Source: Paramoeba atlantica
Lineage: Eukaryota > Protista > Discosea
NCBI GenBank assembly: GCA_977017575.1
Contig: CDRNVI010000163.1
Location: forward strand, 134,518 to 198,517
Direction: 5' to 3'
Length of the DNA stretch: 64,000 nucleotides
Shown one piece after another: positions 1 through 64,000 of this stretch (positions are counted from its first letter, which is position 1; every line of letters starts with the position of its first letter). The notes beneath the pieces were generated by a model. It was not told the DNA's origin. It made no database searches and saw nothing but the letters and a program-made list of their open reading frames with translations. The translations under genes and the position numbers were made by a program.

Positions 1-817
1 CTGATACACGGATGTGAAGCTTTGTAGAAGGCACAATTTGTTGTTCTTTTGGGATTTGTGACAATTGGATGGTCACATTCTGAACGGACCATTCACCACG
101 AGAAACACTTGCGTGTGTTGGGGGAGTACCAAGAATAAAATCAATTCTGAAGTTTAATTGATCTTGAAAGTATTTGGCACTGGCTTGGACATCATGGACC
201 ATCAAGACAGGTTCGACATGAAAGAATTCAACCTCCTTTGTTGTATCATCATCATCATCATTGTCAATGATTTGTTGTTGTTGTTGTTGTTGTTGAAAGA
301 ATTCTGATTGACGCAACCCCCAAATCCCCATCACATGAGGCTCTTTCTCATGGTCAAATTGTTGAGGAAGACGTCCTTTAAAAGAAAATCCCAACTTTTG
401 TGCGACTCGCATAGATGGTTGGTTCCTCTCATCAATCCAAAGTTCAATCACTCGAACGTCAAGCTCTTTAAAAACATATCCCAAGACAGCTTTTGTCGCT
501 TCGACAACAAACCCTTTACCCCAATAATCAGGATGAAGAAGATATCCCATCCCTGGTACACGAAATTGACTGAAGAAATGGACTTGTCCAATCACAGTTT
601 CTTGGCCTTTCAGACGAATTCCCCAAAGTTTGGTTTTGTCAACACCGTAATCATGAAATTGCTTTTTTGTTTCAGCAACAGTTTCATGTTTTGGAGTGGA
701 CATAAAACGCATAACAAGATCGTTACTGTAGATGGAATGTAAATCTTCGATATCTCTTTCTTCCATTGGTTTTAAAACGAGACGTTCAGTTTCAAGAATT
801 TGCCCATTTTTTGCCAT
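1..817 (-). CDS. RimJ/RimL-type GNAT N-acetyltransferase fused to a C-terminal VOC (glyoxalase/bleomycin-resistance) domain; 3' end lies outside the window
   Basis: My own translation from ATG 817 is open to position 1 with no intron. It reads MAKNGQILETERLVLKPMERRD...MGYLLHPDYWGKGFVVEATKAVL...NQPSMRVAQKLGF (GNAT motifs), then a Q7/D5 linker, then EPVLMVHDVQASAKYFQDQLNFRIDF (VOC start). It is absent from the ORF track because no stop codon falls in the window. Confidence 0.85.
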   Translation of the reverse strand, partial: MAKNGQILETERLVLKPMEERDIEDLHSIYSNDLVMRFMSTPKHETVAETKKQFHDYGVDKTKLWGIRLKGQETVIGQVHFFSQFRVPGMGYLLHPDYWGKGFVVEATKAVLGYVFKELDVRVIELWIDERNQPSMRVAQKLGFSFKGRLPQQFDHEKEPHVMGIWGLRQSEFFQQQQQQQQIIDNDDDDDTTKEVEFFHVEPVLMVHDVQASAKYFQDQLNFRIDFILGTPPTHASVSRGEWSVQNVTIQLSQIPKEQQIVPSTKLHIRVS

Positions 818-952
818 ATCTCTCAGCAGCGAGACCCCAAAAAGAAAGAAAGAAAAGAACCGTCGGCAACTGTCGAAAAAGTCGAAAACCGCAACGAAAG
901 AAAAATCTGGGGATCTAATTTTAGCATTTTTTTTTTATTCCTTTGTTTCAAA

Positions 953-3870
953 TCATTCTTCTCCTTCATATCGTTTTGCTGGTTTGAGAACAACATGTTT
1001 TTCAGAGTCAAGAACCAAATTTTCTGGTCTCTCTAGTGAACCCAAGTTCTTTCTTGTTCGCAACTCTTCTAACGTTTCTTGAAACTGATCTCTTGAATTT
1101 CCCCATTCTCGATCAGCCACATCTTCCCACAAGACATCAACAATTTGATAATCTATCACCCCATACAATTGACGGAGTTCTGAGTAAATCCCCAACAATC
1201 GAATACATCTCCCATGCCCAACCAAAACAGTCCCTCCTCTAGGTGGGTCATTTTGCTTGCGAATCTCACAAGTTGCTCCTCTCTTTTTAAATGCACTCAC
1301 TACAGCCTCAACTGCAAAGGAGGAGCAAATAATTTCCATTTGATAAACAGGTTCAGCCAAACTAGGACTACTTCGCAAGAACAACCCATAAAAAACCTTT
1401 CGAGCAGTCGGGATAATCTGTCCTCCACCTCGGTGAATTGCATCCGAATGCAAAACCACCTTTGTAATGCGAAAGACGAGACCTCTCATTGGTTCATGAC
1501 CAAGAGGCCCCTCTAACATGGCCCACCGAAATGCTGCAAGGATTGAGTCTCGGACCTCTCGAATTGGTTGGGACTCTTCGATATCACAAATCAATAAATT
1601 ACCGTTTGTATGAGCCCAAATTGCGTTTTGGTTTGGTGCATACACCCCCCCCAGCTGCTCCAACTTCTTTTTCCATTCATTCAAACCTATCCTTTTTTCT
1701 TCTTCTTCTCTCTCAGCTCTTTCCAGCATCCTAATCACATTTTCGGGTAATCGGTCTACTTCCATTTCGATCAAGTTATGTCTGTTGGAGGATTTCGCAT
1801 AGCACGGGGATGAACACCCATTGATAATCTCTCGATATTCAAGAACCAAAGGAGAGATTTCAATATCAAAAGTGCTGTTCTCTTGCATAAAGGTTAGAGC
1901 CTTTTGAAGACTCTCTTCAGATCTTGCAGAGATGCTATTTTCCATTGTTTGTTCCCACTTGACCATTGGGAAACATCGGGCACCGTTTCGAAATAAGTCC
2001 ATGAATTTTGCCAAATCGCTTGGGGAAGGCACATCCAGAAATCTAGAAACAACTCTTGGAAGCTTTGGGGGTTGAGGCGGGGAGAAAAAAGAATTTGAAC
2101 AATTTGGAGAATCACTAATTATTCCTGTGAAAGGAGAAAGAATGAAAAAGAGAGAAATTAATTTTTTTTTTAAAGAAAAATAATAAAAAAATCAAACCCT
2201 GGACCGATCCTTTGAAAAGAAAAATTTGACCAGCAAAAACCATTCCAATCTCCTCAGGAGAGCTTTTCTCACACACATGAAGTGAAAAAGAACTGTTCTT
2301 CATCTTTTCATTATTAATAAAAAGAGAAGAGGGGTTCGGCAGTGTTGAAGAAAGCTCACCACAAAAAATCCGAGATAATTGAAAGATTGGGGATCTTTTT
2401 GTACACAAAGAGACAAAAGAGCGAGCTAATAATGGTCCCTTTGTTTCACAAGCTCGAATTGCCTGTTTTTTTTTTTTGTTATTATTTTTTTACTTTTGAA
2501 ATTCAAAGAGGGTTGTTTGAAAATGGTTTTGTATTTTTGTGTTTCTATTTCTCTTGATGTGGTGGGATGATCAAATTTTAATTTTCAAGGGGAGGATTCT
2601 GATTGACAATAAAATTTGTACAATAACAAAAGAAAAAGAATAATAAAAAGAAGTAAACCTGAGTCTTTTCATCATCTGGGGGACCATTATACAAAATCTC
2701 ACACCGATATCTTTGCGCAACGGAGGGAGGAGGAATGTAAAGAGTAATGGACGTCAAGATCGCATTCCCAATAGGCATAAACTCACTCAACATCACCTCT
2801 TTCTTCTCAGGGAATGTGAGAGAGAAAGCTTTTATCCCTTGTTCAATGGCTGGTTTATCTTTTGCTTTGATTGCATTGGAAAGAGATTGTAATGGCTCCA
2901 AAATAAATTCTACAAAACCTCTTTTTCCTTGAGTCTCCTTGGACCGGGGTTCCCATTCACTTGTCTCTTCATTGTATGAGAAATTTCCCCACAAAAGCTT
3001 TTTCAAGTTCTTTTCTTTGAGTTTAAATTTGTTTTCATAAACGTGGACAAATCTATCGAGAGAGAAACCCCAATTCTGTGTAAGAGAACCAAAGAGAACA
3101 TTTCCCTTTAAGGGAGAGAAGTGAAGATGTTCCCCCCAATTTGCAAGAATCCCTTCTTCTCTTGCTTGCTCAATTACTTGGTTCAATTCTTGGATGATTG
3201 AGAATATCATTTTGTATCCATTTTCAAGAGAAGAAGGAGAAAGAGAGAAAAGTTGGTCAATGTTGTTAATGAAGAGGATGGGGATCACTCTTTGGTAAAG
3301 AGATTGAAACAAAGAAGATTTGAGTGTCTGGAGAAAAGAAGCGGAAGGCTGGGAAGAAGAAGAGGGAGAAGAGGAGGAGGGAGAAGACAAAGGAGAAGAA
3401 GAAGAAGAAGAAGAAGAAGAAGAAAAAGAAAAGGTTGGTGATGCGATTAAAAAAGCACCATCAACAAGTGGTAAGAGAGAAGGAAGATCATCTTGTTCCA
3501 TTGGATGAACTGCTGTGATTAAAATTGGGTCTGTGCTTTCCTTCTCTTCTCTTTCTTCTTCTCCTTCTTCTTCTCTTTCTTCTTCTTTTTCTTTTTCTAC
3601 TTCTTTTTTCTCTCCCCCCAAAAAAGAAAGAGAAGAAATCCCCTTGCCACCAATCTCCAAAGGGCCTTCAAAAACAAAAGAAGAAGGGGAATGAAAAACA
3701 TGATCAGTCCCAAGATCACCATCATCCCATCTTCTCTCCAACACGATCGGATATCGGTTCCTTTTCCATCTCCAAAATTGAAATGGGAAGAGAGAAAAAT
3801 CTTCTTCTTCTTTTTGTTCTTTGAGAATGATTATATTTCTCAGTTGCTCAGGTTTGTTGAAATCCTTCAT
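953..3870 (-). CDS. Elongation factor 2 (eEF2) paralog with degenerate G domain, about 882 aa; join(3870..2659,2462..2198,2124..953)
   Basis: Colinear with eEF2 throughout: AQRYRCEILYNGPPDDEKTQ|AIRACETKGPLL, FAFRW-like AFRWAMLEGPLGHEPMRG, LHSDAIHRGGGQIIPTARK and LAEPVY. Two GT-AG introns (2658..2463 and 2197..2125) restore the frame. The G1, G3 and G4 motifs are replaced. Confidence 0.9.
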
Positions 3871-4039
3871 TTTCTGTTGAGAGAGAAAAAGGAGAAAACA
3901 ATCGTTCAACACCTCTCACCAAGAGAAAAAAGGGAAAAAAAGAAGAGAAAAACGGTGTCAGCTTTTTTTTTTTCTTTTTCTTTATTTTACAACTAATCTA
4001 CAATGTCAATGGAGAATGTTTTTCATCTTTTCGTTCGGT

Positions 4040-4753
4040 CTATTTGGCCAGAACGATACTCAAAAGGGAGAGAGGGAGGGTGAGAATTTGTCCCCTCTTT
4101 CTTCCTTGACTGACTTTTACTTGGAACCACCACTGCCATTCGCCATGGGTTTCGGAATAGACACGGGTCTGTGAGGAAACAAATCCATACTCAAAGTCAC
4201 TTTGTTGTGGACAGAAGGACAAATCTCCCCCACCATTCGCTCTTTCCACCTCTTTCGAAAGATTTTGTTCGGTTGAAAGGCGTTCGATGTTTCTCACTGG
4301 GATTACGAAGTCGCCCTCCCCGATCTGGTCCGCCCAACAAACACGTCGCAGAAGTCGGATTTCTTTTGTGGGAAAAGTAGACGACTTCTGGTTTTCAAAG
4401 AGTAAACTGATTTTGTTGGTATTTGACCAAAGGACAATTCCTAAGTTCCCTTTTGGGCACTTCACAACACTTCCTGGGCAATAAGAGGTGTGTAAATTTT
4501 CGGAATCTCGTTGTTCGTCAAGCTCCAAAAGGTCCACAGAAATATTAAACTTTTGAAGAGGCCCATAGATCCCAGTCGATAAGAAGACAGTCACAATTTC
4601 TTTTCCTTTGGGAGAGAAACGGGTCCAAGATGCAGTTAAACAGTCATTCGGTGTTACCCCACTCGCAATCCTTTTGGTCACACGAACATACGAACCGAAG
4701 GGGAATCTTGGAGTAGAGGGAGTGGTCATTTCATCAACTTGTTGCTGAAACAT
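4040..4753 (-). CDS. Hypothetical protein, 237 aa, intronless, possibly repeated small beta-barrel (KOW/SH3-like) modules
   Basis: ATG-started ORF with normal coding composition. Recurrent patterns such as FPFGSYVRV, YCPGSVVKCPKGNLGIV and GEGDFVIPV suggest barrels. The fold call is inference. Confidence 0.6.
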   Translation of the reverse strand: MFQQQVDEMTTPSTPRFPFGSYVRVTKRIASGVTPNDCLTASWTRFSPKGKEIVTVFLSTGIYGPLQKFNISVDLLELDEQRDSENLHTSYCPGSVVKCPKGNLGIVLWSNTNKISLLFENQKSSTFPTKEIRLLRRVCWADQIGEGDFVIPVRNIERLSTEQNLSKEVERANGGGDLSFCPQQSDFEYGFVSSQTRVYSETHGEWQWWFQVKVSQGRKRGQILTLPLSLLSIVLAK

Positions 4754-5420
4754 TTTTTTTCAAACTGAAATATTCTTGGGAAATTTTGTAATTCTCTTTC
4801 TTTTGACTTCATTTTTGTAAAACAAGTTTGACATTTGACATTGAGGATGACAAATTTCGAGAAGTTTGACAAATATTCTATAAAAGGAATTCAGGGAAAA
4901 AAGAAAATCAACCCAAAACAGGAAAATCAGCATCATTTCTTTGTTTTTCGAATTTTGTCCTGAGAACGAACGTAGGGAAAGGCAGAGAAAAGACAAACTT
5001 GTCAACTTTCTCCCAATTTAATCTTTTTTCCTTCCAAGAATCTCCCAATCTTTTTAATATCTATCGAAGATAAGAAAGATCCCAGAAAGACTCCATTTTC
5101 TCAAAAAGATAGAGAAGAGAGAGAGGGGGGTAAATAGAAGTTACAGGATGATATTATTGTTTTGTGATATTTTGATGAAAACAGAAAACATTCAAAGATT
5201 TGAAAGTAAACTTTTTGCCAATACAAGAAAAGGAAATCATCACCAAAACTTTGTTTGCGGAAAACCTTTGGTCCTGTTTCGTTTTCCGTGTTTTTTTGTG
5301 TTTTAAACTCGAACCAATTTCAGAGAAAAAAATTCTTCTCACGCAGAGAAACACCAGCAAAGTTTTTTCGAATTTTCTTTTTTTTTTGTTGAGGAATTGA
5401 ACTTTTCGTTTTGTTGAGTC

Positions 5421-6596
5421 ATGGGGTGTGGTTCGAGTCACAATGTCGATGAATCTGCATACAACAAGAACAAGCAAATCAACCGATACTTGAAAGAGAG
5501 CAGCCAACCCAACATTTCAGGAAACATCCGCCTTATGATGCTGGGCCACGAACAAAGTGGAAAAACCACTTTTTGTCAACAGTTGAGAGTGTTATACAGT
5601 GAGGAACCATTCTCCAAGGATGAAAAAGAAGTCTATCGTGATCTCATCCACGCCAAAATCGTCTCTGCCCTCACGGGACTCTGCCGTAAAGTGTTGAACA
5701 GCAAGTCCTTTGAATTGCAGGGAGAGAGTAAATTGAGGATAATGAATTTCAAAGAGAAATATTTCAATTTGAGCCCGTCTTTCAGTCTCACCATACATGC
5801 TCGCAAGATGGGGTATAGTCGGACAAGTTACGATGATCTTCGAAATCCTCGCCCAATGTTTTTGATGAATGAGCAGATGATAAAAGATATTCTCTCACTT
5901 TGGAAGGATCCAGTCATTCAAGAATCTTGGCAACACACCACGCTCGATAGCGACGAGCTGATCCCCCCTATTTTGGGATACTTCATGGACCATTTTCATC
6001 GAATCACAATGGTGGAAGAGGACGAGGAGAAAACCATCTCTTACATCCCAACAACAGAAGATATTTTACACTGTGGGTTGAACACCCAAATTATTGAACA
6101 GTTCATTTTCCAAATTGACGACCACACCTTTGACATATACGAGTTTGGAGGAATCAAACCAAGAGCACCAGAGCGAGATATCTTCGAACATATGGCTAAC
6201 GCAGCTCTTATTCTCTATTTTCTCTCTATGGACACGTATGGCGAAGATAATTCTGAGGGAAACGTGTTTGCCTCCAGACTCGAGCACCTCGACGAATTTA
6301 AAAAGTGCAAACGATTCCACAACACCAAAATCATCCTCTTTCTCTCCAAGTGTGATGTTTTTCGAAAAATCATCGAAGATAAACCCCTTTCCTCTGTATT
6401 TCCCAAGTTTAAGGGGAAGGATACATACGAGGGAGCGATCGAGTTTGTGAAAGAGAAGGTGAGAGAGACCGTGGGAGAGAGAGTGGTGTTTGTGATCGAG
6501 ACGAATTGCATGGATGTTGGGGATGTGAAGTATGGTTTTGAGAGTGTGCTGGGCACTCTACGTCATTTCACCACCATCAAACCTGCTGTTTATTAG
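5421..6596 (+). CDS. Heterotrimeric G-protein alpha subunit, atypical, 391 aa, intronless
   Basis: N-terminal MGCGSS (myristoylation/palmitoylation), P-loop LGHEQSGKTTF, helical domain with LWKDPVIQE and YFMDHFHRI, G4-like LFLSKCDVF, and C-terminal TNCMDVGDVKYGFESV. Confidence 0.92.
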   Translation: MGCGSSHNVDESAYNKNKQINRYLKESSQPNISGNIRLMMLGHEQSGKTTFCQQLRVLYSEEPFSKDEKEVYRDLIHAKIVSALTGLCRKVLNSKSFELQGESKLRIMNFKEKYFNLSPSFSLTIHARKMGYSRTSYDDLRNPRPMFLMNEQMIKDILSLWKDPVIQESWQHTTLDSDELIPPILGYFMDHFHRITMVEEDEEKTISYIPTTEDILHCGLNTQIIEQFIFQIDDHTFDIYEFGGIKPRAPERDIFEHMANAALILYFLSMDTYGEDNSEGNVFASRLEHLDEFKKCKRFHNTKIILFLSKCDVFRKIIEDKPLSSVFPKFKGKDTYEGAIEFVKEKVRETVGERVVFVIETNCMDVGDVKYGFESVLGTLRHFTTIKPAVY

Positions 6597-7050
6597 TACT
6601 AGATTCTCTCAGAGTGTGAGAAGAAAAACAGAAACTCCCAATAATCTTTTTTTCCTCCCAAGAGTCTCCCAATTTTTTTTTCTGCCAATCTTTTTTCTTT
6701 CAGCCAATCTTTTTTTCTCTTCAGTTTTTCTGCGATTGGAGCCTCGTCCCAAACAATTAAGTCTGTTTGTTGGATTATTTTTGCTAGATCTGATCGAGGT
6801 ATGAAAATACAGACATCCGAGTTTGAGGGGTGAATTGGAATCTTTTTAGTTCACCGATCTATACTGCTCCTCCATTAATTTACTCGAGATGAGTTAGAAC
6901 GTGAGCTCTTCCAAAAAAGAACCATCCCAAAACCTCCAACCACAATTACAACAACAAATGAACCACCAAAAAAAAAAAGAAGGAGGAAGAAGAAGAATGA
7001 AAAAAAAAAAAAAAAAAGAGGAAAAAGAGGAAGATACAATATTTTTTTTT

Positions 7051-9339
7051 TTATTTTTTCAATTTTTTGCTTGATTGTTTTCCACAATTATCACAATGCT
7101 TTCGAAAACATTTCTCATAAGAAAACCCAACCGAACAATGCGGACACTGCATCTTTTTTCTCTTCTTTGCCTCTTCTGGTGGATTTTCTTCACTCTTTTC
7201 TTCTTTCTCCTTTTCCTTTCCTCTTCTCTTCTCTTGTTTATTTTTTAAAACCACTTTGTTCAAAGCAGCATTTTCTGAGGTGAAAAGAACAGGTGACACA
7301 TGAAGAGGATGGAACGGGGTCCCATATGCAAGAAGTTTGCTGCTTGATAATCGCAACTCCGAAAATTGAGCATTGTCTTCCTCATCGCCTTCTTCTCCAT
7401 GAGCCTTGAGATGAGGCAACAAACCGGATTCACGATTCGAAAATGTCCTTGGACAGAAAGGACAAAAGAATTCTGGTGCCATTTTTTTGTTCTTCTGTAA
7501 CAACATAAGAAATGGAATCACTTCTGTGCTCTTATGAACAACACTAGCTGATTGACTCTTCTCCCACACCATTGGCAAAACACCATCTTTAACAGCTTGC
7601 AGAGCCAAAATCCCTGCTTCACCATGAGAGCAATTTTTGCTTCGTCCAATTTCGCACTAATAAACCAATCAAAATTAATGATTTCATTTAATTCATTTTT
7701 CAAAAAAAAAAATGAAAAATCTCACACCGTACATTCACCTTGTTCAATTTGACCTTTTCTGGGAATCACCATCGCAGAATGACAAGGGGGTTGGGTGAAC
7801 AGTTGGGCAAACTGAAAAAACAATCTGAAAGTAACCAACCTCTGTTTTGGAAGACCAAAATTGAACCTTTGAGATAAACCCAGAAGAGAAAAGGCGCATT
7901 GCTCGTGTTCGTGGGTACAAAGGAAGCTTGGTACTTTCGCTCTCTGGAACTCGATCAAAAAGGGTGTTTTTTTGTTCGAAATCATTTCTTTGTTCCTCAT
8001 GAAATTTCACTGATGACGGAGTTGATAAAAAGTTATAAAAATTCTCTTGAAGCTGTTTCTATTCAAAGATTTTTTTTAATTTTTTTTTTTTGAGAGAAAA
8101 CTAAAAATAAAAAACAACCTCCCAATCTATTGGAATAGCATCTAACAACCCTTTAAAGAGATCTTTTACTTTCTCGAAAGAGTGTGGAGATGATAAGAGT
8201 GGTGGTGGTAGTAGTGAAGGGGGTGAAAGAGGAGAATATCGTTTAAAGAGATCGCAAGCATGCTTTTTAATAACATCACTGAGATCAACTTTCTCTTGGA
8301 GTTCAAAAGGTGTAAAAGTCTGACGATTGGCCAAGGCATATGCAATATCAAGAGCAACTTCGCCATGGAGGATGTCATGTCTAGTCCAGTCACTCTTCCG
8401 ACCAACATTCTTCTGTGCAGCATGATGTCTGCATTCAACTTGTGCTCGAGCTTTTTGTTGTAAAAAATCATGTTTAACTTGAGATGCCAAATACTGTTTT
8501 CTACCACAAAGATTGTGTGGTGTTTCAAAAGAGAGCAAGTCTTCACACACCTCCTGATCTTTCTTTGTTTTAAAGAAAACTTCACGTATATCAAATCGGC
8601 TGCCACCACGATCGAAAATAACAACAATTCCAGCAACATTCTCACACAAAGTACAAGACTCAGTGAAGTAGGGACACTTCTTCAGCGTCTCAATTTCTTC
8701 ACTTGCTCCACCAAGAAGTGGGCTTCGATATAAAAAATACCCATCAGGTGCTGTGAAAGCTCCGAGTTTCACCGTATGAAATTTCTTGAGTTTGGAACTA
8801 TAGAGAATATTCGTGAGATGAAGGTTTGACCAAGGGTGGTTGGACACAATTATTTCCTTTGGATCAGAGAGGAGACAGAGAACTACTTGGTCCTTTCCGT
8901 ATTTTTCTTCAAGAAAGATTTTCAGATCATGTGGAGTGTGTTTCTCAAAGATTTCCTGAGGAGAAAGAAGACGAAAATAATACGGCACCCAAAGAGCAGA
9001 AACAAGAAATCCACCATTCTGAACGAGAGTCCGAACCTGGGTTGCAGAACCAACAGGGTAGTCAACAGAAATTTTTTCATAACCCACACCCCCAACATAA
9101 TAGAGAAAGACTAAAAAAAACTCGATCACAGGGGGCACACCACCAGAATTGTTGCGCTGGTGATGGGAGTTAGAAGAAGTCCTAAAAATTGGTAAGAGGA
9201 TGTCTTGGTTCAAGGGTTCATGGCGTCTCATAAAATAATTCCATTGTTCTTCTGTGACAAGAGTCTGAAAATCAAATGCCAGATCTTCTGGAGTTGAAAA
9301 ACCACACATTCCTCGAAAAACTCGGCGGTGAACCTCCAT
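7051..9339 (-). mobile_element. DDE_Tnp_4 (Harbinger/ISL2EU-like) transposase-derived gene spliced to SWIM and C2H2 zinc fingers; join(9339..8119,8058..7728,7656..7051) with an apparent +1 frameshift near 7786-7790
   Basis: HTH-like FLVFLYYVGGVGYEKISVDYPVG. Putative catalytic D (SDPKE, 8863-8865), D (FDRGG, 8611-8613) and E (QVECR, 8434-8436), plus HTVKLGAFTAPDG. GT-AG introns 8118..8059 and 7727..7657 give in-frame GECT|CEIGRSKNCSH (SWIM), followed by CPFCPRTF...LLPHLKAH and CPHCSVGF...FRKH. No terminal inverted repeats were recognised. Confidence 0.75.
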
Positions 9340-9403
9340 CTGAGATTTTGAGGAAAACGAAGCGATCCCGAAAATTTGGAGAGACCAAAACGGCGCAATT
9401 TTT

Positions 9404-10126
9404 TTGGCGAATTCATCCAAAATAAAACCTGAGACCTTCTTACAACAGATTGATGAAGCCGCAAGAGAAGCTTTCAATAAATGGAGAAAAGATGGCCTCC
9501 CAGCTGAAATAGAAAAATCAAACATTAATAACCTTTGGTACGCCCAAAAACTACTTAAAAAACTCAGAAACAGCAAAAAAATCTTCAAAAACAAAGTCAG
9601 CAAAAGAATTCATGAAAACCTGCAAGACAAATATAGAGACCTCCCACAATACAGACGAAGGATAAAACTCCTCCCAGAGTTCATAGAACAAACCAAAGAA
9701 ATAATTGAAGATACAATAAGCACAATCGGGTGCCCGATCAATCTTCCAAAGGAAATAGCAACTGGAATCACCAATCCATATTTAAAAAAACCAAACACAC
9801 AGAAACTCAGACTACTAAACCCAGAAACTAAAATGGAGGAAAAAGACCCAAACAAAGTCGCTCAACAACTGGGAAATTTCTGGGAAGGAATCTTTGGAAA
9901 GGAAAGACCAAATTCCCAAAAAAAAATGGAAGAACTCCTCGAAGACTACCCCGAAATTTCTCAAGAAGATGATTTTACAATTGACCCCAAACTTGTAACA
10001 AAAATAATCTCCAAAACAAATAGAACTGGCTCAGGACCAAATGGAATTCCTTTTTCATACTACAAAGCTATGCATGACGAATTCCCAAGTTTCTGGCCTG
10101 ATTTCATTGAGGCGGCAATCAGTTGA
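9404..10126 (+). mobile_element. Non-LTR retrotransposon (LINE) ORF2 fragment: endonuclease-RT linker to start of RT, truncated at both ends
   Basis: Contains KVAQQLGNFWEGIFG and KTNRTGSGPNGIPFSYYKAM, the SPGPDG-type motif before the RT core. The segment is A-rich and stops at 10126 without RT core motifs. Confidence 0.75.
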
Positions 10127-10559
10127 AAACCAAAAAGATTTTCTATGAAACAGCCAAAATTTTTGAAGTCTTTTTGGCCATTATTTTAGCCATTTAGTTT
10201 TGGCTAAATTGGGAAGGTGAATTTCGAGCGAAAAGAGAGAAGAAAAAAGAGACGCACAAACAGCGGGTGTGGGAGAGAGAGGCGAGATGAAAGTTGCTGA
10301 TGGTCTTTCTTGTGAGATGAGGGACCTGAGTGACAGACAATCGAAAGAAGAGAGAAAGAGAGGGAGAGGAGGAGGAGATAATTGATGAATTTGAGAGTCC
10401 TTTTAATTTTTTACCAATGAGAGAAATTTCTTTTTGAAAGATTCGTTTCAACCCTGTCACTTCAGGCAATTCTTCTTTTCTCTCTCTTTTTTTTTTCTCT
10501 CTCTTCTTTTGACTCTGATTTTTTCCATTTCTTTTTTTTTTGAGTCTTGAGAGACTTTT

Positions 10560-10930
10560 CTCAAACTTTCTTTTGAGCTCTCTGCCAGCTTTTGCCGATT
10601 GATGGGGGTGATATTTCCCCATCTATCTTTCACATCTGGCAAATATTTTAATTTTGGAGATGAAAAACAAATGCGATTGAGAATGTAAATTGTTGATTTT
10701 TCAGTTTCATTCTTGAATTGAACTTTTGTTGTTGTTTGCTCCTCACATTTTTTTTCCAATGAAAACCCAAACCACACCTTGGGAGAGAAAAAAAACAAAA
10801 AAAAAACAAAAAAAAAAAAAATGCCAGCTTTTGCTGAGGAATGGAAAATTTTTTCTCCTCCATCCATCTTTCACATCTGGCAAAGATAATTAATTGGTGA
10901 AGATTTAAAACCAAACTCTCAAGTGAATAT
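10560..10930. repeat. Diverged local duplication of about 100 bp
   Basis: TGCCAGCTTTTGC...CATCTTTCACATCTGGCAAA occurs at about 10583-10642 and about 10822-10883. Confidence 0.7.
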
Positions 10931-11097
10931 TCCATTCGCGAATGATTTTTGTTTGGAAAGTTGTCCTTCCAAAATTCTGATTTTTTTAACAACCAAAAAA
11001 GATTTGGACAAGAGAAAATTGAACAAGAATATGATTGTGAAGGAGACGAAAAGAGAAAAAAGAAAAAGGAGAAAAGAAAAAGTTATTTCAGAAAGAA

Positions 11098-11899
11098 ATA
11101 ATCAAATATCAAACAGGATTGGCCGTGTCAATCTTAGTCATAATGGTCATATATTGTGGTGTCGATCCCATCTCCGCTCTTGACCAAATGACAGAGTTCT
11201 TTTTCTTTCAATTTCCCTCCTCTCTCTCTCTTTCTTTTAAGATTTATCTCCCACTCTCTCTCATTTTTTCTTTTTCTCAGTAATATTTATTATACAGAGC
11301 AAAACAATGAAAAATACCAAATTCAAGACTGGGAAGGGATATCTCAACCAAGCCTGGGCTTATCTTAAAAAAGAGGGAGATGATGGGAGGCTCGACTTCA
11401 AAAGAACCATTTTTGTCGTTTCGGAATGTGAGGGGGGGGGTGCCATTGGAGTCCCATCTGCCTTCTGGTTGGTTTTCCTTTTTTTATCTTTCTGAAGAAG
11501 ACGGGAAGGTGCAGTGGAAGCCGTATCATCATTTTCATCAAAATTGACAAGCTTTTCCAGGATTCATTTTTCTCGTGATCCACTGAATAGGGGAGGTGGG
11601 CACTACTTTTTCGTTGATTCTTGTCGCCGAGCAAATGTTGGCCTTGTTGTGGAAATGGTTCGTTCTGGCATTTGGAGTCGGACCATGGGAGGGGAAATCT
11701 TTTGAAGATGGATTTGATCACTCTCGTGGAGGATACCACCCAGGCTGCAAATTGTTGGGATGCAGGAGAAATTTCTTCCAATTCATCCGACCAACATATG
11801 GCTGTGAAAGGAAAAGACGCTGCAATCACTGCACACATGAGATATTCCCAAGGAGCATTTGAGCAATGTTATGTCTTCCCTCTCATCGTTGAAGTATAA
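11098..11899 (+). pseudogene. Unidentified coding-like, frame-disrupted region
   Basis: GC content is higher than in neighbouring introns and the fragments look protein-like (TGLAVSILVIMVIYCGVDPISALDQ; KGYLNQAWAYLKKE; LKMDLITLVEDTTQAANCWD). I could not build a continuous spliced ORF on either strand. Confidence 0.25.
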
Positions 11900-12258
11900 A
11901 CAGGCTGTTATCGAAGGGGAGGCTGCCACTGAGATTGATGATGATGAGAAGAAAAGAAATGAGAAAGCAGAAAAAAGAGAACACAAAACTCACCAAAAAT
12001 GAAACGACACTCACCAAAATAAAGGACTTTTTGTTGGTGTCCCTTTTTTTCGCTGAAACTTTATTTTTGGGAGCCCTCTTTTTTCTGTTTTTTGGAGAAT
12101 GTTTTGGTTGAAAGATAATCAGTGAATGTTTTTTGCCATTTTTTTTTCGATTCTTTTCTTTTCAACAAAAAAACAAAAACTTTTGTTTTTTGAAAAAGAA
12201 AAAACTTTCTTTGGTTGTTTTTGAAAAAAGAAAAAAGAAAACTTCACATATCGCCCAA

Positions 12259-15059
12259 AATGTCTGTCTTGTCGAATTTTTGGAGTCTTGTTGACGACGA
12301 AGAGGAGGAACGAAACCAGAAAGAGACAACTTCTTCTTCTTCGAATGTTGAAAAGAAGAAAACTTCTTCTTCTTTTTCTGCTGATGAATATTCTTTGGCC
12401 AGGCCTTTGAGTCTTTTGTTTGCGTCTTTTCTTGAATGAGAAATGTGGAAAGAAGAGAGAGAGAGAAACACCTTCGTTTTCGAGAGAGAGAAGAGAGAAG
12501 AGATCAAACGATTTCTTTCTTTCTTCTTTTCTTCTTCTTTTTCTCTTGTGTTGGACATGAGTGAAAAAAAGGTCAAAAGCGACTTCACATGATGAAAATA
12601 TCATTTTCTTCTTCTCATTATTTTCGAGAAGAAGAATAAAAAATTTTGGAACAAAATTACTCCGAAAAATTGGATCTCTTTTTTTTTTCTTTTTTCTTTG
12701 TTTCTTTTCTTTGTTTTCTTTCTTCTTTTTTTTCTTTGTTTCTTTGTTTCTTTTTCTTTCTTTTCATCACTTTTTATCAAAAAAAAAAAAGTGATGGAGT
12801 GGAAAGATGAAGATAGTGAAGTTTGGAATGTGATGGCAAAACCTTTGTTGCAATTGATGAAGAATCTTTCTTCTCATTTTTCTCAGATCAAGAATTGGAG
12901 TTTGAGTCGTTTTACTTCTCTCAAACGAAATGAGGTTTTTCTTTTTTTCTTTTTCTTTCTTTTTTTCTTTTTTCTTTTTCTTTTTCTTTTTCTTTTGAAA
13001 TGAAAAATTTAAGAGAAAAATCATTTTCTCTCTTTTTTTTCTCTGATTTCTTTTCTTCTTCTTCAAGATGGAATTGTGTTCATTAATTGGTGATTCATTG
13101 AGAGAATATTGGGACAATATTTTGCTTTTTACAGTATTTTCTTTTCTTTTTCTTTTTCTTCTTTTTTCTCTTTCCTTTCTTTTCTTTCTTTTCTTTTCTT
13201 CTCTTTCTTTTCTGACTTGAATAAAAATAAATAAAGTCAGAAAAGAAATCAAAAGTCCCACAACTTGATAACCCAACACAAACTCATTGGGCAATCTCTT
13301 TTCGAATGATTCTTGAGGTAATTTGTGATCTATTTTTTGAAGAAAAGAGAAGAGAGAGAATGGGAAAAGAGAAGAGAAAAGAAGAAGAGAGAGAGAAAGC
13401 AATAACTTTGAAAAAGGGGACGGGAAAAGAAATTGAAGAAGAAAAGAGTCATCAAGCTCGAAAAGCTCTCCTTTTCTTTCTTGAGGTTTTCTTCTTTTTT
13501 TCTATTCTTTTTTTCTTTTTCTTTCTTTTCTTCCTTGATTCATCAAACCACTCCACATTATCAATTCATTTTATGAATGAATAAAAAGAGAACAACAGAA
13601 AAAGAGGGTTGTGAAAGTTTTGTAGGAGAATCATGATTCCGATATTTAATTAATTTGCTCATTATTTATTTCATAATTAATTAATTAATTGATTTAATAA
13701 TAATAATAATAATAAATAAATAAAAGAGAACAACGGAAAAAGAGAGTTGTGAAAGTTTTGTAGGAGAATCACTGCTAAAATATTTGAGTTCTCATTTTAT
13801 TGATCCCTGTAATGCTTTTATTGGTATGACTCCTTCTCATCGTCTCATTTTTGGTTTGTTTTTCTTTCTCATTTTCTTCTTTTTTTTCTTTTTCTTTTTC
13901 TTTTTGCAAAAAAATGTTTGTTGATTTATATAATTTTATTGTTGTTCTCATTTCTGTTATTTTTCTTTTTCTTCTTTCTTTTCCCAAAATCTTAAACAAT
14001 CAATAGAAACGGCAAAACCACAAAAATCACTTGCAATAAAAAGTGTACAAGAAACTCAATTCGAAAAAATTCAATCTCTCCTTACGGTTTCTTCTCCTTC
14101 TCCACTTTTTTTACTTTCTTTCTCTCTTTTCATTTTCTTTCTCTTTTTTTCTCTCTCTCTTTCTCTCTCTCTTCTTCTCTTTCTTATTCTTGTTGACAGT
14201 CTAAGAAAAGAAAAGAAATCAAACTTCGATCAGCTCTTGTCTCACAAAAACGGTTCTTCTCCAATTTTTTTTTTTATTTCTGAATTTTCCTGAATTTTTT
14301 TTAATAGGGGACGATCGAGAACCGACAATAAGTTTCTCTTCTTTTCTCTTCTCTTCTCTTCTCTTCTCTTCTTGTTGATCCCTATTTTCACAATTAATTT
14401 TGAATATTGAATACTCTTCTTTTCTAATTCCTTCTTTTCTTTCTTTTTTTCTCCAACATAGAATTTCTCAATTCCAACCACCATCAACATCAACATCAAC
14501 AACAACATCATCAACACCATTATCATCTCTTTTATCGACCTTGCCTTTATCGCCAAAAATGGCAACGACGGCATCAACAACACCACCATCAACAATCCCG
14601 TTTTTATTATCTTCATCTTCATCTACAACGACAACACCATCTTCATCTTCAACAACAACAACAACAACAACATTACCATCTCCATCAACTGCAAAAATCG
14701 CATCTCCACTCTCATCATCTATACCAAAAATAAGAGATTTCTCTTCTCCCTCTCTCACTCTCTCTTCTCCCTCCTCTCCTCTCTCAGCCCTCTCTCTCCT
14801 TCCCCTCTCTCCTTCCCCCTCTTCTCTCTCTCCCCCCTCTTCTTCTCCCCTCTCTCCCCTCCCATCTTCCAAAAGAAAAGCATTTTACCAAAAGAACAGT
14901 TTCCCTCTTCCTTCTTATTCTTATTCTTGTGAGAGAGAAGAACTCTTTCATCTTGAAGAGTTGTTGTGTTTGTGGGCTGAGATTGATGATGATGCTTTTT
15001 TGGCTTTTCAAGTTCGGAAATGGGTTCTTGAAAAGCGTTTAAGAGAGGTTTTTATTTAG

Positions 15060-15142
<83 letters not shown>

Positions 15143-15268
15143 TTATTATTTATTTATTTATTTATTTATTATTTATTTTATCAATTATCAATTATTAATT
15201 ATTATTCTTTCTTGTAAAATGATAAATATATTTTTGTCTTTTTATTTATTTGTTTGTTATTTTTTGTT

Positions 15269-15299
<31 letters not shown>

Positions 15300-17365
15300 T
15301 TATTTTATTTTATTTTGTTCCCTTATTCTGATTTCTTTATTTTTGAATAGAAACATCAAATAACCGGAGAAAGAGAAGAGAAGAGAGAAGAGAGGAGAGA
15401 AGAGGAGAGAAGAGAGAGAAATGAAGAAGGGGAGAGAGATTTGGGCGGAGATAAAAACTTGATGAGGAAAGAAATTTTTTATGCAAAAGTTCTCTTTTTC
15501 TCTTTTTCTCTTTTTCTTTTTTTTTCATTTCTTTTTCTTTTTCTTTTCTCTCTTTTCTCTTTCTCTCTCCTCTCTCTTCTCATTGAAATGAAAAGGACGA
15601 AGAACATGTGGATCAGGCAATGGAAGCTCTTCTTACTTTACGGTTCTCTCTCTCTCCTTCTCTCTCCCTTCTCTCTTTTCTCTCCCTTCTCTCTTTTTTA
15701 TTTTTTTTTGAATTGAATAGGAGAGATTATGCCGCAGATGAAAAATATCAAATGGTTTCTCTTTCTCTTCTCTTTCTTCTCTTTCTTCTCTCTCTCTCTC
15801 TTTCTTTTCTAATCTTTCTTCTCTTTCTCTCTCTTCTCTCAAAGGAGTCAGATAGTGTTTTTGAGACGCTTCGGGTTCTTCTTCCTTTTTCTTCTTCTTT
15901 TGTTTTAAAATTTCTCTCACTTCTCTCTCTCTCTCTCTTTTTTATTTTCCTCTTCTCCCTTCTCTTCTCTCTTCTCTCTTCTCTCTTCTCTCTTCTCTTG
16001 ACAGGGAACACTTGTAATAATCCAATTACCAGAAACATTCAAAAAAAGTGACAAACAACTCAAATATTGTTTTGGAAACGCTTCTCTTCCCTCTCTTCTT
16101 CTTGACCTGAGAGAGAGAGAGAGGAATGAAGGAGAGGAAGAGGAGAGAGAGAGAGGAGAGAGAGGGGGAGAGAGAGGGGGAGAGAGAGAGAGGAAGAAGA
16201 GAGAGGGGTTGTTTCTTTTTGGGAGGATATTGTTTGGTTCTGTGGAGAGAGAGAGGGCGATTGTTTCGATTTCTCCTTTTGAGTTTGGGGGGAAGAGAGA
16301 GAGGGCCAGGTGGGCTTATTCTCTTGCTCTTCCTCCTGTTCAAGAGGTTTTTTTTTTTAAATTTTTTTTAATTTTTTTTTTAAATTTTTTTTTAATTTTT
16401 TTTTTAATTTTTTTTTTTAATTTTTTTTTTAATTTTTTTTTTTTAAATTTTTTTTTCTCTCTCTTTTTTGTTCTCGAAATGAAGAATGAAAGAATAAATC
16501 TTATAATAAAATAAATAAAATAAAATAAAATAAAATAAAATAAAATAAAATAAAATAAAATAAAAAACAAAACAAAATAGGAAGAGACAGAAATAGAGTC
16601 GATGATTGTTGTGGAGGTGGGTCTCCAAAATATTTATCCTTTTTCTTCTTATGGGTTTTTTTATTTATTTTTTCTTTATTTTTTCTTTTCTTTTTTTCTT
16701 TTTTTTCTTTTTTTTTTCTTTTTTTTTTTCTTTTTTTTCTTTTTTTTTCTTTTTTTTTTCATTTTTTTTTCATTTTTTTTAAAATTGTTTCTTTTCTTTT
16801 TTTTCTCAAGAGAACAAATCGAAGAGCCAAAGTTTACATTTGTAGAAGAGCCTCTTTTTCATGTTTATGAGGTCAATTTTATTTTATTTTTATTTTTTCC
16901 TTTCTTTTCTTTTCTTTTCTTTTCTTTTCTTTTCTTTTCTTGGAATTGTTATTCTCTGTTTTTTTTATTATTATTAAAATATTCTATTTCTTTCTTGTTT
17001 TTCTTCTCTTTCCTCTCTCTCTTCTTTCTCTCTCTCTCTCTCTCCTTTTTCAGATTGCATCAAAAGAGATAAAATGGAGAATAGGATCACTTTTAAGCCA
17101 ACAAGGAATTCCCTCTGAATTTTTAATTCAACTCTTTTCCTCGAATAATTCACCTTCTTTTCGTAATGTTTTCTTTTTGTTATCAAAATCAAAGAAATAA
17201 AGAAGAAACAAAGAAGAAATAAAAAAGAAGAATTATTTATCAAAAAATAAAAATAAAAATAAAAATAAAAAACAAACCAATAATCAATAATCAATAATCA
17301 ATAATAAATAATAAATAAAAAATAAAAAATAAAAAATAAAAAATAATAAATAAAAAATAAAAAAT

Positions 17366-17397
<32 letters not shown>

Positions 17398-20300
17398 TAA
17401 AAAAAAACAGCGAAAGATATATTTGAATGTGAATATTTATGTCATCAATTGACCCAAATGGATCGAATTGCTTCTACTCATATTACAGAAGTTCTCTCTC
17501 TCTCTCTTTCTCTCTTTCTCTCTCTCTTCTCTCTCTTTTCTTTATGTCATCATCGATTACCTCTCTTCTCCTCTCTCACCCATTCTTCTCACCATTCCCT
17601 TTCTCCCTTCCCTCTCCTCTCTCCCTTTTCTCTCACCCTTTCCCCTCTCCCTCTCCTCTCTCCCTTTTCTCTCCCTCTCTCCTCTCTCCCTCTCTCCCTT
17701 CCCTCTCTCCCTTCCCTCTCTCCTCTCTCCTCTCTCCTCTCTCCTCTCTCCTCTCTCCTCTCTCCTCTCTCCCTTCTTTCTTCTCTTTTCCAAAAAATAA
17801 ATAAAATAACAGAAATCAGAATGGGGGGAGGAATTAACTTTGTGGATGAATTGTTCTCTTCTTGCTTCTCTTCAAGCTTTGAAATTTCAACGCCAGGTCT
17901 TATTTTCTCTTTCTCTCTTTCTTTTCTCTCTTTGTCTCTTTCTCTCTCTTTCTTCTTCTCTCTCTCTCAATCTCTCTTTCTCTTTCTTTTAGGTTTTCTT
18001 TCCTGAGATTGGGATTTACGAGGATGGCTTTCGAAAATATGCTGCTCAAGTCCTTTTCTTTTTCTCTTTTTTTTTTTTTGCTATTTTTTGTTTGTTTTTT
18101 ATTTTGTTTTTTATTTTTTGTTTGTTTTTTGGTTTCTTTTTTTTTGTGTTTGATTCATTTCTTTTCTCTATTTCTCCCTCTCTTCTTTCTCTCTTCTTTC
18201 TCTCTTCTTCTTTTTTCTCTTTCCTCTCTCTTATTAATTAGGTAATCAAATGTGCGACTATGAGATATGAGGGAATTCGGTCTCTTTTACGTTCAAAAAT
18301 TGGCGCTGTTGTTCAACATGTTCTCTCTTTTCTCTCTCTTTCTCTCTCCTCTCTCTTCTCTCTAATCTTATTCTTCTTTTTCTCCTTTCTCTCCTCTCTC
18401 TCCTTTCTCTCCTCTCTCTCTTGTTCCTCTTTCTCTCTCTTCTCTCTTCTAAGGTAAATGAGATACTTGATGGAACAGAGAAGGCAGATCTTACTTCTTG
18501 GTGGTTGCAAGAAATTGAGGTTCTCTCCTTTCTCTCTCTCTCTTCTCTCTTTCTTTTTTCTCTCTCTCCTTTCTCTCTCCCTTTCCTCTCTCTCCTTTTT
18601 CCTTTCTCACCCTTCTCTTTTCTCTCCCCTCTCCTCTCCTCTCTTTTCTCCCCTCTTATTCTCTCCTCTCTCTCTCTCTTCTCTTTCTTTCATTTTAGGA
18701 TTCCGTGGACTGTTATTTAGAGAGAGAGGGATTGTCATACTCTTTAAGTGATGATTATATTAATCAACCTCTTCAAAATCCTCTCAAGGTTTTCTCTCTC
18801 TCTCTCTCTCTCTCTTCTCTCTTACTCTCTTACTCTCTTTTCTTTCTTTCTCTTTTTCTCTTTCTCTTTCTCTCTCTTTCTCTGCTTTCTTTTTCTTTTC
18901 ATCTTTTCACAGAATCCTATTTTTATTAACTCCCTTCTTCTCTTTCTCCCTTTTCCTTCTTCTCTCTTTCTTTCTCTTTTTGTAGACACAAAAAGAACAC
19001 AAATTATTAGTTGAAATATTAACCCCAAATAAATCTGATTCTCATTTTCTTCTTCAGTTTGTTCAGGTTTTTTCTTTCTTTCTTTTTCTCTCTTTTCTCT
19101 TTTCTCTCTCTTCCTCTCTCTCTCCTCTTCCTCTCTTTCATGTCTCTCTTTCTATCTTTCTCTCTCCTTTCTCTCTCTCTCAAACAATCAAAAACAGGAA
19201 TTAAAAGAAAGAATTTATATTCGATTAAATTCATATATGAATGATGTCACCGCTGTTTTGGAATTGTTTAAAGACGAAATCTCTCTTGAGTTTCTCTCTC
19301 TCTTTTCTTTCTCTTTCTCTTTCTCTTCTCTCTCTTTTCTCTCTTCTCTTTCTCTCCCTTTCTCTCTTTTCTCTTATCTTTCTCTCTCTCTTTTCTCCTC
19401 TTTCTTTCTTTCTTTTTCTCTTCTCTTTCCCTTCTCTTTGTTCTCGTCTTTTTCTAAATTTCTTTTTGTCAGAAATGAGGATTCTTCATCTCAGGTTTCT
19501 TCTTTCTCCCTTCTCTTCTTTCTTCTCTCTTCTCTCTTCTCTTCTCTTTTCTCTCAAACTGTTTCTCTTTTTTCTTTCTTTTTGTCTTGGTTAATTTAAA
19601 AAAAAATAGAAATGTGTCAAAAGACATCTTTCAAAGATATTTACAAATAGGTTTTTTCTTTTTCTTTTCTAATTTCCTTTTTACTAACATCTTTTCTTTC
19701 TCTTTCCTTCTCTCTTTCTCTCTAGTATCAAGAGTATCCCAACACTGATGGCAGATTTAAAATATATTCAAGAAATGGAATCTCTCGAAGAAGAATTTGA
19801 AGTTCTTCTCTTTCTCTTTCTTTCTTTTTTTTCTTTCTCTTTTTTCTTTCTTTTCTTTCTCTCTTTCTCTCTCTTTTTCTTATTTTTTTCTCATTTTAAC
19901 ATTAATATAAATAGGAAAGAATTAAAACAGGAGAACAAAAGGCAACTCCTCTTCATCTCTCTCATGTTGTTCCTATTTCTGGTATTTTTCTTCTCTCTTT
20001 TTCTTCTCTCTTTTCACTTTTATTTTTTTCTCTCTTTTTCATATTTTTTCTTCTCTTTCTCTCTTCTTCTCCTCTTCCCTTCCCTCTCTCTCTTTCCTTT
20101 CTCTCTCTCTCTCTTTTCAGGATTAATATTTGGGAGAATAATGATAATAGAACAAGAGTACCAAACTGCACTAGATGTTTGGGCACCTCATCTTCTTAAA
20201 GAAAATCTCTTTCCTTCTCCTTCTCTCTCTTCTTCTCTCTCTTCTTCTACTTCTCTTTCTTCTCTCTCTTCTTCTCGGTTCTCTTCTTCTCCTTCTTGGC

Positions 20301-22348
20301 TCTCTTCTACCTCTTTTTCTTCTCTTTCTTTCCCTCCTCAAGAGGAGAGAAGAGATGAGAAAGAGAGAGAAGAGAAAGAAGGAGAGAGAAAGAGAGAAGA
20401 AAGAGAGGGAATTGTAGAGAGAAGGAGATCAAGGAGAGTTTCAACTGATACACTCAAATTTTTAGAACAATTATTATCAAATATTGAAGAGGAAGAGAGA
20501 GGAGAGAAGGAGAGAGAAGGGAAGAGAGAAGGGGAGAGAGGAGAGGAGAGAGAGAATATCGAAGAGGATTTAGATATGCAAGGTTTGGTTTCTTTTATTT
20601 ATTTATTTTTCATTTAATTTTACTTTCATTTTATTTCAAAAATATTGAAAAAATGATTTTTTTTGATTTATCAATTTTTGAGGAATCATTTTCAGTTTTA
20701 ATCTCATTTTTTTATTTTACAAAAAAGGTCCTATTCTCCGTCAACTATTAAATCGAAGTGAAACTTCTTCTTCTCTTCTCCACTTAACTGTCAGAAGGTT
20801 TCTTTTTCCTTTCTATTTCTCTTTCTTCCTTTTCTTTTTTCCCTCTCTTTTGTGCTGATTTTGGATCCAAAAAGTTCTCGATTATTCATAGAAAACCCAC
20901 AACAACTTTCGGAATCTCTGAACGAACATGGTCACGATAATTCGTCACACCTTCTTCCCCCGCGTCCTTCCATTTCCCCCTCTTCTCCTCTCTCTTCTCT
21001 CTCTTCTCTCTCTTCAACAACTGCTACTTCCCCTCTTTTGTTGTCTCCTCATTCCTATAGCAACTCTCCAATTTCTTCTCTCCCTTCTTCTACATTCCCT
21101 CCTCCTCTTTCTCCTCCTCACTCCTCTCTCCAACCTTCTTCTCCTTCTTTCTCTACACCTTCTTTCTCTTCTTCTTCTCGACGACGTTCAAATTCCCTTC
21201 CTCGATCTCCCTTCCCTCCTCCTTTCTCTTCTTCTCCAAGAAACCAAGCTTTTCTTTATCCCAACAAAGAAGAGAAACAAAATGAGAACGAGAGAAAAAG
21301 GATCCAAACAAGGTGGAAAGAGGAAGCGAGAGAGGTGGTGACAGTGGGGAAAACAAAAACAAAAACACCATCTTCAACGGCTACAACATCATTAATATCA
21401 AGACCAACTCCAACAAATCCAACATCAAGAACAAACAAAATAACAACATCATTAATCTCAAGATCAACACCAACATCTCCAGTTTTAAAACCAAAAATAG
21501 CACCATCACCATTAGCATCTTCTGCCTTCCCAACTCCAACATCAAAACCTAAACTAACATCATCCCGGTCGTCACCATCACCACCATCACCAACACCACC
21601 ACCACCACCACAAACACCAACAACATCATCATCAACGACATCGACAACAAGACCATCATCATCTTCATCACCAACATTAACAACAACATCAACAACTTCA
21701 ATAACAAGACCACCATCACCACCATCACCATCATCAACCTCAAAAAGACCACAACTAAAATACCTTTTTCAAATTAAAAAAAGACCAACAGCTCCCTCTC
21801 TCTATTCCTCTCAATCCACTCTCTCTCAATCTCTCGTCATCCGCTCTCTCTCTCCCCCTCCTCCCTCTCCCCCTCACTCCTCTCCCCCTCCACCCTCTGT
21901 TTATCAACAAACTAGAGAAACAGAAAAAAGAATAACGGACAAGAGTTTTGATGACCCAATAACCGACCTGACAACAGATATAACAATCAAATTAACAACA
22001 GATGAGACAATAGATGAGACAACAGACCATTTTATTGAAGACTTTCTTGAAGAACAAAAAACAGACAAAAAAGATCAAACAACAGAGAAAGAGAAAAGAG
22101 AGAGAATAATAGAGAAATCGACCCCAGGAAGAACATCTCCCCCAGCATGGAATGTTTCTCCCTCTCTGAGAACGCTGGCTTCTCCTCCTCTCTCTACTTT
22201 TGATCCAGGTTTTATTTGTGTTGTTTTGAAGAGTGAGAAAGCAAAAGAGGAAGAAGAGGAAGAAGAGGAAGAAGAGGAAGAAGAGAAAGAAGAGAAAGAA
22301 GAGAAAGAAGAGAAAGAAGAGAAAGAGATTCATTTCTTCTCTTTGTAA
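12259..22348 (+). CDS. Large multi-exon protein (more than 20 exons), possibly MUN/DUF810 (Munc13/PATROL1-like), with a Ser/Pro/Thr-rich and acidic C-terminal tail; 5' exons unresolved
   Basis: Short exons lie between CT-rich introns. They include IASKEIKWRIGSLLSQQGIPSEFLIQLF, VFFPEIGIYEDGF, LTSWWLQEIEDSVDCYLERE, ERIYIRLNSYMND and GPILRQLLNRSE, which resemble MUN-family segments in the expected order. The terminal exon is ORF 20852..22348. The family call is weak. Confidence 0.4.
15057..15300. repeat. (TATT)n intronic microsatellite
   Basis: Directly visible tetranucleotide array. Confidence 0.95.
16340..16570. repeat. (T8-10AA)n followed by (TAAAA)n intronic microsatellites
   Basis: Directly visible arrays. 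Confidence 0.9.
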
Positions 22349-22996
22349 AATTTGACAAAAACGAAAATAGTTGAAATGCCTTCATCTCCAAAAGCTCGGT
22401 TTCTTATTTTCTTTTTATCATTCTCAAAAGAATTTGTTGACTAATGTTTTTATTTTTTTGGATTTGCAGGGAAATTTTTGGAAGGTCAGGAAAACACAGA
22501 GGTTGAATCAATTGTTTTTTTTTAATTTTAATTATTCTTATTTTTTTTATTTATTTTCTTTTTATTTTCAGAAAGAGTGTTTCAAGAAAAGAACAAAAAA
22601 TGAATCTGAACCATAAAAAAAAATATGAATATCTGAATTGCCAAATTTCTCTCTTTCTTTTTCTTCTCTCAAAAAAAAATCTTTTTCATTGAAATGAGGG
22701 TCGAGTCTCCAAAGATTTTTTTTTTGAATTTTGAAAGAGATTTCATTTAAAATAGGATGGTTTTAAAAGAAAAGGGAATGGTCGTGCATTCAGAAAGATG
22801 TCTCATCCATTGAGAGGAGGAACTGGGGGTTTTTGAGAGAAGGGGGAGATGTACATCTGGGAAAAGGGGTTGTCTTTTTAAAAGGGAAGCTTTTCCAATT
22901 TCATATTTGTGGATTCATCAATAATTGTTTATAATATTAAAAATGGTTGAACAATTTATTGTTGGGAGACAATGGATGATGTTTTTCATTTCCCCC

Positions 22997-23422
22997 TCAC
23001 AACTCAAGATCAACATAATAAAAGGAATCAGGAGAATCAACCCAAATATACTCTGATTCATCCGAGGAAGGAGAATGGGTAGTAACAACATCATATCGAC
23101 TGACAGAATTTTGAAAGATTTGGAAGTGAAAAAACCCCACGCCATTTGTATTTGATGTTTCAGCTTGGAAAAGCAACTGAGTGGCGGAAGCAAAACCAGT
23201 CCATGTCTTACACCAATACTCATCCTTTTGCCAACTTCCAGTGGCAACAGAGCGACTATCAGTGCCAACAATAAGATGCCAAGTCATTGAATCACCTCCA
23301 CATGCTGAACAAGGTCCAGTTTTGGCGCAAACTTTATAATCATCCAGAGCATTCAAACTGTTTAGAAGGCTCAAGAAGATTGAGAGGGTTGAAAAGAATG
23401 TCAAAACATTCAATTGTGACAT
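22997..23422 (-). CDS. Small secreted Cys-containing protein, paralog 1 (141 aa), possibly PLAT/LH2-like
   Basis: ATG 23422. A hydrophobic signal peptide (LTFFSTLSIFLSLLNSLNA) is followed by YKVCAKTGPCSACGG. Intronless and a clear paralog of 23730..24167. Confidence 0.8.
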   Translation of the reverse strand: MSQLNVLTFFSTLSIFLSLLNSLNALDDYKVCAKTGPCSACGGDSMTWHLIVGTDSRSVATGSWQKDEYWCKTWTGFASATQLLFQAETSNTNGVGFFHFQIFQNSVSRYDVVTTHSPSSDESEYIWVDSPDSFYYVDLEL

Positions 23423-23729
23423 CTTGGGCTCGAAAAATCGGAAAAGAATCAAAGAGAGAAGGTTTGAGAAGGAAGAAGAAGAAGAAGAGAAGAATCCAAA
23501 ACCAAAAAAGGAGAGAAGAGAATCGAGAGCGACAAATCTGATCGAGCAACACAACCCAACAGAAATCGGAACAAGAAACAAAACAAAAAAAGAGAAAAAC
23601 AAAGAAAAAAAAAATTAGAAAAAAAATTTTAGGCGCAAAACTCACCCAAAAATAATTGAGGAGGTCGGGAAAAAAAAAATAATTCTTTGAAAATTCTTTA
23701 AAAATAGATTCATCCATTTAATGGAGTCA

Positions 23730-24167
23730 CTAGACCAAGAGGGAGATTGAATAAAAAGGACCAGGAGAATCAATCCACATATACTGTCCTTCATCCGAGG
23801 TATTCATTTCGTCAGTACTTGTTGATCTGTGTTTCAACACAGAATTTTTATAAACTTCAAAATAAGTGAATCCAACGCCATCTGTGTTCGTTGTCTCAGC
23901 ATTGAAACCCAATGACTTTAAAGAGATAGAGGAAGTAAACCCCGTCCATTCTTTACACCAATACTCATCCTTTTGCCAACTTCCAGTGGCGACTGAGCGC
24001 TGATCACCATCAACATTAATTAACCAAGTCATCGAAGCACCTCCACACGCAAAGCAAGACCCGGAGTGGGCACAAACCTTGTAATTGTCCAGGGCATTCA
24101 GGCTGTTTATGAGACTCAAGAAGATTGAAAGGCTTAGAAAGAAGGTCAAAACATTCAATCTCAACAT
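23730..24167 (-). CDS. Small secreted Cys-containing protein, paralog 2 (145 aa), possibly PLAT/LH2-like
   Basis: ATG 24167 with a signal peptide. Shares RSVATGSWQKDEYWCK identically with paralog 1. Confidence 0.8.
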   Translation of the reverse strand: MLRLNVLTFFLSLSIFLSLINSLNALDNYKVCAHSGSCFACGGASMTWLINVDGDQRSVATGSWQKDEYWCKEWTGFTSSISLKSLGFNAETTNTDGVGFTYFEVYKNSVLKHRSTSTDEMNTSDEGQYMWIDSPGPFYSISLLV

Positions 24168-24375
24168 CTTGGGAAAAGTCGGAAAAGGGGCGAGAGGGGA
24201 AACGAGAAAGAATAAGAGAGAGAGAGAAAAAAAACGAAGGGAATCCAAAAACGAAGAAAGAAACTTGAAGAAGGAAATAAAGGGGAAAACAAAAAAAACA
24301 AAGAAGGCGAATTGTCAAAAAAATGTGGTGTCCCTTTTGTGGTGTCCCCTCTGATTTTTGTTGTCTGTTTTTTTT

Positions 24376-27300
24376 ATGGCTGAAACTGAATTGGTTTTGA
24401 AGGTAAAAAACTTTTTGTTGTTGTGATCTTTTTTTGAGAGAGAGAGAGAGAGAGAGAAAAGAAAAGTCTATCACTTTTTTTTGAAAAGAGGGAAAACATC
24501 TTCCTGTGAAGAAATTGATATCCTTTTGTCTCGTTTAATTTTTGAATTCTTTTCTTTTTGTTTATTTTTTTATTTTTTTATTTTATTTTTTTATTTTATT
24601 TTTTTATTTGATTTATTTATTTATTTGAGGTGATTGCGCCTTCTTTGAGAGCAGAAAAAGCTGTTCGATTTAAAGCTTCTATTCCTGTTGTCCAAGTTAT
24701 TCAGGTTTTCTTCTCTTTCTCTTTTTTCTTTTTTCTTTAGTTTCTTTTTTTTCTTTTTTTTCTTTTTCAAAGACGATTATGTTTCGATTCTATTTTTTTG
24801 AGAGAATAACCCAGAGAACAATTTAATCAAATCTATTTTATTAATTTATTATTCTTAAAAAAAAAAAAAAAAAAAACAAAAAAGACTGTTGCTCGAAAAT
24901 TCTTTTTAAAAGAACCAGCCCCAGAATCAAAATGGGCTCTTTACTATCCAAAAGGAAGACTTGGATTGGGAGTTTATTTGGACAAATCTGCCACTCTCAA
25001 ATCGTATGGCTTGACGAATCGTGAAACTTTGGAGGTTTTTTTGTTTTATTTTTTTTTTCTTTGAACTGAAAAGAGAGAGAGAGAAGAGAAATAACCGAGA
25101 GATATCATTGAGAATCATTGATAAAAAAAAAATTCTAGACTAAATCATAAATTATTTGTTATTCAATTAGAAATAATAATAATAAGGAAAAGGATAATAA
25201 AAAATTTAAATAAACAAAAAAGAAATAAAAAACCTTTTCGTTTGACACCATATTTCTGATATGCCAGGGGGACAAGCTCCGTAAAAGAAATAATAATTGA
25301 TCAGTAATAATAAGAAATAATAAGAAATAATAAGAAATAATAAGAAATAATAAGAAATAATAAATAATGATAATAAGAAATAAGAAATAATAAAAACAAA
25401 AACAAAAACAGTTTCGTTTGACACCAATAATGCTATACATTTCCGATGGGCCAGGGGGACAAGCTGCTCTCTTTCGAACTGATATGGATGCTCCTCTTCA
25501 AGAGGTTCCTCTCTCTTTCTCTCTCTTTTCTCTTTTTTCTCTTTTTTCTCTCTTTCTCTTTTTCTCTCTTTCTCTCTCTTTATCTTTTTTCTCTTTTTTC
25601 TCTTTTTTCTCTCTTTCTCTTTTTTCTCTCTTTCTCTCTTTTCTCTCTTTATCTTTTTTTCTCTCTTTCTCTCTCTCTCTCTTTTTCTTTTCAATTTCTC
25701 TTTTATTCTCTTAAAAAAAAACCAAAAAAAAAAACCAAAAAAAAAACCAAAAAAAAACCAATTCAATTTTTTTTTTCAAAAAGATATTCAATCGAGTTTG
25801 TGCATCTTTTGGGAGAAAACAAAGAGACAAGTTTTGTTTGTGTGTTTGGGGCTCTTCTTCTGCTTTGTCTCTCTCTTTGTCTTTGAAAGCTCAGCATCTT
25901 CATTCTAGTTCTAAATTATGTGTTTGTTTTTTTTTTTTAAATTTTATTTTTTATTTTTTTATTTTTTTCTTTTAATTTATTTTTCATTTTTTGTTTTTTT
26001 TTTTTGTTAAAGTTTCAATTTTGGTTTTGTTTTAAAGATATTTTTGTTTTTATTTTTATTGAATAAAAAAGACAGCTCCAAAAAAAAGGGAAAAAATTGA
26101 AAGCAAAACTTGAAGATCTTCAAAAATTGTATTTCCTTCTTTTTCTTTCTTTTTTTTTTCGCTTTCTCTTTCATTTTCTTTTTCTTTTTCTTTCTTTTTC
26201 TTTCTTTTTCTTTCTTTTCACTCACAGTTAAAAAATAAAGAAATGAACAAACCGAAATGCAAAGAGGGCGCGCTAATTCCGATGCAATTGATCTTGAGGT
26301 TTCTTTTTCTTTCTTTCTCTCTTCTCTCATTTTCTCATTCTTTCGTTCTCTCATACTCTCTTCTCTCTTCTCTCTTCTCTCATCTCTCATCTCTCTTCTC
26401 TCATCTCTCTCTCTTCTCTTTCTAATTTTCAATCTTGAAAAACAAAATAGAAAGCGAGGTTTGGTGTGGCGCTCGATGTTGCTCTTTCAAGAGATTGTAC
26501 AATTGCTCATGCTGAACTTGATGTCCCTTTTGTTATATCTGATTCAGTTTTCTTTCTCTTTCTCTTTCTCTTTCTTTTCTTTTTTTCTTTCTCTCTAACT
26601 CTTTTATTCAGATTGGATATCTTGAAAAAGAGATAAATACTCCAAATCTTTTCTTTGAAAGTGGAGATTTAAATAATCTTGATGATGTTATGAAAATGTA
26701 TAATGCAGGTTTTTTCTTTTTCTTTTTCTTTTTCTTTTTTATTATTATCCGTTTTTGTTTTTTATTTCGAAAACAAAATTAATAAAAAAAAGTAATAATA
26801 TTTGATTTAATTTTTTTGTTTATTTTATTGGTTGTTATTTCATTCACGATTTTAATGTCAATTCTTCTCTTCTCTTTTCCTCTTTCTCCTTCTCTTTCTC
26901 CCTCCCTCCCTTTCTCCTCCCTCCTCTCTCTCTCTCTCTCTCTCTCCCTCCCAAACAAACAACAAACAACAGGATGCGGAACACTAGAACTAAAACAACA
27001 CACAAAAGACGCGTATGACGTCTGTGATCTTCTCATCTCTTTTCTCGAAAATCTTATTGAACCTCTTCTTACTTATGGTTTGTTTTGTTTGTTTGTTTCT
27101 TTGTTTGTTTGTTTGTTTGTTTGTTTCTTTGTTTCTTTGTTTCTTTGTTTCTTTATTTGTTTTTGTGATTTTTTTGTGATTTTTTTTGTGATTTTTCTTC
27201 TTTTTTTTTTGTGATTTTCTTCTTTTTTGTGATTTTTCTTTTTTTTTTCTGTGGTTTTTAAAATAATAAAATATATTTTTTGTTAATAATAAATAATTTT

Positions 27301-30028
27301 TTCATTAATAAATCAATAAATAAATAATAAATAAATAATAAATAAATAATCATTTTTCAGATCTCATTGCCGCATTTTTGGATGTTGGAATGGACCTCGA
27401 AATAATAGAAAAAGAGAGGCAGAAAGAAGAAGAAGAGAATCCAAAAGAAGAGAGTAAAGAAGAGAGAGGGGGGGAAGAGAGAGAGGGGGAAGAGAGAGAG
27501 GAAGGAAAGAGAGAAGATGTTGGTGATATTGCGAGTTTTATGTCTGTTCTTCCTTCTGTTAATTTGAGTGTTTTGAAATCGATTTGTTTTTTTTTGGAGA
27601 AAATTATTGATGCTCATCCTGGTTTTTTTTAATTTATTTTTTTATTTTTTTATTTGTTTGTTTGTTTATTTGTTTGTTTGTTTATTTATTTATTTATTTA
27701 TTAATAATGTATTTCGATTTTATTTCTTTTAATATCTTTCATTTTATTAATATCTTTTTCATTCTGAGTCATTCTAATTTTCTTTTATCTTTCTCTTTCT
27801 CTTTCTCTTTCTCCTTCTCTTCTTTCTCTTTTCAGGTGAGTCTGAAGATTTGGTATCTGATTTAAGTGCGTTATTTGCTCCAATTTTTTTTCAAACTAAA
27901 AAAGATGAAGATTCTGGCTCTATTCACCTTCACGTTTTTTTTCTTTTCTCCTTTTTTCTCTTTTTTCTCTTTTTTCTCTTTTTTCTCATTTTTTTCTCTT
28001 TTTTTCTCTCTTTCTTTTCTTTTCTTTTCTTTCTTTTCAAAGAAAACAAATAATAAAACCAAATAAAAATAACAGGTCCCAGCAATGTTTCGTATTTCAA
28101 GACTGATGATCTCGGAATGCCATGAAATATTTGATCAAGTTTGTTTTTTGACACTTCCCAAAAGAAATGAGAGAAAATAAATTGTTAATAATTAAATAAA
28201 GAATTAAAATAATAAATAGGAATAAAAAAAGAAGAAGAATTGTAAGAAATAAATCAGAATAGTAAACAAATAAAATTTTCAGATAAATAAGTTAATTAAA
28301 ATAAAATAATACAAAAAGAGAAATCAAAAAAACTCAATAGAAAAGGAAAGACTTCAAAGAGAATAACAATAAACAAACAAACAAACAAATAAATAAATAA
28401 AAATAATAAAATAATAAAATAATTTTATAAAATAACTAATACAAACTAACACAAAAATTAGGTAATAGAAGAAAGACAAAATAGATCAATAGAAAAGGGA
28501 AGACTTCTTGCTGTTTTTGAATTTAATGGAACTGATCCTTCTGAATTGTCTCTTTCTGTTGGTCAAATGATTCGTGTTTTAGATCAGAATCCTAGGTTTT
28601 CTTCTCTTCCCTCTCTCTCTTCTCTCTCTTCTCTCTCTCTCTTCTCTCTCTCTCTCTCTCTCTCTTCTATTTAAAAGAGAAGACTTCTTGCTGTTTTTGA
28701 ATTTAATGGAACTGATCCTTCTGAATTGTCTCTTTCTGTTGGTCAAATGATTCGTGTTTTAGATCAGAATCCTAGGTTTTTTTCTTCTCTTCTTTCTCTC
28801 TCTTCCCTCTCTCTCTTCTTTCTCTCTCTTTTCTCTCTTTTTCTTTTCTTTCTCTTTTTCTCTCTTCTCTCTCTTTCCCTCTGGTTGTAGAACAGAATCC
28901 TAGGTTTTTCTTTTCTTTTTTTCTTCTCTTTTTCATTTCCTCCCTTTCATTCTCGCCCTTTTTCAACTCACATTTTTTCCTTCCTATCATTCAGTGGATG
29001 GTGGGTCGGGGAAGTCAATGGAGAAACTGGTTTATCTTCTTTCCTTTCTTTCCTTTTTGATTATCCTTCTCATTTCTCTCTTTCTCTCTCTCTTTCTCTC
29101 TCTCTCAGGTTCTTTTCCTGTAACATATTGCGAAGAAATCTCAGTGGCTGAATCTCTTCGTCTCAGCTACCAATCTCGAAAGAAAAGGGGAAAGAAAGGA
29201 GAAGGGAAAGAAGAGGGGAAGGGAGAGGGAGAGAAAGAAGGAGAGAAAGAAGGAGAGAAAGAGGGGGAGGGAGAAGGAGGAGGGAAAGAAGAAGGAAGAA
29301 AGAAGGAGGAGAAAGCAGGAGAGGAGAAGGGGGAGAGAGAAGGGGGAGAGGGGGCAGGAGGAGAAGGGGAGAAAGGAGGGGGAAAGGGAGAGAGAGAGAG
29401 AGAGAGAGAGGGAGAAGGAGAAGGAGAGGGGATAACTGGAGAGGGAGAAAGAGAATGGGGAGAGGGAGAGGGAGAGGGAGGAGATTGGGGAGAGGGAGAG
29501 GGGTGTTATGAGCAATATGAAGGAGAGGGAGGAGAGGGAGAGAGAGAGGGAGGAGGAGAAGGAGAAGGAGAAGAGGGGTATGAAGAAGAATGGGGTTGGG
29601 AAGAAGAGTTTGAGGGGTATGAAGAAGAATGGTGGGAAGAAGAAGGATTTGAAGAAGGAGAGGGCGGATTTGAAGAAGAGGGGGAATATGTGGAGGGGGA
29701 ATATTATCTTGAGGAAGGAGGAGAGGGAGAGGGGGAGAGAGAGGGGGAGAGAGAGGGGGGGAAAGAGGGAGAGGGGAGAGAAGAAGAGATAGAAGAAGAG
29801 ATAGAAAGAAAGAAAAAGCTCACAGAAAGAGAGATGGAGAGAAGAGAGAGAGTAAATCAGAAAAGAATTGATTTTTGGAATGTTTCTGAGGAGTCGCAGT
29901 GGGACACAGAAACGGATGTTGAAAAATTGAGAGAATTACTTAAACAAGAAAGAAAATTGAGAATAGAAGCAGAGGAAAGAGAGAAAGCGATGTGTGTTAT
30001 GGTTCGAGTTGTTCGACAAAAGAAATAA
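24376..30028 (+). CDS. Talin-F0/F1-like ubiquitin-fold domains + RhoGAP-fold domain (catalytically degenerate) + SH3 + Gly/Glu-rich acidic tail; about 14 exons
   Basis: Spliced exons give MAETELVLK|[14 protein letters not shown]; [35 protein letters not shown]; RFGVALDV...VPFVISDS|[18 protein letters not shown]; [23 protein letters not shown]; [19 protein letters not shown]; [31 protein letters not shown]|[12 protein letters not shown]|[11 protein letters not shown]. Confidence 0.8.
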
Positions 30029-30187
30029 GAAAAGAAAAAGAAAAAGAGAGAGAGAGAAGAGAAACTTCAAAAATTTGTAAATAATTCTTTTCAGAAATTC
30101 TTTTCGAGAAAGAAAAAAAAGAGAATGAAATTTTTTTTTTAAATAATTCTTATTAAAAAAAAAAAAAGAAAAAAGAATCTTTGAGAT

Positions 30188-33100
30188 TTAATTTTGTTTA
30201 TTCTTTGAACCAGAACGCCAGATTGTGACAGCCATCTTTCTGCAAAGAATTGTCCCAAAATATAACAATGGCATCACCTTTTCACAAAATTGTTAATTTT
30301 ATTATTTAATTTTATTTAATATTGAATTAAAATTTTTGTTCATCTTTGTTTGTAATATTGAATTCAATATTATTATTTATTAAATTAAAGGAGGAAAAGA
30401 AATAGAAAAGAAAGAAAGAAAAGAGAGAGGAGAGAGAGAGAGAGAGAAGAGGAGAGAAGAGAGAGAAAGAAGAGAAGAAAACCTTAAGACGATAAAATTG
30501 ACCTTGAAGAAGAGAGAGAGGAGGAGGTTCAAGCATAAAATTTACATTTTGTTCGCTTATTAACGCCAATGGTAACTAAATTTTTTTATTCATAAAATTT
30601 ATTGAAAAGAAAGAGAATTAAAAAAAAAAATCCATTTTAATTTTTAATCTTTCTCTTACTCTCTCTTTTCTTTTTGCTCTCTTCCAATTCTTCTTTCTTT
30701 TCTCTCATTCAATTCTTCTTTGTCTTCTCTTCTCTTTTTCTCTTTTTCTCTTTTTCTCTTTTTCTCTTTTTCTCTTTTTCTCTTTCTTTTATTTATGAAA
30801 TACCTCAACATTATAAGCATAGAGTGTCCCAGCACTAATACACGTATTGTAAAGCATAAATCTGAAAGAGAGAAGAGAGAAAGAGAAAAGAAACATTAAA
30901 GGCGGGAAAAGAAAAAGAGAGAGAAGAGAGAGAGAAAAGAGAGAAAGAGAGAGAGAGAGAGAAAAGAGAGAGAGAAAAAACCTTTTCTGAGAACTATCTT
31001 GATCTGTTTGTTTAGTACCATCATAATTGTCATCTCTTGGATCAATAATATGAAAATACTGAAAAAAATCATGATCAAAAAAGAGAAACGAAAAGAAAGA
31101 GAAATGAAAATAAAGAAAAAACAAAAAACAAAAAACAAAAAACAAAAAACAAAAAACAAAAAAAACAACAAAAAAAAGACAACAAAAAACAAAAACAAAA
31201 CTCGACTAAAAGAAGCCCACAAAGGAACAACAGCGAGCAATATGATGACACCAAAAAACAAAAAAAAAAACAAAAAAAAAACAAAAAAAAAACAAAAAAA
31301 AAACAAAAAAAAACAAAAAAAAAACAAAAAAAACAAAAAAAAACAAAAAAAAAAAAAACAAAAAACAAAACTCGACTAAAAGAAGCCCACAAAGGAACAA
31401 CCGCAAGAGCAATATGATGACACCAAAAAACAAGAATCTTCATCTCGTCCAATTGTGCCATTCCGTGAATTGTAATGTGTTGTGATGCAGCGTGCTTTTT
31501 TTTTTTGAATGGAAAGAGAGGAAAGAGAGGAAAGAGAGAGAAATGGGTCAGGCAAGGAAGGAGAAAGAGGAGAGAGAGAGAGGGAGGGAGGGAGAGAGAG
31601 GGAGAGGAATGAGAAAAGGAAGAGGAGATGGTGAAATGAGAGGAGGGATGAGAGGAGAGAGAGAAGAGAGAAGAGAGAAAAGGAAAAGAAGATAGCGAAA
31701 TGAGAGAAGGAATGAGAGAGGAGAGAGAGAGAAAAAAAAACCTCATCAGCATCCTCAGGAATAAAAGATTCTAAAGAGGGAAAATGTGAACAAAAAATGT
31801 GAACAAAATAAAAAAAAAAATGTGAAAATAAAAATGATCAAATTAGAAGAGAAGAATTTTCTACAAAGAACAAAGAAAAGAAAGAAAAATAAGAAAAGAA
31901 GAGAAAGAAAGAAAGAAAAACCAGGAAAAAGATAAGCAACAGTCATAGCAACAAGATCAAATTGATACATATAAATCACCAAATTGAAAAGAAAACACGA
32001 TCGTCGATAATTTGAACTATTTTTTAAAAAAAATCAAAAAAGTGTCACAACAAAAAGTGTCAAAGATGCCAAAAAAAAAAAGGAAATTAAAATCAAAGAT
32101 AAACTTAATATTAAAAAGAATACAATTAGCATGACAAGGAAAAGCCAAATCATAATGATAAAAATAAAAATAAAAATAAATATTTTAAATAAAATAAAAC
32201 AAATTAAATTAAAAACAAAATAAAACAAAATATAAAAAATAATAATAAAACCTTCTAATAAAAACAGCATAAAGAAGAATGATAGTAATAGCATGACAAG
32301 GAAAAGCCAAATTATAATGATAAAAATAAAATAAAATAAAATAAAATAAAACAAATTAAATTAAAAATAAAATAAAATAAAAAAATACCTTCTAATAAAA
32401 CAGCATAAAGAAGAATAATAGTAATAGCATGACAAGGAAAAGCCAAATTATAATGATAAAAATAAATTAAATAAAAATAAAATAAATAAAATAAAATAAA
32501 ATAAAATAAAATAAAATAAAATAAATAAAAATAAAATAAAATAAATTAAAATAAAAAAAAACCTTCTAATAAAAACAGCATAAAGAAGAATAATAGTAAT
32601 AGCATGACAAGGAAAAGCCAAATTAACTAAATAGATCCACCCTCTCATCGCTTTATCCACAATTTGCCAAATTTCTGTATTTTATTATTTATTATTTTTT
32701 GTTTTTTATTTAATTGATTATCCCTTATTTATTATTTCTTTTTTCTTATTTATTATTTATGATTTATTATTTTTCCAAATTTCTTTTGATGTGTTGAATT
32801 TTCCTTTCTTTTCTTTTCTTTTCTTTTAATTCAACCAACAAAAACCATACCAGTAAAGGTTAAAAGAAAAATTGAAGAAAGAAACAAATAAGAGAGAGGT
32901 TGGTCAGGTTTTGATGGAACCATCTTCGTTTTGAATTTCTATTCTCAAAAAGAATTATTTTTCAGAAAAATAATTTCTGTTTTTTTTTTTTTTAATTCGA
33001 AAAATGAAAAAGAAGTTGAATCAATTTGTTTTGAGATTCATTTTTTTTTCCATTTCCAATAACTTTTTTTCAACTTTGTTTTTTTGTTGAAAAGAAACAG

Positions 33101-33296
33101 AAACAGAAACAAATCTCACCTCCCATGTTGCTACCGATGAGTACAACAGGTACCCAAAAACACTTGTAAAGAGAACAAAATCTAGAATTCAAAAAATATT
33201 TTAATCCACATCCAAAAAAAAGGTAGAGAGGAGAGAAAGAGAGAGAGAAGAGAGAGAGAAACCAAAGGCATTTTGGAGAGAGGAGGGTTGACTCAT
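30188..33296 (-). CDS. TMEM164/YwaF-family multipass membrane protein (putative acyltransferase), about 290 aa, about 11 exons
   Basis: The spliced product contains WIYLVNLAFPCH, FWCHHIALAVVPLW and NVNFMLEPPPLSLLQGQFYRL. These match the TMEM164 LNPCH, QH..VVP and NLNNMLCPA...GPWYR motifs. Confidence 0.65.
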
Positions 33297-33600
33297 AACT
33301 TGACGCCGGAGAAAAAGAAAAGAAACAAAAAAAAAAACGAAAAAAAAACTTCTTTTTTGAGGGTCTGGGGCCTCTCTTTCTCAGAGTCACCGTGTTCAAT
33401 TCTCCAAAAAGATCAAAAAAAATTCTTTTCTGTTTTTTTTATTTGTTTTCTTTTTCCTTTTTTTTTTCTTTTGTTTTTCTGAAAAGATTCCACCCCCTTC
33501 CTCCCAATACTCCCTTCTCTTAACATCATCCCCACAACCAATCCAATCATTCCAATCCTCTTCTCAAACAAAAAAAATCCTCGTCACCCAATCCAAAGAA

Positions 33601-36075
33601 TCAATGACCTCCCCGATCACTCTGAGGAGAGTAATGGTATCCATAGACAGGAGGAGGATAACCAGACGGAGATTGAGGAGGAGTTCCACTTCCACTATAC
33701 ATCATAGCAGGATTCACTCCACCTCCGGCTGGGTTCATCCCACCTCTTACATTTGGAGGAGGATATGGTGTGGGGTGGGAAGGTGATCCTGGTTGCTGTG
33801 AGAAAGAGAGGGAAAGAGTCATGAGTTTGAATTCTACACAAACAATAAATTTCTATAAAAAAAAAAGACTCACCCCATAAGGTTGTGGAGGAACCATCAT
33901 TGGTCCACCATACATCTGATGGGGAGGAACTCCTCCCCTTGACATTTGATGGCCTCCTGGCGGTCCTCCGCGTGGTAACCCTCCAGCAGGTCCTCCAGGA
34001 GGGTAATCAGGAACCACAAAAGGATATGGTCCCCCTCCTGATTCTCCATATCCTATTTGGAAGGAAGGAAAATGGTGAGAAAACCCGGATAATAATTAAA
34101 TGAAAATTGAAAAATAAAAAAGAATTCAATTTTAAAAACCTGCGCCAGGGTCAGCAGGATGAAAACCACCTCCCGGAAATTGAGAAGGGACATGTGTTGT
34201 TGGCAGTGACTCCAACACATCCAATTCAAAAGGATTGAAATCGTCTGCATCCGCCCTCATTGCCTTCATAGATAACGATAACGATTTTGGTTTTTCTTTC
34301 TCATCTCCCTCTTTTTCTTCTGATTCTGTTTTACTTGAAGAAGGAGTAGATCCTGATCCACTTGTCTCTGAATCTTTATTTGGTGATGATGAAGCACTTT
34401 CTTCAACCCCTTTCGTTCCTTCTTCTTTCTGGGATTCATCATTTTTCTCTTCCTTTGCAGTCTCCCCTGTCTTAGCTGTTTCTTGATTTTCATCCTGACG
34501 GATAACACCGCTATATAAATCTTCTTCATCCATGTCATTTTGAATCTTTTGTCCTCTTTCTTCTTGTAAATGGACATTCTGTGTTGAGTAAAAATGAGAA
34601 GAAAAAAAAGGAAGAAGAGTGACGAGAGTTTTTGTTGTGAGAAAAACAAAGAAAAGTGCAATTAATTCTGAAGAGGTTTGATTTTTTTTTTAAAAAAAAA
34701 ATACTTGGGAAGATTGAGAATAAATTTCTTTGGCGATTCGTTCAGCTTCTGCTTCCTTTTGTCTGTATTGATCACTCTGTTTGTCCAATGGTGTAGTATA
34801 AATTTCCTCCTTTAAAAATGAAATGAGAAAAAATGTGTGTTGTGCACACAACACAAGAAAGAAAGAAAGAAAGAAAAAAAAAGATTAAAAATAAGATTGA
34901 AAAAAAGATTGGAAAAAAGGGAAAAGAGATGCATTTCCAAACAAACAAACAAAAACCTGAAAAGAAGTTTCAACACCAAAAAGTTCTTTATTCGCAGAAA
35001 ATTGATCCCAAGGACCAGAAGAGTCACCACCTTCAATTCCACCACTTAACCAAGTTGCCGAAGTTGCCGAAGTTGCCTCAGTTGGAGCCCAAGCAACAAG
35101 TTCTCTATCTTTTGTTCCTTTCACTCCTTTTGATTTGATTTGATCAAAAATTGTGATTTAATAATAATAATAATAAAATAATTATTATTAAAGAATAATT
35201 ATTAAAATTCGGTGATTTTTCACTTCTTTTTTAAAAATAAATTGATGAGAGAAACAAACCACTAATGGCAGAGTCAGTTAAAAATCCACCTCGAAGATCT
35301 CTGACTCCTCCTTCTGTTGGTTGCGCTTTCCATCGAACGTCTTTCACTATTTTTTGAATCAGTTTTTTCTGGTTTTTCTTTTCAATTGTCAGTTTATAAA
35401 GAAAAAAGAATAAGACCTTGCAAATGACGAATCATTGATGGCCAAAGAACAAGTGACTCAAGGGGACGTTTCAAGATATCGCTTTCATCATCTGATTCTT
35501 TTTTTGCCATTTTTAATCCAAAGGCCATTCCCTCTTCTCCCCCATATCTCTTTCCTTGGACAGAAACTCCTGAATGGAGAATTCCCTGAAAGAACAAAAA
35601 ATTAGAATGAGGTTGAAGAAGATCTTTGTCAGTTTTTCAAAAACAAAACCGAAAAAAAAAAAAAAAAAAAACGCTCACTGAAATTGAAATTAGACAAAAT
35701 ATACCTGATAGACAGACCCATCAGAGAGAGAAACAATCACAGTTTGACCAACAAGCAAACAAATAAGTCTTGTCATTCTTTCTTTGAGCGAAAGTGGGCC
35801 TCCTTGTCCTTGTGTTTGACCTTGACCTTTTTTGAGATCATTTGTAATGAGTGGTTCTGTAAACAACTTTTTTTTTGAAAAGAAGAAGAAAAACAAAAAC
35901 CTTCAAAATTACCAGGTGGTGGTCGTCCAGAAAAAGAACCTCCACTTCCTTTTCTTTCTGCAGGAGATCCATTGTTTCTTCGATCACCACTATTTCTTGG
36001 CCCACCACCCGCGACAGGATTCGCATTTCTCCCACCCCTTCGATCTCGTGAGCCTCTTCGATAGGGTTGTGACAT
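33601..36075 (-). CDS. ATXN2: Ataxin-2/Pbp1-like protein (Lsm, LsmAD, PAM2-like, Pro/Gly-rich tail)
   Basis: MSQPYRRG start; Lsm RMTRLICLLVGQTVIVSLSDGSVYQ|GILHS; GFLTDSAIS; LsmAD WDQFSANKELFGVETSF and DEEDLYSGVIR; PAM2-like MRADADDFNP. The exact 3' end is uncertain. Confidence 0.85.
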
Positions 36076-36248
36076 AATTTCCCCTTTATTAAAAAATCGA
36101 GAAAACTATTTCTCTTGATCAAATGTCTTTTTGGAAATTTCTGTTTCCGTTTTGAACAAACTGAACCGTTGTGAACTTCAAAAGTGGAAGAAGAAAGAAA
36201 GGCGAAAGGAAGAAAAGAAAAACGGCGGTCGAGTCGGAGAGAAAAAAA

Positions 36249-36342
36249 CGACTGAGTCATTATTGTTTTTTAGACCGTTTATTTGACTCAGTCAATCTTT
36301 TTTAATACTAAGAAAAAAATTCCCCGAAAAATGACTGAGTCA
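36249..36342. promoter_or_regulatory. Three copies of the palindromic TGACT(C/G)AGTCA motif in a divergent promoter
   Basis: CGACTGAGTCA at 36249, TGACTCAGTCA at 36284 and TGACTGAGTCA at 36332, between the start codons at 36075 (-) and 36436 (+). Confidence 0.6.
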
Positions 36343-36435
36343 CACAAAAAAGATTCTTCTTTCATCCAAACGACGTAGACAAAGAAAGAAACAAAGGAGA
36401 GAGAGGGTGGGGTGAGAGAAAGAAATAAGAAAGCA

Positions 36436-37641
36436 ATGATGTTTGAAGGATTTCTTCAGCATATGTACAAGAGTGTTGAAGTTGATTGTGATCAGGATGG
36501 GCCTTTTGATTCACTTCAAAAGGAAGCTGTTCTTCGTGTGATTGGAGAAACAGTTGGGGCTGCTTGTTTTTTTGCTGGGATCCAGTGGGCAAGCAAATCT
36601 CTGATTAAAAATCACCTTCCTTCTTTCCTCAAGGTTTGTTGTCCAAAATGATTCCTCAAAAAAGAGAAAAGAAAAAAGGAATTGGAATGAAACGAAAAAC
36701 AAAGGGGAAATGGTGTGGAATCTTTCCTTTTTTCTTTTTTTCAATTTTTCAAACCAAAATTTATCCATCAGATGAAAAAGTCAAGTTTGACACAATTGCC
36801 CTCTTATGTGACTTCAACGGTTCATGCAGCAGGAATTGGACTTTGGTCAATCTACAAAGTTTTTTTTTTCTTTTATTTATTTGCTGCTTTCCTCTTTTTG
36901 AACAAAATTGGGACAGATTCGATACTTGAAAGAAGGGGGAAAAGAAATTCTTCCTTTTACTTTCGGATATTTCTGGAATGATTTCATTCAAGAAAGTTAT
37001 TTTTTCTCAATTTTTTTTCAAATGATTTTTTTTTGGAAAATTTGTTGAGGGATGTTCTTTTTCTAAATTCTTTCGATTCATAATAATATGTTTTTTTAGC
37101 TCTTAGTGGAAGCAATAATCCGTCCAATTATTTGCACCATCTCACCGGAATTGCTCTACTCTCTACTGCATTAAATGTAAGCTTTTTTCTCTTCTTTTCT
37201 CTCTCTTTTCTCTCTGTTTTTCTTCCTGTTTTTCCCTTTTTTTTTTCTCTCTGAAGTTTTTTTGGGATTTCTTTTTAGGCTGATAGAGCGATTGAACCAT
37301 TTTTTTCTCAAGTCTATTTGATTGAACTTTCGACCCCCTTCTTGAACGCTCTTTGGATGGCTCGGAATCTCAAAAATCCCAATGGAACATTCACAAGAGC
37401 CTCATTCATCCTCTTCGCAACAACATTTTTCTTGTTGAGAATTGTCTATTTCCCTTTTGTGTTGTTTTTTTTGTTACCTTCACAAAAGAGGGCTTACCGA
37501 TGGATGGGGAATTGGGGGCGAATGTATGGAATGTACACTTTGCTGGGTCTGCAAATATTTTGGTTTTTCAAAATTATTCGAATGTCATGGAGGAAGTTTA
37601 TCTCCATCGCTCCCATAAAAAAACAAATCTCTCGTGTATAG
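36436..37641 (+). CDS. TLC (TRAM/LAG1/CLN8) domain membrane protein
   Basis: SYVTSTVHA, NYLHHLTG, YLIELSTPFLNALW and FFLLRIVYFP motifs across GT-AG exons. Confidence 0.85.
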
Positions 37642-37829
37642 AGATTTTTGAAGGTGGAATGGAGACAAATTAAAGAGACTTTTCGTTTTTGGTGCCTTGC
37701 CCAAAGAGATTTTCAGACTGAAGATGAAGGTGGAAGATGGAGAAAAAGAACTTTTTATTTTAAAAAAGATAATTTTTTTTGTAGAATTTTAGTTGTTTTC
37801 TTATTGAATCTTAGAGGAGGTCGAGACAA

Positions 37830-37864
37830 AGGTCGAGACACGACGCAGCGTCGTGTCTCGACCT
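37830..37864. promoter_or_regulatory. Perfect 17-bp inverted repeat with 1-nt spacer upstream of the RasGEF gene
   Basis: AGGTCGAGACACGACGC-A-GCGTCGTGTCTCGACCT. Confidence 0.6.
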
Positions 37865-37988
37865 CTTCACGAAAAGGCACGGAAGGGGACACCTTTTGGA
37901 GACACCTTTCTCTTTTTTTGTGTCTTTTTTTGGTTAGACCTTTTAAAAAGTTTTGCTTTGCACGGTTCGATGGTTGTTCGTTGTCCAA

Positions 37989-40900
37989 ATGTTCCACAAT
38001 ATTAACGATGAGGTAAAATGAGGGCCCCAATTTCTTTTTATTTTTTTGAGAGAGGATTTGTTTTTTTCATTTTTTCTGATCATTTGTTTTGAAGGATTCG
38101 GCAAAGTACAAACGCCGAGCTCGAATCCTCCAGAGGTCTGTTTCCTCACCACACCACGCTAACCTTGAAGAAGAAGCGTTGAGAAGCAACCAAAAAGTGG
38201 CGAGCTCTCGACTTGGAATGTTGCAATCTGTTGATGAGAGTCATAAGACAGAGAAGATAGAGAAAGAAGAGAACCCCCCTGAGAGTCCAAAATCGTGGAG
38301 CGTGAATAGTTTCCCCGCACCTTCAAGTCCTCGAAATCACCGTCCATCACTGAGCCCAAGAAAAGGGCCAAGTCCTTCTTTTTCTTCTTCTTCTTCAAGT
38401 GAAACAACAACAACTGGTGAAGAAGTTCGTCTCTTTCCTTTGGGGAATGTGAATAGTGAGTCGACTGGACCAAAGCTGAGCCCGAGGGAGAGTGGGGAAG
38501 AGAGTGGTGGTGGGAATGATAAATACAGTACAAAGAATGGAAATTGTATCAAGATTAATACAATCATTCCAAGTAACGCAAATGGTGAAAGTGATACAAC
38601 AAGGAAAACAAGTAATGGTGGTGGTGGTGGTGGTGGTGGTAGTGGTTGGACAACTGGTTCGAGCGGTGAAGGTTGGAGTACCTCCAAGGTGTTTGCTAAA
38701 AAGAGCGAGGTTTTAATTGATGAGAGTGGAATGGTTTGGAATTGATTTTGTTTTTTTTTTGTTTTTTTTTGTTTTTTGTTTTCTCTCTCTCTCTCTCTCT
38801 CTCTGTTGTTTTAACCCTTTATACTTTTTTTTTCTGAACTTACAATTTTATTCAGATAACTGCAGGAAGTGTTGAAGGATTGGTGATGATTCTCATGGAA
38901 CATCCAAATGCTGTGAATCGTTTTGCCGATATTGGTATTTCATTCTCTTTTTTTTTCTTTTCTCTTTTTTAAAGAATAGGCTCAAACGATGAGAGTTTTA
39001 AATGTCTTTATTTTTTTTTTCAATTTGTTGATCTCTTTCAATTTGAACAGACATATTTTTATTGAACTATTTATCATTCACAACTGTGACTTCGCTCCTT
39101 TCAATTGTCCAACAACTTTTAAAAAGTCGCTTTTCTTGGGCGAAGGTATCTTTTTCTTGACTTTTAGGAGAGGGAAGAAGGAAAGATAAAAAAATGAACA
39201 ATTTTTTCGAGAGAAAAAAAGAAAGAAAAGAAATCTCAGAATAGAGAAAAAAAGAGTTTTTATTTTTTGAGAGTGATTTTCAAATTCTTTTCTTGTAGGG
39301 TGATCCGATCAAGGCTGATGCGTTGGCTCTTCGTCTTTGTAGTTTTTGTAAACTTTGGATTACTCGTTCAGCAGAGGTTTTTTCATTCTTACCTCTCTCT
39401 TTTCTCTCTCTTTTCTCTCTCTTTTCTCTTTTTTCTCTTTTTTCATTTTTTTTCTTCTTTTTTTGTTTATAAACCCTTTCTGAGCCCTCCAAACAGACAG
39501 ATTTCACTTTAGATGAAATGACACAAACAGAAAAATTCATTACTGAAGAAGTATTGAGTGGCCAAGAAGGAGTCACAGGCGCTCCAGCTCGCGCGATGAC
39601 CTCAGTCTTAACCAAACTCCAAAGTATCAAGGCAAAAAAACAACAGCAAGAAAGAGAAGAAAAAAAGAAAGAGGGAGGAGGAGAAGAAGAAGAAGAAGAA
39701 AAGAAAGGGCAGGGAGTAATTGAAGGGAAATTAGACGAATCAAATTTTATGATTTCTCAAGTTGTACCAATTGAAAGTCCAAGAAAATGGGGAGCGGGGG
39801 CTGCTGTGGCTTTATTAGGATTGCCAGTAAAAGAAACAGCTGAAAAATTGTGTTTGATTATGCAAAGGTATTTTGCTGCGATTCGCCCTAAAGAGCTTGC
39901 TCGTTGTGCTTGGATGAAAAATCGAGATCAGTCTTCTCCGAATGTTGCGAAGGTTTTTTTTGATTTTGGTGAATGTAAAATTGAGGAGGGAAGAAAAAAA
40001 TGAGAAAATGAAAGAGGGAAGAAAAAAGAGGAAAAGAGAGTTAAAAAAGAAAAATCTTCAACCAATTCAAAAACTAATTTTGCACAAAAAAAAAAATAGG
40101 TGATCGATTTCTTCAATTTAGGAACAAACTGGATTATGACAGAGATTTTATCACATATTCATGATGTGAGTGCTCGTGTTCAGACAATAGAGAAATCTAT
40201 TCATTTGATGAGTACTCTCTTTCGTTTGAATAATTTTCAAGGGACGTTGATGGTTTTGTCTGCGTTGGCACACAGGTGATTTTTTTTTAATATTTTTTTT
40301 TTAAATTTCCTCTTTTTTTTTCAATCTATTTTTAGTTTTTTTCATTTCATTTATACTTTTTAATCTTGGCAAACAGTTCTATTTATCGATTGAAAGCATC
40401 TTGGGCTCGTGTTTCAAAGGATAGAATGGCTGAACTTGAAAGTATGAAAGCTCTCTTTTCCCCCAATCGAAATTGGAATGCTTATCGCCAGGTCTCTGTT
40501 ATTTCTTTAAAAAATCCTTTTTTTTTTCTGGGAATTTTTGTCCCTTTTTTTGACGATTCATTTTCTTTCTTTTTAACAATCAAAAATGAAAAGGCTCTGG
40601 GAGAGTGTCAACCACCCTCAGTACCGTACTTAGGAGTTTACCTTTCTGATTTAGTTTTTATTGAAGACGGAAACCCTGATACAATCTCTCCCCCCAATCA
40701 AGAACAGCAACCCCAACCTTCCCCACCTACTTCCTCTCCTCTTTCTTCTCTTGGTTCAAATCGATCGCATGCAGAAACCTCAATATCTCCTTCCCCTTCC
40801 TTCCCTCCTTCTTCTGCTGTCTCTCCACGTCCAAAGACAACAATTGATTCACAGATTAGAAAACTACACTCTCCCACCCATCCTCCTAGTGGAAGGGGAA

Positions 40901-43900
40901 TTTCGCCCCGCCATGGCGATACTCATGCACAATCAATCTCTCCAAGATTTAGGGATGAGTCACCACTTCAAAGTGCTTCCTCTCCCATTATTTCTCCAAC
41001 TCTGGAATTTACTTCTTGTTCTCCAAATCGCATAACTGACAGCGATGGGGAAGGGAAAGATGATCCACTGAATGAGGAAGCTGGGTCTCCAACACATTCG
41101 TTTCTTTCACATTTAGGATCACGTTCAAGTAGCAAATTTGGCCATCGGTCGAGATCCTCCACTTCTATTGACACACCCAATGGATCCACTTCTCCTTTTT
41201 CTTTAACATCGTCAACAAAATTATCTACCTCCCCCTCTGATTTCTCCAAACGCGTTTCCCAATCTCTCCGATCCTCTCGTTCTTCTTGCTCTCCACGTTC
41301 CTCTCGTTCTCCCAGCCGTTCTTGTTCTTCTCGTTCTTCCTCTAGTTCTTCCTCTCGTTCCTCTCGTTCCTCTCGTTCCTCTCGTTCCTCCCATTCTCCC
41401 ACCCGTTCCTCTCCTCAACCTTCCCTCGAAATTGAGAGTCCTCCCACTTTTTTTGAGAAAAGGATCGCAACAATACAATCACCAAGACAGCAGCAAGAAC
41501 AACAGGAACAGGAGGAACAGGAGGAACAGGAGGAACAACAGGAACAAGAGAAACAGGAGGAACAACAGGAACAGGAGGAGAAGCAGGAACAAGAGAAACA
41601 GGAGAAACAGCAGGAACAAGAGAAACAAGAGAAACAAGAGAAAGAACAGGAACAGCAGAAACAAGAGAAACAGGAGAAACAACAGGAACAAGAGAAACAG
41701 GAGGAACAACAGGAACAGCAGAAACAACAGGAACAGGAGAAACAACAACAGGAACAAGAGAAACAAGGGGAGCAAGAGAAACAAGAGAAACAACAGGAAC
41801 AGCAGAAACAAGAGAAACAGGAGAAACAACCAGAACAGCAGGAGCATCAACAGAAGGCATATTCATTGAAACTTCGTCTTCGGTCTCCTTTTTCAACATC
41901 TAAATCTTCTTCGTCTTCGAAAGAGAAGACACCAGTTCCACTTTCTCCTGAGAGATACCGCCCTTTTGGGGGGGAATCTCCTGTTCTTGTTAGTCTGAAA
42001 AGTATCTCTTCGAAGGGTTCAATTGTTTCTCCAAGGGTTTCTCCAAGGAGAGGTGAGGGAACTGGGCGAGTGACTCCTTTTCAACTCTCTCCGGCTGTGA
42101 GTTCTTCCTTTCCTTCTTCCTCTTCTTCTTCCTCCTCCTCCTCCTCCTCCTCCTCCTCCTCCTCCTCCTCCTCCTCCTCCTCCTCCCCCTCTTCCTCTTC
42201 CTCTACCTCTCCCTCTCTGGCTCTCTTTTTCCCAGATCGTACCTCTCCATCTTCTCCCTCCTCTCCTTCCACGACTTATCCTCCTCCTTCTCCTTCTCTG
42301 CTTTGCTCTCCTTCATTGCCAGACACATATGCACTTGATAAACTTCTTTTTTCTCCCCCTCCTTCTTCTCCCCCTCCTCCCCCTTCTCCTTTTTCTTCTC
42401 CCTCTTCTTCTCCCTCATCTCTCTCTTGTTCTCCTAGTACTCCCTCTCTTCCCCCATCTTCTCTTTCTCTCTCTCCTCTCTCAAATGCTAATCATTCTGT
42501 TTTTTGCGCATCTCCTCGAGCTCGTTCGGCTGGTCGTGCTTTTCTTTCTCAGTCTCGCCATGGTGTTCGTTCTGGTGTTCGTCCTTCTTCTTCGCCTTCC
42601 TCTCCCCCTTCCTCTCCCCCTTCCTCTACTGCAAAGCCTTTAAATTTAGATTGGATCTCAACATCAGCAACATCACCAACCCGAACAACATCAGCAACAT
42701 CACCAACCCGAACAACATCAGGAACATCACCAACCCGAACAACATCAGGAACATCACCAACCCGAACAACATCAGGAACATCACCAACCCGAACAACAAC
42801 ATCACCAACATCACCAACCCGAACAACAACATCAACAACACCACCACCATCACTAACCCCAACAAGAACAACAATACCTTCAACGGCAACAACACCACCA
42901 ACACCAACACCAACACCAACGACACCAACGACACCAACGACACCAACACCAACGACACCAACACCAACAATACCAACAACGCCAAAAACACCAACAATGC
43001 CAAAAACACCAACAACAACAACCTCGAACCTAGTCTATATCAATTTTACAAAATGGAGAGTATGGGGAAAAGTGCTCTTGGACATGAAAGTTTTTCAAAG
43101 TACGCTCTATCAAATGGATGCCACAATGGAAAGTGCACTTGAGTTTCTTGATGCTTTGTCGAGCGCGAAGTTGTTATCAAATGATGAGTCTTTTGAGGTT
43201 TTTTTAAATTTTTTTTCTTTATTTCTTTATTTCTTTATTTCTTTATTTCTTTATTTCTTTATTTCTTTATTTCTTTATTTCTTTATTTAAGATTGGTCTT
43301 GATATTAAAACTAACGAACTTTTCTCTTTTTACAACAGAGATCACTTGTCGTAGAACCACGAGCGCCCAAACCCCTCCCACCAGAAAAAGATGAAAAAGA
43401 AGAGAAAAAAGAAGAGAAAAAAGAAGAGAAAAAGGAAGAGAGAAAAGACAAAAAATTCGTATTCAAAAAAGAAAGAGTAGTTAAGAGTCCAAGAATACGA
43501 TGCTCTACTCGATATTACAATCTTTCGAAAGATCGTCCTCACCCTTCTCCAGGAATCCCTTTTTTCGATTCAGAGGGAGAGTTAGTAGCAGAATTAGATG
43601 ATCTTGATTTTCCCCTTGGTGAAGAGATTGGGGAAGAAAAATCTGCTTCTTTCCCCCCTCCTTTCTCTTTTTCTCTTCCCTCCTCCACTTCTTCTTCTCT
43701 TCCTTCCACCACTTCTTCTGCTCTTTCTCGCCCGTTAAGAGAATTTTCTTTCAGAGAAGAAGAGCTTCTGAGTGTCACTCTAGGAGGAGAAGAGAAAGAA
43801 AGAGAAAAAGAAAGAGAGAATGAAAGAGAGAATGAAAGAGAGAATGAAAGAGAAGATGAAGCAGAAAAAGAGAAAGATCAACAACAAAAACCATCCAAAG

Positions 43901-46900
43901 TAGTACACAGAAAAACATCATCAGGAGGATCTTCTTCTTTCTTTATCAGTTCAGGCTCTCAAAAGAGAACCAGAACAAGATCAAAGAAAGAGAAGAAACT
44001 TGAGGAGAAAAAAGAGTGGGAAGATGAAGGAGAGAAAGGAGAGAAAGGAGAGAAACCCCCCCGTGTTTCTCCTACAGAAGAGGGGCAGAAAAAAAGGTTT
44101 GGTTTTCGAAGACATAACACAAAAGAAAGAGAAGAAAAAAAGTCAATCTCTGTTGGTCAAACCATTCGATCTCCCACATCCTCTTCCTCTTCTTGCTCCT
44201 CCTCCTCCTCTTCTTCTTTTTCTTCTTCTTATATTGGGCTCGCAAATTCCCCTCCTCTGTCACCTCCTTTGTCTCCACAAAGCAAACCTCTTCCCTCTCG
44301 AATCCCAACAGCAACATCTCCTGTCCCTCTCTCTTTCCTCCCTTCTCCTCCCTCTCCCTCTTCTCGTTTTCGGTCTCCTCTTTCTTTCCGTTCTCTTTCT
44401 CCTCTTCCTGAGCAACAGACACAACAACATAATTCTACTATCTTCCCTCGTTCTCCAGTTTTTAGGGAGAACAAGAGAGAGAAGAGAGAGAAAGCAATTT
44501 CTTTTATGTTGGGTGATACTTCTGATAGTCATTATTCTCAGAGTCATTATTCTCTTTCCGCTCCTCTCCATTCTCAGGTTGGTTTATCTGATTTTTGGTT
44601 ATCTTATTTCTCTTCCCCCTCTCTTTTCTCTTCCCCTTCCCTCAAATTTCTTCTCTTACTCTCTTGTTAGGTTTCACCTTTGGGAGGTCATAGAAGAAGA
44701 CAACAACAACAATTATCACCATCAACATCGGCACGTTCACAAGTTCGATCAGTGCAGACACGTCCACAATCAACTCACCAATCAAAACCCATCTCAAAGT
44801 CACCACAACCACATCGTCAATCTCTTGAATCGTCACACCCGCAATGTCCGGCCTGTCAAACAAATCAAAAATCAAAAAAGAAGAAAAGAAATATTTTTCA
44901 GGAATTTCCATCTTTTTATTCTGTTCCTTTTGAGATGTTGAGTCCTTCTTTGCTTGGACTTTTTTCAACAAATACTTTGTTTGGGGCTTTACTTTTGTCT
45001 CATTGTGTCAGGTTTTTTTTTTGTCTTTTAATCTTTTTTTCTTTTTATTATTTGATTTAATTTTTTGAAACTCAATTTTATTTGATTCTCTTTTGTTTTT
45101 CTTTTTGACCGTGTTTTCAGGTGTATCTGTCAAGCAAGTTTAATTAAGTTGGAAGCGAAGGAGGTTTTAATTTGCTCTTATTATTTCTTTTCTTACTTTT
45201 TCCTTTGTTATTTTGGTGGCTTTTTTTTCATTCACTTTATTCACATTTTTCCTCCAAAAACAGAAACAAACCTCATTTTGTATCCAATCACATTGTCAAT
45301 CCCACCCCCTCGATCACTTCTTTCTCGCACTCCTTTCTCGCCTCCCCCATATCCCAAATTCCAAACCCCCTCCATCTCCCTCTCCTTCTTTCACTCCTTC
45401 TTCTCCTCAGCTCTCTCACCACTTTCTTCGACAACAATTGTTCGAAAAATGTTCTCTTCTTCTTGAAGGGCTGAAAGAGTGCGAAATTCCTTCTTCAAAG
45501 GAGAAAAAATCTCGTCGGAGTCGATCTTTCACGTCACTTAACCGTCCAATTGACCTTTCTGCTTCTCCTCCTTCTCCTGTTTCTTCTCTGAGATTAGAAA
45601 TAAGTTCTATCATTTCTCTCACGCAACAGTATTGCAATCGAGTTGCCAGCGGATATCTTCGCCTCTCAAATGAGAGGAGAAATTCTCGTCTCGAAGCTGA
45701 GATGCTCCTACGAGAAAAATCTACACCTCTGAGAGGAGAAGGAGAAGAGAGCGGAAGTAGAGAGGGGAAAAAGGGAGAAGGAGGGAGATCTGGAAGGAAA
45801 GGGAGAGAAAAGGGAGAGAGAAAGAAGAGAAAACAATATAAAAAGGGACGATCTGCTGTTATCGAGGAAGATTTTTTCGAGTCTCTCGCAAAAAATTCCT
45901 CTTTTGATGCAATTCCTTCAGAGCATGGGGGGGGGAAAGAGAAAGACAAAGAGAAAGAGAAAGAGAAAGAAAAGGAGGACGAAAAGGACAAAGAAAAAGA
46001 CAAGGAAAAAGAGGGAGGGGAGGAGAAAGGAGAGAAAGGAGAGAAAAGAGAGAAAGGAGAGAAAGGAGAGAAAAGAGAGAAAAGAGAGAAAAGAGAGAAA
46101 AAAGAGAAAGAAGAGAAGGGTGAGAAGGGTGAGAAGGGTGAGAAGGGTGAGAAAGGTGAGAAGGGAGAGAAGGGAGAGAGAGAGGGAGAAGAGAAATGGG
46201 AAAAAATTTTGAGTCCTCAAAGAGAGAGCGGGGGAGAAGTGAAAGGGCTTCCAGGACATGCCGTGAGTGATTTTTTGGCTGTGGGAGAAATTCTTGATTC
46301 TCTTTCTTTTTCTGTTTCTAAATTTGATCCTTTTTCTTCTTCTTCTTCTTCTTCTTCCCCCTCTTCTTCCTCTTCTCATTCTGTTTCTTTCTCCTCTTCC
46401 CCCACTCACTCCCCTTCTTCCCCTCCCATTTCTCCCAAACGCTCTCTTACCTCAAACGACACAAACAAATCCTCTATTCTCTCTCTCTCTTTTGATATCG
46501 TGGAAATTGTATCTTCTTTTTTTCATTTTTGGAAAAAGAAAATTCCTTTGCATTCTTTGGTTCCTGAGATGGTTTGTGTTTGTACTGTTGAGTTGTTTTG
46601 TTCGGTCAATGCACTTCTTCTTCCACAAAAGTGAGTAGTTTTTCTTCTTTCTCTCTCTTTGATTTTGTTTTATTCTGTTCTATTTTCTTCCTTTGAAAGT
46701 CTTTCTCTTTTTCTCTTTTTCTCTTTCTCACACTCTCTCTTCCCAGATCACCCTCGCAACTCGCAACAAGAAAAGAAGAATTTACGACAAAAAAAGAAAA
46801 ACTCCAAAAAACAATCACCTCATATCTTTACACCACTTGTCCTCTTCTTCTTCCCTCTCTCCACTCTCTTGAAGGGGAAATCACTGCTTCTTCTTCTTCC

Positions 46901-47917
46901 TCTTCCTTCTCTTCTTTCTCTTCTCCTTCTTTCTCTCCTCCTTCTTTCTCTCCCTTGCTTTCTCTTTCTTCTCCTCCTCGAGATCCTCTCTCTGATTTCT
47001 TTCTCTCTATTAATGAAGACCTTTTGGGGATGCTGAAAGAAGATAAAGAGAGAGGAGAGAGAGGAAGGATTGGGCGTGGGCCACTCGAAAAAATCGTTCG
47101 TGAAATGATTCAATCTCTTCTGTCTATTCTTGACGAAAGGAGAGAGGGAAAGGAAGAAGAGAAAGAGGCGAAAGAAGTGAAAAAAGAAAAAGAAGAAGAG
47201 GGGAAAGAAGAAGAGAAGAAAGAAGAAAATGAGGAAAGAGAGAAGAAAGAGGAGAGAGAGGAAAAGGAGGATAAAGGAGAAGGAGAGGATGGAGAGGATG
47301 GAGAAGAGAGAGAAGAATTAATTGATAAAGAGAAAGAAGAAATTAGAGAAGGAAATGATAAGTACAGAAATATTTTGGATTGGATTGTCAATAGTAGAAT
47401 AGGAGCTCCGCAAGTCGAAGAAGGCATTGAGAAAAGAAAAGAGAAAGAAAGGGAAGGAGAAGAGAGAAAAGAAAAAGAAAGAGAAGGAATTGCTGAATTA
47501 TTATTCGGAATTTGGATGTTTTTTCCTGCTCTTTTTGTTGAATTATTTCACAATTCTTCTTCCTCTCATTCTCTCTCTTCTTCTTTTCGTATTAGTGGAG
47601 CAGTTTGTCTTATGGCTCTTCAGTGTGCGCTCTCTTCTCTTGATAGCTTTTTCGCTGTTTCTGCGAGTTGTTCTCCTCTTACTTTAGAGAAAAAGGAGGG
47701 AGAAAAAGGAAACGAAGGAAGAAAGGAAGAAAAAGAAAAAAAGGAAGAAAAGGAAGAAAAGGAAGAGGATGAAGTTAAGGGAGAGAAAGAAGATAAAGAA
47801 ACAGAAACAAAAAAAGAAACAGAAGAGAATGGTCCCCTGTCTTCTCCACAAATTTGTCTCCAAGCACTAATCAGTTTTGAAGCGGTTCGTTTGTTATTGA
47901 GCCAAAATACGCCATAA
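37989..47917 (+). CDS. Very large RasGEF (REM + CDC25 domain) with long low-complexity insertions and an unknown C-terminal helical region
   Basis: REM: ITAGSVEGLVMIL, FLLNYLSFTT, LRLCSFCKLWI. CDC25: TAEKLCLIMQRYFAAIRPKEL, FFNLGTNWIMTEIL, RLNNFQGTLMVLSAL, PSVPYLGVYLSDLVFIEDGNPD, YINFTKWR. In-frame GT-AG links continue through the 45121, 45264 and 46748 exons to the stop at 47917, so the 3' part may instead be a separate gene. Confidence 0.8.
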
Positions 47918-48018
47918 AATCCCAAAAAAGAAAAATTGAAATAAATCATCATTTTTTTTAGAAAAAACACACCTTTTATTTCAAGAAAAAAAGCACAAAA
48001 GAAAAACACTCAAGGAAA

Positions 48019-50307
48019 TTAGTTCATTGGAGCAAATGGACCAATCCCATAGTGACGAAGCATATCGCTTTGCTTCAAAATACGTTTCCTCTTCTTTTGT
48101 CGAACGGTATCGTGAAAGTAAACTTCACCACCATCCAAATTCTGTTTTTGCACAAATCTTTGAGCCATATTGAAAGCAGCCAATGGCATATACGTTGGCA
48201 CGGTGTGTCCAGCTCCTTTGACAGTTGCATAAGAATATTGATCATATTGTTCAACATAACCAACAGTCGCTCCATTCACAAACCAAGGACCCCACTCCTT
48301 TGTAAGAGTACCATCCAACTCTTTCAAGCAAAAAGTAGTATAAGGACCAGGAACAGTGGCCATATCAACATCACCAGAGTAAACAAGAACATGAACATCT
48401 GGTCTTTGGCTGAATAAACTTTGATAATAAGGAATTAAAGAGCCATGATCCGCATGGTAATGAAGAACTCCATTGTCACAAAAGTCCCAGTCACCGTTCG
48501 AAGAAACAGGAGCATGAGCGTGGATGGCTGCTTGGACATCAGATCGACTGAGATAAGTCTCCAAAGCTTGATCTCCAGTTGGTTCCTTTAAGAAAACAGA
48601 GAAACAATTTTGTTAAAAGGAGAAAGAGACAAGAAATAAAGAAACAGAGAAGAGAAAAAAAGGAAAAAATGAAAAGGAAAAAAAACAAAATTACATTCTC
48701 TTCAAGAGAAACTGCAAAATCCAAAGTACCATTTCCAGTAATAAAATCTTGAAACAAATCGTCTGTGTCGAGCGAGGGTTGTGTTCCATTGAAATGAAAA
48801 GGTCCAATTTCCTGATAAATTTTTCCAACTTCTTTGTCTGCAGTTGAATAAATGTTCTGACAAGTTTGAGAGGCGCTACTTTGAGCACAACCTGCCGGAA
48901 AGAGATTTGAGTGGTTTCCTTTTTCTTATTTTGGGAGATTGTAAAATTTTTATTTTCAAAAAAAAATCATTTATCTTGAGAAAAGAAAAGAAAAAGTTGA
49001 ACCATTTGAATTCCAATCATCAATTGTTGATTGAGAAATAAGTTGATGCCAATAGTAAATATTGATTTGGATGTCTTTTGAGTTCGTCAAACTATTACAA
49101 TCAAAAACGGGATTTCCGTTCATTGTCCCTTTAAAAATGAAAAAAAAAACAAGAGTTCAGTTTGACAAATCAATTAAGATAAATGGCAAGAGAGAAAAAG
49201 AGAGAAAAAGAGAAAAAGAGAGAAAAGGAGAGAAACAAACCAATCAACTGTTTGTAAATATTAGAATCTGGATGATTCAAAATCTGGTTTGTCAACATTG
49301 GAATATAAACTCCACCATAACTTTCACCAGCCAACCAAGTTGGACGACCAATAAAACGAGGATTTGCTTCCAAAAATCCTTCAATGAAATTGTAATTGTC
49401 AGCAGCAGCTTGGAAATCATCTACAAGAAAGAAAAAAAAAAGTTAACAAATACCGCTGAGAAAAGGAAAAGAAAAAGGAAAAGGAAAAGGAAAAGGAAAA
49501 GGAAAAGGAAAAAAAAAAGAAAAAAGAAAAGAAGAAGAGAAACCAATCGAATATTCATATCCTTGTTGACCACTATAAGAAAAACCAACAGAAGTAGGCT
49601 GCTCCAAATAAACAATATTGGCAAAAGAAGTCCATGTAATTTGAGACAAGTCAACTGTTCCATCCAAATTCACATGGAATGGGCCGTGCTCTGTGAATAA
49701 CCCTCCTAATCCACTGCATCCTGATTTTTTTGTTTTTTTGTTTTTTTGTTTTTTGTTTTGTTTTGTTTTTTGTTTTGTTTTTTGTTTTGTTTTAGAAAAA
49801 TGAGTTTGAGAAATGAGTTTTGCAAAGTTTTTCTTCTTTTATAAAAGTGCTTTTTAAGGTTTAAAAGAAATAGAAATGAGAGAGAGAGAGAGAGAGAAGA
49901 GAGAGAAACCTGGTCCTCCTTGATACCAAAAGATGAGAGGATCAGATTCTGGGGTTGGTCCTTGACTTTCAGTCAACCAATAAAAATTGTTTCGTTGGTA
50001 TGTTGTATTCACAACAACATACCCAGTCGAAGAGTTGAAAGGGAAGGGGTTTTGTCCAATGTAATCTGTGTCAAAAGAAAAGAATATTTCAGAAAAAGAA
50101 TATTTCAGAAAAAGAGTGTTTCAATTCTCTCCCCTCTCCCCCCACATTTTCAATCCAACAAAAATTTTCTTTCTTTCAATAAAAGAAAAAAGAACCAGGC
50201 AAAGTATCAGCAGTAACAGGAAAAGGACCACAAAAATCACAGTCACCACGAACACGTTCTCCCCACACAACAACAAACACCAAAAATACAACAACACTCC
50301 TCATCAT
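48019..50307 (-). CDS. Serine carboxypeptidase (peptidase S10), secreted, tandem copy A
   Basis: Signal peptide MMRSVVVFLVFVVVW; WYQGGPG; LEQPTSVGFSY; catalytic GESYGG, SGDVD and TVKGAGHTVP. Confidence 0.92.
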
Positions 50308-50509
50308 TGCGGTCCTTGTTGCGGAACAAGAAAGAAAAGTTTGGTTTTAGAAACCCAAAATTTTGTTGTCGAATGCTTTTTTTTTTTTCGATTGAAAAGA
50401 AGAATTTTCGGCAGAAAAGAAAACTTTTTATTGAACAAAACAAAGTGAGTTTTCTCAAGAAAAATAGAATATTCAAGAATTTTTTTTTATTATTCAAATG
50501 GAAAAAACA

Positions 50510-52534
50510 TTAGTTCCTGGAAGCAAATGGACCAATCCCATAATGACGAAGCATATCGCTTTGTCTCAAGACCCTCTTCTTTTGTCGAACGGTATCGTGG
50601 AAGTAAACTTCACCACCATCCAAATTCTGTTTTTGCAAAAATCTTTGAGCCATATTGATCGAAGCCAATGGCATATACCCTGGAACAGTATGTCCAGCTC
50701 CTTTGACAGTTGCATAAGTATATTGATCAAATTGCTCAACATAACCAACAGTCGCTCCATTCACAAACCAAGGACCCCACTCCTGTGTAAGAGTACCATC
50801 CAACTCTTGCAAGCAAGTAGTAGTATATTGACCAGGAACAGTTGCAACATCAACATCACCACTGTAGACCAAAATATGAACATCAGGTCTTTGGCTGATC
50901 AAAGTTTGATAGTAAGGGATCATTGATCCTGCGTTACGAGCATAGACGAGAATGTCACACTCTTGCCATTCCCCACTTCGGGCAACAGGGGCATGGGCAT
51001 GGAGGGCTGCTTGGACATCAGATCTGCTGAGATAAGTTTGCAAAGCTTCGTCGCCAGTTGGGAGCTTTAAGAAAACAAAAAAAAAAATATTTAGAGAAAG
51101 AAAAAAAAAAGAAAAGAAAGAAAGAATAATAAAAAAAAAATTACATTCTCTTCAAGAGAGACAGCCCAATTCAAAGTACCATTTTCGGTGATAAAATCTT
51201 GATACAAATCATCAGTATCAAGAGAAGGTTGAGTTCCATTGAAGGAAAAATCTCCAATTTCTTGATAAATTTGTCCGACTTGACTTTGAGCTTCTGTGTA
51301 AAGTCTTTCGCAGTGGGTGGTGAAAGTCTCGGCACAACCTACCAAACAAATATTAATTTTAAAAAAGAAAAAAGAAAAAAGAAAAAAGAAAAAAGAAAAA
51401 AAGAAAAAAGAAAAAAGAAAAGAAAGAAAAGAAAATTGGACCAGCTTCATTCCAGTTATCGATGGCAGATTGAGAAATAAGTTGATGCCAATAGTAAATA
51501 TTAATTTGGAGGTCCTTTGACTTCAAAGAATCGCAGTCAAAAACGGGGTTGCCATTCATGGTTCCTTTGATAAGCAAAAACAAATAAGTACAATCCAAAA
51601 AAAAGAGAGTTGGAATTTTTTTTTTTGCAAAAAAAATAATCACAAAGAAAAAGAAGAAAAAAAAAACCAGCAAATTGTTTGTAAATGTTAGAGTCTGGGT
51701 GATTGACGATTTGGCTCGACAACATTGGGATATAAACTCCACCATAACTTTCACCAGCCAACCAAGTTTCACGACCAATAAAACGAGGATTTGCTTCCAA
51801 AAATCCCTCAACAAAGTTGAAATTGTCAGCAGCAGCTTGGAAATCACCTTCACACACAAAAAAATATCAGAAAGAGAGATCATGTGAGAGAGAGAGAGAT
51901 AAGACAAAAAAATCAAAATTTTACCTGTATGGTAATTATATCCTTCCTCGTTACTGAAAGAGTAACCAACACCTGTTGGTTGTTCCAAGAAAACAATATT
52001 GGCAAAGGAATTCCAGGTCATGTCAGCCAAGTCGACAGTTCCATCGAGATTCACTCGGAAAGGACCGTTTTCTTGGAACATACCACTCAAACCACTGCAT
52101 CCTGTTGAGAGAGACAATTTTAAAAAGAGTTATCGAAGAACAAGAAAAAAGAAACAAAAAAGAAAATGAGAAGAGGAGAAAAGAAACCTGGTCCTCCTTG
52201 GAACCAAAAGATGAGGGGATCAGATTCTGGGGTTGGTCCTTGACTTTCAGTCAACCAATAAAAGTTATTGCGTTGATGGGTGGTATTAACCACAACATAC
52301 CCAGTGGAACTGTTGAAGGGGAAGGGGTTTTGTCCAATGTAACCTGGGATAAAAAGTTTCAGTTTCAGTTTCTCTGTTTCAGAAAAGGGAAAGATTGAAA
52401 AGAATGAAAGAGGAGGGCAAACTAGGCAAAGTATCTGCAGTGACAGGATAAGGACCACAGAAATCACAAGCACCACTGACAACTTCTCCCCACACCGCAA
52501 ACACCACAAAGATCGCAAGACCCTTTGAAATCAT
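50510..52534 (-). CDS. Serine carboxypeptidase (peptidase S10), secreted, tandem copy B
   Basis: Same exon layout as copy A: WFQGGPG|CSGLSGMFQENGPF, LEQPTGVGFSF-like motif, GESYGG, SGDVD and TVKGAGHTVP. Confidence 0.92.
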
Positions 52535-53250
52535 TCGATTTTTGGGAAAAAGCAAAAAAGAAAAAAGAAGAAAAGCGGAGAATTTTTTGGATTTGTCATT
52601 AGGTGCTTTTGAAAAAAATACTTTTTCTCAATTAACTGATTTTCCAATAAAAAGAATGAAATTTTTTTAATCAAAACCGTCCCAAAATTCCTTTCAACTT
52701 CTATTTTTCACAACTTTTTTCGGGTGGTCATTTTTGCAAAAAAACCCGACAGCGTCGTGAAATTTCAAAGAGGGACCTAAAAGATCATTTTTTGATTTTT
52801 TGGGAGTAAGAAAAAAAAAGGCAAGAAACTTCCAAAAGGACCCAAAGAAGGATTTTGTGCCTTTCTTTGAAGGAAGCATCATCACTCATTCCTCCGAAAA
52901 GAATTGAAGACGTTTGTTGGAAGAGAGAGAGAGAGAAGAGTTCGTTCAGTTTCCAAACTTCACACTCCAAATCAACAATTCTTTGGTTTGGAAAAGTTCA
53001 AAAAAAGAAATCTCAAAAAAATCCGAAAAAGGAAAGGAAAGGAAATTTTTGTTTGTTGTTTGGGTTGCGAACATGATGCTGAGCACCTCAATGCTTTGCC
53101 ATTCCCCTCGCCACTCATCATTCCCTCCCTTCCCCCAACCCCCCAACCCCCCCAAAACCCTCTCACAATTCTCGCAAACCAAAACGGGAGAGTTGTTGCT
53201 AACTTTTTTTTTCTTTTGTCATTTGTTTGAGCACAACTTCTTTTCTCGAG

Positions 53251-54711
53251 ATGGCGAATGATATGTGTATGAGTTTGCAGCGTTCTGTTTCTTCTTCCCC
53301 TTATTTTCTGGACCTTTCAAATCGTACAGTTGGTGTGGTGGAGAGAAATGACCAATTAATGATGGAGGGGTACCTTTTGTTCAATTCTGGATTCGGAACG
53401 TACCTGATTGATGAAGATGGGAGAGTTGTTCACGAATGGGTTTCTCAAATGAAAGTCTTCACTTCTAAATTGGCTGAAAATGGAAATTTGTTACGCGATG
53501 GTTCTGAAGTGGCTGATGCTCCTCTCTTTCAAACTGGTGGTGCAGCTGGTTCTGTTGAAGTTGTGACTTGGGAGAATGAGGTAATTTGGAGGTATCGTTT
53601 TGAACCGTTTCATATGTTTCTCAGTCATCACACAGTTGATTTTCTGCCCAATGGGAACGTGTTGGCACTCGTTTGGAAGCGCATTGTAAAGGATGAAGCG
53701 ATAGAGATGGGACGACGACCTGAGTATTTACCTGACGGAGAGTTTTGGGATAATCAAGTTGTGGAGTTGGAACCAATCCCTAAAAATAAGACAGCCAAAC
53801 CTGTTTGGGTGTGGTCTGCAGTTGATCATCTTATCCAAGATTATCATCCCAAAAAGTCTAATTTTGGTTCTGTTCCTAATCATCCTGAGTTGTTGGATGT
53901 GAATGCCTGCCCTGTTGGGGGTAAAGCGGGACAGCGAAACATTTCAAATCGATCAGGGAAAACTGGAGAAAAAGATTGGTTACATGTTAATTCTCTTTCT
54001 TATGATCCTGTTCGAGATCAGATCCTTTTATCTTTCAATATTATGGGTGAAATTGTGATCATTGATCACAGTACAACAACCTCTCAAGCGGCAGGACACA
54101 CTGAAGGGAAACAAGGAAAAGGAGGAGATATTTTGTATCGATGGGGAAATCCGATGTATTGTCAATTGGGTTCATCATCCGACCGCAAACTCTATGGTCA
54201 ACATTCTCCTGTTTTTATTCGAGATACTAATACACCAAGTGATGGAAATATTCTTTTGTTTAACAATGGGAGGGTTCCAGATCGAGAATGGAGCACAATC
54301 GATGAAATCCAACTCCCTGAATCAAGTCCCAATTCAGGAAATTATGAAAGGGAAGAAGGAAAATATTTTGGGCCGAATGGTTTTGTCTGGAGTTATGGTT
54401 CTTCGAAAGGACGGAAAGATTCTTTTTATTGTTCCCATATCTCTTCTTGTCAACGTCTTAGTAATGGCAATACTTTGATTACTTGTGGGACTGACGGGAT
54501 TGTTTTTGAAATCACTCCAAACAAACAGGAGGTGTGGAGGTACATTATTCCGTTATTGACAACTTCAGGAGGTGACACTGTTCTTCAAACAACTCGCCAA
54601 GGACAACAACGATCTGGACCAGCAAAAACCTTTCAAACAACAAAATACCCCAGAGACTATCCCGCTTTCAAAGGCAGATCTTTAATCCCATACAAGTACC
54701 TTGAAGCTTAA
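53251..54711 (+). CDS. Bacterial-type aryl-sulfate sulfotransferase (ASST, PAPS-independent beta-propeller family), intronless
   Basis: Motifs SHHTVDFLPNGNVL, DWLHVNSLSY, IIDHSTTT...GKGGDILYRWGNP, LYGQHSP, ILLFNNG and HISSCQRLSNGNTLITCG. First ATG is at 53251. Confidence 0.88.
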   Translation: MANDMCMSLQRSVSSSPYFLDLSNRTVGVVERNDQLMMEGYLLFNSGFGTYLIDEDGRVVHEWVSQMKVFTSKLAENGNLLRDGSEVADAPLFQTGGAAGSVEVVTWENEVIWRYRFEPFHMFLSHHTVDFLPNGNVLALVWKRIVKDEAIEMGRRPEYLPDGEFWDNQVVELEPIPKNKTAKPVWVWSAVDHLIQDYHPKKSNFGSVPNHPELLDVNACPVGGKAGQRNISNRSGKTGEKDWLHVNSLSYDPVRDQILLSFNIMGEIVIIDHSTTTSQAAGHTEGKQGKGGDILYRWGNPMYCQLGSSSDRKLYGQHSPVFIRDTNTPSDGNILLFNNGRVPDREWSTIDEIQLPESSPNSGNYEREEGKYFGPNGFVWSYGSSKGRKDSFYCSHISSCQRLSNGNTLITCGTDGIVFEITPNKQEVWRYIIPLLTTSGGDTVLQTTRQGQQRSGPAKTFQTTKYPRDYPAFKGRSLIPYKYLEA

Positions 54712-54759
54712 AGGTTCTCTTTTAAACTTTAAAATCTTCCTTTTGGAATCGCCAACCTG

Positions 54760-57700
54760 TTTTTTTTTTTCAGTAATAAAAATAATCCTCTTTTTTTTTC
54801 TAATATTTTTTCAAAGAAAAAGTTTTTTTTTCAATCTCTTCCTTTCCGGGGATGGAAGTTTTGTGAAGACTTGAGCGAAGAATCATCGAGGTGTTCAAGG
54901 AAACAAAATGAGTTCTTATTTAAGGTAAATATTTATGGAGGTTGAAAATTTGGAAATTTTGTTGTTAATAATTAGGTTATTTGGAATTGATGGTTTGAGT
55001 CTCTTCAAACCACCCTTCTTTTAAGAAAAACAGATAATATTTCAGCACGATTTTTCTCTTGCAAAGCTCCAAGGTTTGAGCCAATAACTGAGCAACAGCG
55101 ACTTCCACCGAAGACTCAAAGAGTTGATTCGAAAAGTTTCTTCCAAAGATCATTCGCAAGAGGGGGGATGAACCGAAAAAGTTAGTAATCCGGCGGACAC
55201 GTTGTGCGTGATCGGAGCGAGTGTGCTCTCTTTCGTTCTCTTCTTTTTCTGACGAACCGAGCAATTAAGCCCCACATTTTGTTTTCAGAAGGCGTTGAGG
55301 GAAATCAATTCGTTTTCGTTGTTTGGAATTTTGTGTTCTCCGTTTTCCAACAACAAGAGACAAAGGTGGCGTGACGCAATCTCAGAAAAAAGAATGCCTT
55401 TTTACAATTATGCTCGGTTGAATTGGAGCAGAATTTACTTTTCGAACACAAAAAACTTTCAGGAGATCGAAAAATAAAACGAAATTTCATTCAAATCTTA
55501 AGGTCTCCTTCTGCGAAAAGACAATTTTTTTGCGGTGTTGTTTTTACGTCAACCTTGTTTTTTTTGCGGGAGACTTCGAGGGTGCAACAAAATTAGAAAA
55601 GTACTTGATTTTTTTTTAGTTTCTCGAGTTTTGTTCAATCGGAGAACACAAAGTTCACAAAGGGAATTTTCTTCTTCCAGATTCATCCCAAAAATAATTT
55701 TTCGAAAAGAGGTTTGCCACACACAATAAAGTTTGTTTTTTTAATATTTTTTAATGATTAAAATTCATTCAGAGCTTCGCAAATAGAATGAGGTTGAGAT
55801 AACCTCAAGTATTTAGCCAATCAAATCTTCTTTTTGAAGAAAATTGAACACTTCTCCAGTTTTTTCTCTTCCTCAGAGAAAAAAAAGAGAAATTTCGATT
55901 TTTTCTTCGAGCTTCTCGAGGTTCAGTCGACACTGAACAACAACGAATCCCACCCATCGAAGAATTTCGTCGAGTTGGTTCAAGTTTCTTCAAAAGATGA
56001 TGATTTGCGAGTTATTGGTGGGATTGTGCGGATTGTCTCCTTCGTTCTCTTCTTTTTCTGACCAATCGAGCAATTAAGATCCACATTTTGTTTTCGTTTT
56101 TTCGATCAAAGGAAGATTTCCAAGTTCAAGTAGTTGATGAGGGAATTTGAGTTTCGTTTTCCGTTTTTTGTTTTTTGCTTTCTTTTTTTCGAAAAGTTGA
56201 TCGACGTGTGACGACACACAACCCCAGAACCACACTAAAAATCGAAGAACAAACATTGAAAATCAAACGAAATTTCATTCAAATCTTTAAAATTTTAAGG
56301 ACCCCTTCTGCGAAAAGGATTTTTTTGGGTCGCTTCTTTCGTTGTGGTGAGGGACTTTGAAGAGAACCCCACAACAAATTTGAGAAGTGCTTGGACTGAG
56401 AATCTGTGGATTATCCTCTTTTGAAAAGAGATTTAGAGTGTAAATCACTCTTCAAATGAATGTTGTTGTTTGTTGTACAGAACCACAACATCACAAAGTT
56501 TTTTTTTTAGTTTCTCCGGTTTTGTTGAATTGGAGAACAAAGTTCACAAAGGGAATTTTCTTCTCCAGATTCATCCCAAAAATAATTTTTCGAAAAGAGG
56601 TTTGACACAATAAAGTTTGTTTTTTTAATTTTTTTTTTTAATGATTAAAATTCATTCAGAGGTTCACAAAGATAATGAGGTTGAGATAACCTCAAGTATT
56701 TAGTCAATCAAATTTTCTTTTTGAAGAAAATCGAACAATTCTCGAGTTTTCTCTCTTCCTCAGAGAAAAATCAAGAGAAAATTTCGATTTTTTCTTCGAG
56801 CTTCTTGAGGTTCAGTCGACACTGAACAACAACGAATCCCACCCATCGAAGAATTTCGTCGAGTTGGTTCAAGTTTCTTCAAAAAGATGAGCATTTGCGA
56901 GTTATTGATGGGATTGTGCAGATTGTCTCCTTCGTTCTCTTCTTTTTCTGACCAATCGAGCAACTAAGATCCACATTTTGTTTTCGTTTTTTCGATCAAA
57001 GGAAGATTTCCAAGTTCAAGTAGTTGATGAGGGAATTTGAGTTTCGTTTTCCGTTTTTTGTTTTTTGTTTTCTGAGTTTTTCGAAAAGTTGATCGACGTG
57101 TGACGACACACAACCCCAGAACCACACAACTATTCGAAGAACAAACATCGAAAATCAAACGAAATTTCATTCAAATCTTTAAAATTTTAAGGACCCCTTC
57201 TGCGAAAAGGATTTTTTTTGGGTCGCTTCTTTTGTTGTGGTGAGGGACTTTGAAGAGAACCCCACAACAAATTTGAGAAGGACTTGCACTGAGGACCTGT
57301 GGATTATCCTTTTTTGAAAAGAGATTTTTGAGGTGTAATCTTCAAAATGATTGCTGTTGTTTGTTGTACAGAACCACAACATCAAAATGTTTTTTTTTTT
57401 TTAGTTTCTCCGGTTTTGTTGAATTGGAGAACAAAGTTCACAAAGGGGAATTTTCTTCTCCAGATTCATCCCAAAAATAATTTTTTAAAAAGAGGTTTGA
57501 CACAAATTTTGTTTTTTTAATTTTTTTTTTAATGATTAAAATTCATTCAGAGGTTCACAAAGATAATGAGGTTGAGATAACCTCAAGTATTTAGTCAATC
57601 AAATCTTCTTTTTAAAGAAAATTGAACACTTCTCCAGTTTTTCTCTCTTCCTCAGAGAAAAAATCAAGAGAAAATTTCGTTTTTTTCTTCGAGCTTCTTG

Positions 57701-58070
57701 AGGTTCAGTCGACATTGAACAACAACGAATCCCACCGAAGAATTTCGTCGAGTTGGTTCACGTTTCTTCAAAAAGAATCATTTGCAAGTTATTGATGGGG
57801 TTGTGCAGATTGTCTCCTTCGTTCTCTTCTTTTTCTGACCAATCGAGCAACTAAGATCCACATTTTGTTTTCGTTTTTTCGATCAAAGGAAGATTTCCAA
57901 GTTCAAGTAGTTGATGAGGGAATTTGAATTTCGTTTTCCGGTTTTTTGTTTTTTGTTTTCTGAGTTTTTTGAAAAGTTGATCGAACGTGACGACACACAA
58001 CCCCAGAACCACACAACTATTCGAAGAACAAAAATCGAAAATCAAACGAAATTTCATTCAAATCTCGAAA
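54760..58070. repeat. Tandem array of an approximately 890-bp unit (3 recognisable units plus a strongly diverged left copy)
   Basis: The landmark GAAATTTCATTCAAATC recurs at 55481, 56269, 57161 and 58048 (periods 788, 892 and 887). TTCGTTCTCTTCTTTTTCTGA recurs at about 55232, 56041, 56931 and 57818. Confidence 0.92.
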
Positions 58071-58306
58071 GAAAAGAATTAGGGCGCCAAATCAAGCAAG
58101 ATTGAATCAAGAGTTGCGTCTTTTTTGTTCAAAATCAATCAATTCTCTTTGATGCCAGAGGCTTGTATCAACACAAACCACTGACCAAAAAGATAAATTG
58201 TATGGCACCAAGATTGATCACATTCATTATTAATTTATTTCCAAAATAGTTATTTTTTTTCTTTCTTTCATTTTTCAAGGAGAAGAGAGAGGGAAAAATG
58301 GAATTT

Positions 58307-60524
58307 TTACAACGAAAAAAAGAGTTGAGATGACACCCCGGTTAGTAAAATGTCAATTCCCTATTTTACACAAGTGTGAATGAGTGTTTCAGTTTTCAAG
58401 AAAATCTTTTCATGACAATATTATGAAACAAAATTACCTGAAGAACCAAGTAGATCACAATCAACGTTCCAGCATCGGAAAGTTTTGGAATCAAATCCAT
58501 AACACGCAAACCCATTCCAATACTGACAAAAGAACAAGTATTAAACCAAGAAGAGAGTTGAAAGACATGGTGAAAGACTCCAGGTCGATACTCTTCTGGG
58601 ACAAGGAAATTGAACATCATATTTGTGATGACGAATCCGATCACAAATTTTGGAGCGAGTTCCCAAGCTTGAAGACAAAGTTTTTTCACAAGCCCTTCTT
58701 CTTCTTCTTCTTCTTCTTCTTCTTCTTCTCTTTCTTCTTCTACTCCTTCTGCTTCTTCTGCTCTCCCCTCTTCTTCTCCTTCTCCTTCCCTCTTCTCTTT
58801 ACCTCTTCTCTCTTCCCTTTCCTCAAGACCCACTCCGTCCATCTGTTTTTCCTCATCTTTTTTCAGTGAGTTCTCTTGTTCTTTCCTTTTTCCTTCTCTC
58901 CAGAGCCAAAAAAACGCCACACCAACAGAAATGGGACAAATCATCACATTTTGCATCATTTTGGTCAGTGAACTTGTTTCAAACCCAATAATTCCATCTT
59001 CTAATTCATCAGCCCCCGTCAAATAAATATCGGCGGCACTAATAACAGCTCCGGTTGAGTCAATAGATCCACCGAACCATCCACCAGAGACTTCTGGTGC
59101 TATGGAGAGCTTTTGTGCAATTAGTGGGAGTGAAACGAGGGCTGGGATTGTAAACAAGCTTGAAATTGCGATAGGAATGTCTGTTAAATCTTTTTTACCC
59201 ACAACTGTTGCTATCGATAATGCAGCTGCTGTTCCGCAGATTGTTGTAGCCCCCGTTAAAATAAGAATTTCTGTTCAGAATTTTAAGTATTCTTATAATA
59301 AGTGTTTTTACTTAATTTCATTGTTTCAAAATGAAAATAATCTGATTCAAACCTTCGAGAGGATAGGAGCTTTTACAATTGGGAGCATAAACAAGATAAC
59401 CCAAAAAAGAACCCAAGACAAAAATAAGTGTTGTATCTATCGATGCAACTGCAATCGCAGGTCCAGTATACTTTATGTGGATTTATTTTCTTAATATTAT
59501 TCTTTTTCAAAGAAAGGGAAAGAAAAAATAGATCTTTTTTTGAGAAAAAGTTTTGAGAAAAACTTACCTTACTCAGAGAAGTAAAATCAAAACATAAAAG
59601 AACAAGAGAGATGGAAATATAAAGTGATGTTCGCAAGCCAATTAAAACTGGAGCTGGTGTATCCTTCTTTCTTTTCCAAAAGATATTCATCACCACGAAA
59701 CCTAGAATAATTTAATAATTTAATTTCAAAAAAATATTATCACCTTAGAAAAAAAAGATTGATCAGTGAGAAAAAATTTCAACAAAAAAAAAACCAAGGA
59801 TGATAGCAAAAACTGAAGATCCAAGTTTCAGTTTCGATAAATAAACATTTGTTGCCAATAGCTTTGCCAAAATAGTCAGAAAAAACACCAAACTGAAACC
59901 AACAGGAAAATATTTCCACCCTGGGGTCGACAAACAAAAAAGAGAAAACCACATTGCTAGACACATAAGAATCCCCAAGAGAGGAAGGAAGAGATCATTT
60001 GAATCAAACGCTGCAAGGGGGTTGAATTGCCAACTCGAAAGAGAGGGCATTTTGAAATAGAAACCACGTGATGAGACGGATGTTTCCTCCGTTTCAACCT
60101 CAATAATCGCCATTGGGGAATTAAAGCCAATTTCAAGAAGACAGAAAAGCAAAAAGAAAACCCAACCAATCCAGACACTCCACCAATCACCATTGTTCCA
60201 CCAAGAGGGGGAACTCTTCTTTTCTTCACTCGGGGCAGTGGGGCTATTGCTCCTCTCTTCCTCTCCAGGAAGATTTGTCCCAACTTCTTCTTCGGAAATG
60301 GGCTCCGATTCTCGTTGGTTCGCTCTTTCGCTTTCTAGGAGTTCCTTCATCCCGCCGAGATGAATCATCACTGTCTTTTGAGGACAATCTCCGTTTTCTC
60401 CCACAGATAGTCCTTCTTCTTCGGACATGTTCTCCTTCTTGTTCATCATCCCAATATCCTCCTCATCACTTTTTTCTCCAAGATCAAGACCAACCTCTTT
60501 GAATTCTTTCCCTCCATCCGCCAT
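58307..60524 (-). CDS. YeiH/UPF0324 (putative sulfate exporter, PSE) family transporter, multi-exon
   Basis: DWWSVWIG, GFSLVFFLTILAKLLA, ICGTAAALSIA, GGWFGGSIDSTGAVISAA, TKMMQNVMI, PKFVIGF and FVSIGM. The final exon GIDILLTGVSSQLFFSL* ends at 58307. Confidence 0.88.
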
Positions 60525-60617
60525 CTCTCGCGTTCCGCCCAAAAGGAGAGAGAGAAAAACAGAAGGAAGTAAATTGCAAACCAAAGAAAAGAAAAAGTGA
60601 AAATGCTAAAAAACGTT

Positions 60618-60869
60618 TCCACGAATGATTCGTGGAGCCATTTTACGTCGGAAATGGGACAAACCAAAACACGCTTTTTACTTTTTCAAATATTTTTCGA
60701 AAATTTTTGTTCTTGGTCGGTTTTTTCATGGTCGAAAAAGACCAAAAACACATTTTATAAACTCAAAATGATTTTTGAGGTTCCATTCTGTTTTTTGTGA
60801 CAACCCAAATTTTTCTCGAAAGGGGTGGTTCGAAGAAAATTTATGACTTTTTTTCCGAAATTTTCGGAA
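60618..60869. promoter_or_regulatory. Two odd-spaced palindromes upstream of the PSE gene
   Basis: TCCACGAAT-G-ATTCGTGGA (60618-60636) and TTCCGAAA-T-TTTCGGAA (60853-60869). Confidence 0.4.
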
Positions 60870-61143
60870 TCCATTGGACGCAAAATACCAAGCTTGTTTT
60901 TTCTTTCTGTTTGACACGTTCGATTAATTTTCAAATCGGATTCGAACGAGAATTCTTCTGATTTGGGATGATTCAAAGAAAGATTTTTTACTTTTCCACA
61001 TTTTCTTGTGGAATTATTCTAGGCGTGCCATCTTTTGCAATTTTCAAAGAGAAGTTTGGTTGATTGGTCAAAGCAAAGAAGAAAGTGATTATTGTTTCAA
61101 AATTTCAAAGAGAAATGAAAAGAGAAATGAATTTTATCATTTC

Positions 61144-63490
61144 TTAGATTTTTGATTTCCACAATTGAACTGATTTTTGTTTTGGTTGTGACACCAAGAT
61201 CGAACCAAATGAATCAACAACAACCCAAACCGGACATTCCATGTGACCTTTCCCAAACGAAAAAAGAAACGTTCCATCTTTCTCAAACACACTCACTCTC
61301 TTATTTCCAAGATCACAAACAACAATTCGACCTTTCCCATCCACATCAACACCTTTTGGAGAGTGAAATTGAGAATCTCCTTTTCCTTCTGTTCCAAAAC
61401 ATCGAATCAAATTCCCTTCAATATCCATCACCTGAATTCGATGATTCCAACAATCAGAAATAACAAGAAGTCCATCTCTTCTATCAACCGCAACACTAAA
61501 AGGACTGTTAAACTGACCTTCAGAAGAACCTTCCGAACCAAAAGAACGAAGAAAAGATCCATCATCATTGAACACTTGAATTCGATGATTCAAAGTATCA
61601 GCAACAATAATTCGACCTTCTCCATCAACAACCAAACCACAAGGTTTACTAAACTGTCCAAATTGAGAACCTTCTGATCCAAATGATCTGATAAATTCTC
61701 CTTCTTTGTTCAAAACTACAACTTTGAACTCAATCCAATCAAGAATCACAATTTCATCATTCAATCCAATTGAAACATCAATAGGAAACAACTTTCGCGA
61801 ATTAATTGCTTTTTCAACTGATTCAATCACATTCCATTCTCTATCCATCACTCTCAAAAAACCATCTTCACAAATGAAAAAAGTACCATCACGATTCACA
61901 TCCACTCCAGAAGGTTGTTCGTCACTTTGAAATGAAGAAACAAAACAAAGACCATCACCACAATTCACTCCTTTCTCTCCTTTTGTTGAGAAGAAGAGTG
62001 ATGATTCATTCACAATATCGTTCGCAGTTTCGAGAAGTGTTGAAAAAAGATGGTCTTCAAAAAGAGAAACATCTCTGGGGGTGTTGGATAATCGAATAAT
62101 TGTATCTTGTCTCATTCTCAAATCTTCTTTCTCCAATTTAATTTCTTTCTTTTCCCCTCTTTTCATTTCTAATTTCTTTTCTAAATTTTTGATTTCTTTT
62201 TCAACTTTTTCTTCCTTTTCTTCAATTTTCTTCAATCTATTTTCCAATCGAACTCCAATCTTCACAACTTCTTCTCTCTTCTTACAAACACTCTCTTCAA
62301 GAGATCTCACTTCTTTTTTGTGTTCATCATGTTTTTCGAGAAGACAACAAACACAAACAAACTCACAACATACAAAACAAAACCCACTCACAACTTGAGA
62401 ATTGTGTTTTGAACATTGTTTCTTTTTCAAAACATCCAACCCACCTTCCCTAAACAAAATCATCATCAATTTTAAACAATCAACAAAAAAAAAAGAAAAC
62501 AAACAAAAAAGGGAAAAAAGAAAAAAAAGAAAAAGAAAAAAAAAGAAAAACAATACAAATCAGAGTTTCGAGGATGATATTGTTCACGTTTGTGATTTCG
62601 AGTGAAAACATTTGAACTGTGAGATGGATTACAAGTCTCACAAATAAACATCTCACATTTAGAACAAAACATTTGAGTTCTTTCTCCACACATTTCGAAA
62701 TTGAAACATTCTTCATCTATTATTCAATTTTGAGTTTTTTTTCTTTAAATCCCTTCAAAAATAATGTGTAAAAAAGAGAAAGAGAATAGAGAAAAGAAGA
62801 GAAAAGAGAAAGAGAAAAGATAGCAATGGGAAAAACCTCGTTGATTGGAGGAAGGGGATAATATTTTGGAATAAAGTAAAACATCAATTGTTTCAGGAAT
62901 TAAAAAGTTCGATTCAAGAGAATCCACAGATTCACACTCAATTCTTTCTCGACAAATTGGACATTTCCAACCTCCATCTGAAGACCTTGTTGTTGTTGAA
63001 GGAGAGGTTGAAGTGGAAGAGGAGGAAGAGGAGGAAGGAGAGGGAGTAGAGAAAGAAGAAGAGGAAGGTGAAGAAGATGATGGAGGAGAAGAGGAGGGCG
63101 AAGAAGACGAGGACGAAGAGGAAACAAACATTTTTTGAAGACAACCAAGACAAAAAGAATGATGACAAGGGAGAATTCTTGGTTCTCTTTCCCAACACAT
63201 AATTTCAAAACAAACCCCACACGAAATCCAACATCTTCAAGACTATTCTCTTTTTCTTCTTTTCTTCTATTTCCATTTCCATTTCCATTTTTCTTACCCA
63301 CCATCACTCTTTCTTCATCCTCTTTTTCTTTTCCTTCATATTCTTTCTTTCCATTATCAACCTCTTGAACAACAATATGTTGTTGATCTGTCTCTTCTTG
63401 TTCTTTCTTTCCTTTTTTTGATCTTCTCAGTTTTCCTTCATTCTCACTTCTTGTTGTTTCCCTCTTTCTCTTTCCGCCTCTTTCACTCAT
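61144..63490 (-). CDS. TRIM-NHL-type protein (RING, two B-boxes, coiled coil, NHL repeats), with an apparent 1-nt frameshift just before the RING
   Basis: RING CGVC...PCHHSFCLGCL...CPICR. B-box1 CFNFEMC...FCSKCEMFICETCNPSH...NH. B-box2 CSKH...FCFVCCEFVCVCCLLEKHDEH. NHL repeats FSKPCGLVVDGEGRIIVADTLNHRIQVF and FNSPFSVAVD. Confidence 0.88.
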
Positions 63491-64000
63491 TTTTTCATTC
63501 AAGAAGAAAAATGGAAAACGAAGAAAAAGTCAAACAAAATCAAGATCTGGAAAGAGAAAAAAAATACAAATTAAAAGATGGAACAACAAAAAAAAAGAAA
63601 AAGAAAAAAAGAAGAGAAAAAAACACTTTTCTCGTTTTTGAAAGACCCAAGAAAAAAGGGGAAAGGCGATCTCAAACAACAAACAATCGCCGAAAGGGAT
63701 AGAAAGATGAGAAAGAGAGAGATGAGAGATGAGAAAGAGAGAAAACGGAATTGTTGGGTTTAAATAGTTGGTATGGGTTTTTATACACTTCGTTTGGGTG
63801 GCAGTATGGACCCTTTTGAAATTTCTTTTTTTCTCTTTTTTCATTTTTCCTTCGGTTCGAAACAACAACTTGAAGAAGAAGAAAAACTCTCTCTCTCTCT
63901 CTTCTCCTTCTTTGTGTGGTCCTCTCAAACTCGTTCTTGTCATTCTGAACACAAATTTGGTGGTGTGAAAGAAAGAAAGAAAGAAAGAAAGAAAGAAGTG

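Follow-up and report, generated by a model that had tools for sequence, protein, structure and literature searches.

The window analyzed here is a 64-kb stretch of DNA whose minus strand carries, at positions 953 to 3870, a gene of three exons with a reading frame that stays open across 882 codons once both introns are removed, with no internal stop in sequence of 39% GC (Table 1). As judged from its sequence, the gene encodes a full-length derivative of eEF2 that lacks recognizable G1, G3, and G4 motifs. The original prediction for this locus missed the two GT-AG introns. Its coordinates for the remnants of the three G motifs and for the diphthamide histidine codon were accurate, and the colinearity with eEF2 that it described extends over all five domains, the G'' insert included.

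Table 1. Features of the eEF2-like gene, given in positions of the 64-kb window.
Feature	Position	Strand	Description
Exon 1	2659–3870	-	404 codons, ATG at 3870–3868; degenerate G domain, G'' subdomain, and start of domain II; open frame, translation
Acidic Glu/Lys-rich insert	3538–3612	-	Precedes the G3 strand; pLDDT <50; same place in L017 and L018
Poly-Ser insert	3352–3429	-	Between the G3 and G4 strands; pLDDT <50; L017, L018, and the C168 paralog carry it here too
G1 remnant ILKEQKEEED	3799–3828	-	AHVDHGKST expected at the aligned place; no GK[ST]
G3 remnant TAVHP	3502–3516	-	DSPGH expected; catalytic His position lost
G4 remnant NNID	3256–3267	-	NKxD expected at the aligned place
Intron 1	2463–2658	-	196 nt, GT..AG, phase 0; splice sites read; skipped by X2 contig record 9; acceptor conserved in L017
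Exon 2	2198–2462	-	265 nt; domain II; in spliced X2 contig; homologous exon in L017 and L018
Intron 2	2125–2197	-	73 nt, GT..AG, phase 1; skipped by X2 contig record 9; acceptor conserved in L017
Exon 3	953–2124	-	End of domain II, domains III–V, family-specific C-terminal tail; stop codon 953–955; Pfam, PDB matches, alignment
First domain-IV tip loop KSSNRHN	1775–1795	-	KSxNKHN in canonical eEF2; no family member lacks it
Diphthamide loop LHSDAIHRGGGQIIPTAR	1400–1453	-	His codon CAC at 1433–1435
Family-specific C-terminal tail ..LKPAKR..	956–1024	-	In place of the canonical ..YLDKL end; alignment of the family with eEF2s

The exons were searched and folded separately rather than as the joined, spliced protein. 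Exon 3 matches the Pfam domain EFG_IV at 2e-15 and, among solved structures, matches eEF2 chains at 1e-34 to 1e-35, with Snu114 scoring lower at 5e-26. An AlphaFold model of exon 1 (pLDDT 77) has the G domains of eEF2 as its best structural matches, with TM values of 0.62 to 0.66. A word-based protein search with exon 1 is uninformative on absence, as its word list was swamped by the low-complexity inserts and nothing scored. Alignment also reveals that domain V is without the canonical ..ESFGF.. block.

Alignment places the three predicted replacements of G1, G3, and G4 where the canonical motifs would be expected, and both the acidic and the poly-Ser insertions are present in the G domain. 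Switch I is lost as well. The combined loss of the P-loop, switch I, DxxGH, and NKxD would make GTP binding and hydrolysis in the canonical way impossible. The original prediction named an alternatively spliced exon that restores the P-loop as a finding that would refute it. In window positions 1 to 12000, tblastn searches with two queries, residues 1 to 120 of the amoeba-type eEF2 P0273 and the N-terminal 80 residues of the C186 protein, revealed no P-loop-like exon other than that of a neighboring G-alpha gene. Likewise, a six-frame scan of positions 1 to 6000 for GxxxxGK[ST] uncovered no hidden P-loop exon for the eEF2-like gene.

Transcription and splicing, which the original prediction had proposed as a check, are evident from a contig of the X2 run (record 9) that aligns to positions 964–2123, 2197–2460, and 2658–3351, wherein both introns are precisely removed as modeled. 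A second X2 contig, at exon 1, covers positions 3634 to 3913. The X1 genomic contigs across the gene are unspliced, and no intronless copy was found in assembly G000. Thus, the gene is transcribed and correctly spliced. This expression evidence comes from one run whose library type is unrecorded, and in that run the transcript depth is 26 for the gene versus 536 for the eEF2 of the symbiont. The read contigs break at the poly-Ser insert.

Two relatives of the gene, L017 and L018, are 62% and about 45 to 55% identical to it, respectively, and exhibit the same exon structure, the same inserts, and the same dead motifs. The G1 place reads ILGPQSPKDS and FLGQSSSIEK in these relatives, the G3 place reads TALYP and TALFP, and the G4 place reads DNID and DNIQ. 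A tail motif, [LI]KPAK, is common to the gene, L017 (P0002), and L018; C168, C186, and canonical eEF2 all lack it. By these sequence features, the three genes form a small family, united by their dead motifs, their inserts, and a conserved C-terminal tail that is new. The monophyly of this family is solid in our tree, with a stem branch of 3.4 substitutions per site, and the tree gives no settled sister group. L017 carries several frame breaks, which may reflect either decay or assembly error. L018 is intact across all three exons despite a dS >1.

Both relatives are absent from assembly G000. They come from an ENA assembly that also contains a contig identical to the window, and their base composition is the same. 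They could lie in the host's own genome as paralogs, or they could be orthologs from relatives sampled along with it. At 0.77, the dS between the gene and L017 resembles the 0.85 between C186 and P0271, which fits speciation or a large duplication alike. No synteny of the window with L017 or L018 was found beyond the gene itself.

The gene is not decaying and is under moderate purifying selection. Its dN/dS is 0.35 to 0.36 (bootstrap interval 0.23–0.52) relative to 0.98 for a neutral control, rather than the value near 1 that the original prediction had named as the sign of a pseudogene. Paralogs with intact G motifs have dN/dS values of 0.08 to 0.12, and so the value for the gene is about three times higher. 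When compared with its closest relative, L017, dN/dS is 0.16 around the diphthamide loop and 0.51 in the remaining C-terminal part. The proposal that selection preserves the tip of domain IV while GTP binding is lost is partly supported, in that dN/dS is lowest around the loop and the G motifs are gone. However, the stretch from G4 through G'' (pN/pS 0.33–0.38) is about as constrained as domain IV (0.37).

In eEF2, the tip loops of domain IV enter the decoding center of the ribosome, and a tip-loop histidine carries diphthamide. At the level of sequence, this histidine is present in the gene within HxDxxHRGGGQIIPTxRR, which reads LHSDAIHRGGGQIIPTARK. The gene, L017, and the C168 paralog all have the full HRGGGQIIPTAR loop intact with its histidine. 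L018, however, reads HRGPGQFVSLSQR at this place, where most of the loop is degraded. The diphthamide loop is thus neither invariant within the family, as the original prediction would have it, nor essential there. The other tip loop, KS(S/P)N(R/K)HN, is present in each of the three members. Gene conversion was considered as an explanation for the perfect match and was rejected because the symbiont's eEF2 differs at 7 of 15 third codon positions. The loop had been read as a pointer to diphthamide, the ribosome, or a toxin target, but the Snu114-type protein P0028 keeps LHRGGGQVIPTARR, and so the loop by itself is no proof of any of these and is a feature shared within the eEF2/Snu114 lineage.

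The AT-rich, intron-bearing contig type to which the gene belongs is most likely that of the amoebozoan host in a Paramoeba/Perkinsela-type partnership. An eEF2 on C29/C49 was rejected as the canonical copy of the host because it is kinetoplastid-like and 100% identical to an MMETSP0151 protein; this copy is that of the kinetoplastid endosymbiont of a Paramoeba-like host. Host-type eEF2s come from contig C186 and from a sister assembly. Neither the C29 protein nor the C186 protein has an identical entry in the sequence collection. As the assembly mixes host and endosymbiont, the statement that a canonical copy exists needs to be checked for each partner. Dph1 and Dph2 were found in G000 on symbiont-type contigs only.

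Surveys of translational GTPases recognize only Ria1/EFL1 and Snu114 as paralogs of cytoplasmic eEF2 in eukaryotes, with EFL1/Ria1 acting at the ribosomal factor site outside of elongation (Atkinson 2015, PMC4342817). The gene was rejected as the organism's Snu114 or EFL1: the only such copies found in G000 sit on symbiont-type contigs (C20 and C44/C66, respectively), and both keep intact G motifs, as the original prediction had held for these paralogs. The EFL1-like gene carries AHVDHGKTT, DSPGH, and NKID and no diphthamide loop, in keeping with EFL1 as a 60S biogenesis GTPase that has all G motifs. The gene shows the opposite pattern, with the loop and without the G motifs. Large insertions are a further mark of EFL1. 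The Snu114-like gene on C20 carries VGDLHHGKT. Snu114/EFTUD2 resembles the gene in being derived from eEF2 and in that it can keep an HRGGGQ(I/V)IPTARR loop outside of translation, but it has GHxHHGKT, DTPGH, NKxD, and an N-terminal acidic extension (PF16004), none of which is found in the gene. Translation of the gene begins 9 residues ahead of where the canonical G1 strand would lie, with no extension and no P-loop. A genome search with PF16004 matched nothing anywhere and is uninformative.

The gene is a lineage-restricted duplicate of cytoplasmic eEF2. It shares with this factor (yeast 1N0U; amoeba-type P0273) the five colinear domains, the G'' insert, EFG_IV, and both tip loops with the diphthamide histidine. 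Unlike eEF2, the gene has lost G1, switch I, G3, and G4; it also has the acidic and poly-Ser inserts, a rewritten domain V, and a new tail, and its identity to canonical eEF2 is only about 25 to 30%.

Degenerate-G copies of eEF2 also occur elsewhere, in Pelomyxa schiedti (KAH3744087), Dictyostelium discoideum (KAM9958618), Arcella intermedia (A0A6B2KY08), Paramecium (XP_001433631), and Aspergillus pseudoustus (KAL2826027). These five copies are similarly full-length and eEF2-like, with off-consensus G1 and G3 (and in some cases G4) and with the HRGxGQxxPxxR loop mostly kept, although BLAST does not score the gene any nearer to them than to the canonical eEF2 of amoebae. A single clade of dead copies, as drawn by a quick tree, was rejected because the clustering resembles long-branch attraction. 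The losses of G motifs in the gene and in these five copies are probably independent. A literature search on the degenerate-G copies from these five genera found no paper. Database entries for look-alikes in model organisms such as Dictyostelium and Paramecium carry the name “elongation factor 2” or “hypothetical protein”.

The best-kept elements of the protein are the two domain-IV tip loops and the structural core of G'' and domain IV, and for this reason the protein would most likely still dock in the factor/A site of the ribosome. Our proposal, which we hold tentatively and with less than even confidence, is that the protein is a GTP-independent ribosome binder that would dock in this site without a GTP cycle. 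The docked protein would be a passive occupant, acting either as a damper of translation or as a hibernation-type protector of idle ribosomes. In eEF2, it is normally the switch regions that keep the factor bound at the sarcin-ricin loop, and their loss, together with the rewriting of domain V, was counted against docking, as was the weakness of selection beside that on intact-G paralogs. Such a protein might be likened to the eEF2 that is parked with SERBP1 or Stm1 on dormant ribosomes, as carried by solved structures according to the titles of their PDB entries, or to the mycobacterial EF-G2. EF-G2 is an extra translocase copy with a noncanonical job, described as a stress-specific factor (bioRxiv 10.64898/2026.05.25.727771). 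It is an analogy and not a relative, being bacterial and independently derived, with different G-domain details, and it is not known to lack nucleotide binding altogether.

A job away from the ribosome is a doubtful but serious alternative, wherein the eEF2 fold was recruited as a scaffold in the manner of Snu114 and the tip loops are kept for structure or for new binding. Because Snu114 works in the spliceosome while carrying the same loop, conservation of the loop fits such a job equally well, and the very long stem branch, the conserved tail and inserts of the family, and the rewritten domain V and switch regions all point in this direction. Yet both decoding-center loops are retained, with dN/dS at its lowest around the diphthamide loop; moreover, the protein shows neither a new domain nor a targeting signal, and it scores nearer to eEF2 than to Snu114.

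An improbable reading is that the product serves as a decoy or sink, in which a diphthamide-modified copy absorbs bacterial ADP-ribosylating toxins or titrates Dph enzymes and thereby shields the working eEF2 of a bacterivore. The intact histidine and loop in the gene, L017, and the C168 paralog are consistent with this idea, and the amoeba presumably is bacterivorous. However, an effective stoichiometric decoy should be abundant and the transcript depth is modest, most of the loop is lost in L018, the Dph1 and Dph2 genes found in G000 sit on symbiont-type contigs, and conservation of the loop is not specific to diphthamide carriers. It is still harder to credit a transcribed relic, meaning a duplicate heading for loss in which the residual constraint is only apparent. 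Although fast evolution and the frame breaks in L017 would fit a relic, the long open frame, the precise splicing of both introns, a dN/dS significantly under the neutral control, the intact L018, and the conservation of the dead motifs and inserts themselves argue otherwise.

The gene represents an expressed and selected third kind of eEF2 paralog, one that has dropped the GTPase engine while keeping the decoding-center probe. A much broader and rather speculative idea, to which we assign a low probability, is that nucleotide-free eEF2 derivatives from this family and from Pelomyxa, Dictyostelium, Arcella, Paramecium, and Aspergillus constitute an unrecognized and recurrently evolved class of ribosome-silencing or ribosome-protecting proteins; host copies might even act on the ribosomes of the endosymbiont and check its growth. 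If degenerate eEF2 copies bind ribosomes without GTP, they would open a new way into the study of translational dormancy among protists; this question is directly testable in Dictyostelium. If they do not bind ribosomes, the family would offer a second example, after Snu114, of a translocase fold reused elsewhere.

The dead eEF2 copy at 953-3870 of the window (minus strand; here the C163 gene, after its contig in the searched genome assembly G000) consists of three exons that join into 882 stop-free codons (2649 nt). The original prediction had described the motif remnants, the inserts, the diphthamide loop and its His codon correctly, but it overlooked two introns and read the protein straight through.

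Features of the C163 gene, in window coordinates
Feature	Position	Strand	Remarks
Exon 1	3870-2659	minus	ATG at 3870
Intron 1	2658-2463	minus	196 nt, GT..AG, phase 0
Exon 2	2462-2198	minus	
Intron 2	2197-2125	minus	73 nt, GT..AG, phase 1
Exon 3	2124-953	minus	stop codon 955-953
G1 remnant	3799-3828	minus	ILKEQKEEED
Acidic insert	3538-3612	minus	
G3 position	3502-3516	minus	TAVHP in place of DSPGH
Poly-Ser insert	3352-3429	minus	
G4 position	3256-3267	minus	NNID in place of NKxD
Diphthamide loop	1400-1453	minus	LHSDAIHRGGGQIIPTAR; His codon CAC 1433-1435

A 237-aa open frame lies immediately upstream (window 4040-4753, minus strand; also a gene call on ENA contig L006), and an adjoining intronless G-alpha gene (5421-6596, plus strand; Pfam G-alpha) carries the sole P-loop nearby.

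The locus is present in four sequencing runs, all from one study. A 2152-nt contig from run X2, unbroken in its own coordinates, corresponds to 964-2123, 2197-2460 and 2658-3351 and is the C163 mRNA, wherein both introns are removed exactly at the modelled sites, give or take one or two bases at the junctions. A second X2 contig spans 3634-3913. The counterpart contig in run X1 is unspliced and thus genomic, and because searches of G000 gave no intronless copy of the gene, the spliced form represents RNA rather than a retrocopy. Expression and splicing, which the original prediction had left to be confirmed, are therefore documented by this X2 contig, the sole expression evidence. Its word depth of 26, versus 536 for the eEF2 contig of the kinetoplastid symbiont, is a rough indication, from a single run of unrecorded library type, that expression is modest. 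At window position 2896, in exon 1, run X4 has T where the window has C (one contig, depth 89), possibly a strain or allele difference.

Exons were searched and folded separately rather than as the joined protein. Exon 3 matches Pfam EFG_IV (2e-15) and, among solved chains, eEF2 (1e-34 to 1e-35), with human Snu114 behind (5e-26). The AlphaFold model of exon 1 (35-sequence alignment; mean pLDDT 77, pTM 0.79) is confident at the G-domain strands and the entire G4-to-G'' stretch and falls below pLDDT 50 in the former switch I (residues 29-59) and in both inserts. Its top structural matches are eEF2 (TM 0.62-0.66, 18-21% identity), so the fold is retained even though the nucleotide-binding residues have been lost.

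Assigning the gene to an organism requires care, as G000 (45.7 Mb, 248 contigs) is a mixture of two eukaryotes. Contigs C29 and C49 carry two near-identical, intronless "canonical" eEF2 genes whose protein is 100% identical to one from MMETSP0151, a transcriptome of Paramoeba atlantica. The named sequences related to this protein come from kinetoplastids (Bodo saltans, 76%; Leptomonas, Strigomonas and Phytomonas, ~75%), and it is 84-85% identical to two transcriptome entries labelled PhF_6 and PhM_4, which are prokinetoplastids. The genes for Snu114 (C20), EFL1 (C44/C66), an EF-G-like protein (C44/C70), Dph1 (C39/C40) and Dph2 (C26/C59), mostly near-identical pairs, all lie on contigs numbered below ~70. 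Sampled contigs in that range (C20, C29, C60) have 43-52% GC and intronless translated genes; example regions are C29:655842-656627, C20:447000-453500 and C44:157000-162500. This fits what has been described for Paramoeba, whose Perkinsela-like endosymbiont is intron-free: Perkinsela has 47.1% GC and no introns, and the host is intron-rich (PMC5601477). Sampled contigs numbered ~137 and up are AT-rich (~35% GC) and intron-bearing. C163 has 35-36% GC at every sampled place and its gene has spliceosomal introns; two further eEF2-like genes lie on AT-rich contigs, one on C168 (38% GC in the vicinity of the gene) and one on C186 (36%). We assigned these three contigs to the amoeba host. The host portion of G000 looks incomplete, because no host-type Snu114, EFL1, Dph1/2 or fully canonical eEF2 was seen in it.

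When 1.84 billion representatives were searched exhaustively with exon 3 (HMMER), just three proteins rose above the ~126 bits that eEF2s in general reach: P0001, a miscalled version of the C163 sequence, P0002 (63%) and P0003 (45%). The latter two come from contigs L017 and L018 of ENA assembly ERZ24900291, which includes a contig identical to part of the window. Their genes are absent from G000, where the best match is the C163 gene. Each contig carries one whole colinear three-exon gene, and the acceptor sites of both L017 introns align with those of the C163 gene. In the order C163, L017, L018, the G1 region reads QLRNIIILKEQKEEED, QLRNIIILGPQSPKDS and QLRNVIFLGQSSSIEK, the G3 region DPILITAVHP, DPILITALYP and DPILITALFP, and the G4 region PILFINNID, PVLFIDNID and PILFIDNIQ. 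Judged from these alignments, the dead G motifs are themselves conserved. All three share the positions of the acidic and poly-Ser inserts and a new C-terminal tail, ..[LI]KPAK.., replacing ..YLDKL. In the tree they group together with 100% support, on a very long stem of 3.4 substitutions/site. The L018 gene is intact; the L017 gene shifts frame several times, which may reflect decay or indel error in ERZ24900291, and P0001 demonstrates that such errors do arise in some source of the C163 sequence. The two relatives are either the host's own paralogs, encoded in a portion of its genome that went unassembled, or orthologs from related organisms sampled together with it. A repeat family flanks both genes (L017:1000-2250 and 7140-7375; L018:10280-11700 and 13035-13540), with hundreds of matches (68-88% identity) on AT-rich G000 contigs (C137-C225) and one AT-rich island within the GC-rich C60 (383.3-384.1 kb).

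Selection was estimated by the Nei-Gojobori method with 95% bootstrap intervals. The dN/dS of the C163 gene is 0.36 (0.24-0.52) against L017 over 213 codons, and 0.35 (0.26-0.45) and 0.36 (0.23-0.50) against L018 for exons 1 and 3; since dS with L018 is near saturation, the true values are probably lower. Composition-matched neutral simulation gave pN/pS 0.98 (range 0.79-1.25), and intact-G paralogs have dN/dS of 0.08-0.12. Thus the ratio, which the original prediction had proposed to examine by domain, is not near 1 overall, and it varies along the gene. With L017 as the partner, dN/dS is 0.16 for the 55 codons surrounding the diphthamide loop and 0.51 for the remaining C-terminal part. Measured as pN/pS against L018 in 65-codon windows, constraint is tightest from G4 to G'' (0.33-0.38; exon 1 residues 196-325) and in the domain-IV stretch directly before the diphthamide loop (0.37; exon 3 residues 131-195). 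It is loosest in residues 1-65, where G1 and switch I used to be (0.74), where domain III begins (0.90) and in the tail (0.80).

The host also has working eEF2 beside the dead copy, as indicated by P0273 and the C186-type genes rather than by C29/C49. P0273, from ERZ24900291, is a fully canonical amoeba-type eEF2 (loop HADAIHRGGGQIIPTARR; intronless, AT-rich flanks). A separate canonical gene, as sought in the original prediction, therefore exists among the host-type sequences, but the C29/C49 copy is the symbiont's. The intronless C186 gene (L007:4168-6711) specifies an eEF2 of 847 aa in which every G motif is present but the diphthamide loop is altered, reading HSDSAHRGGGQISPAVRR. With solved eEF2 chains this protein reaches 1050-1116 bits, only slightly under symbiont eEF2, and the named sequences most similar to it are from Balamuthia (64%) and Acanthamoeba (63%). 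P0271 (L056:3001-5544, ERZ24900291 ctg2935l) is likewise intronless with all G motifs and 83% identical to C186. This pair (dN/dS 0.12; ~72-77% to P0273) may be a specialised working eEF2. Its dS, 0.85, is similar to the 0.77 between the C163 gene and L017, as though a single event had given rise to both pairs. A second degenerate-G paralog lies on C168 (L008, G000:C168:77000-86999, minus strand; open frame also at L004:1222-3297), with IVGDGSDS, HIQPH and NKME at G1, G3 and G4, an intact loop, DAIHRGGGQIIPATRR, and a long poly-Ser/Pro insert in the same place as in the C163 gene. It is 25-30% identical to the C163 gene and forms a separate long branch.

The best 150 matches of exon 3 include many full-length eEF2-like proteins in which G1, G3 or G4 departs from the consensus but the loop is still of the HRGxGQxxPxxR type. 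Degenerate-G examples come from Pelomyxa schiedti (KAH3744087; G4 = NNVD), Dictyostelium discoideum (KAM9958618), Arcella intermedia (A0A6B2KY08), Paramecium tetraurelia (XP_001433631), Aspergillus pseudoustus (KAL2826027) and Cladochytrium replicatum (KAI8807393). From these genera and ENA contigs, P0022, P0112, P0140, P0143, P0083, P0019, P0040, P0072 and P0106 are full length with degenerate G motifs; most keep the loop and carry no annotation beyond 'elongation factor 2' or 'hypothetical'. By BLAST score these copies are not nearer to the C163 gene than canonical amoeba eEF2 is, so they probably represent independent losses. Translation GTPases in general are known to have pseudo-enzyme paralogs. 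Full-text literature searches, to which most subscription journals are closed, found no paper on eEF2 pseudo-GTPases; such paralogs are undescribed in the literature found, though present unremarked in public proteomes. A survey of translational GTPases of the eukaryotic cytoplasm lists only eEF2, Ria1 and Snu114 in the eEF2 group (PMC4342817).

Both domain-IV tip loops are present in the C163 gene. Every one of the three family members retains the KS(S/P)N(R/K)HN loop; the HRGGGQIIPTAR loop is retained by the C163 gene, L017 and the C168 copy. The latter loop had been called essentially invariant, which does not hold within the family, as L018 reads HRGPGQFVSLSQR. Gene conversion was rejected as the source of the C163 loop's identity to other eEF2s, because 7/15 third positions differ from the symbiont gene. 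P0028, a Snu114-type protein (GHLHHGKT ~150 residues in), retains LHRGGGQVIPTARR. Because P0028 keeps the loop and L018 alters it, the loop is an element conserved across the eEF2/Snu114 lineage and does not mark a protein as a carrier of diphthamide or a target of toxins. A decoy for toxins or for diphthamide modification, which would exploit the retained His, is quite improbable. Reuse away from the ribosome in the manner of Snu114 is unlikely, though less so; P0028 shares the loop, and exon 3 matches eEF2 ahead of Snu114. That the gene is a transcribed relic is slightly less likely than the decoy: L017 shifts frame, but the C163 and L018 genes are intact with constrained codons.

Very probably, and with good support, the C163 gene is an expressed, selected, lineage-restricted pseudo-GTPase of the host, derived from eEF2. 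As to its role, our tentative preference is that it occupies the ribosomal factor/A site independently of GTP, because its best-kept part is the tip with which eEF2 probes the decoding centre and eEF2 itself is parked on dormant ribosomes, where titles of solved-structure entries place it with SERBP1 or Stm1. The C163 protein would then dock in the factor/A site without a GTP cycle.
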